A stretch of DNA of 56,551 nt, the filler included, from Stramenopiles sp. TOSAG23-3 (lineage: Eukaryota), in assembly GCA_900128585.1 (NCBI GenBank). It is 4 parts of 4 records of this genome, joined end to end, with 100 filler letters (N's around TTAATTAATTAA, not from the genome) between each part and the next. Parts side by side here need not be neighbours in the genome. Positions count along the whole stretch, not along the records: positions 26,222 to 52,230 come from LT642279.1; 3 more parts are not named here. One strand, given 5' to 3'. The translations under genes were made by a program, and so were the position numbers. The notes beneath the pieces were generated by a model that saw only the letters and a list, made by a program, of their open reading frames with translations, ran no database searches and was not told the DNA's origin. Shown here piece after piece: positions 1 to 56,551 of the stretch; positions within the stretch are counted from its first letter, which is position 1; each line of letters starts with the position of its first letter.

Positions 1-80
1 TTTCTTCTTTCTTCTTTCTTCTTTCTTCTTTCTTCTTTCTTCTTTCTTCTTTCTTCTTTCTTCTTTCTTCTTCTTCTTCA
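1..80. repeat. (TTC/TTTC)n pyrimidine microsatellite
   Basis: Direct reading: tttcttctttcttctttctt... upstream of the first gene. Confidence 0.95.
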
Positions 81-384
81 ATCTTTTTTTTTTAATTTTT
101 TTTTAGTTGTTGTTGTTGTTGTTCTTCTTCTTTATTTATTATTACTTCTTTTTTTGTTGTTGTTGTTGGTGGTTGGATTCGTAATAATTTCTTCTACATA
201 TTATTAAATCTTCTTCTAGTCGTCTAGTATTTTCTTCTTAGTAAATGTGAGTAAAAGATTTTTTTAATTAATGATACCAGAAAAAGATTTCTACACACAC
301 AGAGAGAACAAGAGAGAGGTAGCAACGTAGTAGTCTCATCGTTTTCAAATAAGTTTATCTTCTTCTTTCGTTTCTTCAACAGTC

Positions 385-1167
385 ATGTCTCGTATTGCCG
401 GGTTGGGGGATTACAAGAAAAAGGACGACGGCAAGGGTAAGAAAGGGAACGAGTATTATGCCGGTGGCGGTGGGAACCAAGGGGGCAGTGGGGTAGCTGT
501 CTTGGGGCCTGGGGGCGGGAATGATGCAATGGATGATATCGTTAAGAATGCTGCGGCCTCTGCCGGCGGTGGTGGTAGTGCCAGCAGTGGCGGCCCAACC
601 AGAACGATCACGTTCTACAAGGACTGTTTCCAAGTGGACGACGGGCCGTTGCGGTACGTGAACGACCCCGTGAACAAAAAGTTCCTGGACGAAGTATCGA
701 AAGGGTACGCACCGAGGGAGCTCCAGTCCAAGACCGGACAGGCGCCAGAAATACAGCTGGTCGACAAGCGATCGGAGGACCCGCCGAAAGCCGCGGTGGC
801 CAAGTTCGACGCGTTCAAGGGCGCGGGCGCGTCCCTGGGAAGCGCGTCCACAGTAAGCGCTGGCGACACGACCGTGTTCCAAGTGACGCGGGTCGCGAGC
901 GCGGTCGACGTGAGCCCGTCCAAGCCCACGACGCGCATCCAAATCAAGCTTCCAGACGGAAAGCGGGTTGTAGGAAAGTTTAACAAAAGCCACACGGTAG
1001 AAGACTTGAAGGAGTTTGTCAATGTTAATGTCCCGGCCGGTATCAGCGCGTACCAGCTTTTGGCGGCAGGCCGCGGCCCCCCAAAACCGATCGAAGCCGG
1101 TACGGCCAGTTTAGAAGACGCCGGGCTCTGCAACGCCTCGCTGACGTTGAAGCCTGTGTCCAAGTGA
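385..1167 (+). CDS. p47/p37-family p97 (Cdc48) cofactor with SEP, SHP and UBX domains; no N-terminal UBA
   Basis: YYAGGG..GSG motif; SEP (ITFYKDCFQVDDGPLRY..PVNKKFLDEV..GYAPREL); SHP box (FKGAGASLG); UBX (TTRIQIKLPDGKRVVGKFNKSHTVEDL...SLEDAGL). Confidence 0.92.
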   Translation: MSRIAGLGDYKKKDDGKGKKGNEYYAGGGGNQGGSGVAVLGPGGGNDAMDDIVKNAAASAGGGGSASSGGPTRTITFYKDCFQVDDGPLRYVNDPVNKKFLDEVSKGYAPRELQSKTGQAPEIQLVDKRSEDPPKAAVAKFDAFKGAGASLGSASTVSAGDTTVFQVTRVASAVDVSPSKPTTRIQIKLPDGKRVVGKFNKSHTVEDLKEFVNVNVPAGISAYQLLAAGRGPPKPIEAGTASLEDAGLCNASLTLKPVSK

Positions 1168-1452
1168 GGGCGGCACGGGCGACAAGGGGTATGTGTTCGC
1201 AGGAGAGTGGGCGCGCGGTTGTGTGGAAGCGCAACAAAAACAAGTGCATGCCGTATTGACATGTTAAGGTTATAAAGACAAGGCTTTGTATGAATGGCTG
1301 AACACCACGTGTGTCACCTAAAATAAAAAGAAGAACATGTGGTGATTTTTTTATCAATCGCAATGACGAACATGAACACTTCTTCATCTCTTTAGGTTCG
1401 TCTCATTAAAATTTAGTTGGTAGTTTTTTAACTCTTTTTAAATGCATTCCGT

Positions 1453-2673
1453 TTACTCAAGCTCCTCTTCGTAGTGAAACAATGCAGCGCAAAAATCTTT
1501 CAACTCGTCCTTGTCGGTTTGTTCTAGTGCTTCCATAATTTTGTTCTTGGAGGCATTGCTTTTAAAGACACGGTTCCGGATGCGGTCCATTGCGAAAGGG
1601 GCACGGGCCAGGTAGATCTTGGCTGGCTTCACGCCCCCGTCGGCCACCTTGTCGTCTTCTTTCCCACTTTTATTCGCGGCTGCGCTGGACAAGTCTGCAA
1701 TATCCGCCACAATCATCCCTTTCAACGCATCGACGCCCTGCTGCACGCTCCCGGACAGCCCTTGGCGGAAGAGCGGGCTGGACATCATGTGCTGGGCCTC
1801 GTCCAGCATGGACGAGATGATCTCGTTCGCCCCGTCCGCGGAGGCAAACACGCTGCCGCGGCGGATCAAGGGGGTCGTCTGGGTTTGCCTCTCCTCTTCG
1901 GTGGCAAGGAGGACCCGGTAAAGTCCGGCATCGTCCTTCAGGGAGCCCACGATGTCGTCGACAATGCCGGTGATCTCCGTCGCCGTTATGCGCCCGCCGA
2001 ACTTCTCCCCGTGCCACCCTCGGTTGAGCGTGGCCGCCGTCGTCACCTCCAACAGCTTGGCGGCCAGCGCGTTCAAGTCCTCCGTCATGGTAGAAAACGA
2101 CCGTTCTAGAAACTCCCTCCTATCATCGGGCGAAAGGTCCTTCTCCCCCCCCTCCTCGTCTAACTCTTTGAAGCGCGGGCCTTGGCCCGCCTTCGCCGGG
2201 CTCCCGTTCCCGCCGCGGAGTGCCCTGGACTCCCGGTGCAGGATGGTGAACTGAACCCGGAAGTTGGTGTTCAGCACGCAGATGCCGACGGCCGCGGCGA
2301 TCGTTCGAGCCAACTTTATGTCCAAAATCACCTTCCAATGCTCCATCTTTCTCTTTTGGTCCTTGTTCTTCGTCGCCGTCTCGAGCAGCTTGAGGGTCGG
2401 CCGTGGGTCGAGCTTGTTGTTCAAGAGCTGCTTCAACGCCGAGAGAAACTTCACCGTGTGGTCCCTGCACTTCAGTTGGACTTGCTCGAAAAACATCTCC
2501 TCCTCTTCTTTTTCCATCTGCTTTAAGATTTGTTTTTGGTAGTCCACCGCGGCATCCTCTATTTTCGAGGCTATGTAGTTTCGGCCAAAGTACACACCGG
2601 CCCCCACCCCAATTATCGCCCCCCCCATGAGCCTGTACTTGTTCCTCCACAGAAACGACGCTATCCCCGACAT
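1453..2673 (-). CDS. PEX3: Peroxin-3-like peroxisomal membrane biogenesis protein
   Basis: N-terminal basic patch plus TM (FLWRNKYRLMGGAIIGVGAGVY), FEQVQ..C, KMEHWKVI...RT and RVQFTIL match the Pex3 pattern. Confidence 0.78.
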   Translation of the reverse strand: MSGIASFLWRNKYRLMGGAIIGVGAGVYFGRNYIASKIEDAAVDYQKQILKQMEKEEEEMFFEQVQLKCRDHTVKFLSALKQLLNNKLDPRPTLKLLETATKNKDQKRKMEHWKVILDIKLARTIAAAVGICVLNTNFRVQFTILHRESRALRGGNGSPAKAGQGPRFKELDEEGGEKDLSPDDRREFLERSFSTMTEDLNALAAKLLEVTTAATLNRGWHGEKFGGRITATEITGIVDDIVGSLKDDAGLYRVLLATEEERQTQTTPLIRRGSVFASADGANEIISSMLDEAQHMMSSPLFRQGLSGSVQQGVDALKGMIVADIADLSSAAANKSGKEDDKVADGGVKPAKIYLARAPFAMDRIRNRVFKSNASKNKIMEALEQTDKDELKDFCAALFHYEEELE

Positions 2674-3050
2674 ACTATATGGCTGGCTTTCAGGTTGGCT
2701 GGCTAGCTGGGTAGTGAGTGGGTGGTGGTTGACGTTGGTGATGGACGTTGACGGAAGGGATGAATAATAATCTTCTCTGAATCTGAACGAAAGAAAGATA
2801 GTTGAAACTTCATTCTTTGTGATTTTATTTTACTTTCAATATATATATACATATAAATAAATACCGTAAGAAGTAAAGTCACAAACACCCCAACCACCGA
2901 ACCCAACCACCACAAACATCACCCCCCCCCAATCATCATCCAAAAAATAAAATCATCAAAAAATAATAATAATCATCTCATCAAACCTATTCTATAACTC
3001 TAACTTATAGTCCTAGCAAGAAGAAGTACGAAATGGGTTGGAAGAGCACA

Positions 3051-3320
3051 AAGAAGAAGAAGTAGGATGGAAGAAAAGAAGAAGAAGAAAAGAAAGAAGA
3101 AGAAAAGAAGAAGGAAGAACAGAAGAAAGAAGAAGAAGAAGAAGAAGAAAGAAGAAGAAAGAAGAAGAAAGAAGAAGAAGAAAAGAAGAAGGAGGAGGCN
3201 NNNNNNNNNNNNNNNNNNNNNNNNNNNNNNNNNNNNNAGAAGAAGAAAGAAGAAGAAAGAAGAAGAAAGAAGAAGAAGAAAAGAAGAAGGAGGAGGCAAG
3301 AAGAAAAGAAGAAGAAAGAA
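3051..3320. repeat. (GAA)n purine microsatellite containing an assembly gap (N 3200-3237)
   Basis: Direct reading; lies in the divergent PEX3/bL19m spacer. Confidence 0.95.
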
Positions 3321-3805
3321 TTTAAAGTATACGATGGATCGTATTTAAATATTATTCTTTACCTATATATTCTATTTATTCCTATTGTTTTAAATATTAA
3401 ATAGCCTTTTATATAGAAATAGAACAGGAATTAAGAAGTTCCCTCTCCATTTCATCTCTATCTCCACTCTCTGTATTACTATTTAACTTAGTATTCTATA
3501 TACGTACTTTATAAAACAAATACATTTTTTTATTTTTTACACAGTATTTGTCTTCTTCTTCTTCTCTATTATTTTTTTTTTTTTTTTATTATTTTTTTAT
3601 AATAATAATAATAAATGGTGGGGTGTGAGTTACAAAAAAAATAGAACAGAAATTATTGTAAAGAAAGAGAGAACGTATGAACGCAAATTACGAGAAAAAA
3701 AAAAACAGAAGAACGAGCGAACAATTGATTTGTAATCGTGCGCTGTGCCTGTGATTTTTTTAACAGGTGAATACACATATATACTTTACTTACCTACCTC
3801 CTACC

Positions 3806-4525
3806 ATGCTGCTGAGGACGTTCGGGTTGTCCCGGACAATGGCGGGGTGCCGTCGGGCGGTGGCGACGAGGGTGTCCGAGTTCGGCGGGAAGGGGGGGCT
3901 GGAGGTTGCAGGGCGCGCGCCAGGTGCCCCGTGCGGCCAGAGTCTGCGGTGGTTTTCTGCGGAAGAGGCGTCGGTGCCCGAAGGGGTGAGTGACTGGCCA
4001 CCGTACACTTTAGACAAATGGGGAAACGTGAAAGGGAAACGGTTGACGAAGAAGGCCGGGCACATGCTTCTTTTGCTGGACGAGGAGGCCGTCCAGAGCG
4101 CCCAGGGCGCGGGGAGCGTGACGAACTCCTCGTTCAATGTAGGCGACGCGGTGGAAGTAAAGTTTTTGATGAGCGTTAGCAAGGAACGGCCCCAGACGTT
4201 TACCGGAATAGTCGTCGGAAAGCGGAACAGGGGGATAAACTCCTCCTTTACGGTTCGGAACGTTATCAACGGGGTCCCCGTCGAACGGTCGTTCCCAACG
4301 TACCTACCGCTTCTCCAGGAGGTGAACGTCATTGCGGAGGGGTACATCCACAAGGGGAAGCGAAAGGGAAAGCGCGTGCGCCGGGCCAAGCTGAACTACT
4401 TGCGGGACCGACCGTTGAGCCAGAGCACCGTGCAGATTAAATTGACAAAGGCTGAGAAGGCGAAGAAACTAAAGGCACGCATGAAGATGAAGGACGATCG
4501 AAAGAAGAAAAAGAAGAAGAAGTAA
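3806..4525 (+). CDS. MRPL19: Mitochondrial ribosomal protein bL19m
   Basis: Arg-rich presequence (MLLRTFGLSRTMAGCRR); L19 core FNVGDAVEV...FTGIVVGKRNRGINSSFTVRN...GVPVERSFP.Y.P...VRRAKLNYLRD; first ATG at 3806. Confidence 0.92.
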   Translation: MLLRTFGLSRTMAGCRRAVATRVSEFGGKGGLEVAGRAPGAPCGQSLRWFSAEEASVPEGVSDWPPYTLDKWGNVKGKRLTKKAGHMLLLLDEEAVQSAQGAGSVTNSSFNVGDAVEVKFLMSVSKERPQTFTGIVVGKRNRGINSSFTVRNVINGVPVERSFPTYLPLLQEVNVIAEGYIHKGKRKGKRVRRAKLNYLRDRPLSQSTVQIKLTKAEKAKKLKARMKMKDDRKKKKKKK

Positions 4526-4735
4526 ACGGCCGGACGACGGGCGGGGCCGCTTGGTTCGGTACGACGGTGTGGTGTGGGGCCCTGGCGGGAAAATCTCGAC
4601 AAACCCCCCCGAATACATATACGTATGTTAAACATATTTGCTTCGCATCGACAGCCTTACTTGTTAAAGTCTTAAAAATGTCTTCGCTTCGTGCCTCGTT
4701 TCACCCCCCCCTCCCCTCCCCTGCACGCACACACT

Positions 4736-5479
4736 TCACTCGAACCCCACGGTCACGTCGACTGCCAGCTCGTGGAGGCCAGCCTTCTGTTCCTCGGTGA
4801 AGCCATCGGGCCGCTTCTGTTCCCCCGCGTCCGCCCCGGCATCGGCCGCGTCCGCCCCACCGAACTCTTTCTTGAATGCCTCTGCGGCACTCTTCTGCTG
4901 CGCAACTATCTCTCGCAACGCTTCCATGATCTCCGACTTTCGCTGGTCTTCGTCCGGCGCATCCAGCACGTTCAGCTGCGCCGTGTCACTAACTTCGACC
5001 ATCATGTTGGTGGCCTTGGAGACGATCCGTTTCAGCCTCTTCTTCTCCTCTTTGAAATTGAAGGACGCCGTCGTCGAGGCGGCCCCAGGTGCGTACAGCC
5101 GCCCCGAGGATGCGGCCATCGTGCTGCTGTCCATTCCGGACCCTTCTACATGTTGGGGGACTTCTAAAAACCCTCGGAGCACGCGCATGGAGGAAAAGTG
5201 GGGGGACTCAAGGACCTGCTCTAGCCACGAGTTCAGCTGCTGCTGGCGGGTGTTGACGAACCGGGTCACCATGTTGCCGAAGAACTTTTTCGGCGGAAAT
5301 AGCGGCATCGTGATTTGCGGGGCCGACCGTCGCAGCGCGTTGTACAACGAGTCGAACTCTCGGTACCGTTTCCTAACCTGCCACCGCTGCCCCGAGAACG
5401 AAACGTCAATGTTGTACTCGGTATGGTTCCTCACCTGAACGTTCCCTGTAATGGAAGATACGACGGCGTGGGACTCCAT
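4736..5479 (-). CDS. PX-domain protein with LAMTOR1/Ego1-like C-terminal half
   Basis: PX signature HTEY.I...WQVRKRYREFDSLY..L...P.FPPKKFFG....FVNTRQQQLNSWL; C-terminal LKRIVSKATNMMVEVS resembles the LAMTOR1 helix (lower confidence). Confidence 0.85.
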   Translation of the reverse strand: MESHAVVSSITGNVQVRNHTEYNIDVSFSGQRWQVRKRYREFDSLYNALRRSAPQITMPLFPPKKFFGNMVTRFVNTRQQQLNSWLEQVLESPHFSSMRVLRGFLEVPQHVEGSGMDSSTMAASSGRLYAPGAASTTASFNFKEEKKRLKRIVSKATNMMVEVSDTAQLNVLDAPDEDQRKSEIMEALREIVAQQKSAAEAFKKEFGGADAADAGADAGEQKRPDGFTEEQKAGLHELAVDVTVGFE

Positions 5480-5703
5480 AGTTCGAGAAGCGCAAGGGAC
5501 GAAGGAAGGAAAGGAGAGAGAGAGAAAGAATAACCAGTGGTTGGTGATAGATATTAAACGAGTGAGTATTTATCTGTTACCCTTTGTGTTCTATTCTTTT
5601 TCTTTTGTATACCTTCTTATATATGTTATTACAGTTCAATTTGATAACATCGTTCCGCATTCGTTCTTCTCGGTTTCTCAAGTATTAATATATATATCAT
5701 CTC

Positions 5704-5870
5704 AAGAAGAAGAAGAAGTGGTGTACTCTCCTCTCTTCTCTTCTCTTCTCTTCTCAACAACAACACAAAGAAGTAAAATAATCAATCAACCAAGAACCAA
5801 GAAGCCAAGAAGAAGCCAAGAAGAAGTAAGAAGAAGAAAGAAGAAGAAAGAAAGAAGAAGAAAGAAGAGA
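5704..5870. repeat. GAA-rich low-complexity tract
   Basis: Direct reading. Confidence 0.85.
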
Positions 5871-6396
5871 GAAGTAATCTCTCTCTTCTCTCCTAAAGGT
5901 TATAGCAAAGGATTTATTATGTTTAGTTAATTCTATAGGTAATAGACTACGATTACGACAAGTTAAACTCCGTCCTATCCAAATCCAAATCCTAAACCTA
6001 ATCCTACGAGGTAATCCTAATCCAAAGAAAGAAGGATGGATGGAAGAAGACTAATTACTAATTTAAAATATAACTAACTAGAACAAGAACAAGAACAAGA
6101 ACAAGAAGAATATTAAAAAATACAATAAATACAATAGCAAATGACATCATCTTCTATTATTTATTATAAAGACTCTAACTCCCATTATTATTATTACAAT
6201 GATGAAGGATATATATGCTATGTATATGTAAATAGAGGTATATTTTATCGGTGGCTAATTGTGCTTCATTCTCTTGCCTCCTCTCCATCTCCATCAAATT
6301 TACTATAAAAGCAATTTAGATAGACGATTATAATAATATTACATAGACATAATAGGTCTATTTATTATAAAAAGGATGTATATTATTGTATTAGTA

Positions 6397-6690
6397 GAGA
6401 AGAAAAGAAGAAGAAGAAGAAGAAGAAGAAGAAGAAGAAGAAGAAGAAGAAGAAGAAGAAAGAAGAAGAAGAAGAAAGAAGAACAAAAGAAGAAGAGAGA
6501 AGATAGAAGAAAGAAGAAGACGAAGAAGAAGACAAAAGAAGAAGAGAGAAGATAGAAGAAAGAAGAAGACGAAGAAGAAGAAAGAAGAAAGAAGAACATA
6601 GAAGAACATAGAAGAAGATAGAAGAAGAAGCAAGCAGCAGGAAGAGAACATAGAAGAAGATAGAATAGATGATGAAGAATGATGATGATG
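6397..6690. repeat. (GAA)n microsatellite grading into (GAT)n, with an internal higher-order duplication
   Basis: Direct reading; unit gaagagagaagatagaagaaagaagaagacgaagaagaag occurs twice. Confidence 0.92.
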
Positions 6691-6951
6691 AGATGATCGA
6701 TCATCGCGATTTTTTTTTTTTTAAATTATTTTTTGTTAATATATTTTAGATTGGGCTTTACACCTGAAGTACTCTGCTGAGTTAAAATGTATGTGATGAT
6801 GTACAACAGTTAGAAGGAACAAACAAAAACCAGAAAAGTAAAATAAAACAAATGACCATAATAATAGTTTGAGCCAAGCGAGCTAGTTTGTCTTCTTTCT
6901 AGACGCACCGCACGTAGGAACGCACGAGTTCGTCGAACTCCGAACAACAAC

Positions 6952-9843
6952 ATGGAGGCGGCAGGGCAGGGAACCGCTACGGGGGAGGGGGGACTCGGCG
7001 GGGCACCCCGGGAGATGCCCCAGGATACGCCCCAGGATACGCCCCATGATACGCCCCAGGATACGCCCACGGAGACCCCGGAGGGTGAGGCGGACTATGT
7101 CACAAAGGGCGAAGCCGAGGCGATCACCAGGCTGGTAAGGCCCAGCGTGAGGACGAGCACCAAGGAGCAAATGGTGCAGAACCCAGTGTATTCACCCAGG
7201 ACCACGGTAGAGCAACCGGCAACCGAGCAAGTCCCGAACGCGGGAAGGGACATCAAGTACTACCCGGACACGACGCTCCCACCGTGGGCATCAATATCAG
7301 AAACGCAATCCTGGCTCTCCGACCAGTTCGAAACCCTGGGGACGCGGTTTGCCTCCATCAAGGCGAGCTCCGTGGCGAACAGCCCCGGGGGGGTCAGTAG
7401 CCAGTGGATAAGGCACCTCGGGTCCCTGTGCGACGTAATGCAGTCCCGCACAAACTACTGGTTTGGGTCCGATGAGGCCAACGCCGTCAAGATTCGCGAG
7501 GGAATCAGTAATTACTTGAACATGCTCGATCAGTGCGGCGTAGACGTTCTTCGGGGGCCCTGCAAAGGCCTCGAGATCTTCCTCAACGCAGAAAAATGCT
7601 TCTGCGGAAAGGTACGGTCGCAGCGGCAGAAAAACCCCTCCCCCAGCGCCGAGGGCAAGCGGAAGAGCCCGCGCGGCAGGGGGAGGGGCAACAGGGTACC
7701 GAACTACGCCCACCAACCGTTTGACATCAACAAGTTCATCTACAAGGGGGGGGGCGACGCCGACGTCGGCAGCGACGTGACCATGGTCACCGAGGCGAGG
7801 CAGGCGGTCTCTCGCAAGTTAAGTCTGGCCGACGACAGTCCAACCAAGGGGCACTCGAAGCCGAGGCGGAAGGCGAAGCGGAGCGCCCCCGCCGCAACCA
7901 CTGCTGGCCAGAACAGTGGGACGAAAACCAAAGGCAGTGACCAGCCGGCCAAGCTGAGGCCCGGAGACAATGGCCTCACCGTCGAGGCGTTGGCAGCGGA
8001 CAACAGTCCAACCGCAGGATCAAATGCTGACAAGGCCGCCGCACCGTCTTCCCCCGGGGCCAGCACCGGGGGCTACAGCGCCATGTTCAAACGTTCCAAA
8101 GGAGGCCGAGCCTCCCCCGGTCCGTCCCCACCCCCCAACATTACCGCCCCAATCAATGTACCGCCCCTGAAGGCACCATCCCCGAAGAAGGCACACGCGA
8201 GATCGCCCACCTCCCCAAAATCGCCCACGTCGCCGTCGTCAGGAAGGAGGACCAGCTATTCCGAGATCAACGAGTACAAGAAAGCCGTGAAATCGAGCTC
8301 ACCGACACGATCGCCAAGCCCGGATAGAAGTTACATGGGCCCCATCGGCGGGAGCAAGGGCTCGCGGCGCAGGCGAGGGAAGAAGGACCAAACGTCGCCG
8401 GAACAAATAGGGAGACCGGGCTGGGTCAAGTCAACGCACGCGCACAGCATCGAGGTCAAATCCAAGTCCAAACCAGGCGACGTGGGCCTAGGGGCATCTG
8501 CAGCAGCGAAAAGCCCGGAGAAGACGGCAGTGGCCATCGGCAACCGGGTGAGCCTCAACTCGGGAAAGACAGGGACCGTGCGTTACATTGGCAAAACGGC
8601 CTTCAAGAGGGGTGCGTGGGTAGGGGTAGAGCTCGACGAAGCGTTCACGGGAAAACACAACGGAGTGGTAGATGGCATCGAGTACTTTCAGTGCGAAAAC
8701 AATGACATGGGGGGAGTGTTTGTAAAAGAGGAGGTCCTTGCCATCCTTCGCCGGTCCAAAGGGGAGAAACAGGTGTGGCAGAGGCTTGCCTCGTCCCAAA
8801 GGAAGCGAAGCAAATCCCCCTCTAAGCTCAACCTCTACCAGGCGAATCGAATAGGGTACAAGCTGAAATCCGTGTGTTTCCGGGCGACAGATCTTGGTGG
8901 AGAAAAATTTTCGCCAGTGGTGTCATGGCTAGACACAAACAAAGTTAACCTTGCGTCCCAGGACATGCCGTTCAAAGAGCTGAAAAAGAGCTTTCGTAAG
9001 ATCGGGGTGACCCGGAGGCTGGTTCCAGACACCGAAATGGACGCCATCCTGTCCTACTTGGAGAACCTATCGAGGGGACGGGTAGCCCACAGACGAGGGA
9101 TCGGGGCCAGTGACTTGGAAACGATGAAATCGGTCAACCTCCAGGTTCTCTATGATTTGTTGACTGGTGTATTAGAAGAAGAAGAAAACCGCAGGCAGGA
9201 AGAGGCCATTAAAGCAGCCAAGCAGGCCAAGGGGGCGGCGAGAATGAGCAATTACAGTTTCTTGAGAAAGTCTCCCAGGCATTTGTCTGTGAAGAGCATG
9301 AGTGATTTTAGGCCAGCCAGCCCTAGAAGCTCCTTTGGGAGATCGCCGCGCGGTAGAACCGCGTCACAGCCTACGATTAATGCCATGAGGCAAGATCGTC
9401 CTAATTCCTCGACGTCGGTCGACATAAACAACGACCAAGAGCTCCTCGGTGCCATCAAGGACGGCCTTGAGTTTGTATGGCAGATGCAGAGCAACAGCCC
9501 TTCTGCAAATAGTGTTAAGCGCAGTTCTAGCTCAAGCAGTACTGCGACGGGTAGCCCCCGCCCAGGGATAAGGAGGCACGCATCTGCCCCGGCGAAGAAA
9601 GATAGGGAAGTTCAACTGTCTACAAGCAAGGGCTCTTCGCCGCAAGCGCCCACGGCTACTGTTCCACCACACACCCAAAGTGCCTCGGCGTCAGGGGAAG
9701 CCCACATACCAAAGCCCAAACGCAGGCCTCCAAAACTTATTCCACAAAAAGTGGTTGTAGGGAATGGGGTAGTTTCGTCGAAGACAGCGAGAAATCCGTC
9801 TTTGGTGGAGCAGATTCTTGGCCCTCCCCCGTCCCCGCTATGA
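6952..9843 (+). CDS. CAP-Gly domain microtubule-associated protein, largely disordered Ser/Pro-rich
   Basis: IGNRVSL..GKTGTVRYIGKTAFKRGAWVGVELD...GKHNGVVDGIEYFQC...GVFV is a CAP-Gly motif; 12-bp PQDT tandem repeat near 7018-7068. Confidence 0.88.
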   Translation: MEAAGQGTATGEGGLGGAPREMPQDTPQDTPHDTPQDTPTETPEGEADYVTKGEAEAITRLVRPSVRTSTKEQMVQNPVYSPRTTVEQPATEQVPNAGRDIKYYPDTTLPPWASISETQSWLSDQFETLGTRFASIKASSVANSPGGVSSQWIRHLGSLCDVMQSRTNYWFGSDEANAVKIREGISNYLNMLDQCGVDVLRGPCKGLEIFLNAEKCFCGKVRSQRQKNPSPSAEGKRKSPRGRGRGNRVPNYAHQPFDINKFIYKGGGDADVGSDVTMVTEARQAVSRKLSLADDSPTKGHSKPRRKAKRSAPAATTAGQNSGTKTKGSDQPAKLRPGDNGLTVEALAADNSPTAGSNADKAAAPSSPGASTGGYSAMFKRSKGGRASPGPSPPPNITAPINVPPLKAPSPKKAHARSPTSPKSPTSPSSGRRTSYSEINEYKKAVKSSSPTRSPSPDRSYMGPIGGSKGSRRRRGKKDQTSPEQIGRPGWVKSTHAHSIEVKSKSKPGDVGLGASAAAKSPEKTAVAIGNRVSLNSGKTGTVRYIGKTAFKRGAWVGVELDEAFTGKHNGVVDGIEYFQCENNDMGGVFVKEEVLAILRRSKGEKQVWQRLASSQRKRSKSPSKLNLYQANRIGYKLKSVCFRATDLGGEKFSPVVSWLDTNKVNLASQDMPFKELKKSFRKIGVTRRLVPDTEMDAILSYLENLSRGRVAHRRGIGASDLETMKSVNLQVLYDLLTGVLEEEENRRQEEAIKAAKQAKGAARMSNYSFLRKSPRHLSVKSMSDFRPASPRSSFGRSPRGRTASQPTINAMRQDRPNSSTSVDINNDQELLGAIKDGLEFVWQMQSNSPSANSVKRSSSSSSTATGSPRPGIRRHASAPAKKDREVQLSTSKGSSPQAPTATVPPHTQSASASGEAHIPKPKRRPPKLIPQKVVVGNGVVSSKTARNPSLVEQILGPPPSPL

Positions 9844-10049
9844 CAGCATCGATAGAAGTTTCACAAATTTTCCAAGTGGGGGTAGAGGGGATTTAACCGT
9901 AGGCACGCGAGCGTTGTGGTGTTGTGCACATTAGTATGATATGCGCGCGCTGGTAAAGTACTCCCTCCATTAAAGATTACTCGTAATCATAAACAAACAT
10001 ATAAAAAAACAAATTTACATAGTATACAAACATATATATAAGTGTATAT

Positions 10050-10074
10050 TAAAAACAAGAAAATTGGCTGTTAT
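10050..10074 (+). repeat. Dispersed intergenic motif TAAAAACAAGAAAATTGGCTGTTAT, copy 1
   Basis: Exact or near-exact matches at 12111, 12147, 35704, 47283 and, on the minus strand, 54310. Confidence 0.9.
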
Positions 10075-10474
10075 CTAAAGTAAGTATGAAAAAACAAAAT
10101 ACATAGTATGTTTTAAGACTCTCATTTTTAAATCAATTACTATTTCAAATCCAACCCTGATCCTATCTTGATTTTTTAATTTTTTTATTTCGTTTCGTCG
10201 TTGATGATTGTCAATCATCACAGAGGAATTATTTTTATTCCAATGAGAAGAATTATTACCAGGTGNNNNNNNNACTCATCAGAGTCACTTGGAGAATCAA
10301 TCATCCCTTTATTGCCAGAACTCGAATAGCGGCTGGACTTGTGTTGTGATTGATAAGAGATTTTTCATTTTTGTAAACTAAAATGCACTTAAATCGGATA
10401 AGAATTACATACTTAATCCACCGTTGTATTTTCACACTTCTCTGAACGAACGTTGACCTTCATCACCAAGATTG

Positions 10475-11530
10475 TTAACGATCCAACAGAAACAATCCAT
10501 CGTAATTTTTCCACGCTTCTCGTAATGCATGTCGCCCTTCAGCATCAATCCCGTTAATTTTCAAATTCATCTTTGTCAACGAAGTATTCACTTTCAACGC
10601 CTCTGCAACATATTTTGCCCCTTCAGCACCAATGTCGTTAAGTTCCAAACCAATCTCTGTCAACGAAGTATTCACTTTCAACACCTCTGCAACATCTTTT
10701 GCACCTTCAGCACCAATTTTGTTACATCCCAACTCAATCTTTGTCAACGAAGTATTCACTTTCAACGCCTCTACAACATATTTTGCCCCTTCAGCACCAA
10801 TGTTGTTATTTCCCAAATCAATCTTTGTCAACAAAGTATTCACTTTCAACACCTCTGCAACATCTTTTGTCACTTCAGCACCAATATTGTTAGTTCTCAA
10901 ATCAATCTCTATCAACGAAGGATTTACTTTCATCGCCTCTACAACATCTTTTGCCCCTTCAGCACCAATGTGGTTATAACCCAAATTAATCTTTGTTAAC
11001 GAAGTATTCACTTTCAACGCCGCTGCAACATATTTTGCCCCTTCAGCACCGATGTTGTTCTGTACCAAATTGATCTCTGTCAACGAAGTATTCACTTTCA
11101 ACGCCTCTGCAACATATTTTGCCCCTTCAGCACCAATGTGGTTATAACCCAACATAATCTTTGTCAACGAAGTATTCACTTTCAACGCCTCTGCAACATA
11201 TTTTGTCCCTTCAGCAACAATGTTGAAATGTTCCAAATCAATCGTGGAATAAAAATACGAGTAATACAGTGCTCTTCTTCCTCTGGCATAACACCTAAGA
11301 CTTTGCGTCTTTTCCCACAATATTTTCAGTTTTAATAAGTTATCGACATGATGGTTGTGAACATATTTACACGTCCCCAAAAGACTTGCCCAACACTTAA
11401 AGTCACCGCGAAGAAAGTCCATCATAAATACAAGTAACGCGTCCGGGAGCTCCTTCAGTGTCCTGATACCGTCCTCCTCCTTACTTGTCTTCCCCCTTTT
11501 CTTATCACTCTCGACTAATAAAATTGCCAT
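10475..11530 (-). CDS. F-box-like plus RNI-type (NLRC3-like) leucine-rich repeat protein
   Basis: N-terminal LKELPDALLVFMMDFL...WASLLGTCKYV fits the F-box pattern; eight 28-aa repeats AEGAKYVAEALKVNTSLTxIxLxxNxIG; visibly more AT-rich than neighbouring CDSs. Confidence 0.9.
   Translation of the reverse strand: MAILLVESDKKRGKTSKEEDGIRTLKELPDALLVFMMDFLRGDFKCWASLLGTCKYVHNHHVDNLLKLKILWEKTQSLRCYARGRRALYYSYFYSTIDLEHFNIVAEGTKYVAEALKVNTSLTKIMLGYNHIGAEGAKYVAEALKVNTSLTEINLVQNNIGAEGAKYVAAALKVNTSLTKINLGYNHIGAEGAKDVVEAMKVNPSLIEIDLRTNNIGAEVTKDVAEVLKVNTLLTKIDLGNNNIGAEGAKYVVEALKVNTSLTKIELGCNKIGAEGAKDVAEVLKVNTSLTEIGLELNDIGAEGAKYVAEALKVNTSLTKMNLKINGIDAEGRHALREAWKNYDGLFLLDR
10552..11222. repeat. Coding tandem array of eight 84-bp LRR units
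   Basis: Core gtcaacgaagtattcactttcaac (with minor variants) recurs at 10575, 10659, 10743, 10827, 10911, 10995, 11079 and 11163. Confidence 0.95.
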
Positions 11531-11690
11531 AATTCTCCTTTTGATTTTGAACTGTTATAAGTTGGGAAGTAAGAATGTGTTGATTGTTAATTTTTGTTTA
11601 TTTTTATATAAAATGGTTTGTTTCATTTCATTTCTTAGCGTTTTTATTTTCTTTAATTAGTGTCAAAGAAAGTGATTTCTTCTCGCTTGT

Positions 11691-11925
11691 TGATGATGAT
11701 GATGATGAAGAAAAAAAAGAAAAAAAAAAAAAAAAGAAGAAGAAAAGAAAGAAGAAGGAGAGACGAGAGGAGGAGGTGGAGGTGAGGAGAAAAGAAGAAG
11801 ATATATAATACTACTACTACTACTACGAGGAAAAGAGAAGAAGAGAGAGAAAAAAAAGATAAAATAATAATAAAAAAAAGAAGAATAAAATAAAAAGAAG
11901 AAGAAGCAAGAAGAAAAGAAGAAGT
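11691..11925. repeat. GAT/GAA/poly-A low-complexity tract upstream of the F-box/LRR gene
   Basis: Direct reading. Confidence 0.85.
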
Positions 11926-12110
11926 ATTAATACTCGTCTGTCGTCATCTGATATAATAGAAGAAGAGCGACGAAGGTTGGTTGTTGTAATATTATAATGA
12001 ATATTTATAATAATAGCACCAGGGTTGGAACTGAAATCGTAATTGATATTATTAATATACGTAAAATATAAAAAATGAGAGAGTTTTAAATCTATTAAAG
12101 CATATTATTA

Positions 12111-12209
12111 TAAAAACAAGAAAATTGGCTGTTATTATACTATATATAAAAACAAGAAAATTGGCTGTTATTTAAGTAATTAAAATTAATGTACTGCGAA
12201 CTGAAATCT
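12111..12209 (+). repeat. Dispersed motif copies 2 and 3 in tandem; copy 3 extends into a ~63-bp element shared with 47283-47347
   Basis: taaaaacaagaaaattggctgttat at 12111 and 12147, followed by taagtaattaaaattaatgtactgcgaactgaaatct. Confidence 0.9.
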
Positions 12210-12506
12210 AGATTTAGATATTCTAGGTTTCGTACATTCCTTCATGAACTGAAATCTATCTTTGCTCTTTTGGTCTTACTAATCGATATACCCTTGTCAC
12301 TTATTGACTATCATTCTCAGATGTACTCTATTTATGATCTGAATCAGTAAGATAGGTGGATTGCATTTACTATATGATGATTGTAACGTTGAAATATGTA
12401 TGGTGGAGACAAGAAGATAGAAAAGCTTTTTGGTTTAATGCTCTATAACTCCAGTTTTTTCAACAAAATAATTGCTTTTATATACTCTTGCACATCTTAT
12501 TTGAAA

Positions 12507-15290
12507 TTAAAACTCATTCTTGAACTCGGCTTGAAGCCCGCCACCTCTGCTATTCCCACGAGACTCGTTCGTTCGCCTCGAAGCACGACTGGACCCTCTA
12601 GACATGACGCGACTCGGAGGTCGAGCTGGAATTTGCAGGCCCTGTGATTTTAACGCCTCGGTGAGCGTGTCACGCATTTCTGGAAACTCTCGCCCGAGTT
12701 GGCCCAGCGTGTACAAAACATTGGCGCTGGTCTCCCTAAGCCCTTGTGCCATAAACTGCTTCTCCTCCAGCGTTTCGACATCGTCGGCCACATTTTTACT
12801 ACGCCTATGGTCTATTGCCATTTCACGAACTCTTCGTTCCGATTCCTCCAAACTTCTTTTCTGGTCGTCGAGCTCGCCGATGACCTGCTGGTGCGCATCT
12901 TCAAGATGCCGCATGTGCGCGCTCAGCTGCTCCGTGTTTTTCTCCATCTGCCGAATGCGCCGGGCGTCTTCATCTTGGTCAGCCGTCAAACGTTGCAGCT
13001 CTTTTTTCTTTTTAAACAAATTGTCGTTGGAGATCTTTAGCTGGGCCCCCATCTGGTTCAATTCTGCTGCTTCCTTGCTATTCATGTCAGCATGCTGAAA
13101 GCTCTTTCTATACACAGTGTTTCGGGTATTCAAATGGTTCAGGGTGTTTTCGATGGCCTTCATTTCACGCTCTGCCCTACGAATCTTGCTGTCTAGTTCG
13201 TCTCCCTCCCGCTGCAAAGCCTCCTTCTGCTGCGCTGCCTGGATAATGAAAAAGGCCTGGGACTTTTCTTCGTCGTCCCCACCGTCGGACCCGCGCGCCG
13301 CGGCACAAAGGGACTCGTACTTTAGCTTCAACGATTTGACCTTTGTCATCCTTTCCTTCGATTCTAGCGCCACCTTGTGCCTCTCCTCCTCTGCCGCTTT
13401 GTGGGCAGCACGCTGTACATCCCGATGGACTTGTATCTCGTGCTTTCGCTCCTCCATGCTCTGCTGCAGCTGAAATTTACGATTCGCCAGCCCAAACACT
13501 TCGTCGGCGTGAAGCGACAGCTTGTCGCGCAGGCGCTTTACCTCCAACTTCAAGACATCATGGTTGACCATGATAGTTTTTCGGCTCTTCTTCTGCTCCT
13601 TCAACGTCGCAACAGCGGCGTTGTTGACGAGTTCGAGTTCTGCAATCCGGCCTCGCAGCTCGTTCCTTGCATCGATCGATTCTCGCAACGTTCGTTTCCT
13701 TACCACCAGCTCGTCCATGATCTTCTTCTCTTGCATTTTCAACATCTTCTGCTGCTCTTTGACTTCGTCCAGACCGGCCTGGACGAGCTTTATTTTTGCG
13801 TTCAAGACGATCTTTTCTTCGTCGCTCCGTTCACCACCGGCACGAGCTACTTTGCGCTCCATCTGCTGGATCTGGAACTCGGCCGTGTAAATCAACTCTT
13901 GCTGGCGCAGACTGCTCTGGTCCAATTCAGTAATCTTGTGGTTCAAGTTTTTTGAGGCTGCCTGCGCCCCAGAGATCTCCGCGATAAAATTCGCCTCGGC
14001 TTGCCTGTGCGTAAACAACTCTTGGGACGATTTGAACATGACTTCCTTCAACTTGTTCACCTGGCGCTCCACTTGCTTGAACTGTTTCTCGTTGCGCTCC
14101 AGGTCCTCTTCCATTTGTTTGGCCATCTGCTCCGCATCTACGACGCTGTTCGCCTCTTTGTTCAGGATTTTCTTGGCCTGGATGTACTGCTTTCGGCCAA
14201 CCTCCAGCCTCGAACGTTTGTCCTCCAATACCCGTCGCTGCTCTCCCGTCTGCGCCCGCTTGGCCGCGAGCTCGGCGGCGCACTTCGAAAGCTGGTTCTT
14301 TATGGCCTCCGTTTCGTCGGCAAAGCTCCCTGCGGTGCCCATGGTATTGGTGTAGTTCAGCCGGATGAGTTCTACTTGGCGCTCTTTCACCTTCAGCTTG
14401 CCTTCCGTTTCCGCATTGTCCTTCTTGATGTCCTCCAGTTCCTTGGCGATCTCTTTCACGGCGTCCTTCGTGCGGTTGAAAGACGCCTTCGCATCGGCAA
14501 AGCGCTCTCCTGCACGGCGAATGTCTTCGTCTCGTCTCCTCATGGCTTCAATGCTATCTTGCCACTGCTTGACCAAATCTTGGCGCTCCTTGTGAAGCTT
14601 TCGGAACTCTTCCGCGTGGGTCTCGGTGACTTCGTGGTCTAGGTCGTTCTTCTTTTCGGACACCAAGATCGTCAGCTTCTCGATCTGTAGCGTGATGTCT
14701 TTGATTTTTGCCTCATCCGCCCTGGTGTACTTTTGAAGTGCCAAATTGTCCTCTTCCTTCTGCTTCGCCGCCAACGCCCACTGCTCGAGCTCCTCCTGGT
14801 TCCAGTTCATCTGGAGCTTGAAACGGTCCAACTTCTCGTTCCCTTTGAATATATTGTTCTGGACGACGTTCAGGGCGTCCTGCTGTTCCTCGATTTGGAC
14901 GTTGAGCTTGTTGATTGCGATCCGAATGCCCCCCACCTCTCGCTCCGATAGCGCTTTAAGGTGTTCCTCGGTCTTGCACTCTTTCGACTTGGCCTCGACG
15001 AGGCTTTGGGTATGCAGAAGTTCCTGCTTGACGTGCTTCAAGTGCTCGGACATGATCTTGACACGCTCCTCATTTTCTTCCGCTTCCCGTGCCAAGACTT
15101 CGACCTGCTCTTCTTTCTCCTCCAAGGCCTTGCTGAGGGCCCTGCTCTCTGCGTTTGCAAACGCAGGCAAGTTGCCTGCGTTGATATCGAACTCTTCATC
15201 CGAACCATCATCTTCTGAAAAATATTCCTCCTCCTCGTCTAACCTATTTTGGGGTTGCCCCTCCATACCATCTTCTTCGTCGTTGTACAT
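12507..15290 (-). CDS. CCDC39: Coiled-coil domain-containing protein 39 (axonemal 96-nm ruler, FAP59)
   Basis: Diagnostic segments LP.FAN.E, MNWNQEELEQW...QKEEDNLAL.KY.RADEAKIK, QQELIY.AEFQIQQMERKVARA.G, EKSQAFFII.AAQ.KE.LQREGDELD; first ATG at 15290. Confidence 0.95.
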   Translation of the reverse strand: MYNDEEDGMEGQPQNRLDEEEEYFSEDDGSDEEFDINAGNLPAFANAESRALSKALEEKEEQVEVLAREAEENEERVKIMSEHLKHVKQELLHTQSLVEAKSKECKTEEHLKALSEREVGGIRIAINKLNVQIEEQQDALNVVQNNIFKGNEKLDRFKLQMNWNQEELEQWALAAKQKEEDNLALQKYTRADEAKIKDITLQIEKLTILVSEKKNDLDHEVTETHAEEFRKLHKERQDLVKQWQDSIEAMRRRDEDIRRAGERFADAKASFNRTKDAVKEIAKELEDIKKDNAETEGKLKVKERQVELIRLNYTNTMGTAGSFADETEAIKNQLSKCAAELAAKRAQTGEQRRVLEDKRSRLEVGRKQYIQAKKILNKEANSVVDAEQMAKQMEEDLERNEKQFKQVERQVNKLKEVMFKSSQELFTHRQAEANFIAEISGAQAASKNLNHKITELDQSSLRQQELIYTAEFQIQQMERKVARAGGERSDEEKIVLNAKIKLVQAGLDEVKEQQKMLKMQEKKIMDELVVRKRTLRESIDARNELRGRIAELELVNNAAVATLKEQKKSRKTIMVNHDVLKLEVKRLRDKLSLHADEVFGLANRKFQLQQSMEERKHEIQVHRDVQRAAHKAAEEERHKVALESKERMTKVKSLKLKYESLCAAARGSDGGDDEEKSQAFFIIQAAQQKEALQREGDELDSKIRRAEREMKAIENTLNHLNTRNTVYRKSFQHADMNSKEAAELNQMGAQLKISNDNLFKKKKELQRLTADQDEDARRIRQMEKNTEQLSAHMRHLEDAHQQVIGELDDQKRSLEESERRVREMAIDHRRSKNVADDVETLEEKQFMAQGLRETSANVLYTLGQLGREFPEMRDTLTEALKSQGLQIPARPPSRVMSRGSSRASRRTNESRGNSRGGGLQAEFKNEF

Positions 15291-16113
15291 GGTTTCTCGT
15301 TTACAGCGGAAGGTCAAATCGATCTAAACGTTTTGAAGACTGTTTGTTCTCTCGCTCTCTTGCTTTCGATCAATCAATCAATCGGTTAATACAATTCTCT
15401 CTTTCTTTCTAAGAATGAAAGAATTCCTCGCAAATGTTTATTGTTACAAACAATCTTTCTTTCATTCATTCATATTCCATAGAATTCATTGAATACTTAA
15501 TTTATCGGATTAGATTCTCTACTAATTTTTTATTTATATTATTCGTGATTATTATTATTAATTATAATAATTTTTGTTGTTGTGGACCTTCTTTCCTTCC
15601 TTGTTGTACAGTACTATTTAGTCATCTAATAATAATAACTCAATCGTTTTCTTTCTTCTTCTTTCTCTTGCTTCTTTTTTTCTTTCTTTTTTCTTTTCTT
15701 CTTTTCTTCTTTTTTTTCGCTCTACTATAATTTTGATAACGGCAGTGATTAACATGGGAATAGGATAGAAATGGTTGATTGAATAATTTAAATTAACGGT
15801 AATTATATTACTATACGATTTAATATACTTTCTCATTATCCTATTTAAAGAGAGAAGATTAAAAAAAAAAGAAACGCTTCGAAATAACCCTAATATTAAC
15901 ATGATATACTAATATGGCTAAAGTACCATAGTCTTATGTTATAACAACTACGAGTATATATAGGGATTATACAATACGTACGGAATAAAAGAGTATAAAG
16001 AGAGACAAAGGAAATATTATCATTTAACTACTGGTGCTATAACGAGTACATTGATTGATGGATGGATGGATGGGATGAAGCTGTATTATAAAAGAGATGA
16101 GATGGAATGAGAT

Positions 16114-16150
<37 letters not shown>

Positions 16151-16447
16151 AGAAGTATAATGAAAAGTTAGAAAAAAAGGATGAATTCAATTAATAATAA
16201 TAAAAGATTTGGAAAAAAAAAAGAAGTAGAGTATAGATTGTGTTTGTCCACAAGTAGTTGTTGTTTTTATATAATATATAAAATAGATCACAAGGTGTCT
16301 GAAACCATTTATTGAGATTTATTATAATTTAGATACACTTAGTTAACTGAACACAGAGAGATTTAATAAAGTATTGTTGTTGGAAACGGCACATTCTTAA
16401 TTTGTTACTGTAAAGAGAACATTCCTTTGAGCATTTTTACAGTTACC

Positions 16448-17365
16448 ATGTCTGGCAACCGAAGCTCGTCCACGCCACCGGTTTGGACAAAGTTTGCCAT
16501 TGCTGGTTTTGGGGGCTTCAGTGGTTGGATGTTTGTGCACCCCTTTGACGTGCTGAAGGTCAGGTTGCAAATAAATGAAGGGGCAAATGTTGGTGCGGTA
16601 GGAACATTCAAAAATTTAGTAAAGAACGAGGGCGCCCGTGGATTGTACAGTGGGTTATCCGCTGCCGCCGCTCGTCAGTTCAGTTATACGACAGGTCGGC
16701 TCGGCCTGTATGACACGTTCACCAGCCGGGTTCTCGCTGGTAAAAAAGGGACGGAACAGACCCAGCTGGCGTTGTTCGAAAAGCTAGGCTGCGGCCTGGC
16801 CGCCGGAGCGATTGCGGCGACCGCGTGCTGTCCCATCGAGGTATCTCTGGTGCGAATGCAAGCCGACGGTGTTGCTGAAGCGTCTAAAAGGCGAGGTTAC
16901 AAGAACGTGTTTGACGCCGTGTACAAAATAGGTAGCCAAGAAGGGGTAAAGGCACTGTGGCGAGGGGTTGTGCCAACGGTAACACGCGGGGCCGTCGTGT
17001 CCATGACTCAGCTGGCGACCTATGACCAAGCGAAAGAAATGTACTTGAATAGCGGTATCGTCAAGGAAGAAGGGAAGCCATTGCATTTAATATCCAGCGT
17101 TACGAGCGGGTTCATTTATTGCGTTGTCTCGTTGCCCCTGGACATCACGAAAACTAGAATGCAAAACCAACTGCCTCTCCCGGACGGTTCTTTGAAGTAC
17201 AATAATCTCGTGGACGCTTTGGTGAAGATTCCACGCCAAGAGGGTATGTTTGCGTTGTGGAAAGGTTTCCCTCCATATTTTCTTCGTGGGGGAGGCCATA
17301 CGGTGTTCATGTTTCTGTTTGTGGAAGAGTACCGTAGGCTTGTCAAGGATTACTACCGAGAGTGA
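16448..17365 (+). CDS. Mitochondrial carrier of the 2-oxoglutarate/malate (di-/tricarboxylate) subfamily
   Basis: Three PX[DE]XX[KR] repeats (PFDVLKVRLQ, PIEVSLVRMQAD, PLDITKTRMQ); LYSGLSA...RQ..YTT.RLGLY and TYDQAKE are SLC25A11/DTC-like. Confidence 0.92.
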   Translation: MSGNRSSSTPPVWTKFAIAGFGGFSGWMFVHPFDVLKVRLQINEGANVGAVGTFKNLVKNEGARGLYSGLSAAAARQFSYTTGRLGLYDTFTSRVLAGKKGTEQTQLALFEKLGCGLAAGAIAATACCPIEVSLVRMQADGVAEASKRRGYKNVFDAVYKIGSQEGVKALWRGVVPTVTRGAVVSMTQLATYDQAKEMYLNSGIVKEEGKPLHLISSVTSGFIYCVVSLPLDITKTRMQNQLPLPDGSLKYNNLVDALVKIPRQEGMFALWKGFPPYFLRGGGHTVFMFLFVEEYRRLVKDYYRE

Positions 17366-17511
17366 GGAGGGCGTGGAAAAAGGTATGATAACAAAGTATA
17401 CGGTCAAACACCTTTCTTAGAGTATCTCTACTTTCAGGTTCTTAACAAATACGAACTAGAGATAACTGTAGACGCTCCTAACATAACAAAGTAATTGTTA
17501 AAATTTTCTTT

Positions 17512-20500
17512 TTAAAATGGGTACTTTTCGTATTTGTATGAATCAACACCAACACCATCAGGCGGATCGCCCAATTTCTCAAATTCAGATTTCAATTTTT
17601 TCAACAGTTTTTGAAGGGCGTTCGCGTCGGGGCCTCTTTGTTTTGCTTCTTCTATCCAGCCTTCAATTTGCTTGCAAATATAGAATTGTTTCAGTCGAAA
17701 GTGCTCTTTCACAAAAGCCTCGAATCCCGGGGGAGGATGTTGCAGCTGGCCAAGCATAGCATGCATGACTGTTGCCACCCTCAGCCGTTCATACCCACCA
17801 TTTTTGCTGGTTCTTGCTGCCTCGTGGGAACTTTCTTTGCCCCATTGTTGCTCAACCCCTGGTTCATTATAGTACGGGTACTGGCTTCCCAAAATTTGTC
17901 CCTGTACACTCACGATCACCTGCAGCACCGTGCTTTTTTTCGGAACCCAATTCTCTTGGCCAGTCGATCCACCTTGCCACGTGCCGAGCAGGCTAAGACA
18001 AACTTTGCCGCATTTGTACAGGTTGGGGTTGAAGCGAACTCGCCCTGCTCCCGTCGTCTCTAAATTGACCTTCGGAGGGACCTTGGGATAGTTAGGTGGA
18101 AAGTATACATCGAACACGAAACAGCCACTATCGTAAGGGGTGTTTGAAGGACCGGTTATCAGGACTTTCATTACAAATGGGCGCGTTTGATCAAACCGAA
18201 GTGCGATCATTGACCCAAAGTGAATTGGCATGTCGCGCTTGAGGCTCTTTAGTTCCCGATTAACGCGCTTGTCGCGAGATTTCGACACTTTTCCAGCAAT
18301 ATCTGCGGTGATTTCACCAGAATAATGATGGTTGTAGACAGATCCAGCGCCTTTCATATCGGTGGATTTAAACTGGTACCGTTTCAATTCTTCTGCGTAC
18401 AAAGCCATTAAGTTTGATGCGCCATCTACGATTTCATTGCCAGATGTCTCTGTTTCGCTAGAAATTTTCTGCTCACCATCGTTATCTTTTAGCTTCACTG
18501 CCGCATCGTCATCAAGTGATTTCATTGCGCTGTCGACGGCCAAATAGGCACCTTCGAATTCTTCTCGGAGTTTTGCGTCTGGGGTTAAGCCCCTTCCGTC
18601 ATATTTCTTTAACATCCAGTCCGAACCGTACAGAAGGTCTGTTATATCATTAGCCGGAGTATGGACGCGCATGGCGTCCTCATCGTCGTCCTCATCGTCA
18701 TCCATATCTGCACAGAGTTCAACATTCTCTGCTAGCAATTCATGGATAGATTTAGTCAGGCCCGGTAATTTCCCACAAAGTCTAATTGTCTCAGGGCGCT
18801 GGGCTAGACCAATGACCACGCGAAGAATGGCATGGTGAAGGCTCCTGTTCGAGGCCAGGGACATGGAGCTATTGCCAAACAGGTACGAGAAAAATACCGA
18901 AAGCAGTGGTGATGCCTCCACAATATTGGAAAACAAGTCCCAGTCCACAGGTATGGCTTGGTTGGGGATTTCCAAAAATAGAGCTAGGCAATGAAGTGCA
19001 TGGACTGTTGCCTTTTTCTTACGCTCGCGCTCATTTTCTTGCTTGTCGTATTCGTTCGTGCTGTTGTTGTGACCATGGCCAAAACCTGGTTTCCACAACA
19101 TTGATTTGTTACTTTCTTTGCTTTTTCCAGTCTTGCCAGTCGGACCGTTGGACGTCCCTTGGCCGCCGGTGCTTGAGTTTGAAGAAGCTGCATTTGATAC
19201 CTTCCTTATTAGAACATTTACTGAATCTTTAAATGTATCGGTCCATTTGGGGTCTCGGGGACCTTCCCCTTGCAAGGTTCCGATCCTCAATAAAAGGCGA
19301 GAGATAGTGCCGCTTGAAACAGACATTGATGTGAGCTTTGGAGACACTGCATCTCCGATGCGCGCCTTGAACATATTTGATAAAATACTCACTTGGCACG
19401 ACATTGGATCTAACATATAATCTGCGGCTGAAGGAATGTCACACATGTCGACACCAAGAGCAACCAGTAGAAGCGAGACACACATAGTATGACCAGCAAA
19501 ACTGTCTGCAAAGCCAGGAAGCTCGATGCTGCTTTCTAAATTTGACAACCATAGTAATAGCACTCGTCTTGATTTCTCTTTCTCGCTATTTGTGGTCACT
19601 TTAGAATTGACAAGATCTAGCGCATTGTCATTATAGAGCGAAACTGTGCCGCTACCGGAATGGGACCTTTCAGAACGCAAAAGACGCTTTATTATACACT
19701 TTAGCACACCGCGAGATGCTATCTGCTTCAACATGGGGAATGTGTTCGCCTCTGTGGGTGCATGGGGTAAGATAGCAAAACTGGGATTATGACCAGGAGC
19801 GCAAGTCATTTGCGGCCGAACTGCGATTCCGTTGTGAGCTGTAATGGGCCACAAGCCCCGTGCAATGGCACCACCACTGAACCTTGAAAGAACAAAACTC
19901 TCAGATTTACTGCACGATACTAGCACTTGAGTTCCCATAAAAAAGTTTAGCATGTGAGCAGACGATCCCAACTCTTTTTTGAACATTTCTGTCAGGCGCT
20001 TTGGCCTTTTAGTAGTCATTACACTCGATATGTTTACGCGAATTTGCTTACCAATGAAAGCATCTACTTTACTTTCCATTATTAATGCTGCAACATCAAA
20101 ATTTATGAAACCACCGACGTGTTGCTTGAAGTCTTGGTGTGAAGTGGCTGTAACAGAAACGCTCCCTCTACCCCGCAATTCGTTTCTAACAGACGGGTGA
20201 AGTTGAAGGCAAATAGCAAATGTGACGCAGGGTGTTTTTGCATAACCGCCCCACTGTCCATCAAACGCGTCGCAGCGACTGGTATTTTCGGAACATGTAT
20301 TGGAAGCCACTGGTTTGAATTCAATATCTACTATTGTGTTCCCATTATTTTGAAGCACAAGGTCTCTAGCACGTGTTTTCGCATTTACATGAGCCGAGGG
20401 TTCACATTTCTTATACAGTTCATAGCTACGGTCTATTCCACATTTGTTCATCGCTAAATCTAGCACTAGCATGTCGGCAGGCAAAGTATAAAGTGGAGAA

Positions 20501-23500
20501 TCTCGTAAAAAAGACATTTCCTTTTCGGCATAATAAATTTCGCCAGCCCGCAATGTAATGCTTTGGGGCGAGAACCACCTTTGCAAGCTTAACCCATCGC
20601 CAAATCTCATTTTCCCTCCTTTTGCTGAAGGGGAACTTGAAAGAAGATTCGATATCGTTGCTGAATCATTTTTATAATATAGACTCACCGCAGGATAAAA
20701 TGCATTGCTAGGTAAATTGTTGAATGCAACACCTTGGTGCCTCCCGTTAAGAGCGAAACTTAGCGTCCGTTGCTCGCAGTCCAAGAAGACTGTAACAGTA
20801 TCACCCTTTCCATAGCGTTCACCATATGGTTTATTGTTCACTCTTGAACCATTAAATATGTGCCCACTTGCAGCATAATAACCCCAGCTGGAAGAAGTTG
20901 CACCTATGTACGATCCGTTTGAGCCTAACATTTTGTGGGCTTTTTTAGGACCACCAGATACATTTGTGATACCAATAAAATGTTGAATGTCATGCCCAAC
21001 CTTTGAACGCACTATTGATTTTACTTTTATAGTCCACTGATGTACGCCTTCAGAAAAGCACTGGTTTGCCAGTATCGACTGGTGGGCCATACTTCCATAT
21101 GACACAACTGCCGTGTCACCCCTAATGTGCAGATGTTTACCAACAGAGTCACAGTTTTGGTCCCATGAAATCGGGGCAGGACTTCCTTTGGAGACGGAAT
21201 TGTTATTGTTGCTACTATTTTTAAGATCGGGAATATGCAACGTAGAATTGAAAATGCTTCTTGGTGAATGAATTGCCACGTAAACCATTTGCTTCATTTG
21301 AACTGCTTTCACTAATAGACGGCTTAAAAATGGACCGAATGTTGTGTCCGATTCTAAAAGAGTGCTAATTACTGTAGCAACAATGCTTTGGTTTTTAACG
21401 TTCAAATTCCACGCCGCTTCTATCATCCGAAGACCTTCTTCCAAAAGAACATTGGTACTATTCGTTTTGGGGACTATTTGCGAAAAACATCGTATCGCTT
21501 TTTCCAGAAAATATTCACCGATAAGATTTTTTCCATAGCCCGAGAGTGCCGCACCCCTAAGCATAGCTATCATTCCTGCGCATTGCTCATGTGTTTTTAC
21601 CACATCTGATGGCAATTCACTTTGTAACTGAAAATTTTCCATAAGCATCACTATCCACTTTTCAATGCGGCCGAGCAAACTAGGGTACGCCCCCAATATC
21701 ATCCCGATAAGTCTATATTTGGGACCATCCCAGCACGACCCAGTAAGTTCTTCCAGCAGAGCTGGTTTGAGTCTTCCCACAATGGTGATTAAAAATCTTT
21801 GGCAGATTGTATTCATTGTGGCTAGGTCCTTATTTGCAGCCAACATGTACGCGCGTTCGAACATTCCATGAACATCATGGAGGAATATGCCCTCTGACCC
21901 ATCCAAGGGGGTATCGTCGTAGATATAGCCAATTACTTTTGTCAAAGCCTCAATGTAGAACACTAAGGCATTTGCAAGTGATATATGTGTCATATCCGCC
22001 TGCCCATTTATCTCCAAATGTTTGTACACAAAATCCCATAGTGCACCGACGTTTGAAAACGCCAATTTACAAACTAAATTCGCGTAAGATCTGTGCAAAG
22101 TTGGAAAATCTAAAATTCTCTTAACCAGCCGTTTTGCGACATCCACACTCTTTCTACCGACTGATAGCAACACAATCGAGGCATGGGGGCTGTTTGGAAC
22201 GTGGGGGAGCAACGCAGACATAACGTTTTCAGTCATTGGGGCAGAAGAGAGTGCAGAGCAAACACTACTGTGCGTATTACAGGAACATGCCAAAATATAA
22301 AGGCACAATTTTACCGAGGGCTTTGTGGTAATAGCTGTCGAGGGTAAAGCAGAGTTAGCATTCATGTCGGCCGTCCCGTAAATATGAATTCCTGTCAAGT
22401 TCCCTGTCGGAAGAGGAAGACCAGAACTTTCGCTCTCCAAGTCAACGTCATCACTCATTGCAGCAAAAGGTACGTATCTGAACGATATTCGTAAAACTCT
22501 TATTGCCGTCACGCCCACAACAGCGATGGTTGCCGCACCTACATCGCGATTAGATATGTTTGTACGAGAACTAGAGTCCATATGAACTAGATTCATATAG
22601 GGGTCCATTAAAGAATCTGATTCCCAACCAAATTTTTGTTTTGATGGTCTATTGGTTCTGCCGTTTTTTGTGGAAACAAGCGTTGCCGATCCTGCACAAT
22701 TTAATTGGGAACATGTCGTACCTGTTGAAACTGTAACGTACGAGGGAATAATATTTCGTGAATGCTTATCGCCGATATGCTGAACCTTCTTTGCACAGCG
22801 GACGTTTATCGAAGATACGATAACATCTTCTGGAAACAACAGGGTGACATCCCAATGAAACTGCTTGCCATGCTTCTTAAATCGAAATTCGACAACATCA
22901 GAAGGCGATATTTTAGCATCACTCATACTGCTCCGTTTTAAGAGTGACGCTAAGCGGAGCCCAGGTGTTCCAATTGATCTTGTGCCTTGAATATCAAGGA
23001 CTTGGCATCGGCTCGTTATGGGTTGTCTACCATGGGAGTAGGGCATGCGAACAACAGATTTTTGTGTGCCATCTATTCTTGGCCACTCCAGACTTGGTTT
23101 GCGGCCAACTAGCTTTTGTACATTTAGAAACGGACTCTCAAATATTGTTCGGGAGAACCAGTTTGCTGCCTCCTCTGTAGACTGAACCACTTGCATCGCT
23201 AAATTTACCAACCGGCTTGAAAAGTTAGACTCGTCTGAGATCTTTTGCAGGACTTCCATCAGCACAGCCAAAACCGGCGATCCCTCAGGGTGCATCGCCA
23301 GTGAAAATATATTGACAACTTCTGATTCAACGAGGTCACGCAATTGATGACATAATTGGTCTGTATACATGTTTGAAGTAACCAGCCATTCTAGAATTAC
23401 CTTTGCAGCGGATGGAAACCCAATATTTTGTATAATTGGCGCCGTAATTGACCGTAAAAAGTTATTGAAAACCGTGGGGCAAGAATCGTCCCGAGCAAGA

Positions 23501-26121
23501 CTTATGAACCGGCTAACTAGTTTTGCTATTTCGAGTGCTGTGTTTAATTCCGATTGTGTTACAGTACATGATTTTTGTCGTTCTGCCAATAATATGTTGC
23601 TTAAGTGCGAAAGCATGTTGCCCATATAATTCGTTTTCATATTACTGCAATCATTGTAAAGCCCAAATGATTCAGTGACCACAGAAAGTAATTGACAAAG
23701 AATAGAGCTTTTGAAGCGAGACGAAACAGCAAACGTGTCCAGCACAACTTTTAGAGTACACTGTCTCAGCACTCCTTGCATATCAACAGTATTACGTGGG
23801 TTTAGATGAATTAATTTGAACAGTTGAACAAACTCGTCTGCGACTACGGCCACGAAATTCTCTTTTCCAACGAGCACCGATGCCAAAATAATAGGGTAAG
23901 ATTGCAGAAATACTTGAGATTGTACCAATTCATGCAGTGTGCTAAATGCACTTAACGTCTTGCAACAGGCACTCCAAGAGAGAGCTGCATCGCAGGTTTC
24001 AAGTGGGGTTCTCCCTATCAATTCAAACAACTGTATTGATTCTCCAACAGATAATGTGAACGCGGGTTCCGTTTTGCTATTGGACCCCATCAAAATTGAG
24101 TGGTATTCTTCCCGTTCTACAACACATAGTATATCCACCACTCGGCAAATCGCGATACCTCTCAGTCTCGACAACCGAGAATCATCACCAATTCCCAAAA
24201 GTGTCAATTCAGTAGCTATTCCACCCACGTGAGTTATATACAACGTTTGTGATCCCATTTTAAACCCCATGCGGCTACGTATCTCACGTTTTATCAAATC
24301 ACAGGAAGCATTATAGGGGGTTTCGAAAGAAAATGTTTTCCCCCAACATCGTATGATCAGTAGAATAGTACCTTCAGCAGTGTAAGTTTCTGAAACAATC
24401 TCACCCATTTTTGATTCCCCGTCGTGAAACATAGTGTGTGGATTGTTCGTAGTAATTGATTTAAAGAGCCCCAAGTATTTAGTCCCTAACGACTCTAAGG
24501 TGAAAGAAATGGAAGGCACGAATCCATCAGATGTGATTTCTATGCTTTCTACATAAGCATCGACTTTGGTGGGGTTCGATTTCATAAATATTGCAGAGCA
24601 AACATTGTCGTGCTTCACTATTTGTCCAGCCAACCCAGCATTGCCTTCCGCGCACCTTATACCAATATAACAATTTGCTTTGATCAATACAGAATGCTTC
24701 AGGGATATCGTCTGTTTCGATTCAGTGCGTAGTCTATCGACACCGATCAATTCTGTTCTTTCAACCAGTTTATATTTATTGTTAAATCGCTTAAATATTT
24801 GTATTTCCCAGCCTTCGCCAGAACTTGATTTGCTCAAAAGCAGCTCAATTTTGCTAAGGAACCCAGAGCGAGGCACTGGTGTCTCCAGGATACAAACATT
24901 GTATCCCGAAGGATGCGGAGATGGCGAGGCGTTATCTCTGACCTTGCCAATGACAATTGGTCCATTCTCTTCAGCAATTTGGGCTTGTTGAATTTCTTCA
25001 TCCGAAACATAGATCGAAGTGTTATTGGTGATGCTCTTTTCTATCGCGATAGTAACAGAGTCCTTGGGCCCATATAGACTCACGGCAGGATATATTGTTT
25101 TCCCTTTAAAACAACCAGTGTAAGCAACACCCTGGTTTTCACCGTTGATAGCAAAAGATAATGTATCATTCACCATGTCTAGGATAACAGTGACTGTATC
25201 ACCCGTGCCATACTGTTTCCCATACGGCTTCGTATGAGACTGGGCGTAGCACTTCTTTGATACGGAATAGTACCCCCAACTCTGGGTGGACTTTGATGCT
25301 CCTAGATAAGTGCTCAGTATTGAGAGTCGTTTGCTGGATGCTGAGCCAGGACCTTCGGGCCATTCTGTCACACCAACAAAGATGTATTTTTGTGGAGAGA
25401 CATTGTCGCATATAATGTTCCATGCAACAACACCATCGGAAATAGGATAATTTGCGACTCCAGTGCGAAATGTAGAAAGGGACTGCTTGTCTAAACACAA
25501 TGTTTTCCCTTCATTCGAAATAGAAAAAGCGTGAAAACATTTGCGTTCCTCAAAATATATTTGGGTGGAAGAACGCCCATTGCCAAAAACATACGCTAAG
25601 TTTAAGTTTTCTGTACACTGTGATCGTGTTATCTTCCTAAGAAAAGCAGACTTTTTGCGCAAAACATCATCGCTTGTGCTCTTAATTTCTATACATAATT
25701 CGACAGGTTTAGAGTCTTGGCAGGATTCAGACCACCCTCGTTCAATTAGGCGATCTTGATCTGCCAACACCTCGCCATTTGTTGTCAATTGCTGCAGAAA
25801 AGGGTCTATCCCAGTCAATTTTGATATCTTTTGTTTAAGATCAAATATAGTTAAGTGTGGGGACAACGTTATTACTAGAAAAGCACTTCCCAGCTGGACT
25901 TGAACAGTAGTGCTGTTAACCGCGCTGTCCTGCCCCGCAGTAACCTCCACATCGAGTTCTGCTCGAAACGATAGCACCAAATGCAACAATCTAAGCAGGA
26001 AAGGCAAGTTGCAGTGCCGGTTTTCAGATATTGAAGTTGAGACAATATCCAATGCAACATCTTTTAGACGGGAACGAAGGATTGAAAGGGAATTGAGATA
26101 GTCACTGTGTGTATTTTTGCT
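17512..26121 (-). CDS. Giant BIRC6-type ubiquitin-conjugating enzyme with two Ubl-like and two SPRY domains; 5' end runs into the gap
   Basis: C-terminal UBC ([26 protein letters not shown].V...[27 protein letters not shown]...PYYNEPG); upstream WKPGFGHG motif; two SPRY copies (GDTVTV.LD....TLSFA.NG..QGVA....YPAVSL); reading frame open from 26052 up to the N run. Confidence 0.9.
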   Translation of the reverse strand, partial: [2869 protein letters not shown]

Positions 26122-26221
26122 NNNNNNNNNNNNNNNNNNNNNNNNNNNNNNNNNNNNNNNNNNNNTTAATTAATTAANNNNNNNNNNNNNNNNNNNNNNN
26201 NNNNNNNNNNNNNNNNNNNNN
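26122..26221. other. Artificial scaffold linker (44 N + TTAATTAATTAA + 44 N)
   Basis: Six-frame stop linker centred in an exactly 100-nt gap; same structure at 52231 and 54392. Confidence 0.95.
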
Positions 26222-26367
26222 AAACCTATCATATTTGTCAAGAAATTCACATAGTATTCGGCGTCATGCCTCTCCTTCAACACCTTTAACACCATACTTT
26301 CAAAAACATCCCCCTTGTCATCCCCACACACAATATCCCATGCACCGCCGCCCTCCCCACGCAACAT
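26222..26367 (-). CDS. Probable N-terminal fragment of a minus-strand gene, possibly the giant E2
   Basis: ATG at 26367 just inside the coding-like composition; ORF MLRGEGGGAWDIV... is open into the gap and has the same orientation as the E2. Confidence 0.5.
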
Positions 26368-26622
26368 ATTTCCCCACCTCTCTTGCTACTTCAATGTTAC
26401 AAAGTTAACGTTCGATTCGTTCGAAACGTCCGAAACGTTCTATCTCTTTGTGTACCCTTTCAAAATAATCAAAATTCTCGTGAAATTAAATAAGTCTTTC
26501 TTTTGAAATTCAATTGACTATTTTTACATCTGTATTGTACAGTATTATATTTAAACTACGTTTCTAAGACACACTCTTCTCTTTGAAAATCTATTGTTTT
26601 CAATAATGTACACAATCAATGT

Positions 26623-26750
26623 CGTCTTCTTCTTCTCTTTCTTCTTCTTCTTCTTTTTTTTTTTGAATTTTTCTTCTTCTTCTCTTTTTCTTTCTTTTTT
26701 TTTCCGTCATTCAGTTTGTTTCTTCCTTCCTTTTTTTTTTTTCTTCTTCG
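26623..26750. repeat. (TTC)n/poly-T tract
   Basis: Direct reading; divergent spacer. Confidence 0.85.
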
Positions 26751-27345
26751 AATTTAACCCTAATCATAAACCTAACTAATCCTCCCTCCCTCATCGTCCT
26801 CCTTTTAGTTGATTTAGAGAGAAGAGAGAGAATAGAAGATCATTCATTCTTCACAGAAAAAAAAAATGTTGAAGCTGACCGATACTATTTCAATATTAAA
26901 TAATGTCGATTTACTTTTATTTTCTTCTCTGCTACTTTTTCTTCTTTCTGTTTCTATATTATTTCCCTGTTATATTATTTTGGTACCTCAACTTTTTTTT
27001 TTTTTTTCAATAAAAAGAAGAAGAAGATGAGGGACGAAGAGCAGGCAGCAGGGGGGCATGATGATGCAAGGCGGATGACAGGTGGTGGCAGGGTTACGAG
27101 AAATGCTTTTTCTTCTTCTTACTACCACCTGTAATATATTAAGTTCAAAGAAGATTTAAATATTTTTTTCTTCGTTTTTCACATGCATGCATCTTTGTCG
27201 TCTGAGAGGAAGAAGAACATTAAAATTATTAGAAACGAAGAAGATTCCAGCACCGATCAAACAGTATTATTAAACGGTATTTGAAAAAATCAACAAAAAA
27301 TAATAAACAAAAGACGACAATTATACAACACTGAGAACAAGAAAC

Positions 27346-28452
27346 ATGTCAGCAGCCAGTGAGCCAAAAATCGAAGAGTCTCTTGAAGGGGCAGACTCCC
27401 CAGAACAGACGAGCGCGGGAGAGCTTGAAAGCAAGTCCGACCCGGACACGGAAAAGAAAAATCTAATTTCGGAGACTATGGTTCAACCGCTTGAGATTGA
27501 AGTCTCGAGCAATGAAAAGGACGCGAAGAAGACCAAGGCTGGCCTGTGCGAGAGCGGTGCCCTACTTCAGTGGGCGGGCGTGTGCTTGTGGGCCTCCTTC
27601 GGCGTCACGTTGCGAATCTTCATGGGCTTCATACCTGCCGAGCAGGGCTCGTTCATTGCCATGTTCGGAAAGAGTTTTCTGCTGCAGAATATTCTCGGTT
27701 CATTCATTCTGGGAGCCCTTTCGTCGCTGACGAAAAACATGTCAAAGACTACCAAGTTTCACCTGTCGCCCGCCGTTACTACCGGTTTCTGTGGGAGCCT
27801 GACCACCTGGTCGAGTTGGCAACAATCGATCGCGGTGAAGTTTGTCTCCAACAAAGTCGCCGACGGCCTTTTGAACTACTCCCTGGGCCACGCGTTGTTC
27901 TACATCGCATTTCGGGGGGGAATACACATGGCTGAGACCATCTCCGCGTGCAGACCGGCCGAAGGCAAGAAGGACGGCGCGCCCGTTAAAGGCAGTATGC
28001 TGGAAAAGTTCACGTTCGGGCTCTTTCTGAGCGTGTACGTCTTGCTGGTGGTACTGATTGCCGTTGCGGGCCAAGAATACCGTCACATGTACTTTGGGGC
28101 CTTTTTTGGTGGCGCCGGTGCTATGCTCCGTTACGTTCTGGGAAAGTTCAACAAAGCTGGACAGATTCCTTTGTTTACGCTGTTAGCCAACGTCCTCGGG
28201 TCCATTTTTGTTGCCGCGGTCACGCGTTCCCTCTACCACGCCAGTGTCGCCGGGAACGCCTTCGTCCCAGGCCAAGGAAACTGGGCAGTCGATATCGGGG
28301 TTGGGGGTATCCTCGGCTTTGGGGGTGCGTTGACGACCGTATCTTCCTACATTGGTGAGATCCACAAGCTACCACGTGGTCAAATGTATTTGTACGCCAT
28401 TTTGAGTTTCTTCTCCACGCAGCTCTTCATGGTCATCATCAACTCTTTGTAA
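27346..28452 (+). CDS. FEX: Fluoride exporter FEX (two fused Fluc/CrcB domains)
   Basis: GVTLR, NILGSFILG, TTGFCGSLTTWSSW, then GAMLRY, TLLANVLGS, GFGGALTTVSSY; multiple TM helices. Confidence 0.92.
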   Translation: MSAASEPKIEESLEGADSPEQTSAGELESKSDPDTEKKNLISETMVQPLEIEVSSNEKDAKKTKAGLCESGALLQWAGVCLWASFGVTLRIFMGFIPAEQGSFIAMFGKSFLLQNILGSFILGALSSLTKNMSKTTKFHLSPAVTTGFCGSLTTWSSWQQSIAVKFVSNKVADGLLNYSLGHALFYIAFRGGIHMAETISACRPAEGKKDGAPVKGSMLEKFTFGLFLSVYVLLVVLIAVAGQEYRHMYFGAFFGGAGAMLRYVLGKFNKAGQIPLFTLLANVLGSIFVAAVTRSLYHASVAGNAFVPGQGNWAVDIGVGGILGFGGALTTVSSYIGEIHKLPRGQMYLYAILSFFSTQLFMVIINSL

Positions 28453-28461
28453 ATTTTTACT

Positions 28462-28632
28462 TGGAGTTGGGTGTATCCTCGGCTTTGGGGGTTCGGTTCG
28501 TTGACGACCGTATCTTCCTACATTGGTGAGATCCACAAGCTACCACATGGTCAAATGTATTTGTACGCCATCTTGAGTTTCTTCTCCACGCAGCTCGTCA
28601 TGGCCAATCATCAAGTCTTTGTAAATATTTTA
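28462..28632 (+). pseudogene. Diverged tandem duplicate of the FEX 3' end
   Basis: Near-copy of ~28297-28459 with substitutions and small indels (extra ggttc; ggccaatc versus ggtcatc). Confidence 0.9.
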
Positions 28633-29249
28633 AATATACATTATATATTTTAATAAATAGGTCTCTTACACATATCATATTTTAAGTTTTTTATTAAAAT
28701 AAAAAAAAAAAGTTGTTTTGTTGTTGCCCCTTTGTTGTGTACTGTGTCTTGTATTTTGAAGTCACTTTTTTTTGTATCTATTTTTCTTCTTTTGACATAA
28801 GTTAATTTAGATGGTATGTGATATGATGATATAAATATTCTTCATTTCGGCGGCAATAATACTCTTTTTTAGTGGCAGAGAAAGGAATGAATAGCGCAAA
28901 GCGGGAGAGCGGGAGACGGGAGGAGGCGAACAACAAGAAGAAAGCCGTTAGTATAAGTTTAGGTAATTTAAAAAATTTATATGAGGGAATATATTAATAT
29001 ATATTATATACTTTATATAAATTATCCTATACGTAGAAAGAAAGTTAGCATAAACTTACATTTGTGTGTACGGAATGAAATGGTTGGTGCGAATATTTAA
29101 ATTGCGAAGAATCGGTTTCGAAGGACAACGTTTACTTCAACACATTCAGAAAAAATAATACGCCACAGTTCAGGACGTGGAGTACGCACGAAACAGGCAC
29201 CACGGAAACAATTCTTTGATGGCATTGGATTAGTCGCAAGTAAAACAAG

Positions 29250-30581
29250 ATGGGGGCTTGCTACTCGTTTTGGTTCGGGCATGAATTCACTCCAAAGCAG
29301 CAGGAAATAATTGCGGAGTACCGTGATCTGTTCAAAGGGTTGGGATTTAATCGATCGCAAAAAAATCGACTCTCCAAATTGTTTTGGGAGTTCGACGATG
29401 ATCACAGCGGGTCCATCTCGTTCACCGAATTTTCCAACTGTTCCGAAATCGGAAAGACGAAATTTACGAAAAACGCGTTCTGTTTGTTGGATGTAAACCA
29501 CGATGGCGGGCTCTCTTTCCCTGAATTCATTGTGTGCATCTGGCACTTTTGCACCATTCTTCCCCAAGATCTGCCCGGCTTAGCGTACGAGTGTTACGTT
29601 CGAGAAGACGAACCGGGCATTCACACGGACACGCTACTGAAATTGGTCGACGAAGCCATGGGCGTCCTGTCCGGGACGAACGCGCACGGGTACGACGGCC
29701 GTGAGCATGGGCACAACGTCTTCGAACACCACCAACGTGGTAACGATCCGAATTCACACTTTGAGAAGGAGCTTCGCGCTTTGGAAAAGCTGAGCGACCC
29801 GAATGGGTACTTGAGCAGAGCGAAATTCACCCACTACCTTCACAACCACGACCTGCTGTTGAAGAAGACTATTGTTTTCCACCATGAGATCAGGCACAAG
29901 ATTTTGGGCGCGCGCGAATGGTCCAGTTTGGGGAAGAAGCGAAGAAAATGGTTGAAAGGCGTGCCCGATGTGACGACAAAAAAAATGGTTCGGTTGTTGC
30001 AAAAGCGGTGCAATTTAGACGACGATTTCGAGGCGCTGCGAAAGAAGCACTACGTTCCTCACAGCGAGCGGCATTCGGGACAAGTGAAAAAGAGCAAACC
30101 CAAAAGGCACGACCTTAACGCCAAGCAAGACGAAAGCGTTATGCGATCTCGCGTCATAAAAGGCCACAAACTGTCCAAGTATGTGGTGCGAGGGGACCAA
30201 GGTAGTAAAAACAAGAGGGCGGGGGCAAAGAACCACCCGCATGAGAAGCACCACCACCATGCCGCTACCTCGATTCAAAAGCACATTCGCAGAAAACTTA
30301 CAGAGAAGAAACGCAGGGATGGGCAGCTGCACCCGCACAACGTGGCCATAGGCGGCGGCTGGACAGAATACTGGGACAAAGAGACGGATTCGCCGTACTT
30401 CTACAACAAGCATACGAAAATAACGCAGCGGGAGTGGCCGAGGGACATCCCCCACACGTCCAAGGAAGCGATTATGAACAGGGAGGAATGGAAAACGTTG
30501 AAGGACAAGAAGACGGGGAAGCTGTACTACTACAATGGCAAGACGAAGTGTACGACGTGGCAAAAGCCATGGGCGAATTAA
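29250..30581 (+). CDS. EF-hand, IQ-like and tandem WW domain protein, predicted N-acylated
   Basis: MGAC start; EF loops DDDHSGSISFTE and DVNHDGGLSFPE; AATSIQKHIRR; WW motifs WTEYWD...PYFYN..T..TQREWP and WKTLKD...LYYYN..T..TTWQKP. Confidence 0.88.
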   Translation: MGACYSFWFGHEFTPKQQEIIAEYRDLFKGLGFNRSQKNRLSKLFWEFDDDHSGSISFTEFSNCSEIGKTKFTKNAFCLLDVNHDGGLSFPEFIVCIWHFCTILPQDLPGLAYECYVREDEPGIHTDTLLKLVDEAMGVLSGTNAHGYDGREHGHNVFEHHQRGNDPNSHFEKELRALEKLSDPNGYLSRAKFTHYLHNHDLLLKKTIVFHHEIRHKILGAREWSSLGKKRRKWLKGVPDVTTKKMVRLLQKRCNLDDDFEALRKKHYVPHSERHSGQVKKSKPKRHDLNAKQDESVMRSRVIKGHKLSKYVVRGDQGSKNKRAGAKNHPHEKHHHHAATSIQKHIRRKLTEKKRRDGQLHPHNVAIGGGWTEYWDKETDSPYFYNKHTKITQREWPRDIPHTSKEAIMNREEWKTLKDKKTGKLYYYNGKTKCTTWQKPWAN

Positions 30582-30709
30582 TTGTTGAACACTTATTTAA
30601 AAAAACAGTAAATAATTTTTAGATTAAACAACACTGAATTGTAGGTTTTTCTCTTTAACACACTCCCTCCTTCTCTAATTTCCGCTCCGCCGCGGCGGCA
30701 ACTGATCTT

Positions 30710-31189
30710 TCATAGGTCCCCGTTCCCCGTGACGTGCGATATGTTCATCAACTGGACCAGCTCGACCACCTTTGCTTTGACAACCTTTCGTTCCTCGGCC
30801 GAGTACACGGTTCTGACATCCTGCCCATGATTGTCTAGTAAGTCGTTGAATATTTCTACTTCGTTGCCAACCTTTGGCTCGCGCACGGCAGCGCGCTGGA
30901 CGCGGTCCACCACGTAGTGCTGGAGGTTCTTGTACAGGTACCCTATCTCCGGGTCCCGGTGCACGTTCCGTAGAAACGCGGCTAAATTGTTGCTATGGGG
31001 CGGAAGAATCGTAGGAACCCCTTCACCACCTCCCTCCGTACTACTAACCGAATCTGCACCATCGACAAACGTCGCCCCAAACCCACCAAGTCCCACACGG
31101 GATAGAGTCAGGACGGCAACCATTCCACAGAACACCCAAACCGCAAGCCTTTTCGAAAGTGTCGCAGTTGAAAAACGAACCGGTCTCAT
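30710..31189 (-). CDS. Hypothetical protein with an N-terminal signal anchor
   Basis: ATG-initiated ORF in coding-like composition; hydrophobic LAVWVFCGMVAVLTL; family not recognised. Confidence 0.65.
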   Translation of the reverse strand: MRPVRFSTATLSKRLAVWVFCGMVAVLTLSRVGLGGFGATFVDGADSVSSTEGGGEGVPTILPPHSNNLAAFLRNVHRDPEIGYLYKNLQHYVVDRVQRAAVREPKVGNEVEIFNDLLDNHGQDVRTVYSAEERKVVKAKVVELVQLMNISHVTGNGDL

Positions 31190-31465
31190 CCTCTCTGTAA
31201 AAAAACGACCTCTCTCTCTGTGTGTGTGTATATATAGATATATATGAAGATATATATGAAGTCTGTAAACGCAATATTGATTTGTGAATAATCATACATA
31301 TTTGTTTGTTTGTCTCTCTGTCCATTTATTTACCAATTAAAAAAAAGGGAAGGGAGGGGGACTAAAACAATGAAGGAATGGTGATTATATTTATTATTAT
31401 TATTATAAAAAAAAAAAGAAGAAGAAAAAAGAGAAGAGGAGTATTAATATTTATTATTATTAGTC

Positions 31466-31508
31466 GTCTTCTTCGTCTTCTTCTTCTTCTTCTTCTTCTT
31501 CTTCTTCT
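31466..31508. repeat. (CTT)n microsatellite
   Basis: Direct reading; divergent spacer. Confidence 0.9.
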
Positions 31509-32183
31509 CGTGGCTCGAGGAGGAGGTAGGAGGATGGCGGTGAACACACCTTTCGAATAGAATATATAGTTATAATATATATAATTATACGAATCCGAAT
31601 ACCTATCAAATAATAGTTTACCGGAGAAAGACGACGACTGACTTCTGGGGGAGATCTATCAATTACTGTAATAACATTATTATTGGAAATTTAATTATTT
31701 TTTTTTTATAACGGTTTTGAAAGTTGAATTTTTGAAGAAGAAGGAGGTGTTGTGTTCGATTTTTTTAATTTAAAAAAAAAATAATAATGTCACTGTAGTA
31801 TTAATACTGTACAGTAGTATAATACAAAAAAAAAAAAGCAGAAGAAAAATAAATAAATATATAGTAAGAAAACTAAACACAACAGACACGAAAGAAGAGA
31901 TTGGCTTTAAATCATCATCGTGTGCAAAGATAAGTCACAACATTTTAAAAGCTGGCATGATAATTTACTGCCGGTACACCATTGAAGCGTTCCCGCGATA
32001 CAGAAAAAAACGTGTGTCTACTTGTTGTGCGTGCAAAGAGTTCCTTTCACTTGAAGGGTAGTTTGCATTTGTTGTTTTGCTTTTGCCGTGCGTGTTGAAC
32101 CAGGGATACCTGCCCACTGCACTGCGACCAGCCGTCTATTACTGCATTGTCCACAGTAATCACCGCCCTGTCGTGTACTAACT

Positions 32184-32903
32184 ATGGCGGGGTCAAACGC
32201 CTACACGATGTCCATGCTTTCGGCAATGAACGAAAACCCAGACGAGAAAATACAAGAGTACGATATGAATCAAAACAGAAAGAAGAAAGTTCGCCCAAAG
32301 TTGTCGTTGACGGCGGATCCTTACTATGAAGCGGAAAAGGCAAAGTCCATGAACAAAAACAATACAACCAGTGCGTATGGCGCGTCTTCGCAAGGGAACA
32401 CGGGCTGGACCACTCATAGAACCACCGACGGCCGGACCTATTACGCCCATGAGGAGCTGGGAACGACCTGGGTCAAGCCGACAGATTTGTACGAGAAAAA
32501 TGCCCCAGGAAAGCGAAAAGGGAACGAGGTGCCGAATTTCATCATGTCGCCGAATTCGCGAAATAGAGGCCTACGACGGGTGGGGTCGTTCGGGATGGGA
32601 AAACCAATGCCGGCCTCCCGCGGAACCCCAATGCCACCGAACGACGGTACCTTTTTTGAGCACGTCGTTACGTTTTCGTGCGACTGGTTTGATTGGAGCA
32701 TACTATGCTCGTGTGCAGGAGTTTTTGTTGGGCTCATCTTCTTGCTCATTGCCCTGTCGACGTTGGACGCAAGGAGCTACTGGGACAGTCAGGTTTTTAT
32801 AATTGGGGTCGGCCTCTGTGGGGGCATATTGTCTGCGTGGTTTATTTGCTTGGGGATACCTTACATCGCGTACCATACGACCTTGGGCAGGAGCAGAAGT
32901 TAA
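32184..32903 (+). CDS. WW-domain protein with two C-terminal TM helices
   Basis: GWTTHRTTDGRTYYAHEELGTTWVKP; hydrophobic helices ILCSCAGVFVGLIFLLIAL and VFIIGVGLCGGILSAWFICLGI. Confidence 0.8.
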   Translation: MAGSNAYTMSMLSAMNENPDEKIQEYDMNQNRKKKVRPKLSLTADPYYEAEKAKSMNKNNTTSAYGASSQGNTGWTTHRTTDGRTYYAHEELGTTWVKPTDLYEKNAPGKRKGNEVPNFIMSPNSRNRGLRRVGSFGMGKPMPASRGTPMPPNDGTFFEHVVTFSCDWFDWSILCSCAGVFVGLIFLLIALSTLDARSYWDSQVFIIGVGLCGGILSAWFICLGIPYIAYHTTLGRSRS

Positions 32904-33164
32904 CCAGGCGTGATGCAAGAACTTCGTTATAAGTATTGAAGATATACCAATTGTAAACAATTTTGGTTTTATGTTAGTCGGAAGGGGATGGGGGAAAGCT
33001 AACACATGACGATTTCAAACGAACACGGTATAGATTTTAGATTTGGTGAGACCGTTTAAATTAAAGATAACCACAGAGCATAAGCATTATGCGCGTGTGA
33101 TAGGTAGTTTAAAAAAATGCACTTATCGCACGGAGTGTGATCACATCCCCTTCTTCGGAGAGGT

Positions 33165-33698
33165 TTAACCACTGAACCAACTGTACCACCGGTGGTAAAA
33201 AGTATTGTTGTTCCTCGCGACTATGCCCGCATCCCGCTCCGCTTTCACAGACTCGTCGATTCGTGCCAATATTTTATCCAGGCGCTCCTCGAGGCACAAA
33301 AGGCGCTTCTCCTGCAGCTGGAAGCGATCTTCAATTTCAGCCTGGGCCTGGGCCTTTTCCTCCGCCAACTGTTTCCGGGCCACCATTTTTTTATAATCGT
33401 CAGCTTTCCCCCTCCTCCAGTACTCGACACCGAGGAGGCTGCAACTTATGGAAAGGATAATTCCTTCCGATATGAACTCTGCCCCATCGCTCTTTGCCTG
33501 CTTTTCGCTCAACTCCTTCACTTTCTTTATTTTATGCCCGAGCCCCATCACGTTAACCCTGTGCGACATCCTGTTCATAAACCTACCAACCCATATTGAC
33601 GCCTTCGTTACCGTAGGGTCTTCCGATACTTTCACTCGCTTTGCAAACGGTTTTGTCACCGCCTTGACGACGAGGATGAACACTTTCACGGCTGCCAT
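33165..33698 (-). CDS. OPA3: OPA3-like mitochondrial protein
   Basis: KVFILVVKAVTKPFAKRVK...KVKELSEKQAKSDGAEFISEGII...EYWR plus coiled coil; probable ATG at 33698. Confidence 0.88.
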   Translation of the reverse strand: MAAVKVFILVVKAVTKPFAKRVKVSEDPTVTKASIWVGRFMNRMSHRVNVMGLGHKIKKVKELSEKQAKSDGAEFISEGIILSISCSLLGVEYWRRGKADDYKKMVARKQLAEEKAQAQAEIEDRFQLQEKRLLCLEERLDKILARIDESVKAERDAGIVARNNNTFYHRWYSWFSG

Positions 33699-34119
33699 CA
33701 GAAGAAGGCAGAGAGAAGGAAGAGAAAAAATACCTCGGGAAAATCCCGCCAAAAATTCCCCAAATACACAAACGTATCGAAGCTGCCGGGATAAATAGCC
33801 CAGCATATGTAAGGTAATCACTCTGTCATAAAAAAGTATGCAGACCACACTTTGCAATTATTGTTTCAATTTATTCCTACTACATACAATCTGTAAATCC
33901 AAGTACGTACCGGTTTATTAATAAAAAAATAATAATAAAAAAAAAAAAAAGAAGAATAATATTAAAATTAATAATAATAATAACAGCAGCCAACAACAAT
34001 TTTCTTGTTTTTATTATATTATAATAATTAAAGAGAAGAAGTAGAAGAAGAAAAAAAATAAAAAAAAAATAATAATAAAAATAATAATGTGAAGGACACA
34101 TCTTCATCATCCCCGCCCA

Positions 34120-34199
34120 TCATCTTCTTCTTCTTTTTTTCTTTTTTCTTCTTCTTTTTCTTCTTTCTTCTTCTTCTTCTTCTTCTTCTTCTTCTTCTT

Positions 34200-34228
<29 letters not shown>
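34120..34228. repeat. (TTC)n microsatellite
   Basis: Direct reading; divergent spacer. Confidence 0.95.
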
Positions 34229-34230
<2 letters not shown>

Positions 34231-34466
34231 TTAATAAAAAATATAATAATAAAATATTCTTATTATAATACGGTAAAATATTATTATTATACTATAAAAT
34301 AGTACACACATCATCATCACATTGGTAAAACTCTGCTGGGTCAAAAAACAAACTTCGAATACGCTTTGTATTCAGACACCACTGAAACAATTTATCAATG
34401 CCGACAAATTCCATGAATGTGCGTCACGGATGTCTTCTTAGTAACTCAATTCGCTGCTGCTCTGCC

Positions 34467-35603
34467 ATGTTTCGAGTTTTTGTTTTGTTTTTTTTCGCGG
34501 CGTCTGCAGCCAATGCGCTGGACGGTGGGTTTGCCCCGCCCCCCCCTTGCAAGGTCTGTGATTGGACGGACGCACGGACCCTTGACGTACAGGGCAGGGC
34601 AGAATTTCCCAGTTTTGGCCAAAGAGACAAGTATTTCGACCGTCTTCCCGGCGATGCTCAGGGGAAAGTGAGAGATGAGGTATGGTCATTAAGTCGTATG
34701 AGCGCAGGAATGTACATTGACTTTTCGACCAGCTCGTCCCAGCTGTACCTAAACATTACCTACACCACGGAAACAATGAGCATGTGGCATTTTCCGGCAA
34801 CTGGGTGCTCGGGCATGGATCTTTACGCGTGGGATAGCAGGAATGGGACATGGAGATGGACGTCTGTGACAAAGATCATGCAGTACCCCACCTCCGTAAA
34901 CAAAATGACGACCCTCCCCAGCCGCGACTCGCCCACCCATTACCGGCTTCACTTGCCAACGTACAACGGAGTCCGCACGTTGTTGATAGGCCACGATGAA
35001 AAGCACCCTGTTGTGGCATCTGCGCCAAATTCTGCGAGCACCAAGAAACCGATCGTTTGGTACGGGACCAGCATACTCCAAGGAGCAGTGGCCTCTCGGC
35101 CCGGAATGATATTTACTTCCTGGATTTCGAGAAACATCCAACGAGAAATCTTCAACTTTGGGTTTTCGGGGAACGGCCTAATGGAATTGAATGTCTCGCA
35201 GTTCCTGACTGACATCGATGCTGCCCTATTTATCATCGATTGCCTGCCTAACATGACCCCAGACCTTGTCAAAGCAAACACCATCCCAATTGTTGAATAT
35301 TTGCGGCAAAAGCACCCCACGACCCCGATTCTGCTTGTTTCGGGGACATGGTACGGCGACCACTGGTTTGATTCAAGCCCCAACGATGCCAAAACCCAAG
35401 CGCTGCAGACTGAGTACGACATATTGGTAGCCGCCGGCCGGGCGAAAAATGTTCATTTGTTTACCAACCTGATGGATCAACTGTTTGGAGGCGAGGAACT
35501 TATCAATCCTACTGTTGGGGGAACGCACCCCTCCGATTTAGGTCACTCGTACATGACAAAATTTTATTCAAAGTACTTGCCTACTCTGTTGGGGGGTGAC
35601 TAA
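34467..35603 (+). CDS. Secreted SGNH/GDSL hydrolase with N-terminal GxDLY domain
   Basis: Signal peptide MFRVFVLFFFAASAANA; RLP...VW.LS..SAG, SGMDLY, LPTYNGV, PIVWYGTSILQGAVASRPGM, NFGFSGNG, DCLPN, THPSDLG. Confidence 0.9.
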   Translation: MFRVFVLFFFAASAANALDGGFAPPPPCKVCDWTDARTLDVQGRAEFPSFGQRDKYFDRLPGDAQGKVRDEVWSLSRMSAGMYIDFSTSSSQLYLNITYTTETMSMWHFPATGCSGMDLYAWDSRNGTWRWTSVTKIMQYPTSVNKMTTLPSRDSPTHYRLHLPTYNGVRTLLIGHDEKHPVVASAPNSASTKKPIVWYGTSILQGAVASRPGMIFTSWISRNIQREIFNFGFSGNGLMELNVSQFLTDIDAALFIIDCLPNMTPDLVKANTIPIVEYLRQKHPTTPILLVSGTWYGDHWFDSSPNDAKTQALQTEYDILVAAGRAKNVHLFTNLMDQLFGGEELINPTVGGTHPSDLGHSYMTKFYSKYLPTLLGGD

Positions 35604-35703
35604 CGGGCGTGAACGGGGGCCGTGGCTTTTTATTGACTAACGAAGAGAAGGTTGTGTGCGTCTGCTTAAAACTTATCGGACATATCATAAACGTACCGTA
35701 TCA

Positions 35704-35727
35704 TAAAAAACAAGAAAATTGGCTGTT
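35704..35727 (+). repeat. Dispersed motif copy 4
   Basis: taaaaaacaagaaaattggctgtt, 100 nt after the SGNH stop. Confidence 0.85.
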
Positions 35728-36154
35728 CTCATACGATATACCGCCATTAAAAAAACAAAATTATATACCCCGCCATTAATATATTTTGTTTTTAATTAAA
35801 TGCATAATTACAAAGTACGTACGAATTAATTATTTATCAACTTTTTCTTCATAGCCTAGAATTACCACACCTTCTAATTCTTTAATTCGTAAATATAACC
35901 CAGGTCAGTTTGACTTTTTTGTTTATGCACATATAAAATATCATAATTTCAACCACGAGCATTTCTTTCAAAAAAATCAAAATGTGTGCGTTAATTTTAG
36001 TAATTAAAAATTGATCTTCCTCGTGTACCGCGAAAATGAATACTTAGTAGTACTTTGTACTTATTACCCACGCAAATTGTTTGTGCCCCAATCTTTTGTA
36101 ACCCTCTCTGGCACCCTGTTCCAGCTCCCCCCCTCCCTCTCTCTGCTACGGTAC

Positions 36155-37345
36155 TTACTCTTGAACCACTCCGCTCATCCCAGTAGCCTCCTGCTGAAAC
36201 TGGTCAATGCACTCCATCATCGACGCGTACTTCTCTTCGCAGGGGTCGCTCCCAAACGCATTCGCGACCTTGGGGCATATGGCTTTTCCAATACACAAAT
36301 CTAGCGCCAGCTGGGCACGTTCGCACTCTTCTTCTGACGTGCACGACATACTCCGTTCTGCAGCTTTTTCGCAAGACTTCATGATCGTCTGCACTGTATT
36401 GTAAACTTTGTCGGAAGCAATTTTTGTGGTCACTTTCTCGACGGGAGCCTCTTGGTTGAACTTGGACTCCGAGTCCCACCCTAAACGTTTAAAAACGGGC
36501 ATTCGCACGCGATCAAAAATGCTGCCGATGCTGTCCATGGCAGGCCTGGTGACCATCGTTATGGACTTAATGTCCGTGGAGGATCGCAGGTGGGGAACCT
36601 TCTCCTCCTCCTTGTTCTCCTCGTCGTGGTAATAGTCGATGATGTACCGGACCTGCGTCCCGCACCGGTCGATCGTCCAGTCATGGCGATCGAACGGCTC
36701 CTCCCCCGTCACCATGCGCCTCATCTTGGCCTTGGGGCTCAGCTCGTCCGGTCGCCCGATGAATTTCAACAGTTTGGGAGTTTTGCACTCGTCGCAGTGA
36801 AAGGTTTTTTCCCAATCCATGACTTGCTTCCACGTCCTCTCGTTCATGTTGTTGTGGATGGCTACCACGGTCTCGACGTCGTTCTCGTCGACGTTGTCGC
36901 CTTTTCCTTTCCTGTTCAGCGCGTTGAAAAACATTTGAGGCGACGGGTAAGTCCACGTCTCTTCTTCCGTTCCGCCTTTCGGGATTGACGATTTGACCCG
37001 AGCGGTGTCGATCGGGCGGCTTTGCCCGGGCCGAGGCAACTGGTTTGGATTCTGGGGCATTTGGTTGGACGGGTCAATGGGCTGGCTGTACACGTTATAT
37101 TTCGTCCCAGCGGCGCCTTTTTTCCGCATAACAGGGCACTTCGATTCTTCCGCTTTCGGTGAATTCTCGGTCGCCCCATCGCTACCTTCCTTCTCCGTTA
37201 TCGGCTCTTCCTCTGCCGCGGCTTTTTTCTTCTTTATAACAGGGCAGAACCTTTCCAGGCCAGCGTACGAGGATTTATTCTCCCCCTCGCTGTACTGTTT
37301 GTACGCATACGCTTCGGAGCGCGGAAGCAACGGTGAATTTCCCAT
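36155..37345 (-). CDS. HCCS: Holocytochrome c synthase (cytochrome c/c1 heme lyase) with Cys-rich C-terminal extension
   Basis: Two CPV heme-regulatory motifs; R..SSIP, W.YPSPQMFFNAL.RKG, HN.MNE..W, F.GRP..LSPKA, PFDRHDW.IDR.G..VRYIIDYY, RPA; probable ATG at 37345. Confidence 0.95.
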   Translation of the reverse strand: MGNSPLLPRSEAYAYKQYSEGENKSSYAGLERFCPVIKKKKAAAEEEPITEKEGSDGATENSPKAEESKCPVMRKKGAAGTKYNVYSQPIDPSNQMPQNPNQLPRPGQSRPIDTARVKSSIPKGGTEEETWTYPSPQMFFNALNRKGKGDNVDENDVETVVAIHNNMNERTWKQVMDWEKTFHCDECKTPKLLKFIGRPDELSPKAKMRRMVTGEEPFDRHDWTIDRCGTQVRYIIDYYHDEENKEEEKVPHLRSSTDIKSITMVTRPAMDSIGSIFDRVRMPVFKRLGWDSESKFNQEAPVEKVTTKIASDKVYNTVQTIMKSCEKAAERSMSCTSEEECERAQLALDLCIGKAICPKVANAFGSDPCEEKYASMMECIDQFQQEATGMSGVVQE

Positions 37346-37626
37346 AGCAGCTAAAGCGGTTTGACGAGGTGGTGCAAACAACCGAGAATCGATCTCGTTA
37401 CGTGCAAAGTATAAAATCAATATCACCCAATGGCGTTCGGACACGTTCAATTCCTATGGTAAAGGAAACTCGATTGATTCATAATCCTTTTGTTAGCCTT
37501 TTAAATTTTCCATAACTCTTCAAGTATCAATTATATAGTATTACAAAAAGAGGAGTTGTATAAGTTATAAATATATTGGTGGTGACATCATCATTGGTTG
37601 TAAATAATTATTTTGTGGATGCGCGA

Positions 37627-37860
37627 TCTTCTTCTTTTTTCTTCTTTCTTCTTCTTTCTTTCTTCTTCTTTCTTTCTTCTTCTTTCTTCTTTCTTCTTCT
37701 TTTATTTCTTCTTCTTATTTTCTTCTTCTTTTATTTCTTCTTCTTCTTCTTCTTCTTCTTCTTCTTCTTCTTTTCTTCTTCTTCTTCTTCTTCTTCTTCT
37801 TCTTCTTCTTCATCTTCATCATCTTCTTCTTCTTCTTCTTCTTCTTCTTCTTCTTCTTCT
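37627..37860. repeat. Long (TTC)n microsatellite
   Basis: Direct reading; HCCS/TIM21-like divergent spacer. Confidence 0.95.
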
Positions 37861-38284
37861 TTATATTAATTATTTCATTTCTTCTTCTTTGTTCTTCCTT
37901 ATTATTTTTGCTGTCATCCTTCTTCTTTTTTCCCAATTTTATTTTTTTTTCCATAAAGATTTTGAGAGAAGAAGAAGAGTATAATTTTTTACTTTCTCGC
38001 TATTATAATATACTAAAATAACTACGTTTGTTTGTACTCTTCAAACTATTTTTTAAAAATATTTCAATTCGAATAATAATAATTGTTATTTTTTTTTTTC
38101 GCCGATGACGAAGCGGCGAGTCCTCCATTTTTTTTACACAGTTAATTGCATTATATATCTTTAATCTATGTTGAATGTTAAAGAAGAAATCACTTCAAAT
38201 GTAACGTAAACCTTTTTATTTGTATGGAACGTCGTTGTATGGAACCTCGTGCGTGCACATTTCATTACAACAAGAACGAAAACA

Positions 38285-38860
38285 ATGAGGAGGAGTGTGC
38301 ATTTGTGGGGCCAACGACTTCGCGCCATGAGCACGCAGGCGGGAGTTGCTGCACCGAAGACTCCGCCAGTGCCTTTGTACATAAAATTTCTTGGGGTATC
38401 CGTGTTTGGTGGGTTGGGGTACGGCTTTGCCAACTTTCTGTTTGAATTTCCGCCTGCTATTGAAAAAGGCCTGGCCGAGGCGCAAAAAAATAGCGAACTT
38501 CGGGCCAGCTTGGGAGGGAACGTTACCTCGCCGTTCTACCGCAGAATCTTTTGGGGAGGGTCTATCAAGCAGGACGGTCGTATTTCGTTTCACCTTCCAG
38601 TAGAAGGCCCATCTGGACAAGCGCGGCTTCACGGAAAGGGTTTGCAGGACACGTACGGAGACGGGTCGATTTGGTTTTACTCCCTGTATGCCGAGCTGGA
38701 AGATGACGTAGTGTTAAATCTTATCGACGAGGACGATGGTCCAGATCCAACGTTGAGCGCAGAAGATACGAAGCGGGCAGTGGATCAGTCGCGGCAAGAA
38801 AGCTATTCATCCAATGCATGCGTTGGCAAGACAGAGTCCGAGAAAGTAAGTTCTATTTAA
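38285..38860 (+). CDS. Mitochondrial inner-membrane protein, TIM21/COA1-like
   Basis: Presequence MRRSVHLWGQRLRAMS, single TM, then AQKNSELRASLGG.V and ISFHLPVEGPSGQARLH. Confidence 0.7.
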   Translation: MRRSVHLWGQRLRAMSTQAGVAAPKTPPVPLYIKFLGVSVFGGLGYGFANFLFEFPPAIEKGLAEAQKNSELRASLGGNVTSPFYRRIFWGGSIKQDGRISFHLPVEGPSGQARLHGKGLQDTYGDGSIWFYSLYAELEDDVVLNLIDEDDGPDPTLSAEDTKRAVDQSRQESYSSNACVGKTESEKVSSI

Positions 38861-38919
38861 AGGCCCTGTCCCCTGTCGGTCAGCTGGCATACAAATAACA
38901 GAATAACTGTGCCACGGTT

Positions 38920-41853
38920 TTATACTTTTTTAAACCTTAGCAGCAGCGGCCTTCCCCCCTCCCGAATCTTCTGGTTTGCGTCCTTTACCGCAATGGATAG
39001 AACGACCTCGTCTTTGATGGCAATAAGTTTGTCCCCAACTTTGACTTTTTCGGTTCTCTCGGCAAACCCCCCCGGTTTTACACTCCGAACGACTACCCCA
39101 ACGTCCTGCACAGTGCCCAGCGCCAGGCCCAGCGGCCCTCGTGGAAATTCCACGTCGTACTCGTCCTTTGCCTGGTAGTCTATGCCGCCCTCCGCCGTCG
39201 TGCCGTTTTTGCTCGCTTCTTTCTCTGTTTCATCGACGTCGGGGATGTCGTCGTTGTGAAAGCCTTTGTTGAATTTTTTTAACAGTGCCTTTTTGTCCGC
39301 CCTCTTTTCCGCCCGATCGATGGCACTGCCAGGAATTTCTGCATCCATCGCGCCTCTCCAGCGGACGTCGCCGTCGCTCATTTCCGAACCTGCCGTGCTC
39401 GCCCGGCTGGCCCGGCTCGTGCTTTCTCTCGATTTGGGGTCCGTGGTGGATTCTCTAGACTCTACGTCTCCTCGTCTGCGCCCCTCATCGTCCTCGTCCT
39501 CTGCCGCTTCGTCCGTGGTCTTGTCCTTCTCCCCAACGGCCTGGCGGGCTTTCAGAATGGAAGAAAATTTAAGCAAGCCGCCCATTTGGGTGGCACCGCC
39601 CAGAGGGTTGTTCAGGCTACCCTCCCCGGCGGCGCCGCCGGCGCGTTTCCCGCCTAGCCTGCTCCGGAACGACCCAGCGGCCTGGTGGACGGCAGCCGCC
39701 GCCATGGCCCTGTGGGATGTCCTTGCCTTTTTTGCCCGGGCGGCCTTCACTGCAGCGGCACGGGCTTGGGCGGCTTTTCGTTCGGCATCCGTTGCGCCGG
39801 ACAGGACGTCGCCATGCGTGGTTTTCTTATGCTTGTGTGAGAACGAATTCAAAGCCAAGCGCTCCTTTGTCTTTTTCCCTTCCACCTTTTGGATCACATG
39901 GGCGACCTTCCCCCACCGATTTTCCCTGATCTGACTTTCTTCCAGGAGATCCTCCTCCCCCGCGCCTTCCTCTTCTTCGTCCTCGTTACCCTTCGATATG
40001 TCGTGCCAATGGCGGCCTTGGGCGAGGTAGCTAGGGTTGTGGTACGTGCGGTACCGTTTGGAAAAGAATGGGCCGACGTGTTTCTTCGGGGCATCGTCGT
40101 TTGGGGACCTTCGTTGGGCAGTGGCGTGGGGGATGACGTAGGCATTTTGATACGCGGCTTCCAGGCGTTTCAAGGTATTGTCCTCGACCCCTTTGCTGCG
40201 CAAAACGTAGGACGTGCCCTGCTGGTTGTTCTCGATCCCGTAGATCACCACCATGGTAGGGACCGCAAGTCTCCGAACGAACGTGTCATGGTGGCACAAG
40301 CACATCGCCATGCTTGGCAGCACCACCTCCCGGATCAAACAGGAGTGGTCGCGATACCCGTAGTGCCCCACTATGCTCTTCAACCCGATGAGCTGCGAGC
40401 AGATCCAGGAGGACGACGCAATGTTGTCGACAGAAGGGATGATCATCCGGGCAATCAGGTCAAGGCCAATACTCGGATGGTCCGCCATGTAGTGAAGCGC
40501 GTCCAGTGTCAAGGTCCCCATCTCGCTCTCTTCCATGTCCAGGGTGTTGTACGCGTCGTGCTTCAAATGGTCGATGAGCCTCGGGATTATTTGTATCGCG
40601 CCAATCGTCATGGTCAGTTTTGGTACATCCTTGAAAATGTCAAAATTTTCCCTATCGTCGATGTACTCCACCCCGCTCCCAGAGTTTGCGTTCTGCTTCT
40701 CTTCCAACTCCTCGTCGAGGGTTTTCTGTTCCAGTTTGGGTGCAGCCTTTTTTGTGTCCCCTGGAACGTGGTCTGATTTTTTAACCGGAACGGTGTACAG
40801 CGTAGAGATCAAATGCACGACCGCCCTGTAGGACCCTATCTCCAAAGAAAACTGGCTACTGGGGTCATGTTCCCAGCAGAAGTTAAGGCCCAGGATGAGG
40901 TGGCACAAGGAGACGCTCGAACGAAACATGTGGGTCGCGCCCGTCTGCAAGACCATGCCAGGCATGTGATGGTCCACCGCTTGGATGGCTAGCTTCCGTA
41001 GGGTGGGGTGCCCACTCAGCAAGCACTGGAACACGTAGTGCCCGAAAGTGCCCGCCAGCAAGTCGTGCTCGTGCTTTTGGATCGGGGTAAGTTCTGGAGG
41101 GTGCTGCACGCCATGAAAGCTGGACCAAACCCAGTCCTTCAATATTTCGTCCAAATGCCTCCGTTGGCTCGCCGCGGCAGTCTCGTTATAGTCTATTTGT
41201 ATTTCTGCGGGCTGTTCGCCCAGCTCTTCGTCTATTGATTTCTTCTCTTTCACCACGGCAAACGATTTCAACCGTTTCTGAGGCAGCAGCTCGTCCAAAT
41301 CCTCCTTCAGCAGCGATATTTCCTTGTCTCTGTGGGTCCTCATCTCTTCTTGCGCGCGCTGACGTCGCCCCATCGACTTTATCGCCTCCACGTCGTTCAA
41401 ATGCGTGTCGGCCGCAACGGTTAGCTGCTTTGAAGTCTCGTGGGCATCTTTCATGTTTTGGAGCTGTGTGATGCGCTTGCTTAGTCGAGTGGCCCGCACA
41501 ATGATTGTTTTCAATCGCCTGGCTTCAATAAAATCTTCTTTCGCAACCGCCTGCTTCTTCAACGCCCTTAGTTGTGTCAACGCATCGATGACGAACGGGT
41601 CGGTCGGATCGTTAGGCATCCGGCCGAGCGCATTCTTCAAGCGAGTGCTCTCTGCTTGAAACACCTCTTTAGACTGCGTGACGACGGAGAGAGGCAGCCC
41701 AAGCTCTAACAGCACGATATCGACATCGTCGTGTTCGCCCTTCTCCATGGTCGAAGTACCTAATTGCTTCATGTTCACCATGGCCTCCAAGTCAAACCCA
41801 CCTTTCGTCGACCCATTGATATCATCCCCACCTTCGTGGGAGCCGTAACTCAT
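38920..41853 (-). CDS. CEP104-related UVR coiled-coil plus TOG/HEAT protein with C-terminal PDZ domain
   Basis: LKKQAVAKEDFIEARRLK (UVR-like); FG..V.QCLLS....LRKLAI and L.H.D..VRRLAV (HEAT); YDVEFPRGPLGLAL...VVVRSVKPGGFAE...VKVGDKLIAI (PDZ). Confidence 0.75.
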   Translation of the reverse strand: MSYGSHEGGDDINGSTKGGFDLEAMVNMKQLGTSTMEKGEHDDVDIVLLELGLPLSVVTQSKEVFQAESTRLKNALGRMPNDPTDPFVIDALTQLRALKKQAVAKEDFIEARRLKTIIVRATRLSKRITQLQNMKDAHETSKQLTVAADTHLNDVEAIKSMGRRQRAQEEMRTHRDKEISLLKEDLDELLPQKRLKSFAVVKEKKSIDEELGEQPAEIQIDYNETAAASQRRHLDEILKDWVWSSFHGVQHPPELTPIQKHEHDLLAGTFGHYVFQCLLSGHPTLRKLAIQAVDHHMPGMVLQTGATHMFRSSVSLCHLILGLNFCWEHDPSSQFSLEIGSYRAVVHLISTLYTVPVKKSDHVPGDTKKAAPKLEQKTLDEELEEKQNANSGSGVEYIDDRENFDIFKDVPKLTMTIGAIQIIPRLIDHLKHDAYNTLDMEESEMGTLTLDALHYMADHPSIGLDLIARMIIPSVDNIASSSWICSQLIGLKSIVGHYGYRDHSCLIREVVLPSMAMCLCHHDTFVRRLAVPTMVVIYGIENNQQGTSYVLRSKGVEDNTLKRLEAAYQNAYVIPHATAQRRSPNDDAPKKHVGPFFSKRYRTYHNPSYLAQGRHWHDISKGNEDEEEEGAGEEDLLEESQIRENRWGKVAHVIQKVEGKKTKERLALNSFSHKHKKTTHGDVLSGATDAERKAAQARAAAVKAARAKKARTSHRAMAAAAVHQAAGSFRSRLGGKRAGGAAGEGSLNNPLGGATQMGGLLKFSSILKARQAVGEKDKTTDEAAEDEDDEGRRRGDVESRESTTDPKSRESTSRASRASTAGSEMSDGDVRWRGAMDAEIPGSAIDRAEKRADKKALLKKFNKGFHNDDIPDVDETEKEASKNGTTAEGGIDYQAKDEYDVEFPRGPLGLALGTVQDVGVVVRSVKPGGFAERTEKVKVGDKLIAIKDEVVLSIAVKDANQKIREGGRPLLLRFKKV

Positions 41854-41914
41854 GTTTTTGTGGATGGCGCGAAACGTTCTTCAGACAGCACTATGGCAGA
41901 AAGGTTTTGAATCG

Positions 41915-42000
41915 ATCTGTAAACGAACGCACGGATACCACCAAGACAACAACAATCTGTAACCGAACGCACGGATACCACCAAGGCAACAATAATCTGT
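41915..42000. repeat. 40-bp tandem repeat (two full copies plus a start of a third)
   Basis: atctgtaa[a/c]cgaacgcacggataccaccaag[a/g]caacaa[c/t]a at 41915 and 41955; atctgt again at 41995. Confidence 0.92.
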
Positions 42001-42488
42001 GAAGGACTCATTATCATTTTCAAACATATTGCCAAACATGGGATCATTGGAATGCATTTATTGATATGTTGAACAAGATCTTGACGAAGAAACCGACAGT
42101 TCTTTCAAATTTATTATTATACAAATAGAAAGGAGTTTCATTTATGTTTTGAATACAGTCTGACAATAGGCAATACAAAGTTAATAATAAGAGGAAGATG
42201 ATGAAAGAGGAGAAATATGATAGAACGACTATGATGAGATACCAATACCAAGAAATAATATATATTTACAACTCCTCCGCCACCATGAATCCATGGCATG
42301 TATGAGTGAGAAGTAAAATAAATAAATGTAACTAGGTATATGTTCAACAATGAAGAGATTCGATTGTAACAATTTATAGTAGGGTCTAGTATGAAATCGT
42401 TTAAATATAATTTTCTTTGAGAACGCGGCGTTTCAAATTCGACACCATTGAAAGTCGGCCATTACCCGCTTTGTCTACGAACTATTCT

Positions 42489-43322
42489 ATGGGTAGGAAA
42501 AAAAAGAAAAGAAAGGGTAGACGTTCGCAGGCCGAAGACCTTCAGAGGATTAAAAAAAAAACACTTTTCAGAGGGGGCGATAACAGTTCCTTGCCAACTT
42601 TTGATTCCCATCGGCCGGTTACGCTTCCCAATCTTGTTCGAAGCCTGGCAAATATACCATTAGAAAAAACTACGAAAAAGAAGAAGCGGAAGAAAAAGCA
42701 AGACGTCATTCTTTCGAACCGACTAGCGGCTTCTGGACTCAAACACTTCAAGGGAAGCTTTCTTGCAAAGAATGCTGCCTATTTGGATAAATTCGACACC
42801 ACTGCTGGGAAAGGACGGGAGAATTCTCCCCCCGCGACCCCGAGGGTTCGCGGGCGAATGCTCAAAATGAAAAGACCAGACCTGGCTCCCCCGATTCCTG
42901 CTAGGGGCATCATGAAATTGCGCTGTTCCAAAAATCAAACTCTTCAATTAAAAAGTTTAGGCTGTTCGTATGTTCCAAACGAGATGTTGGCGGAAGATGA
43001 GAAGGCCAAGGAATGGTTGAAAAAAAATAGAAACTGCGATCTTTTCATGAAAAAAGTAGATCCTACGATAGACGAAAATGCGTATTCCATAAACGAAGAA
43101 GCACAGTTGGCGGACTCCTCATCCCACATGTTCGGTGTTCACTTTCGTGGCGCCTTGTTCATACCGAACGGTTCTACCTGGGACGGCAACAAGCTACTGA
43201 AGGTAAGGGCCGAAGCTCGCAGAAGGATGAAAAAATACGAAAAGAAGAAGAAGAAGGCGAGAAGGGAACAGCGGCGGCGGGATCGAAACGAAAAGTTCTT
43301 GTTGAGTGGAGGGGTGCTGTAA
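42489..43322 (+). CDS. Hypothetical Lys/Arg-rich protein
   Basis: ATG-initiated 277-aa ORF with several NLS-like basic runs; family not recognised. Confidence 0.7.
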   Translation: MGRKKKKRKGRRSQAEDLQRIKKKTLFRGGDNSSLPTFDSHRPVTLPNLVRSLANIPLEKTTKKKKRKKKQDVILSNRLAASGLKHFKGSFLAKNAAYLDKFDTTAGKGRENSPPATPRVRGRMLKMKRPDLAPPIPARGIMKLRCSKNQTLQLKSLGCSYVPNEMLAEDEKAKEWLKKNRNCDLFMKKVDPTIDENAYSINEEAQLADSSSHMFGVHFRGALFIPNGSTWDGNKLLKVRAEARRRMKKYEKKKKKARREQRRRDRNEKFLLSGGVL

Positions 43323-43380
43323 TCCAAAAGTGGGAAGTGGGAGTTGATGTGTTTATATTTTTTAAATAAATTATTTTGTT

Positions 43381-43507
43381 TCCATCCATATTTGTAGTAT
43401 ATATAGCGTTTATAATTTGTTTTTATACAATAACGTTTTGCTCAGACGAGTAATGAGTCTTCAGTTAAAATGTACATTTTGATGATTGATGATAATGTTT
43501 TTTAATC
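43381..43507 (+). repeat. Left copy of ~130-bp direct repeat flanking LRR gene 2
   Basis: tccatccatatttgtagtatat...ctcagacgagtaatgagtct...gataatgttttttaatc; matches 44819-44949. Confidence 0.95.
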
Positions 43508-43892
43508 GGCAGTTGTGAAGTCTGAAGAAGAAACAAATCAATCATCGATCAAATTCAAATCGATCAAATCGGAAGTCTAAACCAACAGTCACATTTCAAT
43601 AACAAAAGACCCACGCTTCACGCCAACTGGACATCGACAAACCCTTCGACCACGCTTGCCTGGCTCCTTTGCCGTAAGAAAATGAAACACGGATTACCAT
43701 AGAGCATAGCCATTAAACCTAAAACCTATTCGAGGATATGCCTTTGCGTTTTTTGATGATTCAATTCATTTTGTTTCCCCTTTCGTTGTTAATTAAAAAT
43801 AAATAAAATTAAAAAAAGTTATGATAATTAAAAGTCTTATCTTGCTCGTTAAACGGACGATCGTCGGTTCTCAAGTCGTTGTCGGAATTTGC

Positions 43893-44729
43893 TTAATAAT
43901 AATCCAGATCCGTACTAGTAAACAAATCCGTATCATAGTACGTTCTTTCTTGGCAATCTAACCGAGATAAATGAACATCTAAGTGATACTTACTCTTTCC
44001 TTTAGCCTCCCAAACTCTTCCGAATTTGTTTTTTAATTCAGGTGAGATATTGGTGTTATCTTCCAACCAAAGATCAGTCAATGATGGTAATGAACCATTC
44101 TCAACTAGCTCAAGAAGACCTTGACAACCAACATTACCAATCTTATTACCATTCAAACCAAGAGAATCCAACGATACCATCTCTGGTAGGACCTTACAAA
44201 TTGAAGCAATGCCATTATCTCCAATATTGTTGTAAGACAAAGAAAGAAACCTTAAGTTTGTCATTGTTGGTAAGGCCGAAGCGATTGTTCGGCAGCCTTC
44301 ATCTCCAATATTGTTTTTAGACAAATAAAGCCTCTTCAAGTTTGTCATTGTTCTTAAGGCCGGAGCGATTGTTCGGCAGCCTTCATCTCCAATATTGTTT
44401 GTAGACAAATAAAGCTTCTCCAAGCTTGTCATTGTTCTTAAAGCGGGCGCTACGAATTGAAGTCCTTCATCTCCGTACTGGTTTTGGTTCAAATACAGTA
44501 GAATCAACCCCGTCATTTTCATTAACGCTGGCGCAAGTATTTTACACCCTTCGGGAGTGATCTTCTTCCCGGAAATATCCAACGGCCCCGTGAACCCCTC
44601 GCCTTTCTTCATCAAGTCCGCTTTATCCTTCCCGACGACCCTTTCCACGGCGTCCCAATCAACGTCCGTGAAGCCTTCAGGTTTTGGGACCGTGGGCGCA
44701 TTGTCTTGAGTGGTTGCTAAGGAGGCCAT
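43893..44729 (-). CDS. RNI-type leucine-rich repeat protein (LRR gene 2)
   Basis: 28-aa repeats L..LYLS.NNIGDEGCRTIA.AL.TMTN; near-identical 84-bp units around 44254-44470; first ATG at 44729. Confidence 0.9.
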   Translation of the reverse strand: MASLATTQDNAPTVPKPEGFTDVDWDAVERVVGKDKADLMKKGEGFTGPLDISGKKITPEGCKILAPALMKMTGLILLYLNQNQYGDEGLQFVAPALRTMTSLEKLYLSTNNIGDEGCRTIAPALRTMTNLKRLYLSKNNIGDEGCRTIASALPTMTNLRFLSLSYNNIGDNGIASICKVLPEMVSLDSLGLNGNKIGNVGCQGLLELVENGSLPSLTDLWLEDNTNISPELKNKFGRVWEAKGKSKYHLDVHLSRLDCQERTYYDTDLFTSTDLDYY

Positions 44730-44818
44730 TTTTCTTTTCAAGCGTTCTTCTTCTTCGAATCAATTATTTAACAGAACCAAGAACATTTTCTACTCTTTTG
44801 CTTGTTCAACATTCTCTC

Positions 44819-44949
44819 TCCATCCATATTTGTAGTATATTTAGAACGTTTATAATTTGTTTTTATACAATAACGTTTTGCTCAGACGAGTAATGAGTCT
44901 TTAGTTAAAATGTACATTTTGATGATATTGATGATAATGTTTTTTAATC
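44819..44949 (+). repeat. Right copy of ~130-bp direct repeat flanking LRR gene 2
   Basis: Differs from 43381-43507 by about two substitutions and two 2-nt insertions. Confidence 0.95.
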
Positions 44950-45393
44950 ATCATCATCCGTTAACGAACTATAACTAAAATATGTTTATGATCAGAGGAC
45001 CTCCTCCTAATACCAATTGGTATTTACCGTAGATCTAGTACTACGGCGAACCATTAATAATTTGAGTATAATACAAAAAAAGGCTTTTTTCTCCCCCTCC
45101 TCTCTCCTCTTTAAATAAAAAAAAATTATTATTATTATTTTGTTTCCGTCCTCCTTCCTCCTTTCAGTCTTTATTAGTTAAAATATTATGCATTTTCTTT
45201 TCTTCTGATTATTATATACCAGTATTATTTTTTTATCCTCACTCAGCTGTAATACCAAAGTACAGTAATCCTCGTGCATTCGCATACATTACACTGGTCT
45301 AACACTCCCCCAAAAAATCATTGAAACCCCCAAACCCAACCAATGCTTGGGTGAACTTCTTTCACAACGACCGCCTGCGCGCTCCTTGTCATC

Positions 45394-47280
45394 ATGGGAT
45401 GCATACATTCTGCCGCGGCAGAGACGCCCCACGGGCTTCACTACAAGGATGTCCATCGACTGCGATCTCAAAGTCAGTACGGGAAGGTGCTGAGGGGTAA
45501 GCAGGTGTCCGAGCGAAAGCGCCGCTCTTCAACACAGGGGAAGGCACGTTACATCAAGCATTTCCAATCCGACACCAAAACGTTCAACAGTGTTTATGAT
45601 GGAGACCCGAAAGACCGAAAATTGCGGTTGGGCAAAGGCGTCGAAGGATCGGTGTTTAAGGCCAAACATAAACTTTCCGGCCTTGATGTTGCAGTAAAAG
45701 TGTTGAACAAGGCATTCCTTGACGACGAAGAGGCGAGACTATTGCGGAAAGAGGTTGAGATGCTGTCTTTGTTGGACCACCCTAACGTTTTGCGGATCAT
45801 CGAAAGCTATGAAGACAGCCAGCGGATCTTTTTGGTAAACGAATACTGCACAGGTGGGGCGTTGAGCAAGGCGGTTAATTTATCTGTCGATCCAACCAAA
45901 TTTTCGTTGAACGACCTATTGAAGGGGCCGTTCCAACGGAAGAAAGGTCTGCAAGAGGGCGAAGTCCAGCACATCATCGCCCAAATCTCGGAAGCGCTGG
46001 CGTATTTGCACAAACGAAACATGGCGCACCGAGACTTGAAGTTGGACAACATCATGATCCTTGAACCACGCCAATCCGACCAGCCAATTTCACAATGTAC
46101 CGTGAAGGTCATCGATTTTGGCTTCACTGAGCAGTACAACGAAACGCAGACAGCCAATGTTCGCAACCAGATGGCCGCCTCTTTTAAATCGCACGGCGTA
46201 GTGGGCACAGGCCCATTCATGGCCCCGGAAATTGCCAGCGAGTATCATCGCGTGTTCGCTGGAACAGAGTCCTGCCTTAACGTTCACAAGTACGACCCAC
46301 AAAAGACGGACTGTTGGGCACTGGGGGTAATTGCGTACACCCTCCTTGCGAGGGCATTGCCGTTTCCAGACATTCACGACGGCGAGTTTTTGAAAAAAGT
46401 GAAGAATTACACTCTGGACTTTCGCAAAGGGGTGTGGAAAGGGATCAGCGAGGACGCCAAAGATTTTATCCAGGGTTTGTTGGTGGTCGACCCTCTCGGG
46501 CGAATGTCTATGATGGAAGCCCTGAAACACACTTGGCTAAGTTCAGCCAAGGGCTCGCTTTCGACAGGGGCGGACGGGGGGGCATTCAGCTTGGCATGCT
46601 TTGACGCGTACTGCAACAATTTGTGTCCCTTTCGACGGGCGTTGATCCACCATTTGGCGATTTTTTGCCCGAAAAGAGAAACCGCGCGGTTGGCACAAAT
46701 GTTTCGATTGCTCGACATCGAAGGCAATGGGATCGTTACTGCTACCGAGTTGACGCAAGTACTCGTGACGGTCTCGGGGAAAACAATAGCCGAGGCTGTA
46801 AGCGAAATCGATAGGTACCGCCCCTGCATTTTTGGCACTAGCGGGGAACTGACATTTACACGGTTCTTGGCGGCGCAAATTTCAATGAAGCGCTTTCTTG
46901 AGAATGAATTGTTCTTAGAGATGCTTGGGATGTTATTTTCTCAGATTGACAGCGACCAAGACGGTTTCATCAGCGCGGATGATATGTTTGATGCTCTTGT
47001 TGCTACGGAAGACATTACCTCCTGCTGGTCCAACTTGATCATCGAAATGGTCGAATTCCTTGCTCCCGAAGAGATTGACCCAACAAAGAGCATGGTCGAC
47101 TTTGAAGCTTTTCAAAAATTTTTCAAGTTTACCGAGCGCCCCCCGCACGAAGGGGCTGCGCGAAGCTTCCTCTGCCATGACGGCTCTGTATTCCTTACCC
47201 CAGCGAACTTTGTGAGAGAAGCCACTTCGGACGACATGCTGTTACCTGCTGTGTACGAAGTAAATTTGGAAATCAAATAA
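45394..47280 (+). CDS. Calcium-dependent protein kinase-like (kinase plus EF-hands)
   Basis: MGC acylation start; LGKGVEGSV, VAVK, HRDLKLDN, DFG, APE, DCWALG; EF loops DIEGNGIVTATE and DSDQDGFISADD. Confidence 0.92.
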   Translation: MGCIHSAAAETPHGLHYKDVHRLRSQSQYGKVLRGKQVSERKRRSSTQGKARYIKHFQSDTKTFNSVYDGDPKDRKLRLGKGVEGSVFKAKHKLSGLDVAVKVLNKAFLDDEEARLLRKEVEMLSLLDHPNVLRIIESYEDSQRIFLVNEYCTGGALSKAVNLSVDPTKFSLNDLLKGPFQRKKGLQEGEVQHIIAQISEALAYLHKRNMAHRDLKLDNIMILEPRQSDQPISQCTVKVIDFGFTEQYNETQTANVRNQMAASFKSHGVVGTGPFMAPEIASEYHRVFAGTESCLNVHKYDPQKTDCWALGVIAYTLLARALPFPDIHDGEFLKKVKNYTLDFRKGVWKGISEDAKDFIQGLLVVDPLGRMSMMEALKHTWLSSAKGSLSTGADGGAFSLACFDAYCNNLCPFRRALIHHLAIFCPKRETARLAQMFRLLDIEGNGIVTATELTQVLVTVSGKTIAEAVSEIDRYRPCIFGTSGELTFTRFLAAQISMKRFLENELFLEMLGMLFSQIDSDQDGFISADDMFDALVATEDITSCWSNLIIEMVEFLAPEEIDPTKSMVDFEAFQKFFKFTERPPHEGAARSFLCHDGSVFLTPANFVREATSDDMLLPAVYEVNLEIK

Positions 47281-47282
47281 TT

Positions 47283-47384
47283 TAAAAACAAGAAAATTGG
47301 CTGTTATTTATAAGTAATGAAAATTAATGTACTGCGAATTGAAATCTCAAATAATTTTTTAAAACAAAAACTTTGGCTGTTATT
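47283..47384 (+). repeat. Dispersed motif copy 5 with ~63-bp extension, plus degenerate copy 6
   Basis: taaaaacaagaaaattggctgttat...taagtaatgaaaattaatgtactgcgaattgaaatct, then taaaacaaaaactttggctgttat. Confidence 0.88.
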
Positions 47385-48162
47385 TCAAAAAGTAATTAAT
47401 AAAATTGTCATGTCGTCCACAACCGACCATCAGTCTGAGTTGACAAATATCATTAATTTGAGAACACAGATAATTGGATATCACCATACTAGTCATATAA
47501 TTTGTTTTTCACCATGCTATGTTTCCAAAGGGTTCTACTTCGGCTGACGATTTTACCTTTTGTCCATTGTTCGTTCATTGGCACCAGACCTTGGTTGACG
47601 TTTTTGAGAGAGAGAAATGGTAGGAGTCTCCTATATTTTTTTTATTAAATAAATACTACATCATAGTCGTCTAATATTGCTTTTATATATTTTTAGAGAT
47701 TTCTTTAAAAGTTTGTGTCTTATTATTCTTCTTGTAAGTGGCAGTAAGAGATCTATTAATATATTATAATAAAATATATGATGAGTCTATTAGTTTTAAC
47801 GTATTCTTTTTCTTTTCTTCTTCTGATTATTTTGGATGATGATGATGTTTTTTAATCCGTTGATGTACCGTATAGAATTTATATAAGCAATATTTGCAAC
47901 AAAATAAAAAACTACTTTTATAATTGGGTGAACGAAATGAATTAATATAAAAAATTTGAGAAGCACGCCGTAAAGAAAAAATATTATATATATATATAAT
48001 AATAAAATATTAATACGCAAACGCCCATTTATTTTGATACACGAAGGATTATATGGTCACTGAACAGTCCTATCGGTCTTTCGTTGCCAACGCTTTTTTT
48101 TAAAGCATGGATTAAATCGATTAGGTGAAAACAAAAACAAAGAACATTTGGCGCCGTGTGGG

Positions 48163-48909
48163 ATGGGCAAAAAGAAAAGGGTAAAACCCAACAGCAAATA
48201 CCGCAATGACTCCGACTCCCTCCCTAACATTCTCGCCAAGGACTTTTTCCCAGTAGCAACACTGCCGTTAGAAAGGCAACCGCTGATTACCAACCCGATG
48301 TATCGGTGCTGTGGGAACGACTTTTTAGAGCCTAGTCCTATTACTGCTCAAGTATGGCTTGGAGATTTGAAGGATGCAAATAACCTTGGGAAATTGCAAC
48401 AGCTCGGTATAACGCACATCATGAACGTTACCGAAAAATCGCCTTCTTTTCCGGACGATTTTCAATACTTTAGTCTGTCAATCCATGATCAACCTAATGT
48501 AAAAATTTCTAATTTCTTCAAGGAAGGGGCTGAGTGGATCAAGGACGCCATTACGAAACGACAAGAAGATGGGCAGGTCGGCAAAGTCCTTATCCACTGC
48601 AGGGCAGGGGTAAGCAGGTCTGTCACGATGTGCGCGGCGTACCTGATGCTGATTGAAGGCATGCAGCTTCATAGTGCCGTCGAGTGGATGTATCACCAAC
48701 GCCCGGTCATTTGCCCAAACGAGGGCTTTAAATTACAATTGGCAAAATTTGAGGTCGAATTGTACATGTCTTCTTCGGTTGTGTTGAGTGGAAAGCCTCG
48801 CTGGAATTTCTATGAGTTGAACAGGATCAAACAAGAAAAAAAGTGGAAGAACATTGCGATGCCACCCGACTACCCCGTAATTAAATATCCGTGCTGCACA
48901 TTGATGTGA
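48163..48909 (+). CDS. Dual-specificity protein phosphatase with C-terminal CaaX box
   Basis: LGITHIMNVT, general-acid D (IHDQP), VLIHCRAGVSRSVTMCAAYLM, RP.ICPNEGF..QL; ends CCTLM. Confidence 0.92.
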   Translation: MGKKKRVKPNSKYRNDSDSLPNILAKDFFPVATLPLERQPLITNPMYRCCGNDFLEPSPITAQVWLGDLKDANNLGKLQQLGITHIMNVTEKSPSFPDDFQYFSLSIHDQPNVKISNFFKEGAEWIKDAITKRQEDGQVGKVLIHCRAGVSRSVTMCAAYLMLIEGMQLHSAVEWMYHQRPVICPNEGFKLQLAKFEVELYMSSSVVLSGKPRWNFYELNRIKQEKKWKNIAMPPDYPVIKYPCCTLM

Positions 48910-49093
48910 AACGAAATGTACGATGGATGATCTAAGAATTTGAGTGCGCTCTTGACCGGTGTAAATAATTACTCTCGCGTAATGTAGATTTTTGTAGAGG
49001 TGTGATGCAGGGAGTAGGGAGGTAATCTTTAATTTTATCTCTCTTAGGTAGGCATATCTTTCATATTTGGGCTTGCCTGGGGCCCGCCTTGCC

Positions 49094-50155
49094 CTACACT
49101 CGATTTCCATTCGAAGACGCTGGACGACTGCATCGCGACCAGTTCATAGCGATGGTCTGTTCAATCAACAGCTCGTTCTGCTCGCCAACAAAATCCATCA
49201 TCACAATAGCAGGGTCAAAGGGTGTGCCTATTTCTGTAAATTCTGTAAGCCACGACTTCCCCAGCCTTGTCAGGGGACGGTTGATTTGCTCAAGGTCTCT
49301 CGGGTAGGGAAGGCATGGGCAGCACGCCATGCCTGCCAAGGCCCCTTTTACAAAAAAAAAAGAGTCGCCCTCTGGAACGCTTCGAATAAATTCCAACACA
49401 CGATGGAGCTGCGGTTTTGAAGATTGGCGTGAGAATTCAGATTCTAATTTCTGTTTTAGATTCTCCAAGCCGAACTCGTTGGGCCAGACTCGGCATATGC
49501 TGTCGCGGCCGTAGCTGGCGTGGTAATTGGCCCCATTCCTCTCCAGCACAAGATAAACCCTTTGATCAAGCCCCAGCAGTTCTTCTATCGGCGTATCCCA
49601 CCGGCTCGGATTCACAATAAACTTTCCCAGGACAGACTCAATCTCTGCTTCGACGAGAACCATGTCCTCGGGCAGTTGGAGCCGCAGGGCGGAGCGAAGG
49701 CAATAAATGTCAAGGACAAGAAATTCTTTTTCGTTCGTCTCCAAAAACCTCAAAATCTGTTGAAGAACGTCTGAAAACCGCTCTTTCCCCAAAAGTCCGT
49801 GCGAAATAAAGGTTTGCCCCTCCGTGCTTTTACTATCCCTAACGACCACAGGTCTCAAGTCCAAGTAACGACTCCCGTAGCACAACTGGTCGAAAATGGA
49901 ATGCTTCTGCGTTCTCGCATATCTACGAACAACAGCCAGGATACTATTACGAACACAGCTAGGCAATCGAGAACGCAGTAGTCTGACAACAGCTTCAGGC
50001 ATATCCTCATCACGGTAAGAAAACGACAAATCATAGGTCCCAGCGTCGTGGCTTCCAGGCAGCCAGACGTCGCATATTTTTCTCTTCCCAAAGTCACCGA
50101 GGTGCCGAAAGCACTCGCCCATCCAACCAACTCGCTTGTCCCCCGAAGACGCCAT
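49094..50155 (-). CDS. PI-PLC X-domain containing protein (PLCXD-like)
   Basis: LPGSHDAGTY, ARTQ..SI.DQL..GSRYLDLR, FISHG, FL....E..VLD, IVMMDFV; probable ATG at 50155. Confidence 0.88.
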   Translation of the reverse strand: MASSGDKRVGWMGECFRHLGDFGKRKICDVWLPGSHDAGTYDLSFSYRDEDMPEAVVRLLRSRLPSCVRNSILAVVRRYARTQKHSIFDQLCYGSRYLDLRPVVVRDSKSTEGQTFISHGLLGKERFSDVLQQILRFLETNEKEFLVLDIYCLRSALRLQLPEDMVLVEAEIESVLGKFIVNPSRWDTPIEELLGLDQRVYLVLERNGANYHASYGRDSICRVWPNEFGLENLKQKLESEFSRQSSKPQLHRVLEFIRSVPEGDSFFFVKGALAGMACCPCLPYPRDLEQINRPLTRLGKSWLTEFTEIGTPFDPAIVMMDFVGEQNELLIEQTIAMNWSRCSRPASSNGNRV

Positions 50156-50765
50156 TATACGAAGTGTACTTATCCGAACATTTCCAGAATAAATCCAGTC
50201 CTGCAAGACTGTTCTATAGTCTTTCCTTTAAAGAATAACAATTCGAATTGTGGTATGAAGCTAACAATTTTTTAAAGACCAAGTCAATGTAGGCGATATA
50301 AACTGTTCTGTGAATTTATATTTAATGACATAGCGAAGAAGAAGAGAGTGGTGTGGTGTCTCGTTTTTTTTTGTTTTGTTCAGTCTAAAGCTATAAGGCA
50401 CACGTGCGAAAGTTTGTAAAAATCGAGCAAAAAACTATGATCCAAGAAAATAACAAACATACGCGTACATCATCACACAATATAGATACAGCATATACTA
50501 ACAGCAACACAACATCTACTTACAGGACCGAGTGGGAGAGTGGGAGGGGCTGACGTTGGTGGTACCAACACACACAGCCGATGTATTCAAAATAAGAGTA
50601 ATAGCTCTACCGTAGTACAAGTAGTATGTCACCAACAATAAAAAAACAATAATTTTGCGCTGCACCCATTTTTTGTACCTTCTTGTGTTCTGTGCCTCTA
50701 TACGAGACCATCTTTGAGTCTTTGAGACGGCTTTCCATCCCAGTGCAGAAATAGGCCGTTGAAAA

Positions 50766-51611
50766 CTACACGTTCACGTCGATTACCCGCATGTCTACCA
50801 TGCTCTGAGAAGAAAAGCGCACTTCCCCTTTTTGCAATTTGTCTTGCGATTTCTCTTCTATAGCGTACCGTGCTCTCTTTAATATTTCGTTTCGCACGGC
50901 CTTGATTTCCTGGGCAATTGCATCAGTGCAAGGCAAGCCTCCCTGGTCTTCCTTTGAATTGCTCAAATTTCTGCTGCTGCACCAAATTGCTGCGGCCTTC
51001 CTACCATCGTCCCCTTCAGCAACTTCCAACGCAACAACTTCTCCGTCTAATTTAACGCTGATCCTAACCTTAACCTTGGGCTCGACGTCGAGACTCGGGA
51101 AAATGTTAAACGCGATGGACACTCGCTCGGCCTCGCCCGTAAAACTTTTCAATACATCATGAATCAAATAAGAGGGAAACATTAAAAACAGGCCTTCCAA
51201 TGGCTGGATGTCCAACCGATCAGAAGCCAGGCGGTTTCCTTGTACTGGCACCCAATGTTGCATTTCTGGTTCGAGGTGACGAAGTTGGTTTGGAATTCGA
51301 TGAGGTGCAAAAAATCGTATTCTCCCGCTGCCCTTCGGTACGCGAGCGTAGAACACCCCTGAAATGTGACAGTTTGGGTGGTTGTGGGGGACATTGTACG
51401 ACCCGGACATGTTGTGAATGTTAGCCCAGGCCTGAATATGGACGCTTCTATTTGGGTTGGTCCACCCCAAGTCTACTAATGTTTTGTGGTACAACGATTT
51501 CACGCTATTTTCAAATGAATGGAAAGCTGAAGAAGACAGGTTCAATTCTTTTCGCCACCCACCTCGCATCGATTTTTGCTGCGCGTCCCCGTCATAGTCA
51601 TCGTCACGCAT
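50766..51611 (-). CDS. TIGR02466-type 2OG-Fe(II) oxygenase, possibly 5'-truncated
   Basis: KS.RGGW, AWANI, PHNHPNCHISGVFY.RVP, P.EG.F.MFPSYLIHDV, RVSIAFN. Confidence 0.82.
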   Translation of the reverse strand: MRDDDYDGDAQQKSMRGGWRKELNLSSSAFHSFENSVKSLYHKTLVDLGWTNPNRSVHIQAWANIHNMSGSYNVPHNHPNCHISGVFYARVPKGSGRIRFFAPHRIPNQLRHLEPEMQHWVPVQGNRLASDRLDIQPLEGLFLMFPSYLIHDVLKSFTGEAERVSIAFNIFPSLDVEPKVKVRISVKLDGEVVALEVAEGDDGRKAAAIWCSSRNLSNSKEDQGGLPCTDAIAQEIKAVRNEILKRARYAIEEKSQDKLQKGEVRFSSQSMVDMRVIDVNV

Positions 51612-52230
51612 TCCCCGCGCCCCTCAACCCCACCCCCTCGAGGCCACGAACGGGCGCGGGCCATTAGAGAACGACAACCAAAGAATGCAAAGCGGGGCAT
51701 CTTGACCAAGACGATAAAAAAAAAGTGGAGTGCGGCAAAAAATGTCATCAATGAAGGCCGGTCTATCGTTTCTGCAGGTCGTAAGGAGGTGCGAAACAAC
51801 GGTTACAAGGGCTTGGTGAATAGTGCCAAACCGTTCTTGAAGGGGGCAGGAGAGGGAATCAAAGAAGCTGAGCATAAAAATATCCTGAAGCAGGCGGGAA
51901 AGGCGGGACTTAAAGGAGCCGCAAAAGGTGCTGTGAAGGGCGCTATTGTTGGGTCAGTTTTAGGACCGAAAGGTGCCGTAATTAACGGTGCCAGAACGGG
52001 GCTTAAATCTGGGGCAAAGAAAGCAGGATTGTCTTTATTACTTTCCTATGGCAAAGAGGCGTACAATGGTGGGAAAGACGCTTACCGTGAGCACCGGAGT
52101 GCCAATCAGGGCTACGAAATGGACACATTCATGGATATGTCTGAGGATAACCTTGAGTATGTAGGCTCAAGGGTACCAACGAAGGTAGTCTGGAAAGACG
52201 GTCGGTTCCAACGGGTAAACGATTGGGGCA
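51576..52230 (+). CDS. Partial Gly/Ala/Lys-rich cationic protein with acidic tail; no 5' ATG, 3' end in gap
   Basis: Open frame with KAGLKGAAKGAVKGAIVGSVLGPKGAV (glycine-zipper-like); start not identifiable. Confidence 0.5.
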
Positions 52231-52330
52231 NNNNNNNNNNNNNNNNNNNNNNNNNNNNNNNNNNNNNNNNNNNNTTAATTAATTAANNNNNNNNNNNNNN
52301 NNNNNNNNNNNNNNNNNNNNNNNNNNNNNN
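52231..52330. other. Artificial scaffold linker
   Basis: 44 N + TTAATTAATTAA + 44 N. Confidence 0.95.
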
Positions 52331-52738
52331 CTCTCCCACCTTGTATTGTTAGACTTGAGTAGAAATGCCTTAAATGGTGCTCTTCCTGTCCAAAGTTTGG
52401 AGAACATACACGGTCTTAAAGTTCTTAATCTTGCCCACAATTCGGGTCTTTCGGGCACCCTGAGTATCAATATTTTGGACAAACTGGAATACCTTGATCT
52501 TCATGGCACCAATATAATAATAGATCCAGCATTTAAGCCAAGCTCAACCATGGAGTACCTGCGTGCTGGTTCGTTGCAAAGCAATTATTCATTAAGTAAA
52601 AATTACTCTTGTGCGTGCACAGTCTCGGGCAACAAGAAGCTGCGCACTCTGTCGTCTTGGAAGAGGTCGTATGAAATTACCGGCTACCCAAAATACTCAG
52701 ATACTCAGTTTTCCAATTCTCCATTTTGTATTTGCTGA
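52331..52738 (+). CDS. Fragment of a plant-type LRR protein (5' end lost in gap; may be a pseudogene)
   Basis: LDLSRNALNGALP, LKVLNLAHNSGLSGTL and LEYLDLHGT fit LxxLxLxxNxLxGxLP. Confidence 0.65.
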   Translation, partial: LSHLVLLDLSRNALNGALPVQSLENIHGLKVLNLAHNSGLSGTLSINILDKLEYLDLHGTNIIIDPAFKPSSTMEYLRAGSLQSNYSLSKNYSCACTVSGNKKLRTLSSWKRSYEITGYPKYSDTQFSNSPFCIC

Positions 52739-53342
52739 AAACAGGTCATACAAAAAACAAAATAATAATTGGCTTTTTTATTTATATATACTTGATTAAA
52801 AAAAAATTAGTATGCTGCATATATGTAACAAATACAACTAACATTTAAATATATATAAATAATGCTCTGATTATGTAAATGAACGAAATACATTGAATAC
52901 TAAAGAGAGACTCACCACTTCGGCTAAACTCCCTTTTCTTTTGGAGGAAGGAGGAAGGAGGGAAGAGAACTTTAAAAAATCCTTTCAGCACATTTTTTAT
53001 TATTTTTGTTGAAGGAAAGAGAAGAAACATATAATACTATACAGTATAGTATTATACTACAGCACACACAAAAAAAAAGTTGAAGAATATTCTTAGAATA
53101 TGTGAAAAAAATAATACAGCAGCACACACCATTGTTGAAGAAGAAGATAGAAGAAGAAAATAGTCGTCTGCTCTGAAGAAGATCTTTGTGTCTGCAAATC
53201 TTCCCTGTTTTGTCTTGTTCTTACCGCTATGTGTCTCAACAATTCACAGGTAAGAAAAGGGAATGGTGTTTTCAGTGCAAATATATATTGAAATCTTACA
53301 ACTATTACAACAAAAAAGAACAGCAACCAAACAAAAGAAGCG

Positions 53343-53873
53343 ATGAAAACCTCTTTGATTCTCGTGGCACTAAGTGTTGCCGTTGGCCTGTCCCAAAATG
53401 GTGTCGACGCCTTTGGGAAAAAACCAGGTTACGTATCTAGACTTCAATGCTCCGGAATGCCTCGAATTTGCAGGACAATCTGGGTGCCCTATGAAAAACC
53501 AAAACCACGCAAATTTTGTTATACCGACGGTGGTCGTAATAATGGTGATTATAAACTTACCACGTGTGAAATTGCAACTAAAAATTGCAAAAGAACAAAC
53601 AGGAAGATGTATCACGAAAAGTATCACGGTAAGAGAGAAGACGATTCAGTTTATCTTTGCGAATACGTACCACCGCGAAGGCTCATACGCAGACGTCTGT
53701 GTTGCAGGGCAAGGACCCCTCGATGCCTGCACTCGATGCATGCATGCAAGGGTATGTCGTTTGACTATGACGAAGACTTTGACGATGCCGAGGAGGCAGT
53801 TGGGGAAGGTGCGTACGCTAAGGTCGACTTTAAAGTCAAATGGGACGAGATGGACGATGTTGAATATGCCTAA
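53343..53873 (+). CDS. Secreted Cys-rich cationic protein with acidic C-terminal tail
   Basis: Signal peptide MKTSLILVALSVAVGLSQNGVDA; Arg/Lys-rich mature region with 10 Cys; tail DYDEDFDDAEEAVG... Confidence 0.78.
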   Translation: MKTSLILVALSVAVGLSQNGVDAFGKKPGYVSRLQCSGMPRICRTIWVPYEKPKPRKFCYTDGGRNNGDYKLTTCEIATKNCKRTNRKMYHEKYHGKREDDSVYLCEYVPPRRLIRRRLCCRARTPRCLHSMHACKGMSFDYDEDFDDAEEAVGEGAYAKVDFKVKWDEMDDVEYA

Positions 53874-54309
53874 CCCTAACCCCGCCTTAACTGCCATGGA
53901 TGGCAATGTCGCCTCTGAAGAAATCGTCATGCATGAGCTTGAGCTCGCACTACGGTATGCCCTGATAAAAATTAGGAGTCGAGGCAAAAGAAGATCAGCC
54001 GTCAACACCAGACCGAGCGTTTTTAGGGGGCCCTTTACTCTTGATCCTTTGTTCTAGCGACTCACAACTGTGGTTCCTCCTCGCGTTAGTAAAACATGCA
54101 AAAGTATTTGGCGGCCTTTTCGATACAAGTTTTGCCGCTCTGATTCATTTCCACTACGCGGTAGCAAAACGTTTTAAAGATGTCATTTATAAAAAGGTAT
54201 AAAGTATAAATACTTTTATTAGCAATATAGTTTGTTTTTTTCTATATATATTTTTTTTTTTAGCAGAAAAAACAAAAAAATTAAAAAATCCATTTTAGGA
54301 TTAGGGTTG

Positions 54310-54330
54310 GCCAATTTTCTTGTTTTTAAA
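54310..54330 (-). repeat. Dispersed motif copy 7 (minus strand, partial), abutting telomere-like ttaggattagggtt
   Basis: gccaattttcttgtttttaaa is the reverse complement of tttaaaaacaagaaaattggc. Confidence 0.8.
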
Positions 54331-54391
54331 AATAAGTGTTGGAAATCGCTGACCGGCCTAGCCGTTTAGGATTCCCAGAAGGTACACTTAC

Positions 54392-54491
54392 NNNNNNNNN
54401 NNNNNNNNNNNNNNNNNNNNNNNNNNNNNNNNNNNTTAATTAATTAANNNNNNNNNNNNNNNNNNNNNNNNNNNNNNNNNNNNNNNNNNNN
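54392..54491. other. Artificial scaffold linker
   Basis: 44 N + TTAATTAATTAA + 44 N. Confidence 0.95.
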
Positions 54492-55879
54492 AAGCAGTTC
54501 TTGGGCTGGCGAAGGGTCATGCTGGACAAGGCCGCCAGGCCCTGGTTCTGCATGCCGACGTGGTCCGTGTGGGTCCCGAGGGCCATCAGGACAACCTTGA
54601 TCCCCCCGTTCGCGCTCAGGAGGGCCTTATTCGCGTCGTTGTTCGAGATCATTTTCAGGGCCACGCACGCGTGCTGGCACAGCCGGACGTGCTCGATGTG
54701 TTTCACCATGGCCGTCACCAAGAGCTCCGTGCCGCCCAACCGGCTAATGTCCATGCAAATACCGTCGTTCACGGCAAGGGACCGGATGGTCAGGCAGACT
54801 TCGGCGGCATGGTCGGCGTTGCCGTGGACGAGCCGAAAGACGTTCAGCACGTGCTCCAGCACGGCCCGGGCCCCCGGCCTCTTGCGTTCCCCCAAAATGC
54901 GGGCCCGCTGGAACGTGTACGGGTGAACCCCTTGCCGCCGGTCGTCGTCCGTGAGGAGGACTCGGACGAACGCGCAGACCTCCAGCAGGAACGGGGTATC
55001 CCCCGCCTCCAGCCCGGCGTTGAACCACTCCTTAATGTACGCGTCGAACCCGTTCGCCTGGAAAAAGTTTCCCTTCACGGACTCGTTCCGGGTCATCGTC
55101 ACCCTGGTGCAGCGAATGGCGGTGGACAGCAGGGTCAAATCGTTCGACAGGGCGGGCTTCTTCACGATGGATGCGATCAGCTGGGCCCCCACGGGGTACA
55201 GAATCGACGGCCCCGCCCGGCCCTTCCAAAAGCACGACATGAACGCCTTGAGGACGGCGATCATCAGCCGCTTGTTATCCTGAAATATCTCCTCCGCTGG
55301 GCGCTCGCTGAGCTCGACGTTCTCGTCCGGGACGTAAATCTTCTCGAGAACGTCGAACACGTACACCTCGTACGCGCTGCTGCAGGCGAGGAGCTTGTTC
55401 TCCTCCTCGGCCTTGCAGATCTCGTAGAACTTGTTCAGCGCCCCGCACACGTCGTCCATCGTCTCCGCCCGTTTGATCTCCGCCAACGTCGTCGGAACGG
55501 GGAGCTTGGCCCGGTCCTCCTTGGTTTTTTTCGTGATGTTGCCCAAGTTGACCCCCTGCGACTCGAACTGTTCTATGGCGTCCTTCAGCGCTTCCTCCGG
55601 GCTCATCTCAAAGTCGTCGACGTTCTCCTTGACCACTTCGTCAAACGTTTCCTGGGAAATCATCTTTATGCCCTTCGACTGGTTGTCCGTGTTCGAGTTG
55701 TTCTCGTCTGGCTTATAAATATCCGTCCCATGCTTCGCCGCAAGCTGCTCCAACCCGCGGTTGAATGCCGTCGCGGCGTCTTTCGTCGCGTCCCCCGTCG
55801 TCGCGTCCTTTTCCGGGTTGAAAATCGCGGAACCCTCCGTCGGGTTGAACCCTTCGTTTTCGTTTGCCATGGACGCCAT
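54492..55879 (-). CDS. ARMC6: Armadillo repeat-containing protein 6 homolog; 3' end truncated by gap
   Basis: ISQETFDEVVKENVDDFEMSPEEALKDAIEQFESQGVNL.NI, LLTDDD.R, LAVND..C..I...GG, NDANK, MTLRQPKN. Confidence 0.9.
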
Positions 55880-56491
55880 CGTGTCGAACGTACGTCGGAA
55901 TACAAACAAGCAAATGTAAAAATTGAACAAGAAAAGCAAGCACAGATAGTTTACAATGGGTCTCAAGCATACCCTAGAACACCGATTACACTCCGTTTTC
56001 TTCGACACTTCCTCCTTCCTTCCGTTTGACATCCTTTTCTGTTTACTTGAAACTTGAAAGAAGAAATTCAATTTTTCCAAAAAAAAATAATAAATTAATT
56101 GAAATTGAAAACAAACTAAACTACGTAATGAAACAACTGCTTAACAATCTGATAACATCAACTATTAAAAGGCTGTTTTAAAGGCTGTACAGAAGTTATG
56201 GTTTGAATACGATTTGAAAAGTAGTAGATGGACACAGTACACATTACAATATAATCCTATGCTGTGTATATATATATATAAGTACAATAAGTATCTAGTC
56301 TAAAGGTAATTGTAGATAGGCAATTGAAAGGTGTGCTGTGTCATGTCCTATCTGTTAAGTTGTGTATTAATATTCTATACTTGTAGTTTCAATTAGAATA
56401 CGTTATATTTGCTATTTGTTTATTTGTATTTTGTTTTTCTATTTTTCCGTTTCATTCATATTTCATATTTCATCGATCGATCGAACGTCAC

Positions 56492-56551
56492 TTCTTCTTC
56501 TTCTTTCTTCTTTCTTCTTTCTTCTTTCTTCTTTCTTCTTTCTTCTTTCTT
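56492..56551. repeat. (TTC/TTTC)n microsatellite
   Basis: Direct reading. Confidence 0.92.

What the first reader, a model, noticed from the sequence alone, without database searches (positions are those of the whole stretch)
10475..11530. F-box/LRR gene with a homogenised scaffold and hypervariable ligand face
Seen: eight 84-bp units share an almost invariant ~60-nt scaffold, including most synonymous sites, while a ~20-nt block differs between units: KIMLGYNH, EINLVQNN, KINLGYNH, EIDLRTNN, KIDLGNNN, KIELGCNK, EIGLELND, KMNLKING. Scaffold variants (KYV/KDV, AEAL/AEVL/VEAL) reassort between units like a mosaic, and units 1 and 3 share LGYNH. Known: these x positions of xLxLxxNx form the concave binding surface of LRR solenoids, and F-box domains couple substrates to SCF ligases. 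Inference: concerted evolution or repeat shuffling plus diversifying selection on a receptor that may route foreign (e.g. viral) proteins to ubiquitination, i.e. a protist innate-immune-like repertoire gene.
Basis: partly seen in the sequence, partly recalled or inferred. Interest (0 to 1): 0.78.

Follow-up and report, generated by a model that had tools for sequence, protein, structure and literature searches.

The report
Shuffling LRR gene with F-box-like head
This is an intact gene of a marine protist whose eight nearly identical leucine-rich repeats differ almost only at the residues expected to touch a ligand; that pattern is already known from fungal immune-type receptors, and its proposed F-box head is only weakly supported.

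Summary
Window 10475-11530 (- strand) is an intact, intronless 351-codon ORF. It has a 102-aa helical N-terminal domain, eight in-frame 84-bp RI-type LRR units (Pfam LRR_6, E=3.5e-38) and a C-terminal cap.

Four of 28 codons hold 51% of all differences between units. The other 23 codons have pS 0.074 and pN 0.073.

The gene belongs to a small, dispersed, lineage-specific family. I recovered five metagenome loci and about ten predicted proteins, with 1 to 8 units each. Two near-identical loci carry 2 and 4 units. Some copies carry a stop codon or a frameshift.

Scaffold synonymous divergence between paralogues (0.047) is 4-7 times lower than in the N-terminal domains of the same genes (0.19-0.36). 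This points to concerted evolution. All 32 units examined have a different ligand-face combination.

The F-box call is not established. Pfam gives no hit for this protein. Three weak lines do agree on F-box: one relative at E=0.062, a top PDB hit to the AnkB F-box at E=0.12, and language-model neighbours.

The immune role is speculation. The closest known analogue is the set of internally conserved repeats in fungal NLRs. Similar LRR arrays occur in many protist relatives. Read mapping could not be done.

The parts
10475..11530 (-). Complete intronless CDS of 351 codons plus stop (protein P0001). Start and stop line up with those of family members (MASLLVES... at the start, ...AWKxxxGLxL* at the end).
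11225..11530 (-). N-terminal family-specific helical domain, residues 1-102. It includes the first, degenerate strand (STIDL) that caps the LRR solenoid.
11315..11458 (-). F-box-like core, residues 25-72 (LKELPDALLVF.MDFLRGDFKCWASLLGTCKYV...). L28, P29, L32, F39 and D43 are invariant in 18 relatives. F-box homology is suggested but sub-threshold.
   Evidence: negative results
10553..11224 (-). Eight in-frame 84-bp (28-aa) RI-type LRR units, residues 103-326. Unit k spans 11141-84(k-1) to 11224-84(k-1). The scaffold is xIGAEGAKYVAEALKVNTSLT(K/E)I. The hypervariable codons are 24, 26, 27 of each unit and codon 1 of the next. Codon 22 is dimorphic (K/E).
10478..10552 (-). C-terminal capping half-unit, residues 327-351 (GIDAEGRHALREAWKNYDGLFLLDR). 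It is conserved in complete family members.
11531..11700 (-). 5' flank of about 170 nt, conserved in all six family copies compared. It is a putative 5'UTR or promoter that was duplicated together with the gene.
10404..10474 (-). 3' flank of about 70 nt that still aligns with paralogues L001 and L005.

Best explanation
This is a nuclear, intronless gene of a compact-genome marine flagellate. It encodes a cytosolic adaptor-type protein with three parts: a ~75-aa helical N-terminal domain that is probably a very divergent F-box, eight 28-residue ribonuclease-inhibitor-type LRRs, and a C-terminal cap.

It is one member of a small, dispersed, lineage-specific gene family. The LRR units of this family are kept almost identical at the nucleotide level, both within a gene and between paralogues. 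The likely cause is repeated unequal crossing-over and gene conversion, that is, concerted evolution with gain and loss of whole 84-bp units. Four to five codons on the beta-strand and the following loop differ in every unit, so each gene presents a different binding surface.

What is shown: the architecture, family membership, the homogenised scaffold, the concentration of variation, and unit-number variation. What is inferred: selection for diversity at the face, binding of variable protein ligands, and (if the head is an F-box) delivery of those ligands to an SCF ubiquitin ligase. An anti-viral or non-self recognition role is only a hypothesis.
For: Architecture:
- LRR_6 scores E=3.5e-38, above Pfam's cut-off.
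- In the AlphaFold model the LRR part has pLDDT 82-96, with strand/helix alternation.
- Foldseek and PDB sequence hits are to RI-like, NLR, CARMIL and tropomodulin LRRs.

Family:
- 3 proteins share the N-terminal domain in the word-indexed search.
- 11 representatives have E<=0.001 in the exhaustive search.
- 5 DNA loci were confirmed out of 170 pattern matches in metagenome contigs, three of them from one assembly.
- Copies are dispersed. L003 lies between a hydrolase and a myotubularin. The window copy lies between a CAP-Gly gene and a CCDC39 gene.
- About 170 nt of the 5' flank is conserved in all 6 copies.

Concerted evolution:
- N-terminal pS between the window gene and the loci is 0.19-0.36. 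Scaffold pS between window units and locus units is 0.047 over 56 unit pairs.
- Scaffold pN is about equal to pS: 0.073 against 0.074 within the gene and 0.055 against 0.047 between genes. This fits recent homogenisation better than old purifying selection.
- 17 of 36 site pairs fail the four-gamete test.

Unit turnover:
- Complete members have 1, 1, 2, 4 and 8 units.
- L001 and L005 have an identical C-terminal tail (69 of 69 nt) and flanks 95-100% identical, but carry 2 and 4 units.

Face diversity:
- Face pN is 0.44-0.52, against scaffold pS of 0.04-0.07 and N-terminal pS of 0.19-0.36.
- All 32 units in 13 members have distinct face combinations, while K15 and L20 are identical in 32 of 32.

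F-box leads:
- P0127 matches Pfam F-box-like at E=0.062, residues 26-60 against profile positions 1-33.
- The best PDB hit of the 14-sequence profile is the F-box segment of chain 5k35_A (Ankyrin-repeat protein B), E=0.12, with LP aligned to LP and TC aligned to TC.
- The three best named language-model neighbours of residues 18-92 are F-box clusters (0.83, 0.82, 0.80). Nine of the ten best named hits share that family or clan.
- The F-box plus RI-type LRR architecture exists elsewhere: P0038 carries PF00646.
Against: - There is no F-box or F-box-like Pfam hit for this protein, or for 17 of 18 family members, at E<=10.
- PDB profile searches with the 4-sequence and the 6-sequence sub-alignments give no F-box.
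- hhalign against the F-box of P0038 gives probability 0.1.
- The AlphaFold N-terminus has pLDDT 28-68, so the fold is untested.
- All language-model scores are under 0.9, which the tool rates as leads only.
- The within-face pN/pS of 1.7 rests on about 2 synonymous sites, and the units are not independent.
- Scaffold omega near 1, an in-frame TAG in L005 and a frameshift in L003 could also mean a decaying, weakly constrained family.
- The gene's GC3 is 0.41, against 0.51-0.82 for 21 of the other 23 ORFs scored. This is unexplained.
- Expression, population polymorphism at this locus and the unit order in the assembly were not verified.
Confidence: 0.6

Rival explanations
1. The N-terminal domain is not an F-box. 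It would be a lineage-specific helical cap or dimerisation module, and the protein a generic RI-like LRR binding scaffold with no link to ubiquitination, like the RanGAP, tropomodulin or axonemal LRR proteins that dominate the structural hits.
For: No significant F-box hit was found in Pfam or PDB or by hhalign. The N-terminal model has low confidence. The best sequence and fold hits are LRR proteins of axonemes, CARMIL, tropomodulin, RI and NLRs. The organism is flagellated, since a CCDC39 gene lies next door.
Against: Three independent weak searches converge on F-box. Two of them agree on the register, with the invariant LP at the start of the domain. The third is the set of language-model neighbours. 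The predicted helices at 30-40, 44-53 and 55-76 follow the LP motif as in an F-box (low confidence).
Confidence: 0.3
2. The pattern needs no diversifying selection. The array would be a young tandem amplification in a birth-and-death family, the face positions would simply be unconstrained, and the rest would be too young to have diverged. The family may be drifting toward pseudogenes.
For: Scaffold pN is about equal to pS. L005 has an in-frame stop and L003 a frameshift. There are very few synonymous sites in the face codons. GC3 is low.
Against: Face pN of 0.51 is about 7 times scaffold pS, and exceeds the synonymous divergence of the N-terminal domains of the same genes (0.19-0.36). Neutral sites in young copies cannot be more diverged than synonymous sites next to them. 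All 32 units have distinct faces. The 351-codon ORF is intact.
Confidence: 0.2
3. Part of the pattern (unit number, unit order, mosaic scaffold variants) is an assembly artefact. Short reads from several paralogues would have been collapsed or chained into one array.
For: Scaffold stretches are identical between units for up to 62 nt. 120 of 796 31-mers are non-unique. The window has N gaps, one about 200 nt from the gene. Paralogues share the scaffold. No reads could be laid.
Against: No 63-mer is repeated. The array has eight units with 0% indels in a continuous frame, with a proper N-cap and C-cap. Independent assemblies show the same architecture.
Confidence: 0.1

Closest known systems
Highly internally conserved (HIC) WD40/ANK/TPR repeats of fungal NLR-like proteins (Podospora HNWD family). 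I read passages of PMC4986451. PMC2873952 and PMC1805685 were seen only in search listings.
   Same: Repeat units are nearly identical to each other. Concerted evolution acts within and between paralogues. Repeat number is polymorphic. A handful of hypervariable positions per unit lie on the binding face. The family is lineage-specific with birth and death of copies.
   Different: The repeat here is an LRR, not WD, ANK or TPR. No NACHT or NB-ARC domain is present. The head is F-box-like rather than a HET or cell-death domain. Amino-acid identity between units (mean 0.72) is below the 85% HIC criterion quoted in that paper. The function is untested.
F-box/LRR substrate receptors of SCF ligases, and the fast-evolving F-box families of nematodes and plants. 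I read passages of PMC8120010, which cites Thomas 2006 (not read).
   Same: The architecture would be an N-terminal F-box followed by an LRR substrate-binding domain. The head is conserved while the substrate-binding part varies. It is a multigene family. The published hypothesis is that such variation lets SCF target microbial proteins.
   Different: The F-box is not detected by Pfam here. The repeats are 28-residue RI-type; from recalled knowledge, classical FBXL proteins have ~26-residue cysteine-containing repeats. Variation here is packaged in shuffled, homogenised units. No Skp1 binding has been shown.
[quoted passage not shown]
   Same: It is a protist or algal family in which LRR units are reshuffled, the binding residues appear to be under diversifying selection, and birth-and-death rates are high.
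   Different: There, each repeat is a separate exon and the genes carry ROCO GTPase domains. Here the array is intronless and the head is F-box-like.
'NLRC3-like', 'NOD3' or RanGAP-annotated RI-type LRR proteins of protists and Rickettsiales (hits, e.g. P0003, P0011, P0019, P0038)
   Same: They share the same 28-aa consensus (IGxEGAKxLAEALKxNxxLxxLxL) at 40-56% identity to the array. Many have equally or more uniform repeats. This gene scores 0.71.
   Different: They lack this family's N-terminal domain, which the searches found in only about 15 sequences. That sample is biased towards repetitive hits.

Membership tests
RI-type (ribonuclease-inhibitor-like, Pfam LRR_6) leucine-rich repeat proteins | A Pfam LRR_6 match above the gathering score | tested here: met
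   127.1 bits against a cut-off of 23.4, E=3.5e-38, 6 stretches
RI-type (ribonuclease-inhibitor-like, Pfam LRR_6) leucine-rich repeat proteins | A 28-29-residue period with LxxLxLxxNxIGxxGaxxLaxaL and an alternating strand/helix solenoid | tested here: met
   Period 84 nt with no indels. Unit consensus. AlphaFold strands at 124-126, 152-154 and 180-182 alternate with helices, pLDDT 82-96. Fold hits are to NOD2, NLRP, RI-like and CARMIL LRRs.
F-box proteins (SCF substrate receptors) | A significant match to an F-box profile (PF00646 or PF12937) | tested here: not met
   No hit for this protein or its N-terminus at E<=10. One of 18 relatives hits at E=0.062, below threshold.
F-box proteins (SCF substrate receptors) | A three-helix fold of about 45 residues starting at a conserved LP motif | tested here: inconclusive
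   LP28-29 is invariant in 18 sequences. Helices are predicted at 30-40, 44-53 and 55-76, but at pLDDT 44-68. The second model has mean pLDDT 50.9. The top PDB profile hit is the AnkB F-box segment in register, at E=0.12. Language-model neighbours are F-box clusters at 0.80-0.83.
F-box proteins (SCF substrate receptors) | Binding to Skp1 | not testable with these tools
No complex prediction was run.
NOD-like receptors (NLR/STAND) | A central NACHT or NB-ARC NTPase domain | tested here: not met
   No such Pfam family at E<=1. The protein has only 351 aa, all accounted for by the head, the LRRs and the cap.
Repeat receptors with high internal conservation under concerted evolution (regime described for fungal NLRs, PMC4986451) | Units more than 85% identical over at least 100 aa | tested here: not met
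   Mean amino-acid identity between units is 0.72 (0.83 for the scaffold only). Nucleotide identity is 0.865.
Repeat receptors with high internal conservation under concerted evolution (regime described for fungal NLRs, PMC4986451) | Concerted evolution of repeats within and between paralogues | tested here: met
   Scaffold pS between genes is 0.040-0.047, against N-terminal pS of 0.19-0.36 between the window gene and the loci. Four-gamete failures occur in 17 of 36 site pairs.
Repeat receptors with high internal conservation under concerted evolution (regime described for fungal NLRs, PMC4986451) | Repeat number polymorphism | tested here: met
   Family members have 1-8 units. The near-identical loci L001 and L005 have 2 and 4 units. 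This is shown between copies and contigs, not between individuals at the window locus.
Repeat receptors with high internal conservation under concerted evolution (regime described for fungal NLRs, PMC4986451) | Positive diversifying selection at binding-face codons | tested here: inconclusive
   Face pN is 0.515 against face pS 0.305 (about 2 synonymous sites) and scaffold pS 0.074. All 32 faces are distinct. No likelihood site model was run.

The most novel reading that the evidence does not exclude
A marine heterotrophic or algal flagellate would keep a repertoire of F-box/LRR adaptors whose ligand face is diversified by a built-in cassette mechanism. Homogenised 84-bp units would recombine within and between dispersed paralogues, and selection would keep the four face codons different. 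The repertoire would route foreign proteins, for example from viruses or intracellular bacteria, to SCF ubiquitination. That would be an NLR-independent, degradation-based innate recognition system in protists. It would be convergent with fungal HIC-NLRs and lamprey VLRs, and possibly widespread, given the many protist LRR proteins with equally uniform repeats.
Probability: 0.15. Interest if true: 0.75.

Novelty: new variant of a known kind. Interest (0 to 1): 0.45.

Why it matters
If the reading holds, the 'homogenised scaffold plus hypervariable face plus unit shuffling' way of building recognition diversity extends beyond its known cases. It is known for the WD, ANK and TPR repeats of fungal NLRs and for LRR exons of a brown alga. 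Here it would apply to intronless RI-type LRR genes of marine protists, coupled to a probable ubiquitin-ligase adaptor head rather than to an NTPase. It would also give a concrete, small gene family for testing whether protists use F-box adaptors against viruses, using the organism's Skp1, infection transcriptomes and substrate pull-downs. As it stands, the gene is a clear example of a known evolutionary regime with an unproven function.

Tried and rejected
- Whole-genome paralogue count: no genome is held for this window. The loci's records are not held either.
Nothing was laid.
- Sequencing-run index: 20 of 21 listed runs hold part of 10300-11700. Two hold at least half of the sampled words, and 6 are on record as RNA with shares of 0.19-0.34. 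Because nothing was laid and paralogues share the scaffold, I draw no conclusion about expression, habitat or polymorphism.
- Viral origin: there is no exact match of a 25-nt scaffold stretch and no relative of the N-terminal domain (0 of 53 pattern matches) in the viral contig collection.
- Longer relatives of the N-terminal domain: only P0002 was found, which the tool itself rates as weak evidence.
- Fold search on the 1-190 model: only the LRR part matched. The N-terminal-only model was too poor (mean pLDDT 50.9) to search.
- hhalign against the single F-box/LRR protein P0038 gave nothing.
- The PDB search with the distant-subfamily profile gave no F-box.
- Rfam on the whole window gave no match.
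- Synteny between the window copy and L003: rejected.
- Literature: searches found no paper that describes this family, or homogenised RI-type LRR arrays with an F-box head in protists. Supplements were not consulted.
- A first attempt to cut units of other proteins by regular expression failed. It was replaced by a lag-28 identity scan.

Full report
**What is there**

On the - strand, window 10475-11530 is an uninterrupted 351-codon ORF. The tandem-repeat finder reports one array at 10562-11243 with period 84, 8.1 copies, 85% matches and no indels. Read in frame from residue 103, the ORF gives eight 28-residue units of the form xIGAEGAKYVAEALKVNTSLT(K/E)IxLxxN.

Pfam places the repeats in LRR_6 at E=3.5e-38, 127 bits against a 23.4-bit cut-off. 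PDB sequence and fold searches hit only RI-like, NLR, CARMIL, tropomodulin and axonemal LRR proteins, and only through this part. In an AlphaFold model of residues 1-190, the LRR part has pLDDT 82-96. Short strands lie at unit positions 22-24 and alternate with helices.

The array is preceded by a 102-residue helical domain. It is followed by a half-unit cap, GIDAEGRHALREAWKNYDGLFLLDR.

**Context**

The window is nuclear DNA of a eukaryote with a compact genome. It holds mostly intronless housekeeping ORFs: a SEP/UBX protein, Pex3, mitochondrial ribosomal protein L19, a CAP-Gly protein, CCDC39, a mitochondrial carrier, a CrcB-domain protein, a calcium-dependent kinase and others. They are separated by AT-rich spacers full of AAG/CTT microsatellites. 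CCDC39 implies a flagellate.

The runs that share words with the locus are mostly labelled marine or seawater, but none was laid. The nearest language-model clusters are haptophyte proteins at scores under 0.9, which counts only as a lead. No whole genome is held.

**Is the variation really concentrated?**

Yes.
- Units are 80-92% identical in nucleotides, with a mean of 0.865.
- Of the 28 variable sites, 14 lie in the 27 nt of codons 21-28 plus 1, and 14 in the other 57 nt.
- Codons 24, 26, 27 and 1 carry 51% of all pairwise differences.
- The six x positions of LxxLxLxxNx, which are fixed beforehand by the motif, carry 58%. Only 39 of 376,740 six-codon sets reach that share.
- By Nei-Gojobori counting, the 23 scaffold codons have pS 0.074 and pN 0.073. 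The four face codons have pN 0.515 and pS 0.305, the latter on only about 2 synonymous sites.
- The 'mosaic' impression is real. 17 of 36 pairs of informative sites show all four combinations, which needs recombination between units or recurrent mutation.

**It is a gene family**

The N-terminal domain is rare.
- 3 proteins match it in the word-indexed search of 5.8 billion sequences.
- 11 representatives match at E<=0.001 in the exhaustive profile search of 1.84 billion. These include a more distant subfamily with the motif LPDxLLxYVLEFFRGDFKT.
- 5 DNA loci were confirmed among 170 pattern matches in metagenome contigs. Three come from one assembly.

All members share the MASL...LPDALLVF.MDFLRGDFKCW...TCKY head, the same scaffold and the same cap. 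Complete members have 1 (P0124, P0128), 2 (L001), 4 (P0002) and 8 (window) units.

L001 and L005 have flanks 95-100% identical and an identical C-terminal tail (69 of 69 nt), but carry 2 and 4 units. L005 has TAG where L001 has AAG. L003 has a frameshift after its first unit.

The copies are dispersed. L003 lies between a hydrolase gene and a myotubularin gene. The window copy lies between CAP-Gly and CCDC39. There is no similarity between those neighbours. About 170 nt upstream of the ATG and about 70 nt downstream of the stop are conserved between copies.

**Concerted evolution**

Between the window gene and the five loci, the N-terminal domain differs at pS 0.19-0.36 and pN 0.08-0.15. Between any window unit and any unit of those loci, the scaffold differs at pS 0.047 and pN 0.055 over 56 pairs. 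That is no more than between units of one gene, where pS is 0.064.

Without exchange, a unit pair from two genes cannot be younger than the genes themselves. So the scaffold is being homogenised across the family, or its synonymous sites are under a constraint that the N-terminal codons of the same mRNA do not feel. The scaffold ratio pN/pS near 1 favours homogenisation followed by nearly neutral drift. The unit-number differences point to unequal crossing-over as the engine.

Across 13 members, all 32 units have a different residue combination at positions 22, 24, 26, 27 and the next position 1. Meanwhile K15 and L20 are identical in 32 of 32 units. Face divergence (pN about 0.5) exceeds both scaffold and N-terminal synonymous divergence. 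A purely neutral, young-duplicate model does not predict this.

I did not run a likelihood site model. The units are few, short and recombining, so positive selection is strongly suggested but not proven.

**The F-box question**

Evidence against:
- Pfam finds no F-box or F-box-like match in the protein or its isolated N-terminus, even at E<=10.
- Profiles of 4 or 6 relatives find no F-box in the PDB.
- hhalign against the F-box of the one annotated F-box/LRR hit, P0038, fails.
- AlphaFold models the head at pLDDT 28-68, so no fold comparison is meaningful.

Evidence for:
- L28, P29, L32, F39 and D43 are invariant in 18 sequences.
- One relative (P0127) matches F-box-like at E=0.062, starting exactly at the LP motif.
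- The best PDB hit of the 14-sequence profile, among 177,635 sequences, is chain 5k35_A (Ankyrin-repeat protein B), E=0.12, over chain residues 10-67, with LP and TC aligned. From recall, not from a call, that segment is the F-box of a Legionella effector solved with Skp1.
- The three best named language-model neighbours of residues 18-92 are F-box clusters (0.83, 0.82, 0.80). Nine of the ten best named hits share that family or clan.

Each of these is only a lead. Their agreement makes a divergent F-box more likely than not, at about 0.6-0.65. Skp1 binding could not be tested.

**Comparison with what is known**

The evolutionary regime is the one described for fungal NLR-like genes with highly internally conserved WD, ANK or TPR repeats. 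That regime combines concerted evolution within and between paralogues, repeat-number polymorphism, and positive selection at a few binding-face positions (passages read in PMC4986451). It has also been described for LRR exons of brown-alga ROCO genes (abstract of PMC3341825).

Fast evolution of the substrate-binding part of F-box proteins has been published for nematodes, together with the idea that it serves defence (passages read in PMC8120010).

Differences here are the RI-type LRR repeat, the absence of any NTPase domain, a non-canonical head, and unit amino-acid identity (0.72) below the 85% criterion used for fungi.

The uniform-repeat property is not special to this gene. This gene scores 0.71. 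My literature searches found no description of this family, or of this regime for F-box-like/RI-LRR genes of protists.

**Open points**

- The gene's GC3 is 0.41. Only two of the other 23 ORFs scored are similarly low: the second LRR gene of the window (0.43) and a giant SPRY/UBC gene (0.41). The other 21 lie at 0.51-0.82. This is unexplained.
- The immune interpretation rests only on analogy.

**Verdict**

The concerted-evolution and hypervariable-face reading is well supported. The F-box is plausible but unproven. The immune role is speculative. This is a new variant of a known kind, of moderate interest.

Noticed in passing
window 10054-10074, 12115-12135, 12151-12171, 35709-35729, 47287-47307, 47363-47383 (all + strand); L003:4623-4643 (-): A 21-nt motif, AACAAGAAAATTGGCTGTTAT, occurs 6 times in the window at up to 3 mismatches, where 0 are expected by chance. 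All copies are in one orientation. Copies bracket the AT-rich island that holds the LRR gene. One copy also lies downstream of the family copy in L003, in the same relative orientation. The copies at 12151 and 47287 share about 65 nt. There is no Rfam match. It contains a CCAAT core on the opposite strand. It could be a regulatory or 3'-end signal, or a short interspersed element.
   Followed up: partly
window 43893-44729 (-), repeats at 44217-44474: This is a second RI-type LRR gene (278 aa, LRR_6 E=7e-21) of another subfamily. It has its own 84-bp repeats, 2.7-3.1 copies at 84-89% identity, and a GC3 of 0.43. The metagenomic protein P0083 combines a segment like this gene's N-terminal part with AEGAKYLAEALKVNTSL-type units. 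That hints at exchange between LRR families.
   Followed up: partly
window 17512-25176 (-): This is a 2554-aa intronless ORF with SPRY and ubiquitin-conjugating (UQ_con) domains. Its GC3 is 0.41, as low as the two LRR genes, while 21 of the other 23 ORFs scored have 0.51-0.82.
   Followed up: no
protein P0126 (929 aa): This predicted protein matches positions 14-56 of the family's N-terminal profile in 10 tandem stretches (...SKLPHELIVKLFASNDHINRWLCWAVLSQTCKSQ...). It is either a tandem array of F-box-like motifs or a translation of repetitive DNA.
   Followed up: no
L005:1213-1918 and L003:4001-4455: Some family copies look broken. L005 has an in-frame TAG at position 22 of its fourth unit, where L001 has AAG. 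L003 needs a +1 frameshift after its first unit to reach the conserved cap. These could be pseudogenes or sequencing errors.
   Followed up: partly
window 26122-26221, 52231-52330, 54392-54491, 3200-3237, 10266-10273: There are runs of N. Three are pairs of 44-N runs separated by 12 bases. One is a 38-N run, and one is an 8-N run about 200 nt downstream of the LRR gene's stop. They are assembly gaps or masked stretches.
   Followed up: no
window 28300-28632: A 171-bp tandem duplication (2.0 copies, 92% identity) lies within and just 3' of the CrcB-domain ORF at 27346-28452.
   Followed up: no

Follow-up and report, generated by a model that had tools for sequence, protein, structure and literature searches.

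A short direct repeat around an LRR gene in an uncultured marine protist looks more like a local copying accident than proof of a mobile cassette

How does a single gene come to lie between two near-identical copies of a non-coding sequence, and did it travel there together with them? The question is raised by an RNI-type LRR gene of Stramenopiles sp. TOSAG23-3, which lies in gene-dense eukaryotic DNA with mostly few introns (the window, that is, the whole 56,551-nt stretch of DNA analyzed here). The sequence-only reading of this locus held that the gene had arrived with an unusually long target duplication or by integration of a circular intermediate. We tentatively favor a simple explanation, to which we assign a probability of about 0.45, in which some 130 bp of spacer was copied locally by a templated process (filler DNA or a template switch) and the LRR gene is a bystander. 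The features on which the argument turns are as follows, with the repeat termed R and its left and right copies R1 and R2.

42489..43322, + strand: left neighbor, a conserved gene of 277 aa, lysine-rich and outside any Pfam family
43381..43507, + strand: R1, left copy of the direct repeat, 127 nt, 26% G+C
43508..44818, no strand: enclosed segment of 1311 bp, made up of the LRR coding sequence with non-coding DNA on its 3' side (385 bp) and its 5' side (89 bp)
43893..44729, - strand: intronless RNI-type LRR gene, 278 aa plus stop, sole long ORF of the segment
44819..44949, + strand: R2, right copy of the direct repeat, 131 nt
45394..47280, + strand: right neighbor, a calcium-dependent-type protein kinase of 628 aa with a kinase domain and EF hands

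The duplicated spacer segment and the gene it encloses

When R1 and R2 were aligned with their 80-nt flanks using MAFFT, 125 of 131 aligned columns were the same, the differences being two substitutions and two 2-nt indels. Identity sets in abruptly at 43381/44819 (TCCATCC...) and ends abruptly at 43507/44949 (...TTTTTTAATC). A repeat search resolved the pair into three mutually collinear blocks in direct orientation on the + strand, namely 43373-43406/44811-44844 (34 nt, 88%, spacing 1438), 43398-43486/44838-44926 (89 nt, 96%, spacing 1440) and 43485-43507/44927-44949 (23 nt, 100%, spacing 1442). Counted over the 127 nt, the copies are 95% identical with a substitution difference of 1.6%, and their longest perfect block is 55 nt. 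A blastn search of the window with 43300-45100 as query likewise recovered the pair (139 columns, 93.5%, E 1.9e-54), and a 46-mer from the core of R occurs twice in the window versus zero occurrences expected from 100 shuffles. R1 starts 58 nt past the stop codon of the + strand left neighbor and is situated between convergent genes. R2 begins 89 nt upstream of the ATG of the LRR gene, on the strand opposite to that gene, and occupies the spacer from which the LRR and kinase genes diverge. The earlier description of near-identical direct repeats at 43381-43507 and 44819-44949, which enclose 1311 bp with only an RNI-type LRR gene and of which the right copy lies about 90 bp upstream of the LRR ATG, is thereby borne out.

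The LRR protein matches PF13516 (LRR_6) in three stretches (E 7.3e-21) and has 28-residue repeats of the LRR_6 type; at the DNA level, three internal 84-nt repeats produce a periodicity at 44211-44462. The protein has 378 homologues at E<=0.001. Four distinct full-length variants in other assemblies are 278 aa each, at least 90% identical, and differ by 1-4 residues. The non-coding parts of the 1311-bp segment had no blastn match elsewhere in the window. Three more distant relatives at 61-67% identity (P0002-P0004) share a module that runs from DWDAVERVVGK to a C-terminal KAKGK motif, and their N-terminal extensions differ, one of them having a PX domain match. Such a pattern suggests shuffling of the LRR module between genes in this lineage. 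In a public 99-aa gene model (P0123), the LRR repeats are skipped, and residues 1 to 84 of the LRR protein are followed directly by 15 residues read from a small ORF at 43618-43713 (minus strand) in the 3' non-coding region of the LRR gene. P0123 is probably a wrong intron call, because the four distinct full-length variants of 278 aa are found in metagenome assemblies.

The possibility that the assembler made one of the copies, for example by joining allelic contig ends from pooled single-cell genomes, deserves consideration in a draft window with N runs. There are 310 N in the window in total, with zero N within 43200-45420. A further 96% tandem duplicate is present at a gene end in the window, and the 1.6% substitution difference between R1 and R2 falls within the variation that the proteins show between strains. 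However, a unique 1.3-kb gene separates the copies, a pattern that joined overlapping ends do not yield, and contigs from other strains appear to carry both flanking genes together with the LRR gene. Moreover, a 754-nt contig that holds the first 84 LRR residues and about 500 nt of upstream DNA could traverse R2 if it is collinear with the window, judging by these sizes. We therefore regard an assembly artefact as very improbable, in agreement with the sequence-only reading, which had argued against a simple assembly duplication from the differences between the copies.

The evidence from other strains was gathered by exact-sequence look-up. The LRR protein of the window (P0121) is on three contigs, the longest being 12,567 nt; a 99% identical kinase (P0127) is on one contig of 12,567 nt, and the longest contig of a left-neighbor variant (P0139) is also 12,567 nt, so that these three would share a contig on the strength of equal sizes. 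By the same token, a second left-neighbor variant (P0138) and an LRR variant (P0122) would share a contig, as the longest contig is 15,782 nt in both. Other-strain contigs of 3,679 and 3,237 nt also carry proteins of this locus. Since P0138, P0139 and the kinase P0127 differ from the window's own proteins, the assemblies are independent, and the LRR gene appears to be resident at the same locus in at least two other strains. Mis-assembly of the locus is unlikely because the gene is placed there in those strains. The two other-strain contigs bear on the presence of the gene and not on the R copies, and an empty allele is still compatible with them.

The left neighbor has 99% homologues in other assemblies, and its nearest named homologue is Stramenopile-MAST_4_protein_1150 at 70%, so that the DNA probably comes from a MAST-4-type marine stramenopile. 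In the sister lineage, homologues of the left neighbor (70%) were found on contigs no longer than 9329 nt. Those of the kinase (60%) were found on contigs of 11,811 nt, 11,095 nt and less, and no contig size is common to the two sets. A run listing named 20 rows from 16 studies, with population metagenomes that appear to contain parts of this DNA. The kinase protein gave 76 pattern matches among metagenome contigs, of which 0 were confirmed. Among prokaryote-genome contigs, the LRR protein matched two distant bacterial loci at 35-40% identity, judged irrelevant here, and its six pattern matches among viral contigs yielded 0 confirmed.

Known element classes compared with the repeat

LTR retrotransposons and TRIM elements are recognized by TG...CA termini, a target duplication of 4-6 nt, a primer-binding site and a polypurine tract, with gag/pol if autonomous, and TRIM elements consist of a short internal region between direct terminal repeats some 100-250 nt long. 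The locus resembles these elements in its direct terminal repeats and short internal region but differs in the hallmarks themselves. Direct reading of the sequence found that the repeats start with TCCATCC and finish with TTAATC, with no TG...CA, and that the outer flanks, TTGTT and ATCAT, are unlike each other and form no short target duplication. No TGG-type primer-binding site follows either repeat in either orientation, and the sequence before R2, where a polypurine tract was sought, is pyrimidine-rich; the reverse orientation likewise fails. The segment contains no gag/pol, transposase or reverse-transcriptase ORF.

A retrocopy made by LINE machinery carries a 3' poly-A tract beside its target duplication. 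Here, the end of the segment on the 3' side of the LRR gene abuts R1 as GGCAGTTGTG (+ strand), without a T/A run. Cut-and-paste transposons, MITEs and Pack-type elements are marked by terminal inverted repeats (TIRs) and a short target duplication, and no inverted pair was found at the ends of R or of the segment; the five inverted pairs within 42000-46500 (21-32 nt, 73-78% complementary) lie away from those ends. ORF inspection and direct reading thus uphold the earlier statement that transposase, reverse transcriptase, poly-A tail and TG...CA end are all lacking at this locus.

R was also compared with structured RNAs. An Rfam scan returned 10 matches at E<=10, all below the gathering threshold, with the best at 24 bits versus a threshold of 60. 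Fold z-scores of +1.44, +0.88, +0.42 and -0.26 indicate no stable fold. A snoRNA reading of the TGATGA and CTGA motifs was rejected: the boxes are in the wrong order on both strands, and the weak Rfam matches differ between the copies.

How local R is was assessed within the window and in contig collections. Single-sequence nhmmer searches of the 56.5-kb window with R1 or R2 (E<=10) returned the other copy only, and an exact 24-mer from the core of R had 0 matches in the metagenome, prokaryote-genome and viral contig collections. In total, two near-identical copies and one or two degenerate relatives, discussed below, are present within 4.5 kb, with none in the other 52 kb.

These data bear on a further reading, in which R is one member of a small family of repeats (a non-autonomous element, or a module that recurs in spacers), with the gene again a bystander and R1 and R2 near-identical through youth or through a short gene-conversion tract. 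The next spacer holds at least one older degenerate relative, similarly oriented, and a second may lie beside R2. The window also has a 24-nt motif, probably the end of a retroposon-tail stub, at five sites, all on the + strand. The confinement of every detectable relative to 4.5 kb speaks against such a family, as does the failure to find TIRs, target duplications or a stable fold in R. R also lacks the 24-nt motif, and its alignments to the motif loci score 21-27, within a background of 30-32 for natural windows scored in the same way, and R was accordingly rejected as a relative of these loci. We consider the family reading quite unlikely.

The 24-nt motif loci do share with R their nature as short non-coding spacer repeats, and R1 too lies just behind a gene end in sense orientation. 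The five motif sites (10051, 12112, 12148, 35706 and 47284, with at most one mismatch, versus 0 expected) are mostly located shortly behind the ends of + strand genes, and one copy starts 4 nt past the kinase stop codon. The copies have a common left end, and their rightward extent varies.

Decayed relatives of the repeat and the probable direction of copying

Whether R1 or R2 is the older copy can be approached through the sequence around them and through weaker resemblances to R in the neighboring spacers. Three further features are relevant.

43341..43380, + strand: outer left flank of R1 ('a'), not duplicated at R2, resembling 47624-47654 and, more weakly, 45110-45147
45107..45241, + strand: possible further degenerate relative, weakly supported, with short collinear matches to the R tail
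47624..47857, + strand: degenerate relative of 'a' plus R in the spacer between the kinase gene and the dual-specificity phosphatase gene that comes after it, its left part resembling the R1 flank and its right end the R tail

The best match to R elsewhere in the window is 47829-47857, which corresponds to the last 32 nt of R with one mismatch and two gaps. It scores 42-43 against the R tail, versus 30-32 for the next-best among 516 natural window-strand comparisons. Approximately 175 nt to its left, 47624-47654 matches 43341-43371 in 'a' with a score of 28, which was reached by 0 of 400 AT-rich background 40-mers. As the two matches are collinear and on the same strand, the kinase-phosphatase spacer seems to hold an older, decayed unit of 'a' plus R.

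The candidate at 45107-45241 is a possible relative of R. It contains a 17/18 match to 43370-43387, which straddles the left edge of R1 and has a score reached by 1 of 300 shuffles. Its remaining similarity to R is no better than the low-complexity background, for which reason it is kept as possible only, and its best outside match is a TTC-rich low-complexity stretch (score 49). An nhmmer profile score for it as a third copy was set aside, the candidate itself being in the training alignment. Alignments with low gap penalties were discarded as a test, since other AT-rich regions score equally high.

The left flank of R2 is unlike both 'a' and the degenerate units. Against 47624-47654 it scores 14, a value reached by 204 of 400 background sequences, and in a further comparison 73 of 400 background sequences score as well. 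Comparisons of the right flanks among the copies gave none above background; when the right flank of R2 was set against that of the older unit, its score was reached by 62 of 400 background sequences. Because the flank and tail of R1 resemble the older unit and R2 is without that flank, the comparison suggests, on the basis of short, AT-rich similarities, that the old copy is R1, with its left context, and that R2 is partial and derived.

This polarity is in keeping with the favored templated copy, in which the direction of copying and the repair mechanism are both deduced. The LRR gene would have been resident before the duplication, and the approximately 130 bp of spacer just past its 3' end (R1) would have served as template in its original context. 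A break or a stalled replication fork would have arisen in the LRR-kinase spacer, whereupon a free 3' end primed on R1 sequence 1.4 kb away, copied about 130 nt and rejoined. A single copying event would in this manner have produced R2 in the same orientation just upstream of the LRR gene, and the position of the gene between direct repeats would be a by-product. Replicative template switching of this sort is also named FoSTeS/MMBIR.

Several properties of the locus are consistent with this proposal. The edges of the copy are sharp, and TIRs, short target duplications, TG...CA ends, poly-A and an enzyme ORF are all missing. A near template exists in cis, 1.44 kb away on the same strand and matching in 125 of 131 columns, as is found for templated insertions. 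Small local duplications are not unusual here, given the tandem copy with a 171-nt period (96%) in the same window. R is confined to this locus within the window, and the LRR gene appears to occupy the same place in other strains.

Filler DNA is described as the result of 3' ends that invade a template from a break, the template being more often a cis sequence of that same molecule (PMC7156093). According to a related account, many of the insertions found where breaks were repaired make up direct repeats together with sequence close by (PMC2943611). The locus is like such filler DNA/SD-MMEJ events in its nearby cis template, same orientation, sharp junctions and lack of transposon hallmarks (PMC7156093, PMC2943611). 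It is unlike them in that 130 nt is long for such patches, which are far shorter in the cases described (14 bp in one worked example, PMC7156093), and in that its junctions are ambiguous, since the TCC at the left junction and the ATC run at the right one are readable either as microhomology or as flank. Longer templated insertions also occur. Also counting against the templated copy are the degenerate relatives, which mean that the sequence was copied more than once nearby and could signal an active element.

Possible arrival of the gene with the repeat, and predicted consequences of the arrangement

The principal rival to the templated copy starts from an ancestral spacer with one R. The 1311-bp LRR segment would have entered at the right edge of this R, which was duplicated as a side effect. 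The ancestral order would have been the left neighbor, 'a'-R, and then 44950 onward with the kinase. Three routes may be envisaged, namely widely staggered nicks, a replicative template switch that returned 127 nt back, or a single crossover with a circle bearing a homologue of R, which would thereby integrate.

The order R-gene-R is the geometry expected from insertion with target duplication, and the retention of the old left flank at R1 and its loss at R2 fit gene arrival as well as they fit the templated copy. The LRR gene is oriented opposite to both neighbors. Its relatives place the LRR module on other N-termini (e.g. a PX domain), and here 23 residues precede the shared module. LRR gene 1 of the same window is bracketed by inverted repeats; together with the occurrence of the module on varied N-termini, this gives a higher prior that LRR genes move in this lineage. 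For the circular route, PMC11879418 describes that direct repeats on one chromosome can recombine and that circles reintegrate at homologous chromosomal sequence. The repeat-gene-repeat geometry is like that of such Campbell-type or eccDNA integration, but the homology here is just 127 nt, with a longest perfect block of 55 nt.

Composition lends itself to a similar argument at first sight. The third-position G+C (GC3) of the LRR gene is 0.43, under both neighbors (0.51 and 0.61). However, GC3 is 0.41 in LRR gene 1 and 0.41 in a gene of 2554 aa in the window, and since low GC3 is common to these two genes, it is not a sign of foreign origin; a foreign origin of the LRR gene from composition was rejected.

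Other observations weigh against gene arrival. A target duplication of 127 nt is far outside the usual range and would be exceptional. The right flank of R2 is unlike the flank of the older unit, as judged by the background scores above. The LRR gene is on both of the linked other-strain contigs, and the segment is without a poly-A tract, TIRs or an enzyme gene. We consider the arrival of the gene with the repeat, a widened form of the sequence-only reading, somewhat unlikely, although copying of 130 bp alone beside a resident gene and gene arrival fit the data equally well.

A bolder version, which we regard as a long shot, is that the LRR gene is a single-gene cassette that moves via a 1.44-kb circle with R-type recombination sites. 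A small cassette array would then have left its worn recombination sites in three successive spacers as the degenerate R-like units. If this were true, site-bounded gene cassettes would have a eukaryotic counterpart here, in a lineage in which LRR modules are visibly reshuffled.

LRR gene 1 (10475-11530, minus strand) is itself noteworthy. It lies between 35-nt inverted repeats at 10132-10166 and 12013-12047 that are 86% complementary and whose 28-nt core occurs at these two places only. Just outside of them is more inverted similarity, TTTTAAGACTCTCATTTTT on the left and AAAAATGAGAGAGTTTTAAA on the right, and the 24-nt motif is present in direct orientation on both sides of the gene. LRR gene 1 and its inverted repeats may constitute a gene-carrying inverted-repeat element. 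A window search found that R does not flank this gene. The proteins of LRR genes 1 and 2, the latter being the gene between R1 and R2, are only 35-37% identical, and LRR gene 1 has no DNA match to the cassette by blastn.

Returning to the locus itself, the duplication of R looks more like an ordinary local copying accident than proof of a mobile cassette. Error-prone repair and insertion-duplication are familiar ways for a gene to end up between short spacer copies without mobile machinery, and the locus is a new instance in an uncultured marine protist, not a new kind of element. Direct repeats can recombine or undergo single-strand annealing, by which the DNA between them is deleted or circularized. 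From this general knowledge, we predict, under any of these readings and in line with the sequence-only reading, that recombination between R1 and R2 could delete the LRR gene or release a 1.44-kb circle. If the templated copy is the correct reading, the locus provides a clean natural case of small templated duplication for a compact protist genome, and the LRR gene would be prone to deletion or circularization, with possible presence/absence variation among wild populations of an abundant marine grazer. If the gene instead arrived with the duplication, the locus would document the spread of LRR genes in these genomes.

Other repeated DNA was noted elsewhere in the window. The tandem duplication at 28294-28622 has a period of 171 nt and a 112-nt core that is 96% identical; it spans the final ~160 nt of the gene at 27346-28452, including the stop codon, such that the second gene end is orphaned. 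Long microsatellites of the GAA/TTC type are found in many spacers (3022-3335, 6381-6678, 34109-34262, 37597-37896 and others), and one of them adjoins an N run near 3201.
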